This document shows, piece after piece, positions 1 through 38,337 of a stretch of DNA of 38,337 bases. This DNA comes from Oleiphilaceae bacterium (GTDB lineage Bacteria > Pseudomonadota > Gammaproteobacteria > Pseudomonadales > Oleiphilaceae), in contig JBFHVM010000001.1 of NCBI GenBank assembly GCA_041589495.1, positions 1 through 38,337 on the forward strand. Reading direction: 5' to 3'. The translations under genes were made by a program, and so were the position numbers. Each line of letters starts with the position of its first letter. Position 1 is the first letter of the stretch. Under the pieces are notes generated by a model. That model was given only the letters and a program-made list of their open reading frames with translations, searched no databases and was not told the origin of the DNA.

Positions 1-899
1 GCGACCTTGCCGGTGAGACCCAGTGGATTCGACGCATGATCGATCGTCATCACGAGGCCGCACAAGCTTCTGGCGCACGTATTGTGCACTGCTGCGGTTT
101 CGATTCTATTCCTTCGGATTTGGGCGTGTTCTTTTTGCAGCAACATGCCAAAGAGATGCATGGCGAATTTGCCCAGCATATTAAAATGCGCCTCAAGTCA
201 GCCAAAGGCGGATTCTCCGGCGGAACTTATGCCAGTATGAATAACGTGATGGCCGAGGCGAATAAAGATCCTGCTATCTACAAGGTGCTGTTCAACCCCT
301 ATGGCTTAAACCCCGAAGGAGAAATGCAGGGCCCCGATAAAGGGGATCTGAAATCGGTGGAATTCGATGAAGATGTAGGCGCCTGGATTATGCCTTTCAT
401 CATGGCTGCGATTAACACCCGCGTGGTGCGTCGCTCGCATGCCTTGCAGGGTTATCCCTACGGCGAAGACTTCCAGTACGACGAAGCCATGATTGCCGGT
501 AAGGGCCTCAGTGGTCGGTTCAAGGGCTTCGCAGGGCTCGCTGCCATGGCAGCCATGATGGCCGGCAGCCCCGATGGTCTATACAAAAAAGTCGTTAACA
601 AGTTCTTCCCCGCGCCCGGCGAAGGCCCGTCCAAAGAAGAACGCGAAGCCGGCTTTTTCAACTTTACCGTAGTGGGCAAGCTTCGTGATGGATCCACGAT
701 AAAAGCACGCGTCACCGGCGATCGTGATCCCGGTTATGGTTCCACCTCCAAAATGCTCGGTGAAGCCGCGGTTTGTCTGGCGAAAGACAAGCGCACCTCG
801 CCTAAGAAGAAGGGGGTGCTCACGCCCGCCAGTGCCATGGGTAAAGCTTTGCTCAAGCGCTTGGAAGACAATGCAGGATTGAGTTTTACGATCGTGTAG
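1..899 (+). CDS. saccharopine dehydrogenase-family (NAD(P)-binding, trans-acting enoyl reductase-like) protein, 5'-truncated by the window edge
   Basis: The reading frame starting at base 3 is open (DLAGETQWIRRMIDRHH...) up to the TAG at 897-899, so the Met at 36 is internal. The IVHCCGFDSIPSDLG block is typical of this family. Confidence 0.7.
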   Translation, partial: DLAGETQWIRRMIDRHHEAAQASGARIVHCCGFDSIPSDLGVFFLQQHAKEMHGEFAQHIKMRLKSAKGGFSGGTYASMNNVMAEANKDPAIYKVLFNPYGLNPEGEMQGPDKGDLKSVEFDEDVGAWIMPFIMAAINTRVVRRSHALQGYPYGEDFQYDEAMIAGKGLSGRFKGFAGLAAMAAMMAGSPDGLYKKVVNKFFPAPGEGPSKEEREAGFFNFTVVGKLRDGSTIKARVTGDRDPGYGSTSKMLGEAAVCLAKDKRTSPKKKGVLTPASAMGKALLKRLEDNAGLSFTIV

Positions 900-924
900 T
901 CGGTGCGTATTTGACGATAGAACG

Positions 925-948
925 CGGCCTCTTTGGGGCCGTTTTTTT
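925..948 (+). terminator. rho-independent terminator of the saccharopine-DH-family gene
   Basis: Stem CGGCC (925-929) / GGCCG (937-941) with a 7-nt loop, followed immediately by T7 (942-948), about 25 nt after the stop codon. Confidence 0.7.
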
Positions 949-949
949 G

Positions 950-991
950 GTCGGATGTGTTGAGTCGGACGCCTGACGTCCGACGCTAAGA
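950..991. repeat. degenerate heptamer array (REP-like) with embedded perfect hairpin
   Basis: Six consecutive 7-mers: gtcggat gtgttga gtcggac gcctgac gtccgac gctaaga. There is an 8-bp hairpin, GTCGGACG (964-971) / CGTCCGAC (977-984), with loop cctga. The same word family recurs at 37203-37472. Confidence 0.6.
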
Positions 992-1190
992 TCGACTTCA
1001 TCCTCGTCACTCGCAGTTTGTTCTGCCAGGTCATGGGCGAGCTGATCGGTGAGCGCATGCCGCAACGAAAAGCTGGTGAGTATTTGCAGTGATGTTGTGC
1101 GAAATTATCATCCGTCGGATGTAATTTACGACAACTATTATTACCATACTGCACCCGGAAACTGGGAGTTGGGTTCAACAAGGAGAGTAT

Positions 1191-2945
1191 GTGGTGATTT
1201 GGGTGGAGAACTTATTGCACCCAGCAAATCGGAGCGCTAAATGCTTCGCAAGCTTGATCAGTGTAAGCTTGTTTCGTCTGTTTCTGTTTATCCTGCCTTT
1301 TTCAATATCCGCATTACATGCAGAGGTATCTGAATCTGCCGTGGCTGAGTGTATGTCTAGCTTCAGTGAAGCGTGTCTTCCCCAACAACTGCTCAAAGAA
1401 GCCGAACAGGGAAAACCGGCGGCTGCCAATGCACTGGCGATGCGCTATCTTGAATTCCAGCAGTTTGAACAGGCTTTTGATTGGTTTTCGGTAGCCGCCG
1501 AAAGTGGGCTGGCGGATGCCCAGTTTAATCTCGCCTTACTCTATGAAACCGGCAGAGGTACCGACCAAAACTTTGCCCGGGCTCTACACTGGTTTCGTCA
1601 GTCTGCCGAGCAGGAGTATGCCCATGCCCAGCACTTTATAGGTCTTATGTTTAAGGCTGGCCAAGGCGAGCGACAGAGTCATGCCGAAGCCTATAAATGG
1701 TTTATCCGTGCCGCTGATCAAGGGGATCGCGATGCCCAATACGAGCTGGGTAAGCTGTACTTGGAAGGTCAAGGAGTGGTCAAAGATCATCAGCAGGCGC
1801 TGCTCTGGTTTGAACTTTCCGCGCGGCAGGGACATACCTCGGCCATGTTTGAAGCTGGCCAGATTTACCAGCTGGTGTTTGGTGATTCGGGAGCTGCGGC
1901 GCAATGGTATGAACTAGCAGCAAAGCAAGGGCACATCGTTGCGCAAAATCTACTGGGCCTCATGTATGCCGATGGTGAAGGCGTGCCAAAGAATTTAAAC
2001 ACAGCCGTAAAGTGGCTCAGCATGTCTGCCGAAAATGGCTATGTATATGCGCAGCAGATGCTCGGTTTATTCTATCTTTCGGGGCATGGCGTAAAAATGA
2101 GTTACAAGAAAGCGATGCACTGGTATCGCAAGGCTGCGGAGCAGGGTGATGCGCAATCGCAATTTGCGATGGCACAGTTTTACGAACAGGGTCTTGGTGT
2201 ACGTAAAAGCATGCGTCAAACCATGGATTGGTATCGCAAAGCGGCGGCCAACGGCAGCCGCGAGGCGCAACAGGAATTAGGACGGCGTTACGAAATCGGT
2301 GATGGTGTTGTGCAGTCTTATATTGAGGCGCGACGCTGGCACCTCTTGGCTGCCTCGCAGGGCAGTGCCGTATCGCAGCATTTCGTTGGCCTATCTTTCA
2401 AACTGGGTTTGGGGGTACAAAAAAATCGACAGCAAGCCATTAACTGGTTTCGAAAAGCGGCTCAACAGGGCGATGTGATTGCACAGCATGATCTGGCGGT
2501 ATTGCTCCTGGAACAGGTGGGCACAGCAGAAAACAAAGAGGCTCTTGAATGGTTGACTAAGGCCGCAGACGGCCAGCATGCCAAAGCGCAATTAAGGCTG
2601 GCTGAGGCCTATGAAAAGGGTACCTTCGTAGCCAAGAATTCAGAGCAGGCGCTGCACTGGTATACTCAGGCCGCGATAGCGGGAGATCAGTCTGCGCAAT
2701 ATCAATTAGGTCTTACCTTTTATGAACAGAGCCGGGCGGGTAGTGGCGCTTCGACTGAGGTAGATGCATTAAACTGGCTGGAGAGAGCGGCTAAGCAGGG
2801 GCACCCCAAAGCTCAGCATTTACTTGCGGTGATTCATGTTGAGCGAATTGAAAAGAGCAAGCTTGAATTGGTGAAATGGCACCATAGGGCATGTGAGAGC
2901 GGTTTGAAGAAAAGTTGTCAAGCGCTGACTGGTGGCTTACAGTAG
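1191..2945 (+). CDS. secreted Sel1-like repeat (SLR/TPR-like) protein, about a dozen repeats
   Basis: GTG start 5 nt after AGGAG (1181-1185). Hydrophobic signal-like N-terminus ending ...SISALHA-EV. Reiterated units of about 36 aa of the type A..WY.KAAEQG.A.AQ..LG..Y..G.GV.. Confidence 0.85.
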   Translation: MVIWVENLLHPANRSAKCFASLISVSLFRLFLFILPFSISALHAEVSESAVAECMSSFSEACLPQQLLKEAEQGKPAAANALAMRYLEFQQFEQAFDWFSVAAESGLADAQFNLALLYETGRGTDQNFARALHWFRQSAEQEYAHAQHFIGLMFKAGQGERQSHAEAYKWFIRAADQGDRDAQYELGKLYLEGQGVVKDHQQALLWFELSARQGHTSAMFEAGQIYQLVFGDSGAAAQWYELAAKQGHIVAQNLLGLMYADGEGVPKNLNTAVKWLSMSAENGYVYAQQMLGLFYLSGHGVKMSYKKAMHWYRKAAEQGDAQSQFAMAQFYEQGLGVRKSMRQTMDWYRKAAANGSREAQQELGRRYEIGDGVVQSYIEARRWHLLAASQGSAVSQHFVGLSFKLGLGVQKNRQQAINWFRKAAQQGDVIAQHDLAVLLLEQVGTAENKEALEWLTKAADGQHAKAQLRLAEAYEKGTFVAKNSEQALHWYTQAAIAGDQSAQYQLGLTFYEQSRAGSGASTEVDALNWLERAAKQGHPKAQHLLAVIHVERIEKSKLELVKWHHRACESGLKKSCQALTGGLQ

Positions 2946-3056
2946 ATTAATGACGCCGGCGCAATAATCAGTAACATAGGTGCTACAAATGGTCACATTA
3001 TTGTTATCTTCATTCGCTAAAGTATTGGCTATACTGCCGCCGTTTAAACGCAGCTG

Positions 3057-3824
3057 TTGATTCCCATGCCCCTACTCCTGCTACTCCTCGCTTTTATACC
3101 CACTGTATTCGCCCAAGACCATGTGCGACTGGCTAGTGGAGAGTGGCTGCCGTATCAGGGAGAAATGTTGCAAGACGATGGTTTCGTCACCCAGATCGTT
3201 AAAGAAGCTTTTGCTTCGGAAGGAGTGTCCATCGGTTTGGTGTACCTGCCATGGAAACGCGGGTATGAAATGACTAAGCGCGGGGACTATGACGGCGCAT
3301 TTATGTGGCGTTATTCGGAGGAGCGTGGTGAACACTTTCTGTTTTCGGAACCCCTGATTGAAAACCAGGCAGTTATGTTTCATCGCAAGGGCATAGACTT
3401 TGAATGGACTAGTGGTGAATCACTGCTCGGTTATGTGATTGGCGGCACTATTGGCTATCACTATGAGTTTAGTGAATATCCTGGGGTAGAGATTGACTGG
3501 GTGGAATCAGATCGGGTAAATCTCAAGAAACTGCTACATGGTCGTGTGGATCTGTTCGCGCTGGACAAACGGGTCGGTTACCACATGTTGCAAAAATACT
3601 TTGCGTTTCATGAAGCCGCACAGATCACCCATACTCCCTGGTATGGAGAACCCATCGCCTATCACCTTCTCATTAGCCGCAAAACTCCCAACGCAAAACA
3701 GTTGCTGAGTCGTTTTGACCAAGGCTTAAGAAAGCTTCGAGAGTCGGGGCGTTACGCGAAAATCATGCGTGCCGCTGATCAGGGGGCGTATTCGACTAGC
3801 TATGCATCGCAGCCTCATCGATAA
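3057..3824 (+). CDS. periplasmic solute-binding protein family 3-like protein (orphan, no transporter partners)
   Basis: Signal peptide MPLLLLLLAFIPTVFA-QD. An alternative ATG at 3066 is plausible. The pattern LASGEWLPY...LPWKRGY...YDGAF is typical of orphan transporter substrate-binding-domain proteins. Confidence 0.65.
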   Translation: MIPMPLLLLLLAFIPTVFAQDHVRLASGEWLPYQGEMLQDDGFVTQIVKEAFASEGVSIGLVYLPWKRGYEMTKRGDYDGAFMWRYSEERGEHFLFSEPLIENQAVMFHRKGIDFEWTSGESLLGYVIGGTIGYHYEFSEYPGVEIDWVESDRVNLKKLLHGRVDLFALDKRVGYHMLQKYFAFHEAAQITHTPWYGEPIAYHLLISRKTPNAKQLLSRFDQGLRKLRESGRYAKIMRAADQGAYSTSYASQPHR

Positions 3825-3851
3825 TGTCTGCAGGCCAAAACTAGTCAAATA

Positions 3852-4643
3852 CTAAACCTGAATGTGTCCTTTAAGGTAGGGGCGTGCCTTACCGCAGATC
3901 AGCACATGATCATCGGCGACCTCGCAGTGCACGTTGCCGCCCCGGGCCGAAGCCTGAAACGCATTCAGAGTGTTTTTTCCTAGACGGCCCGCCCAGAAGG
4001 GCGCAAGGCCGGCATGAATGGAGCCTGTTACGGGGTCTTCTTCCCCGCCATTTGCCGGCCAAAAATACCGAGAAACAAAATCAAAGCGCTTACCGGGTGC
4101 TGTCACGACCACATCGTAAGGTGCCAGTCGCTTGAGCGCCTGCATGTGTGGTGCGATGTTCAGTACGGATTCTTCTTTTTCGTAGATCGCAAAATAGGCT
4201 TGCTCGTTAAGCCATACTTCTTTGGGTGGCACCGAAAGCCCGTCTACAAGCGCAGGAGGCACCTCATGCAACACCTGTGGGGCACGCCTCGGGAAACGCA
4301 TTTGTATAAACCCGTCATCCCGGTGTAACACCTGTAATTCGCCCACGGCTTTAGCGTGAAAACGCATGCTGTTTTGCTCCGGGTGGGCCGTAAAATATAC
4401 ATAGGCCGATGCCAGCGTGGCATGGCCACAAAATTCGATTTCGGTAATGGGTGAGAACCAGCGAATACCAAACACGCCGTGTTCATTGGGCACCACAAAA
4501 GCAGTTTCTGAAAGGTTGTTTTCGGTGGCGATGGCCTGCATCAGGTCGTCTGGCAACCAGTGGTCGCCAAAAATGACTGCGGCAGGGTTGCCTCTGAAAG
4601 GAGTGTCGGTAAAGGCATCGATTATGTGCATTTCAAGCTGCAT
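3852..4643 (-). CDS. PhzF-family isomerase/epimerase-like protein
   Basis: Start moved to the ATG at 4643 (MQLEMHIIDAFTDTPFRGNPAAV), which follows GGAGAAAGG. The ORF-track start at 4712 lacks an RBS. The F.GNPAAV motif and the roughly 260-aa size fit PhzF family proteins. Confidence 0.8.
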   Translation of the reverse strand: MQLEMHIIDAFTDTPFRGNPAAVIFGDHWLPDDLMQAIATENNLSETAFVVPNEHGVFGIRWFSPITEIEFCGHATLASAYVYFTAHPEQNSMRFHAKAVGELQVLHRDDGFIQMRFPRRAPQVLHEVPPALVDGLSVPPKEVWLNEQAYFAIYEKEESVLNIAPHMQALKRLAPYDVVVTAPGKRFDFVSRYFWPANGGEEDPVTGSIHAGLAPFWAGRLGKNTLNAFQASARGGNVHCEVADDHVLICGKARPYLKGHIQV

Positions 4644-4762
4644 GGTCCTTTCTCCCTCATCGTACCGGGTACGGTGTCCAATCGTGGATGGTTTTGATGC
4701 TGCGATCATCACAATCTAGCACTTAGTCCGCAAAGCTGCGATAGCGCCTTCTCGAAAAAGCC

Positions 4763-4805
4763 TGTCGCATTTTGATAAATCATTGTGCTCGGCAGGCACT
4801 ACAAT
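4763..4805 (+). promoter_or_regulatory. candidate ArgR-type operator overlapping an activator-dependent promoter of the AST operon
   Basis: TGTCGC (4763-4768)-N8-AA (4777-4778)-N5, followed by a degenerate second half-site TGTGCT (4784-4789)-N8-AC. The -10-like TACAAT at 4800-4805 lies 38 nt before the astC ATG, and I see no good -35. The TGTCGC-N8-AA-N5 tandem pattern is my recollection of the Pseudomonas ArgR consensus. Confidence 0.35.
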
Positions 4806-4843
4806 ACAAGCCATCGTGCACTAGATGAACAACAGAGGACACC

Positions 4844-6064
4844 ATGACACAGGCTGACATCCCCAATCGCGCATTATTTGATGAAGTAATGGTGCCCAAT
4901 TACGCCCCGGCAGCTATGATCCCGGTGCGGGGGGCTGGTTCACGCGTGTGGGATCAGCAAGGCAAAGAATATATCGACCTGGCGGGCGGAATTGCCGTGA
5001 GCGCGCTGGGTCACTGCCACCCGGCCCTGGTCGAAGCGCTGCATGATCAAGCGCAACGTTTATGGCATGTCAGCAACGTGTTGACTACCGAACCTGCTCT
5101 GCGACTGGCCAAACTACTCGTGGAGCAAACCTTTGCTGACAAGGTGTTTTTTGCCAATTCCGGAGGCGAGGCGAATGAGGCCGCTTTCAAGCTGGTACGT
5201 CGTTATGCCTGGGACCATTACGGCGAGGATAAAAACGAAATCATCTCTTTCTATAACAGCTTCCATGGTCGCACCCTGTTTACCGTCTCGGTAGGCGGTC
5301 AGGAAAAATATACCGAGGGCTTTGGTCCCATTCCCGGAGGGATCAAACATGCAGAATACAACAATATTGAATCCCTTAAGGCTTTGATTTCGGATAAAAC
5401 CTGCGCAGTGGTTCTTGAACCCATTCAGGGAGAAGGAGGCATACAACCTGCGGATCATGAATTCTTGCGTGAGGTGCGAGCGCTCTGTGATCAACATAAG
5501 GCCTTGCTGGTATTTGATGAAATACAAACTGGCGTCGGTCGCACAGGTGCGCTCTACGCTTACATGAATTCAGGTGTGGTGCCCGATATTCTCACAACGG
5601 CGAAAGGTCTTGGTGGTGGTTTTCCCATTGCGGCGATGCTAGCCAAGGATGATGTTGCAGCGAGTCTAAAAGTGGGGACGCATGGCAGCACTTACGGCGG
5701 CAACCCGATGGGGTGTGCTGTGGCCGAAGCCTTACTGCAGCAAGTTTTGCAGCCGGGTGTAATGGATGCGGTAAAGGTGAAAGGCGCACGCTTGCGTGAG
5801 GGCATGCGTGCACTGAACGATAAGCACAAGGTGTTTGCCGAAGTGCGCGGCGAGGGCCTGCTCATAGGCGGGCAAATGGCCCAAGACTATGAGGGACAAG
5901 CCAAGCAGCTCATGACGGCTGCGGCCGATCATGGCTTGATGGTGTTGATTGCCGGGCCCAATGTACTGCGTTTGGCACCATCACTACTGATTGAAGATGC
6001 CGATATTGCAGAAGGATTGAATCGCCTGGAACGTGCCATCGAGCAGTTCTTGTCTTCCCACTAA
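4844..6064 (+). CDS. astC: succinylornithine / acetylornithine aminotransferase (PLP-dependent class III)
   Basis: RBS AGAGGA. Motifs [12 protein letters not shown] and [11 protein letters not shown] (PLP lysine). 406 aa. First gene of the AST cluster. Confidence 0.9.
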
Positions 6065-6093
6065 TTGAGTCAGGAGAACACGAGGAGCATACG

Positions 6094-7107
6094 ATGATTC
6101 TCATTCGTCCTTGCCGTGCCAGCGATCTGGCCGGTATCGAATCTGTGGTTAACCAGAATACTTCGCGTGTATCGAGTCTGCCGCGCGACCGTGACAAACT
6201 CAGCGAGCGCATCGACCATTCACAACGCTCCTTTGATCAGGATCCCGACTTAGAAGGGCAAGAATTTTTTCTGTTTGTGATGGAAGATACCGAGTCGGGC
6301 GAGGTGCTTGGTACAGCAGGCATCAATATGAACCGAGACAAAAGCCGGCCTTTTTATAACTATCGACTCGACGAATTGATTCACTCTTCCCCAAAGCTCG
6401 GGGTACACACCGCAGTTCCGGTCCTCTACCTTACCCATGAGCTGACGGGCAGCACGGTGCTGTCCTCTTTCTCGATTAAGAAAGAAGTCCGCGATAGTGA
6501 CTACTTTGACCTGCTTGCACGCAGTCGCATGTTATTCCTGCGGCAGTTCAAAGAACAATTTGCTAGCCAGGTGGCGGTAGAGATACAGGGCGTGCATGGC
6601 GACAACGATGCTTCGGCGTTCTGGGATAGCCTGGGTCGACATTTCTTCGATATGGACTTTGCCACCGCGGACTATTATTCCGGCATCAAGAGCCGTACTT
6701 TCATTGCCGAAATGATGCCGCAGCACCCCATCTATGTGCCGCTGCTGTCGCAAACTGCACAGGAGGTATTGGGAGAGGCTGACCGCCGTACCGAACGCAC
6801 CTGTGCCTTGCTCTACAAGGAGGGATTTAAAAAGAGCAAGTATGTCGACATTTTCGATGGTGGCCCTACCTTGCTTGCCGATTTGGCGGGATTACGTAGC
6901 GTAAGTCAGGCGCAGGATAAGCAAATCCGCTGCAGCGATGTACATACCGGTTTGCGCTTTCTGGTGGCCAACCATTCCTTTGAGGACTTCCGTTGTTGCA
7001 TTACCCAGATTACAGATGGCATTGGAGATATTCTGCGGCTGGACGCCAGCGTTGCCGACCGACTGCGAGTCCAGGATGGCGATAGCATCAGCTACGTAGC
7101 ACTCTAG
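6094..7107 (+). CDS. aruF: arginine/ornithine N-succinyltransferase, subunit I
   Basis: RBS GAGGAG. N-terminus MILIRPCRASDLAGIE and 337 aa. First of two tandem paralogues, as in Pseudomonas aruFG. Confidence 0.85.
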   Translation: MILIRPCRASDLAGIESVVNQNTSRVSSLPRDRDKLSERIDHSQRSFDQDPDLEGQEFFLFVMEDTESGEVLGTAGINMNRDKSRPFYNYRLDELIHSSPKLGVHTAVPVLYLTHELTGSTVLSSFSIKKEVRDSDYFDLLARSRMLFLRQFKEQFASQVAVEIQGVHGDNDASAFWDSLGRHFFDMDFATADYYSGIKSRTFIAEMMPQHPIYVPLLSQTAQEVLGEADRRTERTCALLYKEGFKKSKYVDIFDGGPTLLADLAGLRSVSQAQDKQIRCSDVHTGLRFLVANHSFEDFRCCITQITDGIGDILRLDASVADRLRVQDGDSISYVAL

Positions 7108-7119
7108 GAGGGCAAGGCC

Positions 7120-9632
<2,513 letters not shown>

Positions 9633-9640
9633 GAGCCCGT

Positions 9641-10990
9641 ATGCCAACAGTCGAAGCCAATTTTGATGGCCTGGTGGGGCCTACGCACAACTATGCGGGT
9701 TTGTCGTACGGTAATATTGCCTCCCAGTCCAATACTAAAGCATCCTCCAATCCCAAGCTGGCGGCCAAGCAGGGGTTAAAAAAAATGAAGGCCCTGGCTG
9801 ATCGCGGCTTTAAACAGGGCATACTTGCGCCGCAACAGCGCCCTGACTTGCGTATACTGCGTGATTTGGGGTTTGGCGGCTCTGATGCGCAAGTTCTCTC
9901 CAGGGCCGCGCGCAAGGCACCGGAGTTGCTGGCGAATGTGTATAGCGCCTCCAGTATGTGGACCGCCAATGCGGCGACGGTATCACCCAGTGCCGATACC
10001 GCCGATGGCCGCGTGCACTTCTCAGTGGCTAACCTCAATGCCAAGTTTCATCGCTCCATTGAGCATCCCACCACCTTGAACATTCTGCGTGCGACCTTTC
10101 CTGCAGATCAACACTTTGCTCATCACGCTGCCTTGCCTGCGGTCGCGCAGTTTGGCGACGAAGGGGCGGCCAATCACAATCGACTTTGCAGGGACTACGG
10201 TAGCCGTGGCGTAGAATTTTTTGTCTATGGGCGTGAGGGCTTGAACGAACAGGCCGCGGCACCCAGCCGTTATCCAGCGCGTCATACCCGCGAAGCCTGT
10301 GAAGCGATAGTGCGACGGCACGGCCTGTCGCAAGATAATGTAGTGCTTGCACAACAGTCGCCGGAGATCATCGATGCCGGCGTATTCCATAACGATGTGA
10401 TTGCAGTGAGTAATCGGAATGTCTTATTCGCACACGAAGCGGCCTTTGTCGATAGCCCGGCAGTCATGGCGGAGTTGCAGGAAAAGCTAGGGGAGACACC
10501 TTTACGTTGTGTAACGGTGCATCATGATCAGGTGAGTGTCGCCGATGCCGTACGTTCCTATTTATTTAACAGTCAGTTGCTGAGTCTGGATGACGATTCC
10601 ATGCTCCTAGTGGTGCCGCAGGAATGCCGCGAAATTGCCAGTGTGTCGGCCTACCTGGATGACCTGCTGGCGAGTAAGGGCCCCATCAGAGCCGTGGAAG
10701 TTTTTGATCTTAAACAAAGTATGCAAAATGGAGGTGGTCCAGCCTGTTTGCGCTTGAGAGTGGTGCTCACTGAGCGAGAGCAGCAGGCTGTGAATTCGGC
10801 AGTGTGGATGAATGAAGAACGCTTTCATCAGTTGAATGAGTGGGTAGACCGACATTATAGAGATAAGCTCACGCAAGCAGACTTGGCCGATCCGCTTTTG
10901 CTCACCGAAAGTCTGACGGCATTGGATGAACTTGCAGGCATATTAAATCTACCGAGTATTTATCCCTTTCAGCAAAGCAGCTCTGGGTAG
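9641..10990 (+). CDS. astB: N-succinylarginine dihydrolase
   Basis: RBS AGGAG. Hallmark N-terminus [24 protein letters not shown]. 449 aa. Confidence 0.9.
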
Positions 10991-11192
10991 CAAGTTAATA
11001 GTGTGCGTGAGGCGCAGAATCCCGGAGTATGCGGGTCAATTTGAGGATGACGAGTGGCGAGTTGCCCATTATTGAGCTATTAGATACGGCATAACTCGGG
11101 GTAAACAGATTTGTGTTTGAGTTGGATGGTGGTGCGGATCTGTGCTGGGCAACTGAGTTCCATAGCCTTAAGGGTGGCAGACCAAAGCAGCA

Positions 11193-12662
11193 ATGCAGCG
11201 CGCTTTGGTTGTCCTAATATCTGTAGTCATATTCAACACTTCAGAAGTGAGGTTGCAAATCAAAGGGCATCCATACATTGTCGCTACCGGGACGACATCG
11301 GCATTTTTGGGTGACGAGCGCTTGTTGCGCGAGTTTGTCATTGGTGATCAGGCGCAGCGTGAGCGTATTGCGCATGGTCAAAACGCCATTCTTTACTTGA
11401 TCAATGATAGTTATGACGGCTTGCGTGAGGGGCAGTGTCGCCTGGCTGTGAATAAAGACGAAGGACTGTTGGAAAAATACCGAGAGTTCTTGGGGCGTCC
11501 TATTGCCGAAATCCCAGATCCTTTTGATTGTCACGCTAGTTTTGCCGAACATTTTATCGCAGCCTTACTCAAACGACTGCGTTCTCTCGATATTCATCCG
11601 GTGGTGATGGATAGCTATCGCGGATACAAAAGTGGCGCCTATCAGGCATACGTTGAGCTGGTCTTTAATCGTTACCAGGAAATACAGGCGCACCTGGCCG
11701 CATGTTATCCCCAGTTCAGGCTGCACAACTTGTTTCGGGTGCAGTGTCATTCCTGTCAGAGGATCGATGAAACCGATATCACAGAGGTAACTGAAGATAC
11801 TGTCGCGTTCAGGTGCAAGGCTTGTGGCTTGGAAGGGCCCCAGCCGCGAGCTGAGATCAAAGGTAAATTAAGCTGGAAGCTTGATTGCGCGGCACGCTGG
11901 AATATCTACGGTATTCATGCCGAAGCCTTCTCCAAATCACACTGCAGTGAATTAGGGAGTTACGATATTTCAGGGTTTATCTCCAAAGAATACTTTGAAG
12001 GTAACGTACCTGTGGCACTTCGCTATGGTGAGCTAAAACTCGACAACGAACTATCCTACCGCTTACTGGACATACTGCCACCAACGATGTTCAAGCAACT
12101 ATTACTCGAAAACCCTGAGCGTGACCTGGAACTGACAAAGGCTTCGATAGAGCATTTTTGTCGCCGTACCGAAGTTGTGCCAGGCATGAGTTACGTGGAT
12201 TTTGTTAAACGGGAATTACCGTTGCTGGCCATCAGTGATCGTTTGCCGGGCGAAGCGGCTTTTTTGCACAACAGTCGTTTCGATACGCAGGAACTTTTGT
12301 ATTATGGTAACCGTTTCTCGGGCTACTATTTTCATCAGGAATACGATATTTCACTGGCGGGGGCTGATGCCATTACCACAGTAAGCAGAGATGTAGCTCA
12401 GGCGGCACAAAGCATATTGCATTATACACTCGAGGTGCGACGCAATGAGGACTGGAGCGAAGAGCAAAAGCAGAGTCATTTGGCCGAGTATTTAAAAATC
12501 AGGCAGAGTATCCCCGGGGTGTTTCCGTATTTGCGCAAAATCTTTGGTCAGCAACAGGGGCCGGGCATTGCCTCGTTATTAATTTCACTGCCACTGGACT
12601 ATCTGAACGTGATCCGGATGGCGGTCGGGTTTTACGTTAGCCAGAAGGCTGGCGAAGTGTAA
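11193..12662 (+). CDS. class I lysyl-tRNA synthetase-like protein with degenerate catalytic signatures (putative pseudo-synthetase)
   Basis: Collinear blocks with archaeal-type LysRS-1: FLGRPIAEIPDPFDCHASFAEHF, YKSGAY, a CxxC...CxxC zinc ribbon (CHSC...CKAC), GKLSWKLDCAARWNIYGIHAEAFSKSH and GSYD. The HIGH position reads FLGD, and the KMSKS loop seems absent after RYGELKLDN. The start codon is uncertain. Confidence 0.6.
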   Translation: MQRALVVLISVVIFNTSEVRLQIKGHPYIVATGTTSAFLGDERLLREFVIGDQAQRERIAHGQNAILYLINDSYDGLREGQCRLAVNKDEGLLEKYREFLGRPIAEIPDPFDCHASFAEHFIAALLKRLRSLDIHPVVMDSYRGYKSGAYQAYVELVFNRYQEIQAHLAACYPQFRLHNLFRVQCHSCQRIDETDITEVTEDTVAFRCKACGLEGPQPRAEIKGKLSWKLDCAARWNIYGIHAEAFSKSHCSELGSYDISGFISKEYFEGNVPVALRYGELKLDNELSYRLLDILPPTMFKQLLLENPERDLELTKASIEHFCRRTEVVPGMSYVDFVKRELPLLAISDRLPGEAAFLHNSRFDTQELLYYGNRFSGYYFHQEYDISLAGADAITTVSRDVAQAAQSILHYTLEVRRNEDWSEEQKQSHLAEYLKIRQSIPGVFPYLRKIFGQQQGPGIASLLISLPLDYLNVIRMAVGFYVSQKAGEV

Positions 12663-12734
12663 ACTGAACCGTAATATCGACAACTTAGACTGCGGTGGGG
12701 CCTTCGGCCTACAAAAATAAAAGGAGCTAGCAAG

Positions 12735-13553
12735 ATGAACACAGCAAAAAAAATACTGCTCGGTTTGGGTATAGCCGTTTTGTTGGGGGCTTGTGGAGGG
12801 GGAGAAGAAGCGCAACCCGAGCAGCAGAGCACATACGAGCGCATCAAGCAGGAGGGTGTGTTGCGCTGGGGGGCCGATGTGATTGGTGGTATTCCTTATG
12901 TCTACGAGGACCCTGAAAATCCGGGGCAGTACATCGGTTTTGAAATGGATATTGCCAAAGCGATTGCGAAGCAATTGGGTATCAGGCAGGAGATGGTCAT
13001 TAGAGCTTGGGATTCGCTGATTCCAGAATTGCAGAAAGGTAGCTTCGATATGGCAATGAACGGTATCGAAAATACGGAAGACCGCAGTAAGATCGTGCAG
13101 TTTTCAGAACCCTATTTTGTCTACTCTCAGCAGATTACCGTGCGAAAGGAGACCGAAGGCGTAAGCTCTCTGGACGATTTGAAAGGTAAAAAGGTCGCCA
13201 CCCTGTCGGGCACCGCCGCAGAGGATATTCTGCGCGGAATTTCCGAGATTGATGTACATATCAATCCAGAAATTATCTATAGCTATCAGGAACTTGAAGA
13301 TGGTACGGTTGATGCGGTAGTGCTTGATACTCCCATTGCGGCAGCTTATGGCGCAACCAACCCAAAATTCAAAAACGTGGGCGAAACCTTTGCTCCCGGG
13401 CACTATGTTATTGCGTTCAGAGATGAAGATAAGGCGCTGAAAGCGGCAGTGGATGCAGCAATTAAAGCGATGAAAGCGAATGGCGAGCTTACTGCCATTT
13501 ACAAGAAGTGGGGCATTATGAATCCCTTTCAGGCCAGTATCGGTATTGAATAG
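12735..13553 (+). CDS. amino-acid ABC-type substrate-binding lipoprotein (SBP family 3), orphan
   Basis: RBS AAAGGAG. Lipobox LLGAC-GGG. Motifs GF(E/D)(M/I)DI, WDSLIPELQKGSFDM and typical lobe-2 motifs. No permease or ATPase is adjacent. Confidence 0.85.
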   Translation: MNTAKKILLGLGIAVLLGACGGGEEAQPEQQSTYERIKQEGVLRWGADVIGGIPYVYEDPENPGQYIGFEMDIAKAIAKQLGIRQEMVIRAWDSLIPELQKGSFDMAMNGIENTEDRSKIVQFSEPYFVYSQQITVRKETEGVSSLDDLKGKKVATLSGTAAEDILRGISEIDVHINPEIIYSYQELEDGTVDAVVLDTPIAAAYGATNPKFKNVGETFAPGHYVIAFRDEDKALKAAVDAAIKAMKANGELTAIYKKWGIMNPFQASIGIE

Positions 13554-14989
13554 TGTCGGGCAGTCACTTCTTTTGTGATCAATGCAGTGATCGGGGCGAA
13601 CCACAAACGGTCTGCTCCGTCATTGATGCTGCCGAATTGGCGCGCGTAGCGGTACTAGACGTCGAGGGCGTTAAGCAGGCTATTCAGGCGATGCAGGGTG
13701 TTGTGCCTCCTAAAGGTGTCGTCTTCGAATTTATCTTGCGCCTGCGTGGCGCGATAGAGTCTCGATATGATGAGCTACTGGTCTGCCTGCAGGAAGAAAG
13801 CGGATTTACTGCTGAAGATAACCGCGAGGTATTGGCAGGTATTATCGATTACCTGGAATGCTTCGATAAGTATTCCGAGGCCTGTACTTGGTCTGAAGAG
13901 CCTGCCATTCCGCACAGTTTTAACGGGTCAGAACAGCGTTACATGCAGATTGTTTCTAAGCCTGTATCCTGCGTTGGCGTAATGGTGCCGCAGAATGCCT
14001 CACTGGGCCTGGCCGTGATTGCTTTGGTATCGGCTTTGGCTGCCGGTGCACGCGTTATTATAAGGCCGTCTATGCAGTGTGCAGCCTCTGGAGCATTGCT
14101 GGCACAGATATTGGCACAAAGCGCCCCTCCAGGGGGCTGTGTTGCGGTGGTTAATTGTAAGGCGAGCGATTTTTTGCAGGCTTGTCTGGCGTCTCCGCAG
14201 ATTGGTATGGTGCACTATATAGGCAGTGATCGCTTTGCACAGGGCGTATTGAGCGAGTCATTCAGGCACGGCAAGCAGGCCCTCGTGGATGGCGAGGGTA
14301 ATGGCATGCTGTTGATTGGTGATGATTATCCGCTGGATAAGGCCTGTGAACTGATTTGCTCGGCTGCCACCCGGTTCAACGGCCAAACCTGCACCTCGGT
14401 TAACGGTGTGCTGGTTTCGCCTGAACGTTTACCAGCTTTGCAACAAAGCCTGGCAGAGCGCTTTTCAGCATTGCGCGTGGGCGACCCCCGCGATGGACTC
14501 TGTCATTTAGGGCCATTATTCAGTGGCGCGCAGGCTATTGCTCAGTGCGAACGGGCGCGGGACACACAGCAGGCAATAGTGATCACAGGAGGCGAAGCGC
14601 GGGGGAACTATTTGCCGGCGACCTTGGTAGTGAACCCCGCAATATCAGATGAGATGGTTCGGGAGGGCTTTTTTGGGCCGCTGGTTTGGCTAGCCGGCGT
14701 GCCACAAAAGGAGTGGGGCAGGTGGATGGCAGCTAATCGTTTTCCGCTTAGTGACACGCTGCTGAGCAACGACGCAGACTTGCAACAGTGGTTCATCGGC
14801 CAGAGCCGAGCAGGCCGGCTGTGTTTTAACGAAGACCCCTCCATTGAGTCAATGTTTGAGCCTTGGGGCGGTTACGCGCCGGCTGCCAGTAATCCGGTTT
14901 CACACTGGATTCATAAATATACCAGCACCGTGCAATTCGATGCCGCCAGGGCTTCGTTGGGTGCGATCACGCGTTTGCCTCGATGTTGA
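13553..14989 (+). CDS. divergent aldehyde dehydrogenase-family protein
   Basis: The GTG start overlaps the SBP stop (TAGTG, 13551-13555). Catalytic-Cys block FNGQTCTSVNGVLV. The position of the usual LELGGK reads LVDGEGNG. CxxC lies near the N-terminus (FFCDQCSD). Confidence 0.75.
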   Translation: MSGSHFFCDQCSDRGEPQTVCSVIDAAELARVAVLDVEGVKQAIQAMQGVVPPKGVVFEFILRLRGAIESRYDELLVCLQEESGFTAEDNREVLAGIIDYLECFDKYSEACTWSEEPAIPHSFNGSEQRYMQIVSKPVSCVGVMVPQNASLGLAVIALVSALAAGARVIIRPSMQCAASGALLAQILAQSAPPGGCVAVVNCKASDFLQACLASPQIGMVHYIGSDRFAQGVLSESFRHGKQALVDGEGNGMLLIGDDYPLDKACELICSAATRFNGQTCTSVNGVLVSPERLPALQQSLAERFSALRVGDPRDGLCHLGPLFSGAQAIAQCERARDTQQAIVITGGEARGNYLPATLVVNPAISDEMVREGFFGPLVWLAGVPQKEWGRWMAANRFPLSDTLLSNDADLQQWFIGQSRAGRLCFNEDPSIESMFEPWGGYAPAASNPVSHWIHKYTSTVQFDAARASLGAITRLPRC

Positions 14990-15038
14990 AAGTAGTCGGA
15001 ATAGAGTGTTGTATGCTTAGTTGTGTGAGGGGCCTGTG

Positions 15039-16880
15039 ATGAAGTCGCTGGGAATCAGAGGGCAGCTCATTGTTATGGTTGTCACGGCGGTGGTGGCCTC
15101 GATACTGGCCGCGTCTGTGTTTATCCGTGAGTTGGTTTACGATCATATTCTTGATCAGAAACAAACCACTGCCGAAATACTCACGGCCTCTGTAGTGCAT
15201 GATATTAAGTACGAGTACAACTTTCGCAACCAGGTCGCGATTAATTCCATCATCAGTAAATATCTGACCTACTACCGTATTATCAATGATATTCATTATT
15301 ACGCCATGAATACTGAGCGCGTCGTCGACATCTATGCTCCAAGTATTACAGTGCTCGGTGAAAATCGAGAGGTTGATGCCCAGATACAACAGGCCCTCTA
15401 TAAGGCGCGCCCCAGTCTTGACATGACCGAATCCAAGGCCGATGGCCTCAGCATCCGATCTGTCGCGCCGGTTCTGCAGGGCTCCAAAGTCATTGGCGCT
15501 GTCGTTATTCAGCTATCCATTAACGATATCAGAAAAATCATGTCGGCCATTATGCAGCGTATTTATCTGATTATGTTTGTGGTGTTGGCGGTTGCCATTG
15601 TGGTGCTGTTTGCTTTTTTGCGCTCTAGCCTCTTGCGTCGATTGACACATCTCATGCGCATGACACGTGAAGTGTCGAGTGGAAATTACACCATTAAAAT
15701 TGAGGATCCGCGCTATGACGAACTCGGGCGACTGGCGCGATCCTTCAATCAGATGACCGAAGATCTGCAGTCATCACGCATTGAGATTGAAAACCATAAC
15801 CGGCAGCTCGATCAAAAAGTAAAAGATGCCACTGCGGAGCTGCAGGAAGCCTACGAGAATCTCAAAAACGCGCAGAGTCAGATCGTACTCAGCGAGAAAA
15901 TGGCGTCTCTGGGGGTGCTTATTTCGGGGATTGCGCACGAGATCAATACGCCCGTGGGGGCCATTGCCAATATGTCGAATCACATGCGTGATATTGTGAA
16001 AGATTTACCTGGCATTCTGGTGCAGTGTATTGAGGACAATGTCGATGCCCGTAAACTTTCTCTGCTGTTGGACGCAGTGATAGAGTCGGCGTCGGTCATT
16101 GCCTCCCCGCCTCATTTTAAGACGGTGCGTGAAGTGGAGGCTATTTTTCGAGAAGCCGGCATTGAACAATGGCGTGAACGCGCCAGCACATTGGCCAGTT
16201 TTCATTTTGTCGACAAGGATCAGGTAGAGGCGTTTCTCGATTGTTTTAAATCGGATGCGGCATTTGGCCTGTTTGAAGTCACCGGCTATATTGCCAACTC
16301 GGCCAGTATTTGTGGCACCAGCTCACAGAAGATTCAGGATATTATTCAGGCGCTCAAATTTTATGCATACACGGATAAGGACAGAGTGGAGTTGACTAAT
16401 CTGAACGATTCAATCCAAACCTCCCTGGTACTCAATAAGAATCGATTAAAGCATTCCGTAGATCTGCAGCTTAATTTGGAAGAAAACTTGCCCGCCATTC
16501 CCTGTACCAGCGAAATTCATCAGATATGGACGGTTTTGGTGAATAACGCGCTCGATGAGTTTGAGAGCAAAGGCGAAGATTTCCCTGGTGAAATTCGAAT
16601 ACGCAGTTTCGTTGATGATTACCATGCCTGCGTGAGTATCGAAGACAATGGCGGGGGAATTCCGCGTAAAATCATTGACAAGATATTCGACCCCTTCTTT
16701 ACTACCAAGGACATCGGTAAGGGAACGGGGTTGGGACTGTCCATCGTTACGGGGATCGTCAATAAGCACGGAGGCAAAATTGACGTAGAGACGGGCGGTG
16801 GTAAAACGCTGTTTACCGTGCGTATTCCACTGGCTGGAATGCGAGAGAACGGGCATGGCATGCTGTCGACAGAAGATTAG
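15039..16880 (+). CDS. membrane sensor histidine kinase (2 TM, periplasmic domain, HAMP, HisKA, HATPase)
   Basis: Start moved to the ATG at 15039, 6 nt after GAGGGG. TM helices LIVMVVTAVVASILAASVF and IYLIMFVVLAVAIVVLFAF. H-box SGIAHEINTPVGAI, G1 EDNGGGIP, G2 GTGLGLSI. Confidence 0.85.
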   Translation: MKSLGIRGQLIVMVVTAVVASILAASVFIRELVYDHILDQKQTTAEILTASVVHDIKYEYNFRNQVAINSIISKYLTYYRIINDIHYYAMNTERVVDIYAPSITVLGENREVDAQIQQALYKARPSLDMTESKADGLSIRSVAPVLQGSKVIGAVVIQLSINDIRKIMSAIMQRIYLIMFVVLAVAIVVLFAFLRSSLLRRLTHLMRMTREVSSGNYTIKIEDPRYDELGRLARSFNQMTEDLQSSRIEIENHNRQLDQKVKDATAELQEAYENLKNAQSQIVLSEKMASLGVLISGIAHEINTPVGAIANMSNHMRDIVKDLPGILVQCIEDNVDARKLSLLLDAVIESASVIASPPHFKTVREVEAIFREAGIEQWRERASTLASFHFVDKDQVEAFLDCFKSDAAFGLFEVTGYIANSASICGTSSQKIQDIIQALKFYAYTDKDRVELTNLNDSIQTSLVLNKNRLKHSVDLQLNLEENLPAIPCTSEIHQIWTVLVNNALDEFESKGEDFPGEIRIRSFVDDYHACVSIEDNGGGIPRKIIDKIFDPFFTTKDIGKGTGLGLSIVTGIVNKHGGKIDVETGGGKTLFTVRIPLAGMRENGHGMLSTED

Positions 16881-16942
16881 ACAGAGCCCTTGTCGTGCCA
16901 GGAAGGTGTCGCGTACAGTGCGACCTCTAATGGGAGAAGCAA

Positions 16943-19252
16943 ATGTCTGAACATGCTTTACCCACATACGAGTTACACGTGGTCTGTGTGGATGACGATC
17001 AGGAGTTTTTGCGCTCGTTGGGATTGATATTGCCCGATCAACTCAATGCCATGCGCGATGATAATGGTTGGCTGCGGTTTTCGTTTTTTGAAACTCCTGC
17101 CGAAGCGCTCGAATTTCTCGCAGAAATCAAGTCCATGGGCGAAGAAGTCGCTCTCATCGTCAGTGACCAGAAAATGCCGGCCATGAAAGGCACGGAGTTT
17201 CTACTTAAAACCAAAGAATTTGCTCCCGAGGCCTCCTGCGCTCTCCTCACAGGCTATGCCGGCATCGAGTCGGCAGTAGATGCCATCAACAGCAAACTAC
17301 TCAATCGCTATCTTACAAAGCCCATCGAAGATGAACGTAATTTCGTGCTCACCCTGCACGAATTGATTCAGAGCTATTTAAGGGAGCGCACCATTGACCG
17401 GCAAGGTCGGGCGTTAAGGGATTTATATACCTTCGCCAACACACTCAATAGCATCGAAGATTTTCAGTCCGCTCTTGATTATATCGTGCTATTTACCAGT
17501 AAAGCTTTGCAGTGCCAGCGTGTGTCGCTGATGCTATTGGAGGATGAGCCCGAACCCTACCTAAAAATCGCAGCTGCCAAGGGCTTGCCTGAGCGGGTTG
17601 TGCGATCCACCCGCTTATCCATGGGAGATAGGGTGGCCGGCAACGTCATGCAGAACCGTCAGGCTGTGTATGCCAAAGATATTGCTGATCTGGGTGTAGA
17701 ACAGAAACACCAGCCTTTTGAGGAGGCTGTGTTTATGTCGGTGCCCATGTTATGGGCCAATCTTAACTCGAGCCAGAATCCGGTCGGTGTCATTAATGCC
17801 ACCGACAAGGATGAAGGGCAGGTATTCGATCAGAGTGATCTCGAAATACTCACCTATATCTCAAATACAGCCACTATTGCGATCAACAACCATTTAAATG
17901 CGCAAAAGCTGAAAGAAGCTTACATGGAAAGTAAAACCCAGGCTGCTGCGTTATCGCACATGATGCATCATAACGGCTTAACAGGGCTGCCAAACCGTGC
18001 CGATTTTGATAACAAACTGCGTAGACTGGTGCGATCTCGCACCGCCATCAACTCCCTGACCGTGCTGATGATCAATCTGGACCGGTTTCGGGATATTAAC
18101 TGTGCTGTGGGACATCAGGGCGGAGATCTTGTTCTCAAGCTGATTGCCAATCGCCTGGCCAGTATGGTCGACAAGCAATGGTTGTTTCATATTGGCACTG
18201 ATGAGTTTGCCTTGATCATGCAAGATGTAGGAGAAGCCGAAACGCTCACCTTCATTGGCGAAATTAAGTCACGTATGGATACGCCGATTGAGTTTGAGGG
18301 CAATTCGATTGCCGTGCATATGACCTATGGTATCGCGCGCTATCCCGATCACGCCTCAGACTTCAAGCTTCTTATTCAAAAGGCTGATGTGGCATTGAAT
18401 CAAGCCAAACAGATGGGCAAAAGCGTACATATTTACGATGGCGACAAAGATTTGTACAACACGCGCCGCCTCACTATGACCAATGAGTTGCGACACGCCA
18501 TTACTACCGATGAACTGGTGCTCTACTATCAGCCTAAAATCAGCCTCAAAACAGGGCATGTGGAGGGGGTAGAGGCGCTTGTTCGTTGGATTCATCCTAA
18601 ACATGGCTTTACCCCACCAGATCAGTTCATCCCTTTAGCCGAACAGACGGGGCTCATGGAAGCTCTCACCGATTGGGTCTTGCGCACTGCAGCGAAGCAG
18701 TGTGCGTTGTGGGAGACGAAAGGCCTCGGTGGTATCAGTGTCGCAGTGAATCTGTCGACATTAAATCTACTCGAGGCCGGATTTGCTCAAAAGCTTAAAG
18801 CCATCAGTCATGAAGCATCCATTCATGTCAGTAAACTGCATCTTGAAATTACTGAAAGTGTGATTATGAGTAATCTTGATTTGACCTTGCATACGCTGGA
18901 ACAGCTCAGCCTGATGGGATTTAACATCGACCTGGACGACTTTGGTACGGGGTATTCCTCTTTGGCCTATGTGAAGAATCTCCCTATCGATGCCATCAAG
19001 ATAGATCGCTCGTTCATCAAGGACATCAACGAAGACGAGCACGACGTGCAGATCGTGCAATCCATTGTGGAGCTTGGACATAGTCTTAATCTTAAATTAA
19101 TCGCCGAGGGTGTCGAGAACGAAGAAACGGTACACCTACTGCGGCGCATGGGCTGTGACTCGGTACAAGGCTTTCATTTCAGTAAACCTCTACCGGCCGA
19201 CGAGCTGGAGCAGTGGCTGAAAGGTTTCCACTTTCAGGCGGCCTCTGCGTAA
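16943..19252 (+). CDS. response regulator REC-GAF-GGDEF(degenerate)-EAL, probable c-di-GMP phosphodiesterase
   Basis: REC with LIVSDQKMPAMKG. GGDEF position reads GTDEF (HIGTDEFALIM), and there is no RxxD I-site 5 residues upstream. The EAL domain is intact: EALVRW, DDFGTGYSSL, KIDRSF, EGVE, QGFHFSKP. Confidence 0.9.
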   Translation: MSEHALPTYELHVVCVDDDQEFLRSLGLILPDQLNAMRDDNGWLRFSFFETPAEALEFLAEIKSMGEEVALIVSDQKMPAMKGTEFLLKTKEFAPEASCALLTGYAGIESAVDAINSKLLNRYLTKPIEDERNFVLTLHELIQSYLRERTIDRQGRALRDLYTFANTLNSIEDFQSALDYIVLFTSKALQCQRVSLMLLEDEPEPYLKIAAAKGLPERVVRSTRLSMGDRVAGNVMQNRQAVYAKDIADLGVEQKHQPFEEAVFMSVPMLWANLNSSQNPVGVINATDKDEGQVFDQSDLEILTYISNTATIAINNHLNAQKLKEAYMESKTQAAALSHMMHHNGLTGLPNRADFDNKLRRLVRSRTAINSLTVLMINLDRFRDINCAVGHQGGDLVLKLIANRLASMVDKQWLFHIGTDEFALIMQDVGEAETLTFIGEIKSRMDTPIEFEGNSIAVHMTYGIARYPDHASDFKLLIQKADVALNQAKQMGKSVHIYDGDKDLYNTRRLTMTNELRHAITTDELVLYYQPKISLKTGHVEGVEALVRWIHPKHGFTPPDQFIPLAEQTGLMEALTDWVLRTAAKQCALWETKGLGGISVAVNLSTLNLLEAGFAQKLKAISHEASIHVSKLHLEITESVIMSNLDLTLHTLEQLSLMGFNIDLDDFGTGYSSLAYVKNLPIDAIKIDRSFIKDINEDEHDVQIVQSIVELGHSLNLKLIAEGVENEETVHLLRRMGCDSVQGFHFSKPLPADELEQWLKGFHFQAASA

Positions 19253-19274
19253 GCTGCATCTCAGGAGAGAGCCA

Positions 19275-19631
19275 ATGCCTATTCAACATATACCCAAACT
19301 GGCAGAGCAGACGCTTACCCGTTTTGACGCGGGCCCTGGCGTACGTGCTTCAGTCTGTGACCTGCTGGTATCACACGATACGGATAAACCCATGACGGCG
19401 GGTTTGTTCAGACTGGAGAAAGGTGAGAGTCTCACTTATACCTATGAGTATGACGAAATGAAGCTGGTACTCGAGGGCGAGTTTTTGCTCAGCGACGATC
19501 AGGGCGGCGAATTTCGCGCGCAGGCGGGCGATCTCCTCTACTTTGCCAAAGGTACGACGGTTACCTTCGATACGCCACAGTTTGGTCTTGGCTATTATGT
19601 GGGGCAAAGGGGCTTGGACGAAGGCTCTTAG
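19275..19631 (+). CDS. small cupin-domain protein (cupin_3/DUF861-like)
   Basis: RBS AGGAGAG. 118 aa. The pattern EMKLVLEGEF.L.DD.G.....AGDLLYF.KGT is typical of single-domain cupins. Located 22 nt after the upstream regulator gene. Confidence 0.6.
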   Translation: MPIQHIPKLAEQTLTRFDAGPGVRASVCDLLVSHDTDKPMTAGLFRLEKGESLTYTYEYDEMKLVLEGEFLLSDDQGGEFRAQAGDLLYFAKGTTVTFDTPQFGLGYYVGQRGLDEGS

Positions 19632-19639
19632 TCCTCGTT

Positions 19640-20620
19640 CTAGTTGGGCAAAGTATACAAGCCAGTCTCGGTGAAATAAGCCTGTAGCACCTGTTTTGCG
19701 GTGACCGCTTTGTCGTGACATAAGCGAGTAAGCAAAGGCAGTTGTTGCGCCGCCTGTCGGACAGAATGTTCGATTATGCCTTCTGGCAACTCCCGCCAAC
19801 GTTGACAGACCACATGCAGGCAGGTGGAAGCGTTATCTGTGGAATCAAGATTTAATATACGAGATATAAGTGCTTCCCAGCGGGGTATCTCCCCTTTAAG
19901 TTCATTTTTTTCGCAGAGCAGGTCGGTGCCCAGTTGTTCCAGCAGGCTACTGTGGATCATTTCGAGATTGATTTTACTGACGGCTTTGGTGTGGCGTTCC
20001 TTATGGTCCTGAAATTCTTCGGCATAAATCATGACCATCACCGAGGTAGGTGCGTAACGATAGTATTGCTCGTATTGATAGTGGGAAGATAGTGCCGAAC
20101 AGAACAAGCTCTTTGGGTGAGGCTTGCCTTCAGAATTGGTGGTAAGGCGCCCGACAATTGGGTTGAGTATGTTGCCGTTTTTTTGCCGTTGATAGCCTGG
20201 CAGACTTCTGGCCAGAGCCTGTTTAACCCTTTTGCGATCCCTGCGCAGATTGGCGGCAGCAGCGTTCAGGCCCCAAAACAGAGTTTCACTTTCCTTTAGA
20301 GCGTGTTGGTGGTTGTTCCATTCGTGGTGAGGCAATAACAACCAGCGGCCAACGCGCTTTCCATTCTCTTTGGCGGTATAAAACGCCTTCATTTCGCCAC
20401 TTAAAAAGTGCACGAGCGATTGATCGAGATTGTCGATTGGTGGCAGATACGTGACATGGGCTAATCCCGGCGCGTAGGGGCATACGCTTTCTGCACGCGC
20501 TATCCAACCGCGGAGGCGTGCTTCACGCTCTGCAAATCCATTGTTATCTTCAGAACCGTTTCCCAAGGTAAACGGGGTTCTGGGCTGACTATTTGCACTG
20601 TACTTACTTGCCAATTTCAT
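19640..20620 (-). CDS. hypothetical protein, 326 aa, no family recognised
   Basis: Good RBS (AAGGAG 8 nt before the ATG at 20620). Uninterrupted ORF, divergently arranged with the LysR gene. The composition looks like a soluble protein. Confidence 0.6.
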   Translation of the reverse strand: MKLASKYSANSQPRTPFTLGNGSEDNNGFAEREARLRGWIARAESVCPYAPGLAHVTYLPPIDNLDQSLVHFLSGEMKAFYTAKENGKRVGRWLLLPHHEWNNHQHALKESETLFWGLNAAAANLRRDRKRVKQALARSLPGYQRQKNGNILNPIVGRLTTNSEGKPHPKSLFCSALSSHYQYEQYYRYAPTSVMVMIYAEEFQDHKERHTKAVSKINLEMIHSSLLEQLGTDLLCEKNELKGEIPRWEALISRILNLDSTDNASTCLHVVCQRWRELPEGIIEHSVRQAAQQLPLLTRLCHDKAVTAKQVLQAYFTETGLYTLPN

Positions 20621-20745
20621 CTGCGTCTACTCCTTGTTGCGGCAGATCCCGTCTTGTTGTTTTTCACCTTGACTAGTATGGGATTAGGCAATAAAAGATT
20701 AAAACGCAAAGATTTCCTGGCAGTTGTGACAAAAGTTCAAAAATT

Positions 20746-21654
20746 ATGCATGACCAGTTTGATGTATTCGTTTCCGTTGTAGAAATGGGAAGTTTTTCCA
20801 CTGCAGCCAAAAAACTGCACAAATCCCCCTCGGCGGTGAGCAAACAAATGGCGGCGCTTGAGCAGGCGCACGCAACCCAGTTTTTTGATCGGACCACGCG
20901 CAGTCTTAATCTCACCGAAGCCGGAAAAATTTACTATGCACATTGCAAGGAAATGCAGCATCGCATTCGTAACGTGAGTAAGGAACTGGATTCGCTTGCA
21001 GGTAATCCTGCAGGCGAAATACGTATAACCTGGCCTGCAGGCTTAGCATATTCACGTGCAGCGGAGGCGCTTGGTGAATTTGCCAAGCAATACACCGAGG
21101 TGCGCTTTGATATTGTCGCAACCAATGACGTGGTCAACATTAAGGAAGAGGGGATTGATATTGCTTTTCGCACCTCGCCCAAAGAGAGTAGCGACCTTGT
21201 AGGCATTGAGTTATTTGAGGTGCGCCCTATGGTTTGCGCCAGCCCCGATTTCATCGACCGCCACGGCCCTCTTAAACAACTCTCCGACTTGGCTGAAGTG
21301 CCGAATATTCTGCCCAGCTATATGAATCTCGTTCAAAAAATGCGCCCCAGTTTCCCCGAACTAGCGCAGCTAAAGTTTGAAGAGCAACACCGGGCCAGCG
21401 ATATAGCCGCCATGCTCAATCTGTGTCGAAACGGCCTGGGAGCGGCGTTGTTGCTTGAACATATCGTCGAACGAGAGCTGCAGAGTGGTGAATTGGTAAA
21501 CGTGTTCCCGGATCTGCCAGTGCCAAACTTGCCGGTGTACATGATCCACCATCGACTGCAGCACACGCCGCAACGCTTGCGGGTGTTTATTGACTTCTTC
21601 AAACGATATTTTCTGTATCCGGACGAAGTGACAGGCATAGATAGATGCGATTGA
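20746..21654 (+). CDS. LysR-family transcriptional regulator
   Basis: N-terminal wHTH FDVFVSVVEMGSFSTAAKKLHKSPSAVSKQMAALE. 302 aa. Classical divergent arrangement. Confidence 0.9.
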   Translation: MHDQFDVFVSVVEMGSFSTAAKKLHKSPSAVSKQMAALEQAHATQFFDRTTRSLNLTEAGKIYYAHCKEMQHRIRNVSKELDSLAGNPAGEIRITWPAGLAYSRAAEALGEFAKQYTEVRFDIVATNDVVNIKEEGIDIAFRTSPKESSDLVGIELFEVRPMVCASPDFIDRHGPLKQLSDLAEVPNILPSYMNLVQKMRPSFPELAQLKFEEQHRASDIAAMLNLCRNGLGAALLLEHIVERELQSGELVNVFPDLPVPNLPVYMIHHRLQHTPQRLRVFIDFFKRYFLYPDEVTGIDRCD

Positions 21655-21855
21655 CGAGACCTGGGTTGCTATCCATGAATGTTCGCGTCCCGCACGGTGC
21701 CTCTGACACAATACTGTCATCCAACGGTCCCTCGTCGTCATCCCGTACATGATCAGGGACCCATACGCGCGCCACCAGAGCAGTATGGAACCCGGGGTCA
21801 GAGTCTCACACGGAACGACATTAAGTTAAGGATTATTCAACAATAAAACGGAGCT

Positions 21856-22632
21856 TTATCGCGGACTATAGTGGCGCTTAAGCCACTGGCTGAGCCCTTC
21901 CAAACCCGGAAATAAAACCCGTTCGGTGATGTTGGCCTGATCCAGCTTGTCGCGAATTTCCCACTTGATCTTGGCAGGAATAATGATTTTTTCGCACTCT
22001 GTGCTGCCCATGGTCGATTCCAGGCTCATACCGGGATTGGAGGTGACCGAGAATAAACCATGCTGGTTAACAATGCGGGCATCTACAGAGGGGGGCTCGA
22101 AGAATATAAAAAACGGATGCGACGAAAGCTGTTCAAAAGCATCAAGGCTGGTGACCAGACTGTCGAGCATTTCTACCGTAAATACATTGCCGCCTTCCTG
22201 TTCCAGACAGGCTTTTAGCGCGCCTGGAAGTTGGCGGTAACAGTCGTGATAATTCACCTTCCAGATTACGCCATCCACGTCGGCATAGCGAATTTCGGCC
22301 GTAGCGAAATGCATCCCTACCAAAGGTGAGTAAGTCCAGTCGAGCAGGCGGGTGGGTAAGCCGTGGTGTTGTCCCATGGTGAGCCAATGCCACACGGATT
22401 CGTCCGCCTGAAAGCTGCGATGGCCGTATTTGCGAAAGTTGCGCAAAAGGTGCTTTTCCAATTGCGGAAAATCGCCACCCAGTCGCATGAGCGAGGTGGC
22501 GAGAGAAAACTCGTGGTTGCCCATGCCGCGAAAAGCATAGGGCGAACGGTGTCGCTGTATATGGTCATTCCAGGAACCGGAAAATAAAATTTCCTGAAGG
22601 TGTTCCCAGGATTCAGCTGTCACCGTTTGCAT
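21856..22632 (-). CDS. FRG-domain protein
   Basis: RBS GGAGTGAGGG. Near-N-terminal YAFRGMGNHEFSLATSL (FRG motif), followed by LRNF...HHGLPTRLLDWT..PLV..HFA, a pattern I associate with Pfam FRG. 258 aa. Confidence 0.65.
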   Translation of the reverse strand: MQTVTAESWEHLQEILFSGSWNDHIQRHRSPYAFRGMGNHEFSLATSLMRLGGDFPQLEKHLLRNFRKYGHRSFQADESVWHWLTMGQHHGLPTRLLDWTYSPLVGMHFATAEIRYADVDGVIWKVNYHDCYRQLPGALKACLEQEGGNVFTVEMLDSLVTSLDAFEQLSSHPFFIFFEPPSVDARIVNQHGLFSVTSNPGMSLESTMGSTECEKIIIPAKIKWEIRDKLDQANITERVLFPGLEGLSQWLKRHYSPR

Positions 22633-22687
22633 ACGCCCTCACTCCATCGCTAGCTCGCTATCAGCTTACGATAACACATACGGTGCA

Positions 22688-24337
22688 TTAAAGCGGTGAA
22701 CGTTGATCGTCTACCAGTACCAGGCTGTGTGCTTCGAACAAGGTGTCATCACATTCGCCGCTGACACCCGCTTCCTGTCCGAGGGAGGGGGTGCCGCCCA
22801 GCGATACTTCGCTACTGGAATCGGTAATGGTGACGGTAACCACTTGCACATCATCATTGAGCGTGACGTTAAGCGTATTCACGGTTTGTCCACACAAGCT
22901 GACGTCCTCAAGGGTTAGCACAATCTGGTCTTCGGTGACATCAGAGACTACGCCCACAGCTTGGTCCAACAGCTCAGGTTCTCCATCGAGTATCACCAAC
23001 GCGGCGTTGAGCCACATGTTTTGGAGTTCCTCGGTCATGATTACTCCGTCTACCTCGGCATGCATGCCTTGCCTGATCGCCGTGTAGTCGAGCAGCTGAC
23101 CCTGTTTCGTCACGATGCGCGTGCCGTTTCTGGTCTCATCGCCCGCCTGCAATACGACAGGTAGGGGGTTACGGTTAATCGTCGGTTCAGGGGGCAACTC
23201 CAGTTCGAATCCGTTCATGTCGGCATCGTTCGCGGGCTTTCCTTCAAGGCTGGCAAAGACACCCTGCTTCAGCACAAGCGCATCGACGCGCAAGCGTGGC
23301 CAATGGCGTTTGCCGTTTATGCCTTCGTGATCGACCACGACCAGATGATCGTCAAGTTCTTCGGGAATAAAATCACAGTCGATACTCAGTTCCTGTTCGT
23401 TCGCGCCCGCGTAGAGATCCCATACGATACATTCACCCAGGTCTGGCAGGTCACCAAGATCAATCTCAGGCCAATCTTCAAAGAGCTGCGGGCGCTTGGG
23501 CCAACCCACAATCGCGAGCTCCTGACCAATCTGGTCTTCGTTAAACAAAGATTCAAGCACCTGTGGCGCTCCAGCCTCGGTGATATTATCAAACAGTGCG
23601 GAGTGCTCATCGAGAGACACCAGAACACAGCCAGCACTGTCTGCATCCATGGTTGGTAAAGCGTGGCATAGCAGTATTTGCTGCGAATTTTCATCATAAG
23701 CGGCGATTTTGCCTTCTAGGCGCACGAGTCTGGCAACAAAATCATCTTCTACCGCATCAACAAAGACCACAGGGCGGAACTGGTAACCATTGTTGTTACC
23801 AATAACGTGGATGGAGCGGCGGGCATCTATATCCAGCTGCAGGGCGAGTGTTGCGCCATCTTCCACTTCAATGCAATCACGAATGTTCAGATCGAGTTTA
23901 CGGTTGCCAGGTAGTTTCGGATATTCGGGATCTGCACCCGCATCAGCGAAAATCAGCTCGAGCCCGTCCTGGGCCAATGTCAGGCGCACCTTGCAATATT
24001 CACCTACTGGAACGCCGTCGGTAAAGGAAAAGGGGATAGATTCGTGCCGCAGTCGTAATAAGTCGAAGGTGTCTGCGGGGCCATCGAACAGTGTGACGCG
24101 TTCTTCGTCGTCACCCATCAATTCTATTTTCTCAATGGTCACATTAATGGACGAAAACAGATCGGGGTCTGCAGGTGCGTCGGTGAGGAGTATGCCTACG
24201 GTTCCGGTGCCCTTGCCCGAATTCGTACTTTTTGTGTCGTTACTACCGCTGCTACAACCCTGAAGCAAAGCGAGTGCGCAGAGAGTAAAAAAAAGAACGA
24301 GTAAATTTAAGGTGGTGCGTGAATGGTTATGCCGCAT
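22688..24337 (-). CDS. DUF4382-like outer-surface/periplasmic lipoprotein with an extended C-terminal region
   Basis: RBS GGGGAGGG. Lipobox LLQGC-SSG. N-terminal module GTVGILLTDAP...INVTIEKIEL...FDLLRL...GEYCKVRL...LQLDIDARRSIH resembles DUF4382. 549 aa. Confidence 0.6.
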   Translation of the reverse strand: MRHNHSRTTLNLLVLFFTLCALALLQGCSSGSNDTKSTNSGKGTGTVGILLTDAPADPDLFSSINVTIEKIELMGDDEERVTLFDGPADTFDLLRLRHESIPFSFTDGVPVGEYCKVRLTLAQDGLELIFADAGADPEYPKLPGNRKLDLNIRDCIEVEDGATLALQLDIDARRSIHVIGNNNGYQFRPVVFVDAVEDDFVARLVRLEGKIAAYDENSQQILLCHALPTMDADSAGCVLVSLDEHSALFDNITEAGAPQVLESLFNEDQIGQELAIVGWPKRPQLFEDWPEIDLGDLPDLGECIVWDLYAGANEQELSIDCDFIPEELDDHLVVVDHEGINGKRHWPRLRVDALVLKQGVFASLEGKPANDADMNGFELELPPEPTINRNPLPVVLQAGDETRNGTRIVTKQGQLLDYTAIRQGMHAEVDGVIMTEELQNMWLNAALVILDGEPELLDQAVGVVSDVTEDQIVLTLEDVSLCGQTVNTLNVTLNDDVQVVTVTITDSSSEVSLGGTPSLGQEAGVSGECDDTLFEAHSLVLVDDQRSPL

Positions 24338-24433
24338 AAGAAGTCCCTCCCCTTGGATTCGTCATTGTAACGCGCTTACACAATGTTACGAAAGGGCTAA
24401 TTATTGACCAGTTTCTCGTTGGTGTTGGTGCGC

Positions 24434-25474
24434 TTAAAAATACTTAAAATGGAGCGCTTTTTGGCATACGGGCTTTATCATCAGTCCTGCTCGTTGGCCG
24501 GCCGGCACCTCGGGGTTGGGAAAGAGGATCAACTCTTCTTGTGCCTCGACGACATAGCGTTCTGTGGTTGTGTGCCAAATGAGATCACCGCGCTTGTAAG
24601 CTGTAAAGTTGGCGGCATTATCGGGTATACACAGCGAAAACCCATCGCCTCGATGGATGATTTCATGCGTTACGACATAGTGTGTCAGTTCTTCTGAGGA
24701 CGAGGGGGTAGTGGCGTTTGTCAGGCAGGATCTCAGTGTGACATAGGCGTCCTCAAAGGTTGCGAGGTCATTGTTGCCAAAAGGTTGAACCTTTCCTAAC
24801 TCAACCGTGTAGCTTTCCGTACCAAAGGTGCGCGCTGTATACGCTGAGAAGGTTGTACTCGGGTGGTTCTGGTGTACCACGGCGCTAATGCCCATTTGCT
24901 GCAACCGCTTTAATTGGGCCGGGTTGGGCGTGTTTTTTCTATCTGGTCGAAATGGATACAGCGCGAAGCGTTCCACTAGCGAAGGGCGAATCGCAGTATG
25001 CAGATCGTAATGTTCGGCAATTTTGTGTTCCTGGGCGAAGTTGCCCACGGTAGCTTCCAGCACCCGGGCGCGATTGGCATCACTGGTATCCCGGAAGGCT
25101 TCCTGTCGGTGGGTTTCCAGAAACAGACGGTTCATATTCACGCTGACAAAACGTTGCTCCCGACGCATGGCTTCTGGGTGCCCCATAATCAGCATGCAGG
25201 GCCGGCGCGGCTGCAAATCGCCCATAATGATGTCGTGTACGAGCCGATTAAGAATTTCGATAGGCGCCGTTTCGTTACCATGTATGCCGCTTGATAAAAT
25301 CAGGCCTTGCTCGCTACTCTTATCCGGTATGATGACCAAAATGCCGAGTGCAGGCACATAGAGCGAGGCATGATCCAGATGCAGCTCGCGGGGATAATCC
25401 AGGGCCGGGTTTTGCAGACAGGCGGTAAGCATGTCACCGCTGTCTCCAAATAAGGCCTGCGCTGCCTGAGCCAT
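24434..25474 (-). CDS. astE: succinylglutamate desuccinylase
   Basis: SSGIHGNETAPIE zinc-site block of the AstE/aspartoacylase family. 346 aa. Starts 6 nt after the hisM stop. Confidence 0.85.
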   Translation of the reverse strand: MAQAAQALFGDSGDMLTACLQNPALDYPRELHLDHASLYVPALGILVIIPDKSSEQGLILSSGIHGNETAPIEILNRLVHDIIMGDLQPRRPCMLIMGHPEAMRREQRFVSVNMNRLFLETHRQEAFRDTSDANRARVLEATVGNFAQEHKIAEHYDLHTAIRPSLVERFALYPFRPDRKNTPNPAQLKRLQQMGISAVVHQNHPSTTFSAYTARTFGTESYTVELGKVQPFGNNDLATFEDAYVTLRSCLTNATTPSSSEELTHYVVTHEIIHRGDGFSLCIPDNAANFTAYKRGDLIWHTTTERYVVEAQEELILFPNPEVPAGQRAGLMIKPVCQKALHFKYF

Positions 25475-25480
25475 GATGTG

Positions 25481-26200
25481 TTACGAGACTGGTCGTAGAT
25501 GCGCCATCAGGCGATCTTCGAGTTTTCGGAAAGCGAATATCAATGCGAAGGTGAGGCAAAGATAAATCGCGGCGACAAATAAAAATGCATCGAAGGGGGC
25601 GTAGTAGCGCGCATAAATATCCCGCGCGGCACCGGTGAGGTCGACGATGGTGACCACGCTGGCTATAGAGCTGGCATGCAGCATAAAAATAACTTCGTTG
25701 GCATAGGCTGGCAGGGCGCGGCGCATTGCACTGGGAAGAATAATGCGGCGTAGCTGCTGGGCTCGTGACATACCATAGGCCTTGGCGGCTTCGATTTCAC
25801 CTTTGGGGGTGGTTTCTATGGCCCCCCGAATGATCTCGGTGGTGTAGGCTGCCGTGTTCAGTACAAAGGCAATCAGGCAGGGGTAAAAGGCTTCGCTGAG
25901 TATTTCCCAGAAAATGGTTTGCTGAATGCCAGTAATCTGAGCCGTGCCGTAGTAGATAAGATAAAGTTGGACCAATAAAGGCGTACCCCGGAAGCAATAG
26001 ACATAGGCCCAAATGGGCTTGCTGATCCATGGATTTTGAGAGGTGCGCAGAATGCCTAGGGGCAGGGCGATGGCCAGGCCAATTATCAGCGAGAGAAAGA
26101 CCAGCTGTACTGTGGTGACCAGGCCGTCCCAATAGTGCAGCAGGGTCGGCGGGTTGAAGATTTCGTTATCGGCAAACAGGGCAAGAAAGCTTTCCATCAC
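25481..26200 (-). CDS. hisM: basic amino acid (Arg/Orn/His/Lys) ABC transporter permease
   Basis: The start overlaps the hisQ stop (TAGTGATG). FRGTPLLVQLYLIYYG and the EAA-loop block EAAKAYGMSRAQQLRRIILP are present. Confidence 0.85.
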   Translation of the reverse strand: MMESFLALFADNEIFNPPTLLHYWDGLVTTVQLVFLSLIIGLAIALPLGILRTSQNPWISKPIWAYVYCFRGTPLLVQLYLIYYGTAQITGIQQTIFWEILSEAFYPCLIAFVLNTAAYTTEIIRGAIETTPKGEIEAAKAYGMSRAQQLRRIILPSAMRRALPAYANEVIFMLHASSIASVVTIVDLTGAARDIYARYYAPFDAFLFVAAIYLCLTFALIFAFRKLEDRLMAHLRPVS

Positions 26201-26901
26201 TACGCTCCCGTCGTGCCGACATTGTATTTACGTTTTAGAATATTAAAGCCCCATTCCGACAGCGCTGTAAGTGCGAGGTAAACGGCCGCCACCGGAATCA
26301 AAAAGGTAAAGGGTTCATGCACCGCTTTTGCGGCCTCAGAGGCGAGGCGTACCATGTCGGCCAGACCAATAATCGAGACCAGAGCGGTGGTTTTGAGCAT
26401 AACTAGCCAGTTGTTACCCAAACCGGGCAGCGCATGGCGCATCATCTGCGGGAACATAATACGGTGAAAAATCTGCCAGCGACTCATGCCGTAAGCCTTG
26501 CCCGCTTCAATCTGCCCCGGGTCAACCGATTGAAAGGCACCGCGAAAGGTTTCGGCCATGTAGGCGCCAAAAATAAAACCGATGGTCACCACGCCGGCGA
26601 CAAATTCGTTGATATTAAAAAACACATCGATGGCGTATTCTTCATAAAGCCAGTCGGAAAAGTTATTCATCATCATCTGGCCGCCAAAGAAAATCAGCAG
26701 CATTAACACCAGGTCGGGCACGCCACGAATGATCGTGGTGTAGGTGGTGGCGATACCTTTGAGCACCAAATTGTCAGACAACTTGGCTAGGGCTCCCAGC
26801 AAGCCCAGCAGCAGTGCCAGCAATAAAGACAGCACGGCGACTTCGATGGTGAGAATGGCGCCACCAAAAATAGAAGGTCCGTAACCGTGTAGATCGATCA
26901 T
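26200..26901 (-). CDS. hisQ: basic amino acid ABC transporter permease
   Basis: GGAILTIEVAVLSLLLALLLGLLGALAKLS, IRGVPDLVLMLLIFFG and EAGKAYGMSRWQIFHRIMFP blocks are present. Confidence 0.85.
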   Translation of the reverse strand: MIDLHGYGPSIFGGAILTIEVAVLSLLLALLLGLLGALAKLSDNLVLKGIATTYTTIIRGVPDLVLMLLIFFGGQMMMNNFSDWLYEEYAIDVFFNINEFVAGVVTIGFIFGAYMAETFRGAFQSVDPGQIEAGKAYGMSRWQIFHRIMFPQMMRHALPGLGNNWLVMLKTTALVSIIGLADMVRLASEAAKAVHEPFTFLIPVAAVYLALTALSEWGFNILKRKYNVGTTGA

Positions 26902-26995
26902 GTGTTTGGTTCGTTATCCTGTCGAACGCTGGAAACTGAATGCTAGAAGCCTACTTCCGGCTTCAGGCATCCAACTTCCAGCCACGATTTTGGGT

Positions 26996-27757
26996 TTAAA
27001 TCTTAATACTGTACGAGAAGTACTTATTCATAATCTTGTCGTAAGTACCGTCGTCTTTCAGCTTCTTAAGTGCTTTGTTGAACTTGTCGGCCAGTTCGGT
27101 ATCGCGCTTGCGGAATGCAACGCCAACGCCGTCACCCACCTGTACCTTTGCACCCATGGTTTGGTAGCTGTTGTCTTTGAGAATGGTTGACTCACCGACA
27201 GGGAAGTCCAGAAATACCAAATCAATTCTGCCGCCGGTCAGGTCCAGTACCAGATCATCAGCGGTGGTATAACGCTTAACTTCAACTACGTCGCCAAAAT
27301 TGTCAGTGACATAGCCATCCTGCAGTGTGCCGCGCTGAACGCCAACACGCTTGCCTTTCATGGATGCCTTGCTCGTCACATCAACGACCGTACCCTTCTT
27401 GGCGAACCAGGCCGAAGGCGTGTTGTAGTAGCCTTCAGAGAATAAAACTTTTTTGGCACGCTCTTCAGTGATGGACATAGACGACATAATCGCATCGTAT
27501 TTGCGCGCCAGCAGGCCAGGAATAATGCCGTCCCATGCTTGTACTACCCACTCGCACTCAGCACCGATTTCTTTACATACTGCGTTGCCCAGATCGACTT
27601 CAAAGCCGGTGAGTGTGCCGTCGGGTGCACGGAACTCGAAGGGCTCATAAGGCACATCTACGGCGATTTTCAGTTTCATGTGACCGTGTCCGTCTGCATG
27701 CAGGGCAGTACTCGCCAGGGCCAATACACAACTTAACGCAAAGGCTAATAGTTTCAT
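26996..27757 (-). CDS. argT: periplasmic lysine/arginine/ornithine-binding protein
   Basis: RBS GGAGCAAG. Signal peptide ending ...ALASTALHA-DG. Motifs PYEPFEF, GFEVDLGNAVC...C (disulfide pair) and WDGIIPGLLARKYDAIMSSMSIT. Confidence 0.85.
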   Translation of the reverse strand: MKLLAFALSCVLALASTALHADGHGHMKLKIAVDVPYEPFEFRAPDGTLTGFEVDLGNAVCKEIGAECEWVVQAWDGIIPGLLARKYDAIMSSMSITEERAKKVLFSEGYYNTPSAWFAKKGTVVDVTSKASMKGKRVGVQRGTLQDGYVTDNFGDVVEVKRYTTADDLVLDLTGGRIDLVFLDFPVGESTILKDNSYQTMGAKVQVGDGVGVAFRKRDTELADKFNKALKKLKDDGTYDKIMNKYFSYSIKI

Positions 27758-27838
27758 CTTACTTGCTCCAGTTTCGTCTTTTTTTGGTTTTAGTGCATCG
27801 GTAAGTGTCTACCGATTATTATTGTGAACCTAAAGGTT

Positions 27839-28609
27839 CTAGTACTTCGGTTGTAAAAACTGCTTTATGCGTTCCGAATCCGGGTTGTCGAAGACCTTGG
27901 CGGGCGTGCCTTGTTCTTCAATTTTGCCTTCATGTAAAAACAGCACTTTGGAAGACACATCCTTGGCGAAAGCCATTTCGTGCGTTACCACTATCATGGT
28001 GCGGCCTTCTTCGGCCAGGCCTCGCATGACCTTGAGTACTTCTCCGACCAGCTCGGGGTCAAGAGCCGAGGTGGGTTCGTCGAACAAGAGTACTTCGGGT
28101 TCCATCGCCAGGGCTCGGGCAATGGCGGCGCGTTGTTTCTGACCACCCGACATTTGCGCAGGGTAGTAGTGTTTACGCTCGTAAATGCCCACTTTATTCA
28201 GGAGTTTCTCCGCGCGTTCGATGGCTTCTTTACGAGGAATACCCAGCACATGAATGGGCGCTTCGATAATATTTTCGAGTACCGTCATGTGTGACCAGAG
28301 ATTGAAACCCTGAAATACCATCGACAAACGGGCTCGCATGCGTTCTACCTGCTTGTGGTCGGCAGGTTCGCGTTCGCCACGTTTGTTGGTTTTGAACAGC
28401 ACGCTCTCACCATGCAGGGCAATATCGCCGGAGGTGGGAATTTCGAGCATGTTGATGCAACGCAGAAAGGTACTTTTACCCGAACCTGAAGAACCGATCA
28501 TGGAGATCACGTCTCCTTTGACGGTTTCGAGTGATACGCCCTTGAGCACTTCAAGGTCATGAAAACGTTTATGAAGATTGGTGACCACGAGCGGTCGCGC
28601 ATCTGCCAT
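27839..28609 (-). CDS. hisP: basic amino acid ABC transporter ATP-binding protein
   Basis: Start moved to the ATG at 28609 ([16 protein letters not shown]), 6 nt after GGAG. Walker [10 protein letters not shown], signature MSGGQKQR, Walker [12 protein letters not shown]. Confidence 0.9.
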
Positions 28610-28661
28610 TGTGTACTCCGGTTTGTGTACCTGTTTAATAGTCGAATTTGGCCCTTGCGGC

Positions 28662-28698
28662 AAATAAAAAAACCGCTGGGCCGGTGTGGCGCAGCGGT
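28662..28698 (-). terminator. intrinsic-terminator-like hairpin in the leader of the ABC importer operon
   Basis: On the - strand: ACCGCTG (28698-28692), a 13-nt loop, CAGCGGT (28678-28672), then T-rich TTTTTTATTT. It ends about 55 nt upstream of the hisP ATG and about 280 nt downstream of the oxidase stop. Confidence 0.5.
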
Positions 28699-28974
28699 AA
28701 GATTTCGAGCTATTCGTCGTGTACTTCGGCGAGCGTGAGTTTGGCAGTGGCGGTCTTGCTTAAAGAGACGAAAAAACGCGTCGTGCAAAGACCGGTGCCG
28801 GCTCGAGCCGATGCCGGTGTTGCATGGGTATTTTCTTGGCAATGATTGTGATTAATAGAAACGAAGCGCATCACTTATAGTTTTATGCCAGCAGGCCGGA
28901 ATGCCACATAGTCTCGCCAATTGGTCATTAAATTGCAACATTGTTGTGCGGCATATCGCCCGTACAACGGCGTT

Positions 28975-30336
28975 TCAGGCGAATAAGCTGGCCAAATAGT
29001 CATTGAGAAAACGACCCGAGGGGTCGAGCTCTTGCCGAACCTCCTTAAAGGCCTCCCATTGCGGGTACATGATTTTGAACTGTGGGGCCTTGAGGGTATT
29101 GAATTTACCCCAATGCGGGCGACCACCATATCTAATCAGTAGGGGCTCTACGGCAGCGAAGAGTGGGCCATAGTCTTCCTCAAAATAACGATGCACGGCT
29201 AAAGATATCGTATCGCGCTGGTAGAAAGGGCTCAGCCAGGCGTCTTCCCCGGCGATAAAACGACATTCAATGGGGAAGAACACTTCCGGAAATTGCGTTT
29301 CGATCAATTCGCGTATTTCTTTCAGAGCTTGCAGGCCGCTATCTACTGGCAAGTGGTATTCCATTTCGTTAAAGCGCACATGCCGTTCGGTGGCATAAAT
29401 AGCATAGGAATAATCGGTGTTGCTGCTGGGTTCGATACTGCGCATATAAGTGCTCAATATCATTTCGCGCAATTTGCTGGACCAACCCAGATAATCACGT
29501 GCGGTTTTCAGATCAAGCACGCCGCTGTTGCCATCCAGTTCGTGCCCCTCCTGCGCAGGGTCTGCAGTAGGGTTGAGATAGTCACCCAGAGTCATACCGG
29601 TGAATGGGAAATAATAAAATTCGAAGTTGCGGTTAGCGGCGGCCATTGAAAGGGCCTGTTCCATACACTCCTCTACCGGCATCCAGCGCGCTTCTCGTTT
29701 AAGGCGGAAGGGCTCCCTATTTTGCAGGGTAATGCGAGTGACAATGCCCAGTGCGCCCAAATTGACCTGGGCAGCTCTGAATACGTCTGGGTTTTCGCTC
29801 TCATTGCAGCGCAATAGCTCGCCATTGGCGAGTGCCAGTTCCAGTTCGGTCACGTATGAAGACAAACTACCCAACTCACGGCCAGTACCGTGTGTTGCAG
29901 TAGCAACGCAGCCGGCCAGTGTTTGCTGGTCTATATCGGGCATATTAATGAGAGCCTGCCCCTGATTGTGTAAGGCCGGGCCAATGTCCTGCAGGACAGT
30001 ACCGCCCAAAATGGTTGCTTGCAGGCGTTCTGCATCGACACTTTCAATGCCAGTTAATCGCCGGGTCGACAATAATAGGTGATCGGTGGGCACCAGTGGC
30101 GAAAAAGAGTGCCCAGAGCCAACAGCACGAATTTTATTTGTGTCTGATCGCAGAAGTTCCTGTAGTTCAGCGACAGAAGAAGGTGCCACACGGCGTGAGG
30201 GAATACACCGTTGATTGCCTGACCAGTTACGCCAGGGATATTGTTTGTTCGTGGCTGCGGCACTCAGCGCAATATTTGGCATTGCACCGGCCAGGGTGGT
30301 GGCTATGAGGCCTTTCAGAAGCTGTCGACGTTCCAT
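28975..30336 (-). CDS. Tat-exported FAD-linked sugar-1,4-lactone oxidase-like oxidoreductase (ALO/GULO family)
   Basis: Twin-arginine signal MERRQLLKGLIATTLAGAMPNIALSAAA. FAD_binding_4-like AVGSGHSFS. C-terminal ALO hallmark GGRPHWGK. The ORF-track GTG at 30375 is an alternative start. Confidence 0.8.
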   Translation of the reverse strand: MERRQLLKGLIATTLAGAMPNIALSAAATNKQYPWRNWSGNQRCIPSRRVAPSSVAELQELLRSDTNKIRAVGSGHSFSPLVPTDHLLLSTRRLTGIESVDAERLQATILGGTVLQDIGPALHNQGQALINMPDIDQQTLAGCVATATHGTGRELGSLSSYVTELELALANGELLRCNESENPDVFRAAQVNLGALGIVTRITLQNREPFRLKREARWMPVEECMEQALSMAAANRNFEFYYFPFTGMTLGDYLNPTADPAQEGHELDGNSGVLDLKTARDYLGWSSKLREMILSTYMRSIEPSSNTDYSYAIYATERHVRFNEMEYHLPVDSGLQALKEIRELIETQFPEVFFPIECRFIAGEDAWLSPFYQRDTISLAVHRYFEEDYGPLFAAVEPLLIRYGGRPHWGKFNTLKAPQFKIMYPQWEAFKEVRQELDPSGRFLNDYLASLFA

Positions 30337-30646
30337 GATATGCCCATTATTGACTGTTATGTGAATATTGTTCACGTTTTATTGTATAAAATCTACCCCC
30401 GCCGTTCCATATAGCAAAAACACTTGTTCCTGAGCTGGATTTTTGTGAAGGAGATTTGTCTTTACACTGGGCAACCTGGTTCTATTGGTTGACCTCCTGA
30501 ACGGTGGAGGATCGATGTTTTTCTTAGTGGAATCATACTGCAAATGGATTGCCGCCTGCGCGGTATTAACTGTGTTGTTGCAATGACAGCGGCCCGAGTA
30601 ACTGTCACTGACGATCAATAAATTTAATAAATAAGGAGTTTCGCTC

Positions 30647-31063
30647 GTGGAGAAAATCGCTATTGTTTATCCGGCTATTGCTATGTTTTTGCTGACGATA
30701 GGGCTGATATTATCGCTAGGCATTTCGCGCTTTTTCGCGATTCACAGTGGTAAGGTGAGTATCAAATATTATCGTTTGTACAACGAAGGCAAGCAGCCGG
30801 ATTACCTGCACTTGCGCGGGCGACACGTGCAAAACCTGTTTGAAGTGCCGCCCCTGTTTTACGCAGGCGTATTGTTTACCTATGTCACCGATCAGGTAAC
30901 TCTCATAGCCATCAGTGCCGCCTGGGCTTTCGTTGCCCTGCGTGTGGTACACAGTGTTATACATCTCACCAGCAATAATGTCAGCATGCGTTTCTTTGCT
31001 TTTGGGCTGAGTCTGTTGGCCCTTACCGTATTGTGGTTGCATCTATTGTGGCGGTTACTGTAA
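30647..31063 (+). CDS. MAPEG-family membrane protein
   Basis: GTG start 8 nt after AAGGAG. 138 aa, about 4 TM. NLFEVPPLFY and LRVVHSVIHL blocks are typical of MAPEG. Confidence 0.65.
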   Translation: MEKIAIVYPAIAMFLLTIGLILSLGISRFFAIHSGKVSIKYYRLYNEGKQPDYLHLRGRHVQNLFEVPPLFYAGVLFTYVTDQVTLIAISAAWAFVALRVVHSVIHLTSNNVSMRFFAFGLSLLALTVLWLHLLWRLL

Positions 31064-31126
31064 TGCATCGTCGCGGCCTCTAATCAGACAGATGGACTTT
31101 GGATTGTTTGGGTTGGATTGCCTCGG

Positions 31127-31415
31127 CTATACGGGCCTGAAGATCCTCTGTGTGGCCTTTTGTAATCGGGGTAAACCGGTTAATAGGGCGTGTTTCTGTT
31201 GGTCCTTGGCGGTCTCCTGCAGCAGTTTTGCACTTTCGCTACGATCCTGCTCCATGAGTATGGCCAGGGTCTGTAGCAGCGGGGGGCAGATTGCCCGGGT
31301 CGGAGAAGGCTGCTATATCCAGTTGATCTGCTCACGACTCTTGCCTGTAAAGGCGGCCAATAAGTCCCATGTCTGCAATGGTTAATTCGAGCATCTCGTC
31401 CCGCAGGTTGGTCAT
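31127..31415 (-). pseudogene. disrupted small (about 95-105 aa) helical protein gene, family unknown
   Basis: MTNLRDEMLELTIADMGLIGRLYRQES is followed by an in-frame TGA (31334-31332). The same frame continues ADQLDIAAFSDPGNLPP, then a +1 shift inside a C6 run (31286-31281) leads into LLQTLAILMEQDRSESAKLLQETAKDQQKHALLTGLPRLQKATQRIFRPV and a stop at 31129-31127. Confidence 0.35.
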
Positions 31416-31432
31416 GCTGGCCTGTCGGTTGG

Positions 31433-32000
31433 TCACAGCGCAATATGTTTGAGACCGCTGAGCTGCGCGATTAAGCTTGGGAAGTGCAGAGTGGCGCCGC
31501 GTCGACTGATGCAGTAGCGCTGTTCCACTTCAGTCTTGACCAGTTGTCCCAGGTTCTTCAAGGTGTGTAACTGTGAAGCGTTTAGTGTCCTGGGGCAGGA
31601 GTCGATGATGCATAGTGTGCCAACTTTAAAACCCAAGGGCTCATGCAAAGGGGCTCCGGCATAAAAGCGAATATTGGTTTCACCTGTTATAAGAGGATTA
31701 TCTTTAAAACGGGCATCGATACTGGTGTCTTCGATTAGAAACATATGATCGCTTTGAATGGCGTGATGGCAAAATGTGATTTCCCTTGGTGTTTCAGTAG
31801 CCTCGAGAGCCTTGCGCCGACCTGAACCATTGTCTATCGGTATCGACTAATGACACCAGTGCGATATCGACACCAAAGGTGTCTTTGGCAATTGGCGTAA
31901 TGCGATTCAGCTTTGGGTCTCTTCCAGAGTCCAGAATATCCAGTTTTTTCAACTGCTCATAGGCATCTGTTCTTCTAAGCAAAGCATTGTTCAATCCCAC
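31433..32000 (-). pseudogene. stand-alone GAF-domain protein gene with a single frameshift
   Basis: The upstream ORF ends ...DTDRQWFRSAQGSRGY*. The downstream frame reads (L)EATETPREITFCHHAIQSDHMFLIEDTSIDARFKDNPLITGETNIRFYAGAPL.... Removing one base near 31806-31810 restores the canonical WF(K/R)S..G.E..ET.R..SFC.H GAF pattern. Confidence 0.7.
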
Positions 32001-32275
32001 CCGTGAATGCCTAAGGTTGCGATTGCATGGTGCAGTATGGGGGCATTAACTTCGTCGCCAATGCTCGTTTCGCCATTTAATGGTGGGTCATATAGGGAAT
32101 TTCCTGATGCTTCTGGGGAATATTCTGATAGTGACTTTGCACCTGTTTACATACGCTTTGATGAAGTGATTTTTCTAATAAAAAAACCGAGTTGTTTTGA
32201 TGGCTTTGTGATTGGCTCACTTCGTCAACAAGTAGTCATGAGCCGAGACGAACACAGCACTAGAAGGTCGATACA

Positions 32276-32707
32276 ATGAAAACTTTGCATAGTCTCACAA
32301 TTAAACGGGCCGTAACAGGGCAGGGTAATGTTTTAGAAAGCCACCATGTGCATCCCAAGTCCTTTGAAGACCTTGGCACGGCAGGTATGCTCAGTTTTCC
32401 TGTTTGGTTGACGATATTGGTGTGTGTCTTGATTAGCCCTGCGATCGCTTACCTGGATGTAGCAATCTGGGCTTATGTGGCCCTGCTCGCGCTGGTATGT
32501 GTCGAGTCGCTTTGTTTGCGCCTGATGGATGCCGGTGTGTTATTGAGTTTTTCCGCCATATGGATTGAAGTCCTAGAGAGTGTTTTTGTATCAGTCGACC
32601 TGACAGATTTTTATCTGCATATTGTGGTGGGCACTGTGGCCAGCTTTGGGGTGCTGATTATTGCTAGTGTGATATTCATCTATCAAGAGCTCAAGCGCTT
32701 CAGCTAA
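32276..32707 (+). CDS. small integral membrane protein (3-4 TM), unknown function
   Basis: RBS GAAGG. Hydrophobic segments FPVWLTILVCVLISPAIAYL, IWAYVALLALVCV and VVGTVASFGVLIIASVIFIY. The only apparently intact gene in the 31.1-34.8 kb decayed block. Confidence 0.5.
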   Translation: MKTLHSLTIKRAVTGQGNVLESHHVHPKSFEDLGTAGMLSFPVWLTILVCVLISPAIAYLDVAIWAYVALLALVCVESLCLRLMDAGVLLSFSAIWIEVLESVFVSVDLTDFYLHIVVGTVASFGVLIIASVIFIYQELKRFS

Positions 32708-32721
32708 GGTTCATTTCGCTT

Positions 32722-33368
32722 TTAATCATCCAAACTGATCAATCCTTCTCTTAAAGCGTAACGCACCAGGCCAGCGATATCGCGGATCTGTAAACGCTCC
32801 ATAATTTGCGCGCGATGTGTTTCCACTGGCCTACTACTCAGGTTTAGTGTGTAGGCGATTTCCTTGGTGACATGCCCCAAGGCGATTAGCTTTAGTACCT
32901 CTGTTTGACGGGGCGTGAGTATGTGTTCTTTGTCGTTGTTGAGTGAGTCTTTTCATCAAATTCTGCCAGCACCAATCCCGAAACTTTAGGGCTCAAATAT
33001 TGCTGACCAGAGCAGATGGCCTGCAAGGCAAATTTCAGCTCTGTCCCGGCTGAGTCATTGACCAGATAGGCCTTTGCACCCGCTTTCAAGGCACGTATCG
33101 CGATGCTTTTGGATGCATGTATCGACAACACGATAACAGGGAGGTCGGGTTGGCCTTTGGAGAGCAGTTCCAACACTTCGAACCCCGACACATTGCTCAT
33201 GGCCAAGTCACTGATCAGGACATCGGGATGATGCTGATCTACCAGAGTTTGAACTTCCGCGCCGTCGCTACCCTCGGCAACCACCGAATATTCGGGCAGG
33301 CCATCTATGAGCGCTCGCAGGCCGGCCCGAACTAACTGATGGTCATCAACCAGTATGACTTTGGTCAT
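32722..33368 (-). pseudogene. NarL/LuxR-type response regulator gene with a frameshift between REC and HTH
   Basis: The REC frame (MTKVILVDDHQLVRAGL...DVLISDLAMS...) runs into a stop at 32892. The LuxR HTH (LTPRQTEVLKLIALGHVTKEIAYTLNLSSRPVETHRAQIMERL...LISLDD*) lies in another frame. The junction is at an A4/T4 run (32950-32953). Length is 647 nt, not a multiple of 3. Confidence 0.8.
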
Positions 33369-34758
33369 GGTGTATGCGCCTTTTCTGAGAGGGGCAGAGA
33401 CAGGATCATATGGCTGCGCCTGCCAGGGTGGGGGCGAGCTCATCACAATATCGCCGCCCGCGATGAGTGCTCTCTCGCGCATGTAAACCAGCCCGAGATG
33501 ATCTGATTTGGAATGTATGTCAAACCCCACACCGTTGTCTTCGACATCAATTTGTAGGATGTTTTCATCTATTTCTATGTCAATTTTTACCGGGCTGGCA
33601 TGGGCATGGCGCAGAATATTTGTCAGGCATTCCTGAATCATTCTAAAAGCAATGATTTCAGTTTGTTGCGAGAGTTGGGGAATAGTTGTCGATGTAAATT
33701 CGTATTCGATACCTGCAGAATCCAGCAAGCGTTCGCTTAACCATTCCAGTGCAGCTGCCAGGCCCAGCTCACCGAGTTGTGGGGGCTTAGCATCAAAGAT
33801 AGATTGCGCACCTTCGCAATGGCGTGACTGCTCATTGTCAGGAGTTGTTCGGCTTGATGAAGTGAGTCGCGGTCGTTGAGTTGCCGGGCTAACATGCCCA
33901 CTCCCAGACTAATGGCTGTTAACGTTTGGCCTGTTTCATCGTGTAAAGTTGCCGATATTGCTGGTCGCGCTTATAGACCTGAAATTTCATATTGATCTGG
34001 TCGGTGGGATCCATGCAGCACCCAATAACCACATCCTCGTCAAAACCTTGTCTGATACGTTCGCCCCTGATCAGTATGCGGCGCTCGATATCCAAGATTA
34101 AACGCAGTCGACAGGTCAGCTCAAAGGGCTCTTTATATTTTGATTTTGGCAAGTTCTCTACAAGTTGATAGCGGTCTTCATCATCAATCTTTGCGAACAG
34201 GTGGTCGAGGCTGGTGCTTGTCGCCGCTGTGTCCGGGCGAAGCATATCGAGAATGCTTAAAGCACTGGTCGATAGCAATAAACGATTACTTGCAGGGTAG
34301 TACTCCCAGGAGCCCAGTTGAGCGACCACCTGGGCCAACTCAAGATGGCGCAGTGATTTGCGCCGCGCGTCCATGCTTTTTTGCCAGGGGGCACGACTCT
34401 TCAGGACAAGAATATAGCTAGCGTTGTTGCCTAAAAATAATGGTTTAAAGTGCACAGTCAAATAATGAAGAAGCTGTGAGTCGGGCGGAACAAACTGGCA
34501 CCGAATTCTGGTTTTGTTTTCCGTCAATGCGTCCCGCCAGGCAGAGCGGCTTAACGTGGGTATAAATTCCATGATGGCTTTACCCACAATTGCCTCAGAG
34601 TTCTGATTGAGCAGCTTTTCGGCCAGCGGGTTGGCATGCAGAATAGTGAGGTGGTCGCGATCAATGAGTAGGCAAGCCAGTGGCATGCCGTCAATCAGGG
34701 TGTAGTCGTTGGTTATGCTCGAAAGAAGATTGTTTATGGCCATTTGATCGAGTTGCAA
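33365..34758 (-). pseudogene. cytoplasmic PAS-PAS-HisKA_3-HATPase sensor kinase gene with three frameshifts
   Basis: The N-terminal PAS frame ends at 33919. The H-box ISATLHDETGQTLTAISLG is in a second frame (shift near 33953-33962). KPPQLGELGLAAALEWLSERLLDSAGIEYEF plus the HATPase (VEDNGVGF, HLGLVYMRERA) is in a third frame (shift near 33787-33790). The expected tail PGRRSHMILSLPLSEKAHTP* uses a fourth frame segment (shift near 33427-33436), with its TGA overlapping the regulator ATG (ATGA). Length is 1394 nt, not a multiple of 3. Confidence 0.75.
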
Positions 34759-34820
34759 CCTTAGTTAGAGTATAGAAGTAGAATGGCCGCTTCACGAATC
34801 ATTGAACCTGGAGGGCCGTT

Positions 34821-35210
34821 TTGAAACTGAGCTTTACGGAAAGTTGTGGTAATCGAAATGTGCTCTGTCGAGAGGATGAACGGCGCGTAGAAATCTACGT
34901 ATTGGATCAGCAAGACAAAGAAACCTATCTGGTGGTCGCGTTGGCCGGAACTGTTGGACAAGTCCCTGATCGTCTTCGTTGTATGGGCCCATTTTACTCC
35001 CGGGAGCAGGCACAAGGTGCCGTTGCAGCCGTGCAGCATGCGCTGGTTAACGAGGGCTTTGCACCCGTCGCTGAGCGGTGCGAGTGGGAAATGGTCGCCG
35101 CGCGTGAAGCGCGCGCAATTCGTCATGAGCGCGAACTGAATGCGGTGGATGCGGAGTTTGTGCCGCTCGGCATTATGCCGGAAAAACCGGAGCCGAGAGA
35201 GCCTAGGTGA
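34821..35210 (+). CDS. hypothetical 129-aa protein, first gene of a coupled pair
   Basis: TTG start 5 nt after GGAGGG (34810-34815). The stop TGA (35208-35210) overlaps the next gene's start. There is a weak pattern-level resemblance to a WGR-type fold (VEIYVL...YLVVALAGTVGQV...FYSREQAQGAVAAVQHALVNEGF). An antisense ORF of similar length exists, so coding status is not certain. Confidence 0.45.
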   Translation: MKLSFTESCGNRNVLCREDERRVEIYVLDQQDKETYLVVALAGTVGQVPDRLRCMGPFYSREQAQGAVAAVQHALVNEGFAPVAERCEWEMVAAREARAIRHERELNAVDAEFVPLGIMPEKPEPREPR

Positions 35211-36058
35211 TGCGTATAATACTGAGCCGTAAAGGTTTTGATTCGTCGTCTGGCGGTTGTCCCAACCCAATATTGCCTGATGGTCGCCTGGTGGCACTGC
35301 CTATTCCCGATGCAGATTCGCCAGTGACATATAGCCAGTTGCAATACGACCCTTCCATTGCAGAGCTGGCCAGTCAACTCAGTGGTAGACGAATGGCGGG
35401 CCATGGCGCGCATCTCGACCCCGATTTGGAGGCAGGGTTGCAGAGCAGAAATCGCGATTGGCGGCCTGTTCTGGGTCAGCATGGTGCGGCAGAAGGCCAT
35501 CTATGTAACGAGGACGTAGGGGGCGGTGACCTGTTCTTATTTTTCGGCCTGTTTCGTCCTGTTGAGCGGGAAGGGCGACGATGGCGCTTTGTTTCTGGCA
35601 GTGTGTCGCGACATTATATTTGGGGCTGGTTGCTAGTGGATCGCAAGATTGATCTGGCTTCAGAAGTAGTGCCTCAAGCCTATCAAGCGCACCCCCATGC
35701 CTTTGGTGACAGAGGTCGCCGCAACGCGCTTTATATTGCCCAATCGAATCTTTCGTCACTGATCATCTCACCAGTGATTCCGGGTGCCGGGTGTTTTCCA
35801 CTGGCGGTGCCGCAGCTGTGCCTGACGCATCCCGAAGCAACCAGGCCCAGTGTATGGCAACTACCATCGTGGTTCTTTCCGCGAGGTAGGCCACCACTTA
35901 GCTATCATCACAAGCAAGCACGCTGGTCTTTAACAGACAATGGCTGTGAATTGCAGGCAGTGGCGCGTGGTCAGGAGTTTGTGTTGCAGGCCGAGCACTA
36001 TCCAGAGTACCAAAACTGGTTGCGGGAATTGTTTGCATATGGCCTGCGCAAACAATGA
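35210..36058 (+). CDS. conserved-looking protein of unknown function, tentatively Nmad3-like (putative nucleotide-modification-associated domain)
   Basis: The ATG at 35210 (or the GTG at 35207) overlaps the upstream stop (GTGATG). The N-terminal block MRIILSRKGFDSSSGGCPNPILPDGRLVALPIPD, then AHLDPDL...GQHGAA..HL....V..GDLFLFFGLF, is a signature I recall for the Nmad3 family, from memory only. About 282 aa. Confidence 0.55.
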   Translation: MRIILSRKGFDSSSGGCPNPILPDGRLVALPIPDADSPVTYSQLQYDPSIAELASQLSGRRMAGHGAHLDPDLEAGLQSRNRDWRPVLGQHGAAEGHLCNEDVGGGDLFLFFGLFRPVEREGRRWRFVSGSVSRHYIWGWLLVDRKIDLASEVVPQAYQAHPHAFGDRGRRNALYIAQSNLSSLIISPVIPGAGCFPLAVPQLCLTHPEATRPSVWQLPSWFFPRGRPPLSYHHKQARWSLTDNGCELQAVARGQEFVLQAEHYPEYQNWLRELFAYGLRKQ

Positions 36059-36144
36059 GTTTGTACAATACTATTGTTGACTGGCTGGTTATAATGCTTT
36101 GAGCAACTGTGTAGAAGAATAACCCATAACGACACAAGGCAATC

Positions 36145-36771
36145 ATGGAAACAACAAGGCGACAACCGATTCAGGATCGCGGTAAGGAACGCTATCAATT
36201 GATTATTCAGGCCACGCAACGGTTAGTGGGTGAGCGTGGTAATGATCAGGTGAGCATACGGGACATCGCCAAAGAGGCCGGTGTGGCTCCCAGTTCAATC
36301 TACCAGTATTTTGACGACAAGCATGCCATTATCGTTGCGATCATGAACGATTATTTTGATCGTAGCTTCAGCCTGCTTGCGGAGCAGACATCCAGGGCGA
36401 AGTCACTGGCAGAATGGACTGCCGCCATTGAAAGTTCGGTAGATTATTTCTTTGCCATGCTAAGGGAAGACCCCAGTTGGGCAACCATTTGGAGCGGCAT
36501 TCAAGCCAGCCCGGCTTTGCGGGATATCGACAACCAGGATGCCCTGCGCAATGCCGAATTGCTCAAAGATCAATTACAGGGTTTTTGCCCGCACCTGAGT
36601 GACAAAGAGGCTCTATCGGCTTGCTTGCTGCTGGTGCAAATGGCAGGGCTGACGGCACGTATGGCGCTGTTTTCGGATACGCGCCTCGCCGATGATTTAA
36701 TTCAGGAGTTCAAAACGCTATTGCGACTGAGGGTAGCGCAACTGGGCAGTCAGAGCACTAGCGCTAACTAG
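36145..36771 (+). CDS. TetR/AcrR-family transcriptional regulator
   Basis: HTH VSIRDIAKEAGVAPSSIYQYFDDKHAI. 208 aa. Confidence 0.85.
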   Translation: METTRRQPIQDRGKERYQLIIQATQRLVGERGNDQVSIRDIAKEAGVAPSSIYQYFDDKHAIIVAIMNDYFDRSFSLLAEQTSRAKSLAEWTAAIESSVDYFFAMLREDPSWATIWSGIQASPALRDIDNQDALRNAELLKDQLQGFCPHLSDKEALSACLLLVQMAGLTARMALFSDTRLADDLIQEFKTLLRLRVAQLGSQSTSAN

Positions 36772-36782
36772 AGCGGTATCCC

Positions 36783-37127
36783 TTAACGCTCCACCGTTGC
36801 CATATAGAGTACCAGTTGTTCCAGTTGCTCCGGACTGCATTCAAAGCACTGACCGGCTGGAGGCATGCCGCGATAGCCCTGCATCACGCGCTGCATTACG
36901 GTCTCCATACCCACGGACAATACCTCGTGCCAGCGAGCATGATCACCACTCAAAGGCGCTCCCATGGCGGCATTCTCGTGGCAATTCTGACAACTCGTTT
37001 GATAGATGTCATGTAATTCCGCGTCCAGTGTCACCTGTTGCAATGATGGCGTCCTATCGTTCGAGCATGCCGCTAGCGCTATCAACATGAGCATTAGCGC
37101 TGTGCGTTTAATCAAGTGAAAGAGCAT
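36783..37127 (-). CDS. cytochrome c5-like monohaem c-type cytochrome lipoprotein
   Basis: Lipobox LIALAAC-SN. Haem motif CQNCHE (CxxCH). Distal GMPPAGQCFEC block (Met ligand plus Cys pair), typical of cytochrome c5. 114 aa. Confidence 0.75.
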   Translation of the reverse strand: MLFHLIKRTALMLMLIALAACSNDRTPSLQQVTLDAELHDIYQTSCQNCHENAAMGAPLSGDHARWHEVLSVGMETVMQRVMQGYRGMPPAGQCFECSPEQLEQLVLYMATVER

Positions 37128-37163
37128 GGCTGTAGTCCTGTTTTTGTTTTAGGTATTGGTCGT

Positions 37164-37192
37164 ATATTACACAATATGAACAATGTTCACAA
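37164..37192 (-). promoter_or_regulatory. predicted sigma70 promoter of the cytochrome c gene with an embedded 13-bp perfect palindrome
   Basis: On the - strand: TTGTGA (37192-37187), an exactly 17-nt spacer, TAATAT (37169-37164), about 37 nt before the ATG at 37127. The palindrome TGAACAATGTTCA (37177-37189) overlaps the -35 and spacer and is flanked by ACAATAT direct repeats (37171-37177, 37189-37195). Confidence 0.5.
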
Positions 37193-37202
37193 TATTGCTT
37201 TG

Positions 37203-37409
37203 GTCGGACGTCTGACGCTAGACGTCGGACGCAATACGCTATGCCATCACCATCGAAATTTTGAGTTTTGGGAAGAACAAACGAATTCACAAGCGTTACG
37301 CATAGGACGTCAGAGGTCGGACGCTAGACGCTGGAACCATCACCATCTGAGTTTTTTGAGTAGTGTGAAGTGCAAACTAATCCACAAGCGTTACGCTTAG
37401 GAAGTCAGA
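37203..37409. repeat. two tandem composite repeat units, each a heptamer block plus a conserved core of about 72 bp
   Basis: Heptamer block H1 at 37203-37230 (gtcggac gtctgac gctagac gtcggac) and core1 at 37244-37314. H2 at 37302-37336 (ataggac gtcagag gtcggac gctagac gctggaa) and core2 at 37337-37409. The cores share CCATCACCATC...GAGTTTT...CAAAC.AAT.CACAAGCGTTACGC.TAGGA.GTCAGA and are about three-quarters identical by eye. Confidence 0.7.
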
Positions 37410-37472
37410 CCCCAGACCCCAGACCCCAGACCGCAGACCCCAGACCGCAGACCGCAGACCCCAGATCCCAGA
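37403..37472. repeat. 10-copy heptanucleotide tandem repeat (CCCAGAC/CGCAGAC; GGGTCTG-type on the - strand)
   Basis: gtcagac cccagac cccagac cccagac cgcagac cccagac cgcagac cgcagac cccagat cccagat, ending 16 nt downstream of the methyltransferase stop codon (37488-37490). On the - strand it gives at least four GGGG tracts. Confidence 0.9.
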
Positions 37473-37487
37473 TCCCCAACGCCACGA

Positions 37488-38337
37488 TCAAGGCTGCACA
37501 ATAATCGTCTTCAAACCTTTCGCCACATCGCGCTCTTCGATTTCTGGCGCGGTGGAAAGCACTTGCATACTGCTTGCTTCGGAGAAGGTAAGGGCCAGGT
37601 CGGTTTTGAATTCTTCGATGCATACCTGCGGATTATTCAAGCAACAGAATAGTTGTCCACCAGGCTTGAGGCTGCCCTGTACAATCTGGAGAAGTTTTTG
37701 GTAATCGCGCCAACCATGAAAGGCTTTTTTCTGATAGGGAGGTGGATCGAGAATGATCAGGTCGTAGTCCTGGCGTGATTCAAACCAGCGTGCCGACTTG
37801 AGAATGTCACGCTTATAAAAGGCAGCTTTGCCGTCGTGTATGTGATTGTGTTGGTGATTACGCTGCGCGATCTTGAGTACGTTTGCTGCCATATCAACAT
37901 TGTCGACCCGTTCGGCACCGCCTTTGAGCGCAAACAGAGAAAAAATTCCCGTGTAGCAGAAAAGATTAAGTACTTTTTTCCCAGCGGCGTTTTCTGCCAA
38001 CCATTGCCAGCCCGCACGCATATCCAGAAAGGCGCCGGTATTACGGTTTTTGCCCAGCGTGATCGCTGCTTCCAGGTCATCGGCCAACTTAACCCAGCCT
38101 TGCCAGGGTAATTGGGTTTCGAGCCTTTGACACAGAATACGTGTGACGAAGTCCGGCCATTCGCGTTGCTGCACCAACACCGCTTTAACGATGTCGTTTT
38201 GCTCAAAAACGGTTTGTAGTGTCTCGGTAATATGTGGTGCAAGCTTGTCGCCAAAATGCTGCACAAACAGATAAGGCGGATACCACTCTACATTGCATTG
38301 CTCCCAGCCTTCGTATGCGCGGCCGCGACCATGCAGC
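37488..38337 (-). CDS. class I SAM-dependent methyltransferase (RlmI/YccW-like rRNA methyltransferase family), 5'-truncated by the window edge
   Basis: The frame stays open upstream of the ORF-track GTG at 38264, all the way to base 38337 (...LHGRGRAYEGWEQCNVEWYPPYLFVQHFG...). SAM motif I-like VLNLFCYTGIFSLFA and motif IV LILDPPPY. Confidence 0.75.
   Translation of the reverse strand, partial: LHGRGRAYEGWEQCNVEWYPPYLFVQHFGDKLAPHITETLQTVFEQNDIVKAVLVQQREWPDFVTRILCQRLETQLPWQGWVKLADDLEAAITLGKNRNTGAFLDMRAGWQWLAENAAGKKVLNLFCYTGIFSLFALKGGAERVDNVDMAANVLKIAQRNHQHNHIHDGKAAFYKRDILKSARWFESRQDYDLIILDPPPYQKKAFHGWRDYQKLLQIVQGSLKPGGQLFCCLNNPQVCIEEFKTDLALTFSEASSMQVLSTAPEIEERDVAKGLKTIIVQP

Follow-up and report, generated by a model that had tools for sequence, protein, structure and literature searches.

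What do a gene resembling a class I lysyl-tRNA synthetase (LysRS), a family 3 solute-binding lipoprotein (SBP) gene and a divergent aldehyde dehydrogenase (ALDH) gene do together immediately after astB in an Oleiphilaceae genome? A first-pass annotation of this DNA took the three for a dedicated module, lying inside the arginine regulon and built beside a synthetase relic. We analyzed the locus in the 38,337-nt contig stretch that contains it (the window) and compared it with homologous loci, whose gene neighborhoods were rebuilt from our own ORF calls and BLAST clustering. The synthetase-like protein is termed LysRSl below. The relevant features of the window are:

8163-9632, AstD of the adjacent AST operon (TIGR03240, 785 bits)
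10991-24433, no strand assigned, block of about 13.4 kb between astB and astE, absent from four congeners
11193-12662, + strand, LysRSl gene, class I LysRS-derived pseudo-synthetase (PF01921)
12735-13553, + strand, SBP_bac_3 lipoprotein with lipobox Cys20 (Pfam, 124 bits)
13551-13555, + strand, TAGTG overlap of the SBP stop and ALDH start, read from the sequence
13553-14989, + strand, divergent Cys-ALDH (PF00171, 178 bits)
15021-16880 (likely start ATG 15039), + strand, HAMP histidine kinase (Pfam)
16943-19252, + strand, REC-GAF-GGDEF-EAL response regulator with a degenerate GGDEF motif, GTDEF (Pfam)
19275-19631, + strand, EutQ-like cupin (Pfam EutQ/Cupin_3)

A five-gene cassette conserved across phyla

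The three same-strand ORFs lie exactly where they were first placed, with a 72-bp spacer (12663-12734) between LysRSl and SBP and with the SBP stop codon (TAG, 13551-13553) overlapping the ALDH start codon (GTG, 13553-13555). The spacer carries AAGGAG at 12721-12726, 8 nt ahead of the SBP ATG at 12735. The unit is not one of three genes, however, but of five, as the kinase and regulator genes continue on the same strand past 14989; all five reading frames are intact. The cupin gene begins 22 nt 3' of the regulator and has a 70% identical copy at the same position in a sister genome (L004). Common only to these two genomes, it is possibly a lineage-specific sixth gene. No Rfam elements were found inside or ahead of the cassette, and a promoter and terminator scan was uninformative, promoter-like sites being rarer than in shuffled sequences. 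The sequencing runs listed for the 8-kb cassette are of marine metagenome DNA from one study.

About 22 loci encode LysRSl, SBP lipoprotein, Cys-ALDH, HAMP kinase and REC output protein, always on one strand and in this order. They come from at least four named phyla (Pseudomonadota, Nitrospirota, Eisenbacteria and Krumholzibacteriota) and from unclassified MAGs. Median gaps at the successive junctions are -4, -1, +1.5 and +1 nt. The start/stop coupling of SBP and ALDH is itself conserved, most of 21 loci having spacings between -4 and +2 nt, and the pairwise distance matrices of four of the cassette genes correlate (r 0.76-0.93). Such agreement in order and strand between distantly related phyla, over some 22 loci, is far more than chance would give, and the idea of a dedicated module is upheld. 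No tRNA gene is consistently linked to the cassette; a lone tRNA-Lys occurs in one locus (L031). Our literature search on class I LysRS paralogues, clusters of aaRS-like and ALDH genes, and PF01921 found no description; the five-gene operon, spanning several bacterial phyla, is apparently undescribed.

The cassette is an insertion beside the arginine genes

LysRSl follows astB at a distance of 202 bp, both genes sharing a strand and having no predicted terminator between them, the sister genome shows the same position, and the SBP resembles binders of arginine, glutamine and lysine. These features favor reading the three genes, along the earlier lines, as an adjunct of arginine breakdown that shares the regulation of the AST genes and processes an arginine-derived amino-aldehyde. 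Synteny argues otherwise. When co-occurrence independent of ast genes was checked, the cassette proved colinear in all of the roughly 22 loci, with ast genes in only the two Oleiphilaceae genomes; these same genomes account for the only 2 of about 49 loci flanked by ast genes, and linkage to astCADBE is not conserved. In four congeners (G003, G004, G012 and G016) the cassette is absent, and astB directly faces astE and ABC importer genes in convergent orientation. Because astB abuts astE there, the roughly 13.4 kb carrying the cassette is, judged from this comparison, an insertion between the two genes here. The inserted block holds the cassette and cupin genes, an unknown 326-aa gene, and LysR, FRG and DUF4382 genes; GC content falls to 0.48-0.49 across 10.5-21 kb from 0.52-0.55 on either side. 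Moreover, the sequence between astB and LysRSl shows no conservation from one carrier to the other, and a five-gene unit with its own sensor is poorly described as a three-gene addition. Location in the arginine regulon is thus incidental, an accident of insertion. Synteny largely refutes an arginine-linked role, which we rate as very improbable.

LysRSl is a synthetase paralogue without the ATP signatures

LysRSl matches PF01921 (tRNA-synt_1f) with 157 bits, over profile positions 22-279 of 360 only, and TIGR00467 (lysS_arch) with 140.8 bits, below the cut-off of 147.55, over positions 16-268 of 515. Its AlphaFold model (pLDDT 88, pTM 0.81) has 1IRX as top Foldseek match (E 7e-21, 517 aligned columns, TM 0.61) and contains the Rossmann catalytic core, the zinc-binding insertion and the C-terminal helical domains. 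The model thus indicates a full-length class I LysRS fold. Further likeness to the class I enzyme (LysK; PF01921, TIGR00467; 1IRX) is seen in the four zinc-site cysteines (C185, C188, C208 and C211, invariant in the LysRSl family), in the PDPxGCHxSYAEHF and GKLxW(K/R)xD..RW blocks and in a C-terminal GP..LL motif; 27 core positions are common to both groups. The difference lies in the ATP-binding signatures. When 39 paralogues were aligned with 22 canonical sequences, the canonical H-(I/V)-G-N of the HIGH motif fell on an invariant D41-E42-R43-x, the His being replaced by D41 and the Gly by R43, and the 12-20 residues of the KMSKS loop that carry (K)MSSS(K/R)G were deleted in all paralogues. 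LysRSl is therefore predicted to be unable to bind ATP in the canonical way. It also differs from class I LysRS in its location in a signaling operon, and it is not the sole LysRS of its genome, which encodes a class II enzyme on another contig (C246, 593 bits). An Atlas search returned only clusters named LysRS. A role as an antibiotic-resistance aaRS paralogue was considered and rejected, as LysRSl lacks the ATP motifs.

The description of LysRSl as a relic does not hold. With the new invariant D-E-R in place of HIGH, the zinc-site cysteines kept and the fold at full length, the family is under strong constraint and is not decaying. The view that unrelated genes happen to lie together here, or that a synthetase remnant persists without function, can appeal to the degenerate motifs and to nothing else; it is refuted by a gene order kept across phyla, 61 invariant columns in a 27-sequence LysRSl alignment, the five intact frames and a confident structural model, and its probability is negligible. 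Residues 1-24 of the window protein are disordered in the model and show no conservation with the sister genome, and the gene as called in the database encodes 469 aa; the true start is therefore probably GTG 11247 or TTG 11253 rather than 11193.

Fused forms of LysRSl were not found among the longer proteins searched, although this is weak evidence; long ORFs in two loci (L010 and L048) were rejected as fusions, being open frames in high-GC DNA. A single LysRSl-EAL fusion (P0019) is present on contig L066. Other contigs from that metagenome carry a GGDEF-EAL gene whose DNA matches the EAL portion at 93-98% identity; we therefore do not rely on this fusion, which may reflect a recombinant or chimeric contig.

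The partner aldehyde dehydrogenase

The window ALDH scores far under all equivalog cut-offs, and the entries closest to it in NCBIfam and the PDB are aminoaldehyde and semialdehyde dehydrogenases. Equivalents of the catalytic Cys302 and the oxyanion Asn169 are present, in the motifs NG(E/Q)TCTS and VPQNAS, which type A loci conserve; in a small number of type B sequences (see below), Ser replaces the Asn169 equivalent. The general base Glu268 (ELGG) is lost, its position being taken by an invariant Asp in DG(Q/E)GN, in which the next residue, Q/E, is unconserved. The cofactor site is likewise altered, with K192 replaced by an invariant Arg, G-x-G by N(C/S)LA and E399 by Gly. AstD, encoded on the same contig, has the same superfamily fold but retains the canonical E268/ELGG; against the model for the AstD subfamily, the cassette ALDH reaches 64 bits.

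ALDH accompanies LysRSl at every locus whose contig reaches far enough, and in two apparently orphan LysRSl cases, in dispersed genomes (G041 and G042), it is found elsewhere in the genome. LysRSl and Cys-ALDH are thus a fixed pair across two operon architectures. The window ALDH may be under relaxed constraint, since it is only 52% identical to that of the sister genome, compared to 68-85% for the neighboring cassette genes. Its N-terminal CxxC is unconserved even in the sister genome.

Binding protein, kinase and c-di-GMP regulator

The SBP is the most conserved of the cassette genes (56-82% identity across phyla). Its lipobox, LLGAC in the window, occurs in all 21 homologous loci. NCBIfam equivalog scores are all far below cut-offs, and the best PDB matches are AncQR and AncCDT-1. 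The family 3 fold and the Arg/Asp clamp for alpha-amino acids are retained, TEDR and VLDTP being conserved, and N-G-I-E replaces the Ser/Thr loop. A basic amino acid or amino-aldehyde, the type of ligand first suggested, is plausible. The earlier observation that neither permease nor ATPase accompanies the SBP is borne out in the window, and no polar-amino-acid (HisQ/M-type) ABC permease homologue was found in any of 21 loci, within flanks of up to 10 kb. We attribute this to the periplasm-sensing kinase and receiver protein that come after the SBP in every complete locus. Most likely the SBP would serve as the kinase's co-sensor, with LysRSl and ALDH making or converting the lysine-like compound that is sensed.

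The kinase consists of TM1, a 145-aa periplasmic loop, TM2, HAMP, an H-box (HEINTP at 306) and HATPase_c (81 bits), a topology conserved in 11 loci; between phyla, the loop keeps 45% identity and 18 invariant residues. REC always opens the product of the fifth gene, whose output differs from locus to locus. In the window, REC (34.7 bits) has the acidic pocket and an Asp in LIVSDQ, followed by GTDEF (418), EAL (544) and DDFGTG (665); from these motifs the regulator is probably a c-di-GMP phosphodiesterase. In the window, as in every type B locus, the output consists of c-di-GMP enzymes.

A second architecture

In the type B loci, from Armatimonadota and Abditibacteriota, LysRSl and Cys-ALDH are encoded with an EamA transporter, an N-methyltransferase of NNMT/PNMT type and a GAF-GGDEF-HD-GYP sensor. 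Export is the usual function of the EamA family. Most of the partner proteins carry a GAF domain. Five loci have a gene for a Gcw_chp outer-membrane protein upstream, and one (L019) has a TonB-dependent receptor and a second SBP with LysRSl-ALDH. The type B protein c8 was considered as a Gcw_chp relative and rejected (no detectable kinship, hhalign probability 1%). The accessory genes point to small-molecule trafficking and modification; none of the EamA, methyltransferase and Gcw_chp genes is found in the window.

Proposed function and alternatives

On balance we favor, with somewhat better than even confidence, a horizontally acquired five-gene operon, unrelated to AST catabolism, in which SBP and kinase sense a compound made or converted by LysRSl and ALDH. 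The SBP, rather than being a transport component, would capture an alpha-amino-acid-like ligand in the periplasm and, to judge from adjacency and conservation, present it to the 145-aa loop of the kinase. The kinase would then phosphorylate the REC domain, which in this genome may switch on the EAL phosphodiesterase and lower c-di-GMP. In the cytoplasm, LysRSl would contribute a pocket of the lysine-binding type, perhaps also a surface for tRNA, and ALDH a catalytic cysteine at a remodeled cofactor site. Together they may make the compound detected by SBP and kinase, the direction we favor, or convert it; in related cassettes, the compound would be exported via EamA and N-methylated. Against the synthesis direction, the TonB-dependent receptor of L019 hints at uptake.

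Uptake is central to an alternative that we consider unlikely: an exogenous amino compound would enter through an outer-membrane channel, be detected by SBP and kinase, and be oxidized or detoxified by ALDH in the cytoplasm, with LysRSl as a substrate-binding subunit and neither synthesis nor export. ALDHs are usually aldehyde oxidizers, this one has the relatives noted above, and the outer-membrane Gcw_chp protein and the L019 receptor with its second SBP are consistent with such a route. The cassette, however, has no importer, transcription factor or downstream catabolic enzyme, its output is c-di-GMP or a phosphorelay rather than gene induction, and ALDH is non-canonical at both general base and cofactor site; in type B loci, EamA points to export and a small-molecule N-methyltransferase better suits biosynthesis. 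Distinctly less probable is a purely regulatory LysRSl, comparable to HisZ with HisG, that senses lysine or the charging of tRNA-Lys and acts allosterically on ALDH or the c-di-GMP protein, carrying translation status into biofilm signaling. The loss of both ATP signatures from a protein that keeps its pocket residues and full synthetase architecture would fit, as would the GAF domains of the partners and the one contig with LysRSl in sensor position before EAL. That fusion is single and possibly chimeric, though, with no others among the longer proteins; no tRNA gene travels with the cassette, and the invariant D-E-R and the constant partnership with a Cys enzyme speak for catalysis beyond binding.

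An elaboration of the synthesis direction, to which we likewise assign a low probability, has LysRSl accept Lys-tRNA(Lys) and pass the acyl group to the ALDH cysteine, for reduction to an amino-aldehyde or cyclic imine (N-methylated in some lineages) that would be exported via EamA and read by SBP and kinase to set c-di-GMP. Here LysRSl would have given up ATP because lysine arrives already activated. Cyclodipeptide synthases, which are class I aaRS-like, lack ATP motifs because their substrate is an already activated aminoacyl-tRNA, and glutamyl-tRNA reductase forms an amino-aldehyde by reducing an aminoacyl-tRNA, by way of a cysteine thioester. By analogy, the LysRSl/Cys-ALDH pair could perform chemistry of the latter type; the parallel is mechanistic only, as neither is related in sequence to LysRSl or ALDH.

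Comparison with known systems and significance

In the favored SBP-kinase sensing operon, the overall plan recalls Rpf/DSF signaling, with RpfF as synthase, RpfC as sensor kinase and RpfG as a REC-HD-GYP protein. Both clusters combine small-molecule enzyme(s), a membrane sensor kinase and a c-di-GMP-degrading receiver protein; Rpf uses an enoyl-CoA hydratase instead of a pseudo-LysRS and ALDH and has no SBP, and signal synthesis in the cassette is our proposal. Transporter-free periplasmic binding proteins control an adjacent membrane sensor in LuxP-LuxQ, TorT-TorS and NspS-MbaA, the last of which feeds into c-di-GMP; these differ from the cassette in SBP family and ligand and include no aaRS paralogue or ALDH. 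HisZ, the HisRS-like subunit of ATP phosphoribosyltransferase, which lacks aminoacylation activity (PMC5388404), is likewise an aaRS paralogue working with a partner enzyme. It is, however, class II and histidine-specific and partners HisG, whereas LysRSl is class I and paired with ALDH, in a predicted role. A survey of 2,588 genomes reported a single class I LysRS paralogue (PMC5388404); the LysRSl family therefore escaped attention.

For annotation, the label "lysyl-tRNA synthetase class I" is wrong for LysRSl genes, and the neighboring product labeled "amino-acid ABC transporter binding protein" probably belongs to a sensor. LysRSl would join the few aaRS paralogues that work outside translation; the tRNA-dependent reading, if true, would constitute an autoinducer pathway of an undescribed kind. 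More broadly, the cassette would reveal an unnoticed small-molecule signaling route into c-di-GMP control, carried by the poorly known Eisenbacteria, Nitrospirota, Armatimonadota and Abditibacteriota and by some marine Gammaproteobacteria.

The LysRS-like gene and its operon

A full astC-aruF-aruG-astD-astB set lies in the window upstream of a gene for a LysRS-like protein (LysRSl), which is followed by genes for a binding-protein lipoprotein (SBP) and an aldehyde dehydrogenase (ALDH). The first-pass annotation had treated these three as a compact unit, and ORF calls together with the sequence confirm their positions, the 72-bp gap between the first two and the TAGTG overlap between the last two. 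The unit does not end with the ALDH gene at 14989, however; the same-strand run goes on with two signalling genes:

11193-12662, LysRSl: class-I LysRS by Pfam/NCBIfam (157 bits, catalytic half only, below the TIGR00467 cut-off)
12735-13553, SBP: SBP_bac_3 by Pfam/NCBIfam
13553-14989, ALDH: ALDH superfamily by Pfam/NCBIfam, far under all equivalog cut-offs
15021/15039-16880, same strand as the preceding three: HAMP histidine kinase, beginning 31 bp past ALDH
16943-19252, same strand: REC-GAF-GGDEF-EAL protein, beginning 62 bp past the kinase

The 72-bp spacer ends in AAGGAG (12721-12726), with the SBP ATG 8 nt further on, and the final G of the SBP stop codon (13551-13553) is also the first base of the ALDH GTG (13553-13555). 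An additional, weak SBP_bac_3 protein (3057-3824; 41 bits) is encoded upstream of the AST operon beside a PhzF-like gene, and is unrelated to the cassette SBP.

Distribution and architectures

A profile made from 27 LysRSl family members identified 47 loci in a one-genome-per-species collection. The loci were compared by tblastn with the window proteins followed by ORF clustering, and fell into two architectures. In type A, the genes for LysRSl, SBP, ALDH, kinase and REC protein occupy a single strand in that fixed order. About 20 complete type A loci, and 2 truncated at contig ends, were found: in the window, a sister Oleiphilaceae MAG, a Competibacteraceae MAG, another proteobacterium, Nitrospirota, Krumholzibacteriia, ten Eisenbacteria and several unclassified MAGs, as well as on one metagenome contig (L066). 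Median gaps at the successive junctions are -4, -1, +1.5 and +1 nt when the start codon closest to each preceding stop is used; the value of -1 at the SBP/ALDH junction shows that the coupling seen in the window is characteristic of the family. Pairwise distance matrices of four cassette genes correlate (r 0.76-0.93), as expected for a unit that is inherited or transferred jointly, although shared ancestry by itself adds to the correlation. EamA genes flank six type A loci. On L066 the otherwise normal cassette is led by a 763-aa LysRSl-EAL fusion (416-2704), whose EAL segment matches, with 93-98% DNA identity, a GGDEF-EAL gene that this metagenome also has on contigs L067 and L072; the fusion thus either arose by recent recombination or is a chimera produced during assembly.

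Type B comprises about 22 loci, in Abditibacteriota, Armatimonadota and one Chloroflexales MAG. Its carriers include a complete genome, AP024152.1 (Abditibacteriota IAD-21), whereas no type A carrier in culture was found. A membrane protein of 900-1000 aa with C-terminal GAF-GGDEF-HD-GYP domains is followed by LysRSl and then by a secreted protein of no recognised family (c8), while a divergent arm encodes ALDH, an EamA/DMT transporter and an NNMT/PNMT-type methyltransferase. In one type B locus (L031) a tRNA-Lys(CTT) gene (12914-12986) lies right after c8; no other tRNA-Lys gene was found near any cassette, and its presence there is probably a coincidence.

In two Nitrospiria loci ALDH directly follows LysRSl. 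One of these (L019, 1378-8338) reads Gcw_chp, LysRSl, ALDH, TonB-dependent receptor and an ABC_sub_bind (PF04392) SBP, with neither SBP_bac_3 nor kinase; the Gcw_chp outer-membrane protein is also encoded upstream in four type A loci. LysRSl stands alone in two genomes that encode its partners elsewhere, as SBP-ALDH-kinase in G041 and as ALDH-EamA beside a GGDEF-HD-GYP gene in G042. Given types A and B, the Nitrospiria pairs and these dispersed cases, ALDH goes with LysRSl wherever the data extend far enough. The partner ALDH of G042 (Abditibacteriaceae; L063 and L065, the latter G042:C2:26000-44000) carries an in-frame TAG, and the match to its GAF-GGDEF-HD-GYP gene is broken into eight pieces, so that either the copy is decaying or the long reads introduced frameshift errors.

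Position beside astB

Among the loci compared, ast genes are confined to the two from Oleiphilaceae, so that the trio co-occurs apart from them, as a module should. Its proposed place within the arginine regulon is not supported. Four congeners have astB and lack LysRSl, and in each of them astB directly faces astE and an arginine ABC importer in convergent orientation; in this MAG 13.4 kb (10991-24433) of slightly lower GC separates astB from astE. LysRSl occurs in only 1 of 17 other genomes searched in the genus, and the astB-LysRSl spacer shows no conservation between the two carriers. The AST genes therefore mark the place where the cassette was inserted and are not its functional context. 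Besides the cassette, the block contains a EutQ-like cupin gene and, at 19640-24337, a 326-aa gene that could not be assigned, divergent from a LysR regulator, together with genes for an FRG-domain protein and a DUF4382 lipoprotein; other cassette loci have none of the genes in 19640-24337. In two congeners astB has one in-frame TAG each (G012:C51:4372-5703 and G016:C18:239059-240390).

The pseudo-synthetase and its dehydrogenase

LysRSl was at first regarded as a synthetase relic. The family has 61 invariant columns in 27 sequences, which are 38-67% identical to the window protein. A confident structural model (pLDDT 88, pTM 0.81; residues 1-24 disordered) superposes over its full length on Pyrococcus horikoshii LysRS-I, ahead of GluRS and CysRS. 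In a joint alignment of 39 paralogues with 22 canonical LysRS-I sequences, the paralogues have invariant Asp41 and Arg43 in place of the His and Gly of HIGH and lack the KMSKS loop, and 27 positions, including the four zinc-site cysteines, are identical in both groups. LysRSl is by these features no relic; it has been repurposed and is under selection, and it is predicted to be unable to use ATP for lysine activation in the canonical manner. A normal class-II LysRS is also encoded in the MAG. When 1.84 billion representatives were searched exhaustively with a profile, no more than a few dozen clusters of paralogues emerged; canonical enzymes scored below about 170 bits, and their alignments covered just the first 270-300 positions of the profile. 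A survey of 2,588 genomes (PMC5388404) reported one class-I LysRS paralogue, and our literature search found no paper describing the LysRSl family.

ALDH keeps the nucleophile Cys, which is Cys281 in the window protein, and the oxyanion Asn, and is changed family-wide at four otherwise near-universal positions (E268 to Asp, E399 to Gly, K192 to Arg, and the G-x-G turn to N(C/S)LA). This combination suggests that ALDH works through a thioester and that its site for the cofactor or acyl donor is altered. Between the window and the sister genome (L004, 6131-7522) ALDH is only about 52% identical, whereas SBP, kinase, regulator and LysRSl are 68-85% and the flanking astB and astD 80-86% identical; relaxed constraint or gene replacement in the window lineage could account for this.

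The signalling genes and a possible function

Of all cassette components SBP is the most conserved, with identity across phyla averaging 64% and a lipobox in 21 of 21 sequences. It retains the Arg and Asp residues of the alpha-amino-acid clamp, and has N-G-I-E in place of the usual Ser/Thr loop. No permease was found nearby at any of the 21 loci, in keeping with the original description of an orphan protein. In the kinase, two transmembrane helices flank a periplasmic loop of 145 aa, residues 36-180, in which 18 residues are invariant and identity across phyla is 45%. The fifth gene begins with REC in all loci. Its output part is GGDEF-EAL in the window and at seven further loci; Eisenbacteria and their relatives have a second kinase core there. 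The window regulator has a degenerate GGDEF motif (GTDEF) and intact EAL signatures, so its predicted output is c-di-GMP hydrolysis.

The cassette is thus a conserved operon that joins a pseudo-synthetase/Cys-ALDH pair to an orphan SBP, a lipoprotein, and to the adjacent two-component system, which senses the periplasm. In LuxP-LuxQ and NspS-MbaA a binding protein serves as co-sensor of a membrane sensor, and by analogy SBP is probably the sensor partner of the kinase. LysRSl and ALDH would then work on the same ligand that SBP and the kinase detect. That ligand might be an imported compound which LysRSl and ALDH convert, or LysRSl might be purely regulatory; both are live alternatives. Synthesis is favoured instead, because genes for EamA and a methyltransferase recur, catabolic and transcriptional genes are absent, and biosynthesis makes general use of aaRS-like proteins; a lysine-derived compound would then be made, exported and sensed.

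Follow-up and report, generated by a model that had tools for sequence, protein, structure and literature searches.

The Nmad3 family (PF18754) was reportedly defined by comparative genomics by Iyer, Zhang, Burroughs and Aravind in NAR in 2013. No biochemical characterisation or activity of Nmad3 was found in the searchable literature, in line with an earlier note on the present DNA, and a PDB sequence search with the protein returned no solved structure. Members of the family form a two-gene cassette with Nmad2 in Pseudomonas fluorescens PS662 (L081), in Marinobacter changyiensis (L074) and in MAGs of Acidobacteriota, Planctomycetota and Desulfobacterota. The PA4575-like family (PF24876) comprised 65 clusters at 50% identity in an exhaustive search, nearly all of them stand-alone proteins of about 94-165 aa, and nothing relevant on PA4575 was found in the searchable literature. 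Furthermore, the Nmad2 domain is part of the experimentally validated DS-4 'NTTI' defence system of DefensePredictor, the components of which are a thymidylate synthase, a dNMP kinase, a 5-hmdU kinase, a TIR protein and Nmad2 (PMC13092281). Profile comparison with hhalign showed no relation between Nmad3 and Nmad2 (probability 1.5%).

In this study, a PA4575-like gene and an Nmad3 gene were found directly adjoining in a stretch of 38,337 nt from contig JBFHVM010000001.1 of an Oleiphilaceae bacterium, hereafter called the window. The ORF list, the Pfam matches and the relatives demonstrated that both ORFs are real. The unit and its downstream context are as follows.

34810..34815, plus strand: Shine-Dalgarno-like GGAGGG, 5 nt before the TTG of the small gene, read from the sequence
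34821..35210, plus strand: PA4575-like gene, 129 aa, TTG start, TGA stop at 35208-35210 (PF24876, orthologues, AF2)
35208..35212, plus strand: TGATG stop/start overlap of 1 nt, read from the sequence
35210..36058, plus strand: Nmad3 gene (PF18754), 282 aa, ATG start at 35210 (Pfam, full length)
36077..36096, plus strand: 20-nt element TTGACTGGCTGGTTATAATG in the spacer between Nmad3 and the TetR gene, given as context, its membership in the unit not being established
36145..36771, plus strand: TetR-family regulator (Pfam TetR_N and TetR_C_22), syntenic downstream context
37488 to beyond 38337, minus strand: intact PF10672 SAM-dependent methyltransferase, 1.4 kb downstream of the pair

The TTG-started ORF of 129 aa, with GGAGGG at a spacing of 5 nt, was present as the earlier note had described it. 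The Nmad3 ORF covers 35207-36058 on the plus strand and opens at GTG 35207, which the same note had taken as the start of a 283-aa protein with a 4-nt GTGA overlap. This start was rejected, because every homologue begins with M[RK][LI]I; the Nmad3 start was thus placed at ATG 35210, and the overlap is therefore the 1-nt TGATG. The coupled arrangement itself stood and is kept in relatives, and the TGATG overlap, as read from the nucleotide sequence, would imply translational coupling of the small gene and Nmad3. Promoter and terminator scans gave nothing above chance, and an Rfam search gave nothing relevant.

The family call of the earlier note for the larger protein turned out to be correct and strong. 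The protein matched PF18754 over its full length (E 2.1e-77; score 260.6 bits, with the cut-off at 27; residues 2-260 aligned to profile positions 1-247 of 247), and the two motifs that had been quoted, MRIILSRKGFDSSSGGCPNP and GDLFLFFGLF, were present and conserved in the family. A total of 4411 Nmad3 homologues was found, and 39 residues were invariant in an alignment of 106 sequences, which includes the window protein and in which these residues are hence present there by construction. The invariant polar residues were S6, R7, K8, D11, D34, H68, D70, D72, R80, Q90, H97, H135, H163, H233, R238, Q255 and E256. An NCBIfam search gave nothing relevant.

The small protein matched PF24876 with 35.1 bits (cut-off 27) over residues 22-115 as a single domain, and 64 of its 64 relatives also matched this profile. 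These relatives were recovered with a three-sequence profile followed by the exhaustive search; metagenome-contig scans with small-protein alignments yielded no relatives, and a PDB sequence search yielded nothing relevant. Orthologues were 42-56% identical and shared an MKL start, the position of which is kept across relatives with TTG, GTG or ATG as the codon. The AF2 model (pLDDT 84) showed four beta strands followed by two helices. The TTG start, the presence of a 178-aa antisense ORF and a first word-based homology search that recovered the query alone might suggest that the 129-aa ORF is spurious, or that the true gene is the antisense ORF at 34761-35297, with Nmad3 monocistronic. However, the profile score above the cut-off, the 65 homologous clusters, the identity and conserved start position of the orthologues and the confident model all argue against this reading. 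Moreover, the sense frame was open in six of six relatives and the antisense frame was broken in most of them, which ruled out the antisense ORF as a real gene. The probability of a spurious ORF is negligible, and the small ORF, which the earlier note would have regarded as spurious if it were not conserved upstream of homologues, is a genuine gene.

A faint WGR-like pattern had also been attributed to the small protein, which proved to be PA4575-like instead. The Pfam WGR profile (PF05406) gave no match at E<=1 for the small protein nor at E<=10 for its 64 relatives, and hhalign of the small-protein family against E. coli YehF, annotated by RefSeq as a PF05406 (WGR) family protein, reached a probability of 0.4%. 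By fold the small protein is only faintly like the WGR domains of PARP1/2 and E. coli YehF, with a beta-sheet followed by a helix, whereas the W-G-R motif is absent from it. Foldseek matches to the PARP1/2 WGR domains were weak and non-significant (E 0.2-0.65, TM 0.33-0.47), with Sm/LSm proteins scoring equally; the match to the PARP2 WGR domain had a probability of 0.85 and a TM of 0.43-0.47. The small PA4575-like family may be distantly WGR-like.

The pair was present in the window and in four other genomes or contigs (L001/L002, L003, L083 and L091), and this pairing was confined to one Oleiphilaceae/Oceanospirillales-like clade. The spacing was -1 nt in the window and in L003, where the TGATG overlap recurs, +3 nt in L001/L002 and L091, and +12 nt in L083. 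The Nmad3 proteins of the paired loci were 48-59% identical and clustered together or nearby in a neighbour-joining tree (no support values), with which the small-protein tree, of the same kind and likewise with no support values, was roughly congruent. The flanks of the paired clade were syntenic, comprising the TetR gene, cytochrome c and the SAM methyltransferase, and the window and L001 also shared upstream ABC transporter and ALO-type oxidase genes. The TetR protein was 83-87% identical in L091, L001 and L003, and the methyltransferase was 60-72% identical across the paired loci; Nmad3 and the small protein were 58% and 53% identical, against 87% for the adjacent TetR protein. The element TTGACTGGCTGGTTATAATG was identical in the window, L091, L001 and L003, though the flanking Nmad3 proteins were only about 58% identical, and the window contains it a single time (chance expectation, 0 matches). 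This element is probably a promoter or operator of the TetR gene, in which case the two-gene unit would have its 3' boundary there.

The histidine kinase gene upstream is decayed, having two frameshifts and lacking about 135 aa in comparison with a 628-aa homologue in L003, and the regulator downstream carries both TetR domains, so that the decayed two-component system and the TetR gene of the earlier description were both confirmed. The other neighbours, in about 19 kb of the window that was annotated, were an amino-acid ABC transporter, an ALO-type oxidase, a LysR regulator and cytochrome c. In contrast to the earlier view of an isolated pair with no neighbouring methylase, the PF10672 gene lies close downstream, and evolutionarily the pair sits in a conserved syntenic block. 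At the L090 locus, from assembly GCA_041624095.1, the small gene is directly followed by the TetR gene, cytochrome c and the methyltransferase, with no Nmad3 between. The L090 small protein nested beside that of L083, inside the paired clade, in a neighbour-joining tree, and L090, as a member of this clade, would appear to have lost Nmad3 at this locus. The methyltransferase and TetR genes were rejected as partners of Nmad3, since both are present in the Nmad3-less L090 and neither lies close to Nmad3 in the other 79 loci of the survey described below.

A total of 80 species-representative GTDB loci of Nmad3 were surveyed, and PA4575-like genes were sought within 6 kb by a 64-sequence family HMM. 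A PA4575-like gene lay upstream in 1 of the 80 loci, an overlapping Nmad2 gene in 8 and neither in 71. No PA4575-like gene was detected near the other 79 loci with a close-relative iterative HMM and then with the broad family HMM, and no other conserved neighbour of Nmad3 was found among the 80. Nmad3 was absent at 7 of 12 distinct PA4575-like loci, one of which is inside the paired clade, and the loci examined outside that clade had no Nmad3. The PA4575-like genes elsewhere adjoin a UvrD, DjlA, LemA/TPM, DsbD_2 or aspartyl/lysyl-tRNA-synthetase-like gene. Among the loci examined, adjacency of the two genes, the co-occurrence of which the earlier note had put forward for checking, was limited to a single clade. 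Nmad3 itself occurred in the majority of species of several marine genera, at genus-conserved positions; in particular, its Marinobacter neighbours are conserved at the genus level, which points to Nmad3 being a stable chromosomal gene. Nmad2 (PF18753) was not found in any frame of the 38-kb window.

A proposal that goes back to the earlier note is that the two genes make up a minimal module, not described before, of anti-phage defence or nucleic-acid conflict. Several observations are in accordance with this proposal: the related Nmad2 domain belongs to the validated NTTI system (PMC13092281), distant Nmad3 homologues on megaplasmids adjoin AbiJ-NTD4, HNH, dcm, metallophosphoesterase and HD genes as well as prophage ends, and Nmad3 and the small protein have diverged far more than the adjacent TetR protein. 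However, neither protein matched a PADLOC-DB family at E<=1, PHROGs gave no signal, and Nmad3 was absent from 50,697 phage records and present in just 6 plasmid records, all of at least 356 kb and with distant homologues. The window locus is no defence island: its neighbours are metabolic or housekeeping genes, no integrase, transposase or restriction genes lie nearby in the annotated part, the G+C content of 0.52-0.57 over 34600-36099 represents at most a modest local rise over the 0.44-0.54 of the flanking windows, and the locus is stable and syntenic in relatives. The wide and positionally conserved occurrence of Nmad3 in marine genera points in the same direction. The genomic context thus lends the proposal no support, and a conflict module at this locus is very unlikely, whereas the Nmad3 family as a whole may have such a role, in view of the neighbours of the distant megaplasmid homologues.

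Another explanation is true partnership of the two proteins, in which the PA4575-like protein, perhaps a very divergent WGR-like binder of nucleic acid, has replaced Nmad2 as the accessory subunit of the Nmad3 enzyme in a minimal housekeeping module of nucleic-acid modification or repair. The small gene holds the same upstream overlapping slot as Nmad2 in 8 loci from at least four phyla, and the spacing is at most 12 nt in five of five pairs despite protein identities of 42-59%, which could reflect selection for stoichiometric co-expression of true partners. The rough congruence of the two trees and the weak fold likeness to the PARP2 WGR domain also speak for partnership, and the hhalign alignment with YehF, though non-significant, falls on the same 'GP.xSxxQA...L...GF' stretch of the small protein. 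On the other side, the pairing arose just once in evolution, its flanks being syntenic, and hence counts as one event, L090 lost Nmad3 and kept the small gene, and each family is mostly found apart from the other (79 of 80 Nmad3 loci, 7 of 12 PA4575-like loci). In addition, the small protein has no sequence relation to Nmad2 (hhalign probability 0.2%), and WGR is without HMM support. True partnership of this kind is therefore rather unlikely. A reading in which the PA4575-like protein serves in this lineage as a WGR-like adaptor for nucleic-acid binding, cryptic and much diverged, and as the obligate Nmad3 partner in Nmad2's stead, in a minimal two-protein system that both recognises and chemically processes a specific nucleic-acid lesion or modification, is improbable; if true, that reading would give the first functional handle on PF18754 and PF24876, both of which lack a known activity or a solved structure. 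The explanation that we somewhat favour is a bicistronic operon specific to this lineage, in which two known but uncharacterised families have come together, and not a dedicated two-protein system. Because the pairing is limited to one small lineage and the chromosomal neighbours are ordinary, the operon is probably of local significance, and a new system of defence or DNA modification is not the likely reading.

As for the origin of this local operon, a normal Nmad3 gene may have come to lie directly behind a resident PA4575-like gene in one Oleiphilaceae/Oceanospirillales-like lineage of marine Gammaproteobacteria, and the resident gene would have belonged to a conserved block of the small gene, TetR, cytochrome c and the SAM methyltransferase. 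The spacing suggests that the small gene and Nmad3 are co-transcribed, and that ribosomes ending at the small-gene TGA could restart at the overlapping ATG for translation of Nmad3. Nmad3 would be the catalytic and largely autonomous component, and presumably no other gene than the one found without a partner in most marine Gammaproteobacteria and next to Nmad2 elsewhere. The small protein would be expressed along with Nmad3 and may bind to it or to nucleic acid, although the Nmad3 family generally does not appear to require it; a functional partnership of the two is possible.

Structure prediction and fold search, both suggested by the earlier note, gave confident models and no significant structural relative. 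The AF2 model of Nmad3 (pLDDT 95.3, pTM 0.93) had no PDB or BFVD match with E<0.3. Matches of part of the model to ASCH/EVE domains, such as PH1033 and human EOLA1, were recurrent, weak and non-significant (E 0.6-2.8, probability 0.04-0.15). The weak PDB matches were 5y7d, 2hd9, 6kir, 1wmm and 1z85 (E 0.8-4.6), an ASCH protein was the second BFVD match (E 0.56), and ASCH/EVE, RsmE and a Lon protease chain made up about half of the top 15 PDB matches. These folds are presumably all of the PUA-like class, and we take the GDLFLFFG motif, a GD-hydrophobic strand motif, to be reminiscent of ASCH/EVE domains. Nmad3 differs from ASCH/EVE in being twice as large and in carrying extra conserved His/Asp motifs, and no sequence-profile link between them was found. 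Nmad3 may bind a phosphate-bearing nucleotide or nucleic-acid substrate via a PUA-like (ASCH/EVE-like) beta-barrel, and a His/Asp (metal) centre might act on the base or nucleotide. This tentative proposal is based on the approximately 40 invariant residues, among which His, Asp, Arg and Lys are frequent, on a confident beta-rich predicted fold without a solved relative and on repeated, though non-significant, matches to ASCH/EVE/PUA-like barrels; the conserved motifs include SRKGFD, the G15-G16 pair (SSSGG in the window), H-L-D-P-D, HPH and RGQE. In this genomic setting, the role of Nmad3 would be housekeeping processing of nucleotides or RNA/DNA bases and not phage defence.

In conclusion, the value of these findings lies in the Nmad3 family and not in this locus, which overturns no current view and opens no long-standing question by itself. 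With more than 4,000 homologues, a presence in many marine Gammaproteobacteria, about 40 invariant residues, a confidently predicted fold and no solved or viral structural relative found, Nmad3 merits study. The locus adds that the PA4575-like family is real and that Nmad3 in marine Gammaproteobacteria behaves as a stable chromosomal housekeeping gene and not as a defence gene. Compared with the PA4575-like family, the small protein is alike in its single domain of about 120-130 aa and in the conserved E24, G43, GP(F/Y), W89 and F-x-P motifs, whereas its relatives elsewhere are found by themselves among housekeeping genes of various kinds and Nmad3 lies downstream only in the clade of the window. 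In length and in its single-domain architecture, the window Nmad3 equals thousands of homologues from Marinobacter, Halomonas, Amphritea and Microbulbifer; the protein itself is no different, and its neighbour alone differs, being PA4575-like in place of Nmad2 or nothing. As in the Nmad2-Nmad3 cassette, a small upstream gene on the same strand overlaps the Nmad3 start and there is no conserved third gene, but the upstream protein of the window is unrelated to Nmad2, which illustrates that a small protein of another family can occupy the translationally coupled upstream slot that Nmad2 usually takes.

The two genes studied here, a small gene encoding a PA4575-like protein (PF24876) and a downstream gene encoding an Nmad3 protein (PF18754), are ordinary members of families already in Pfam, and their pairing is a clade-restricted gene-order variant. 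Both genes are intact, with a 1-nt overlap, and their tight spacing is conserved. The features of the pair are as follows:

34810-34815, + strand, GGAGGG preceding the small ORF
34821-35210, + strand, small ORF, TTG start, 129 aa
35207-36058, + strand, Nmad3 ORF as first read, GTG start, 283 aa
35210-36058, + strand, Nmad3 gene as corrected, ATG start at the position shared with homologues, 282 aa
35208-35212, + strand, TGATG junction (stop 35208-35210, start 35210-35212), 1-nt overlap

The earlier note described two overlapping ORFs with GGAGGG upstream, and these are present in the sequence as claimed. Its GTG start at 35207, however, was replaced by ATG 35210, because the N-terminus of Nmad3 was M-[RK]-[LI]-I in every relative aligned (28, then 105 homologues). 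The distance from the small-gene stop to the Nmad3 start was +3 nt in L001/L002 (a metagenome contig), -1 nt in L003 (an Oleiphilaceae MAG), +12 nt in L083 (a 4.27-Mb genome) and +3 nt in L091 (from GCA_041589955.1). The two genes are very probably co-transcribed, with the translation of Nmad3 coupled to the termination of the small gene. In L091 (1080-1922), the public call of Nmad3 (260 aa from a start at 1140) omits the conserved N-terminus; this start was rejected as wrong, since a GTG 3 nt past the small-gene stop encodes (M)KIVFSRKGFDSS and restores it.

The small ORF is a real gene, as indicated by several concordant results. The protein matched PF24876 at 35.1 bits in the Pfam search (curated cut-off, 27 bits). 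When 1.84 billion representatives were searched exhaustively with HMMER, the family came to 65 clusters, almost all of them proteins with one domain and a length of about 94-165 aa; the 64 members that were aligned all matched PF24876. Close orthologues (42-56% identity) share the M-K-L start position with TTG, GTG or ATG codons, and the AlphaFold2 model was confident and compact (pLDDT 84, pTM 0.71), with four antiparallel strands followed by two helices. Moreover, the sense frame was open in all six relatives and the antisense frame (a 178-aa ORF at 34761-35297 in the window) was broken in most of them, which disposes of the concern that the small ORF was spurious. The suggested WGR-like character was not borne out at the sequence level: none of the 64 family members matched Pfam WGR even at E<=10, and the family profile aligned with E. 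coli YehF, a PF05406 (WGR) protein by RefSeq annotation, at an hhalign probability of 0.4%. The short stretch aligned with YehF was the 'GP.xSxxQA...L...GF' region, which is presumably what had been seen as WGR-like. The fold search gave no significant structural neighbour; its weak matches were Sm/LSm proteins and the PARP1 and PARP2 WGR domains, among which 9zqb_P scored best (probability 0.85, TM 0.43/0.47, rmsd 3.0, 97 columns).

The assignment of the second protein to Nmad3 was confirmed by a full-length match to PF18754 (E 2.1e-77, profile positions 1-247 of 247). The word-indexed search gave 4411 homologues; those nearest to the window protein (48-59% identity) came from marine Gammaproteobacteria including Oleiphilaceae, Amphritea, Marinobacter, Halomonas/Billgrantia, Microbulbifer and Litorivivens. 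Among 106 aligned sequences, 39 columns were invariant, many of them polar (S6, R7, K8, D11, G15, G16, D34, H68, D70, D72, R80, Q90, H97, H135, H163, H233, R238, Q255 and E256 among them), a pattern suggestive of an enzyme that binds phosphate and metal. The beta-rich AlphaFold2 model (pLDDT 95.3, pTM 0.93) had no significant fold neighbour in the PDB (best E 0.72) or BFVD (best E 0.30), and the protein had no sequence relative in the PDB. The sole pattern among the weak fold matches was recurring PUA-like barrels: human and mouse EOLA1, PH1033 (twice), RsmE TM1380 (twice), a Lon protease chain, a DUF3850 protein and an ASCH protein of viral origin. We take EOLA1 to be an ASCH protein and PH1033 to be EVE/ASCH-like, and ASCH, EVE, RsmE and DUF3850 all to be PUA-like. 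Because all these matches had a probability of <=0.15, they are a lead and not a result. Tentatively, Nmad3 might be a metal-dependent enzyme with a PUA-like base- or nucleotide-recognition core, with a housekeeping role in which its substrate would be a modified nucleotide or nucleic-acid base. The interest rests with the whole Nmad3 family, which is large and highly conserved and has a structurally orphan fold.

The surroundings of the pair contain the following features:

32892-34758, - strand, PAS histidine kinase pseudogene, upstream of the pair
36077-36096, + strand, 20-nt element TTGACTGGCTGGTTATAATG in the Nmad3-TetR spacer
36145-36771, + strand, TetR regulator
37488-38337, - strand, intact PF10672 SAM-dependent methyltransferase gene, continuing beyond the window end
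21856-22632, - strand, FRG-domain protein (PF08867)
19640-20620, - strand, 326-aa protein, no Pfam family

The window and L091 share the order small gene, Nmad3, TetR, cytochrome c (-) and PF10672 methyltransferase (-). TetR also follows the pair in L001 and L003, the methyltransferase is convergent with Nmad3 in L083, and an amino-acid ABC transporter and an ALO-type oxidase lie upstream in both the window and L001. The methyltransferase, of which the ORF list covers just 258 aa, is 72% identical to its L091 orthologue and syntenic in L083, L090 (a relative, GCA_041624095.1) and L091, contrary to the earlier statement that no methylase was nearby. Identity to the window in L091, L001 and L003 was 58-59% for Nmad3, 52-56% for the small protein and 83-87% for TetR, which is far more conserved than its neighbours, including cytochrome c (about 59%). 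The element TTGACTGGCTGGTTATAATG was 100% identical in the same four sequences, the rest of the spacer not being conserved, and is probably a TetR promoter or operator; it has TATAAT, but TTGACT lies only 7 nt upstream. The decayed two-component system reported earlier was corroborated: L003 carries an intact 628-aa kinase upstream of its pair, and against this homologue the pseudogene aligns over residues 38-294, 429-490 and 489-602, each in a different frame, with about 135 aa missing. A response-regulator receiver domain follows the C-terminal fragment of the pseudogene in the same reading frame, and the Pfam search gave no DNA-binding HTH domain there. The stretch of about 2.5 kb (30400-32900) that separates these decayed genes from the ALO-type oxidase gene has a lower G+C (0.44-0.47) and holds short ORFs only; it looks like further gene remnants, which may be a sign of genome decay. 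The FRG-domain and 326-aa proteins adjoin a LysR regulator.

The proposed two-gene unit held within one group and failed as a general rule. From the small-protein side, the pair was kept in L001/L002, L003, L083 and L091; PA4575-like genes stood without Nmad3 at seven loci (L084, L085/L086, L087, L088/L089, L096, L098 and L090). From the Nmad3 side, 80 loci of GTDB species representatives were covered; an iterated narrow HMM and a broad 64-sequence family HMM both detected PA4575-like genes within 6 kb of Nmad3 in L003 only. In neighbour-joining trees without support values, the Nmad3 proteins of the window, L001, L003 and L091 formed one clade with L083 nearby, and the small protein of L090 grouped with that of L083 within the paired clade. 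The L090 block holds the small gene, TetR, AraC, cytochrome c and methyltransferase without Nmad3, and 110 nt separate the small gene from TetR. The simplest history would be that Nmad3 was captured once, downstream of a small gene already in place, and was later lost once. In L090, an 84-aa ORF (338-592) with a predicted hydrophobic N-terminus and no Pfam family overlaps the PA4575-like start by 4 nt.

On balance, we favour a lineage-specific operon accretion in which Nmad3 works essentially alone, just as it has to in the many genomes with a solo Nmad3 gene. At 71 of the 80 loci, no neighbour was conserved beyond genus level. That the small protein is instead a true partner replacing Nmad2 (PF18753) is rather unlikely: the close spacing maintained in the clade speaks for it, but the small gene persists without Nmad3 elsewhere. 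A defence module, as the earlier note had entertained, is improbable for the window clade, which is without any conflict signs. No PADLOC model matched either protein, no homologue was found in 50,697 phage records, PHROG and Rfam searches gave no match or element, and no integrase, restriction or other defence genes occurred in the annotated parts of the window (about 19.6-30.4 kb and 32.9-38.3 kb) or the related loci. The G+C rose only modestly over the two genes (0.52-0.57 vs 0.44-0.54 nearby). Distant Nmad3 homologues (34-42% identity) lie on six megaplasmids or chromids. In contrast to the marine clade, some of them have surroundings suggestive of conflict: they adjoin a prophage end and an AbiJ-NTD4 protein in Clostridium butyricum (L092, 5001-6803), HNH and dcm genes in Bacillus toyonensis (L093, 3473-5837), and a metallophosphoesterase, an overlapping hypothetical gene and an HD protein in Burkholderia (L094, 3923-6586). 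The one relevant paper found, DefensePredictor, lists no Nmad3, and its experimentally validated five-gene system DS-4 'NTTI' includes Nmad2 (PMC13092281). Given these megaplasmid contexts and the presence of Nmad2 in DS-4, some members of the wider family might have a role in conflict.

At eight of the 80 loci, Nmad2 lay directly upstream and overlapped the Nmad3 start, with no conserved third gene. The sources were Pseudomonas fluorescens, Marinobacter changyiensis, a gammaproteobacterial MAG, Syntrophobacterales, a 'delta proteobacterium', Bryobacterales, Holophaga and Phycisphaerales. Nmad2-Nmad3 (L081, 5222-6858; also L026, L036, L043, L062, L069, L071 and L074) is a self-contained overlapping two-gene cassette in at least four phyla. 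The Nmad2-linked proteins were scattered on the neighbour-joining Nmad3 tree, some on basal branches, which suggests that this pairing is ancestral. No description of the PA4575-like pairing was found in the literature. In the known cassettes, the upstream gene overlapping Nmad3 is Nmad2, whereas in the window this position is occupied by the PA4575-like gene.
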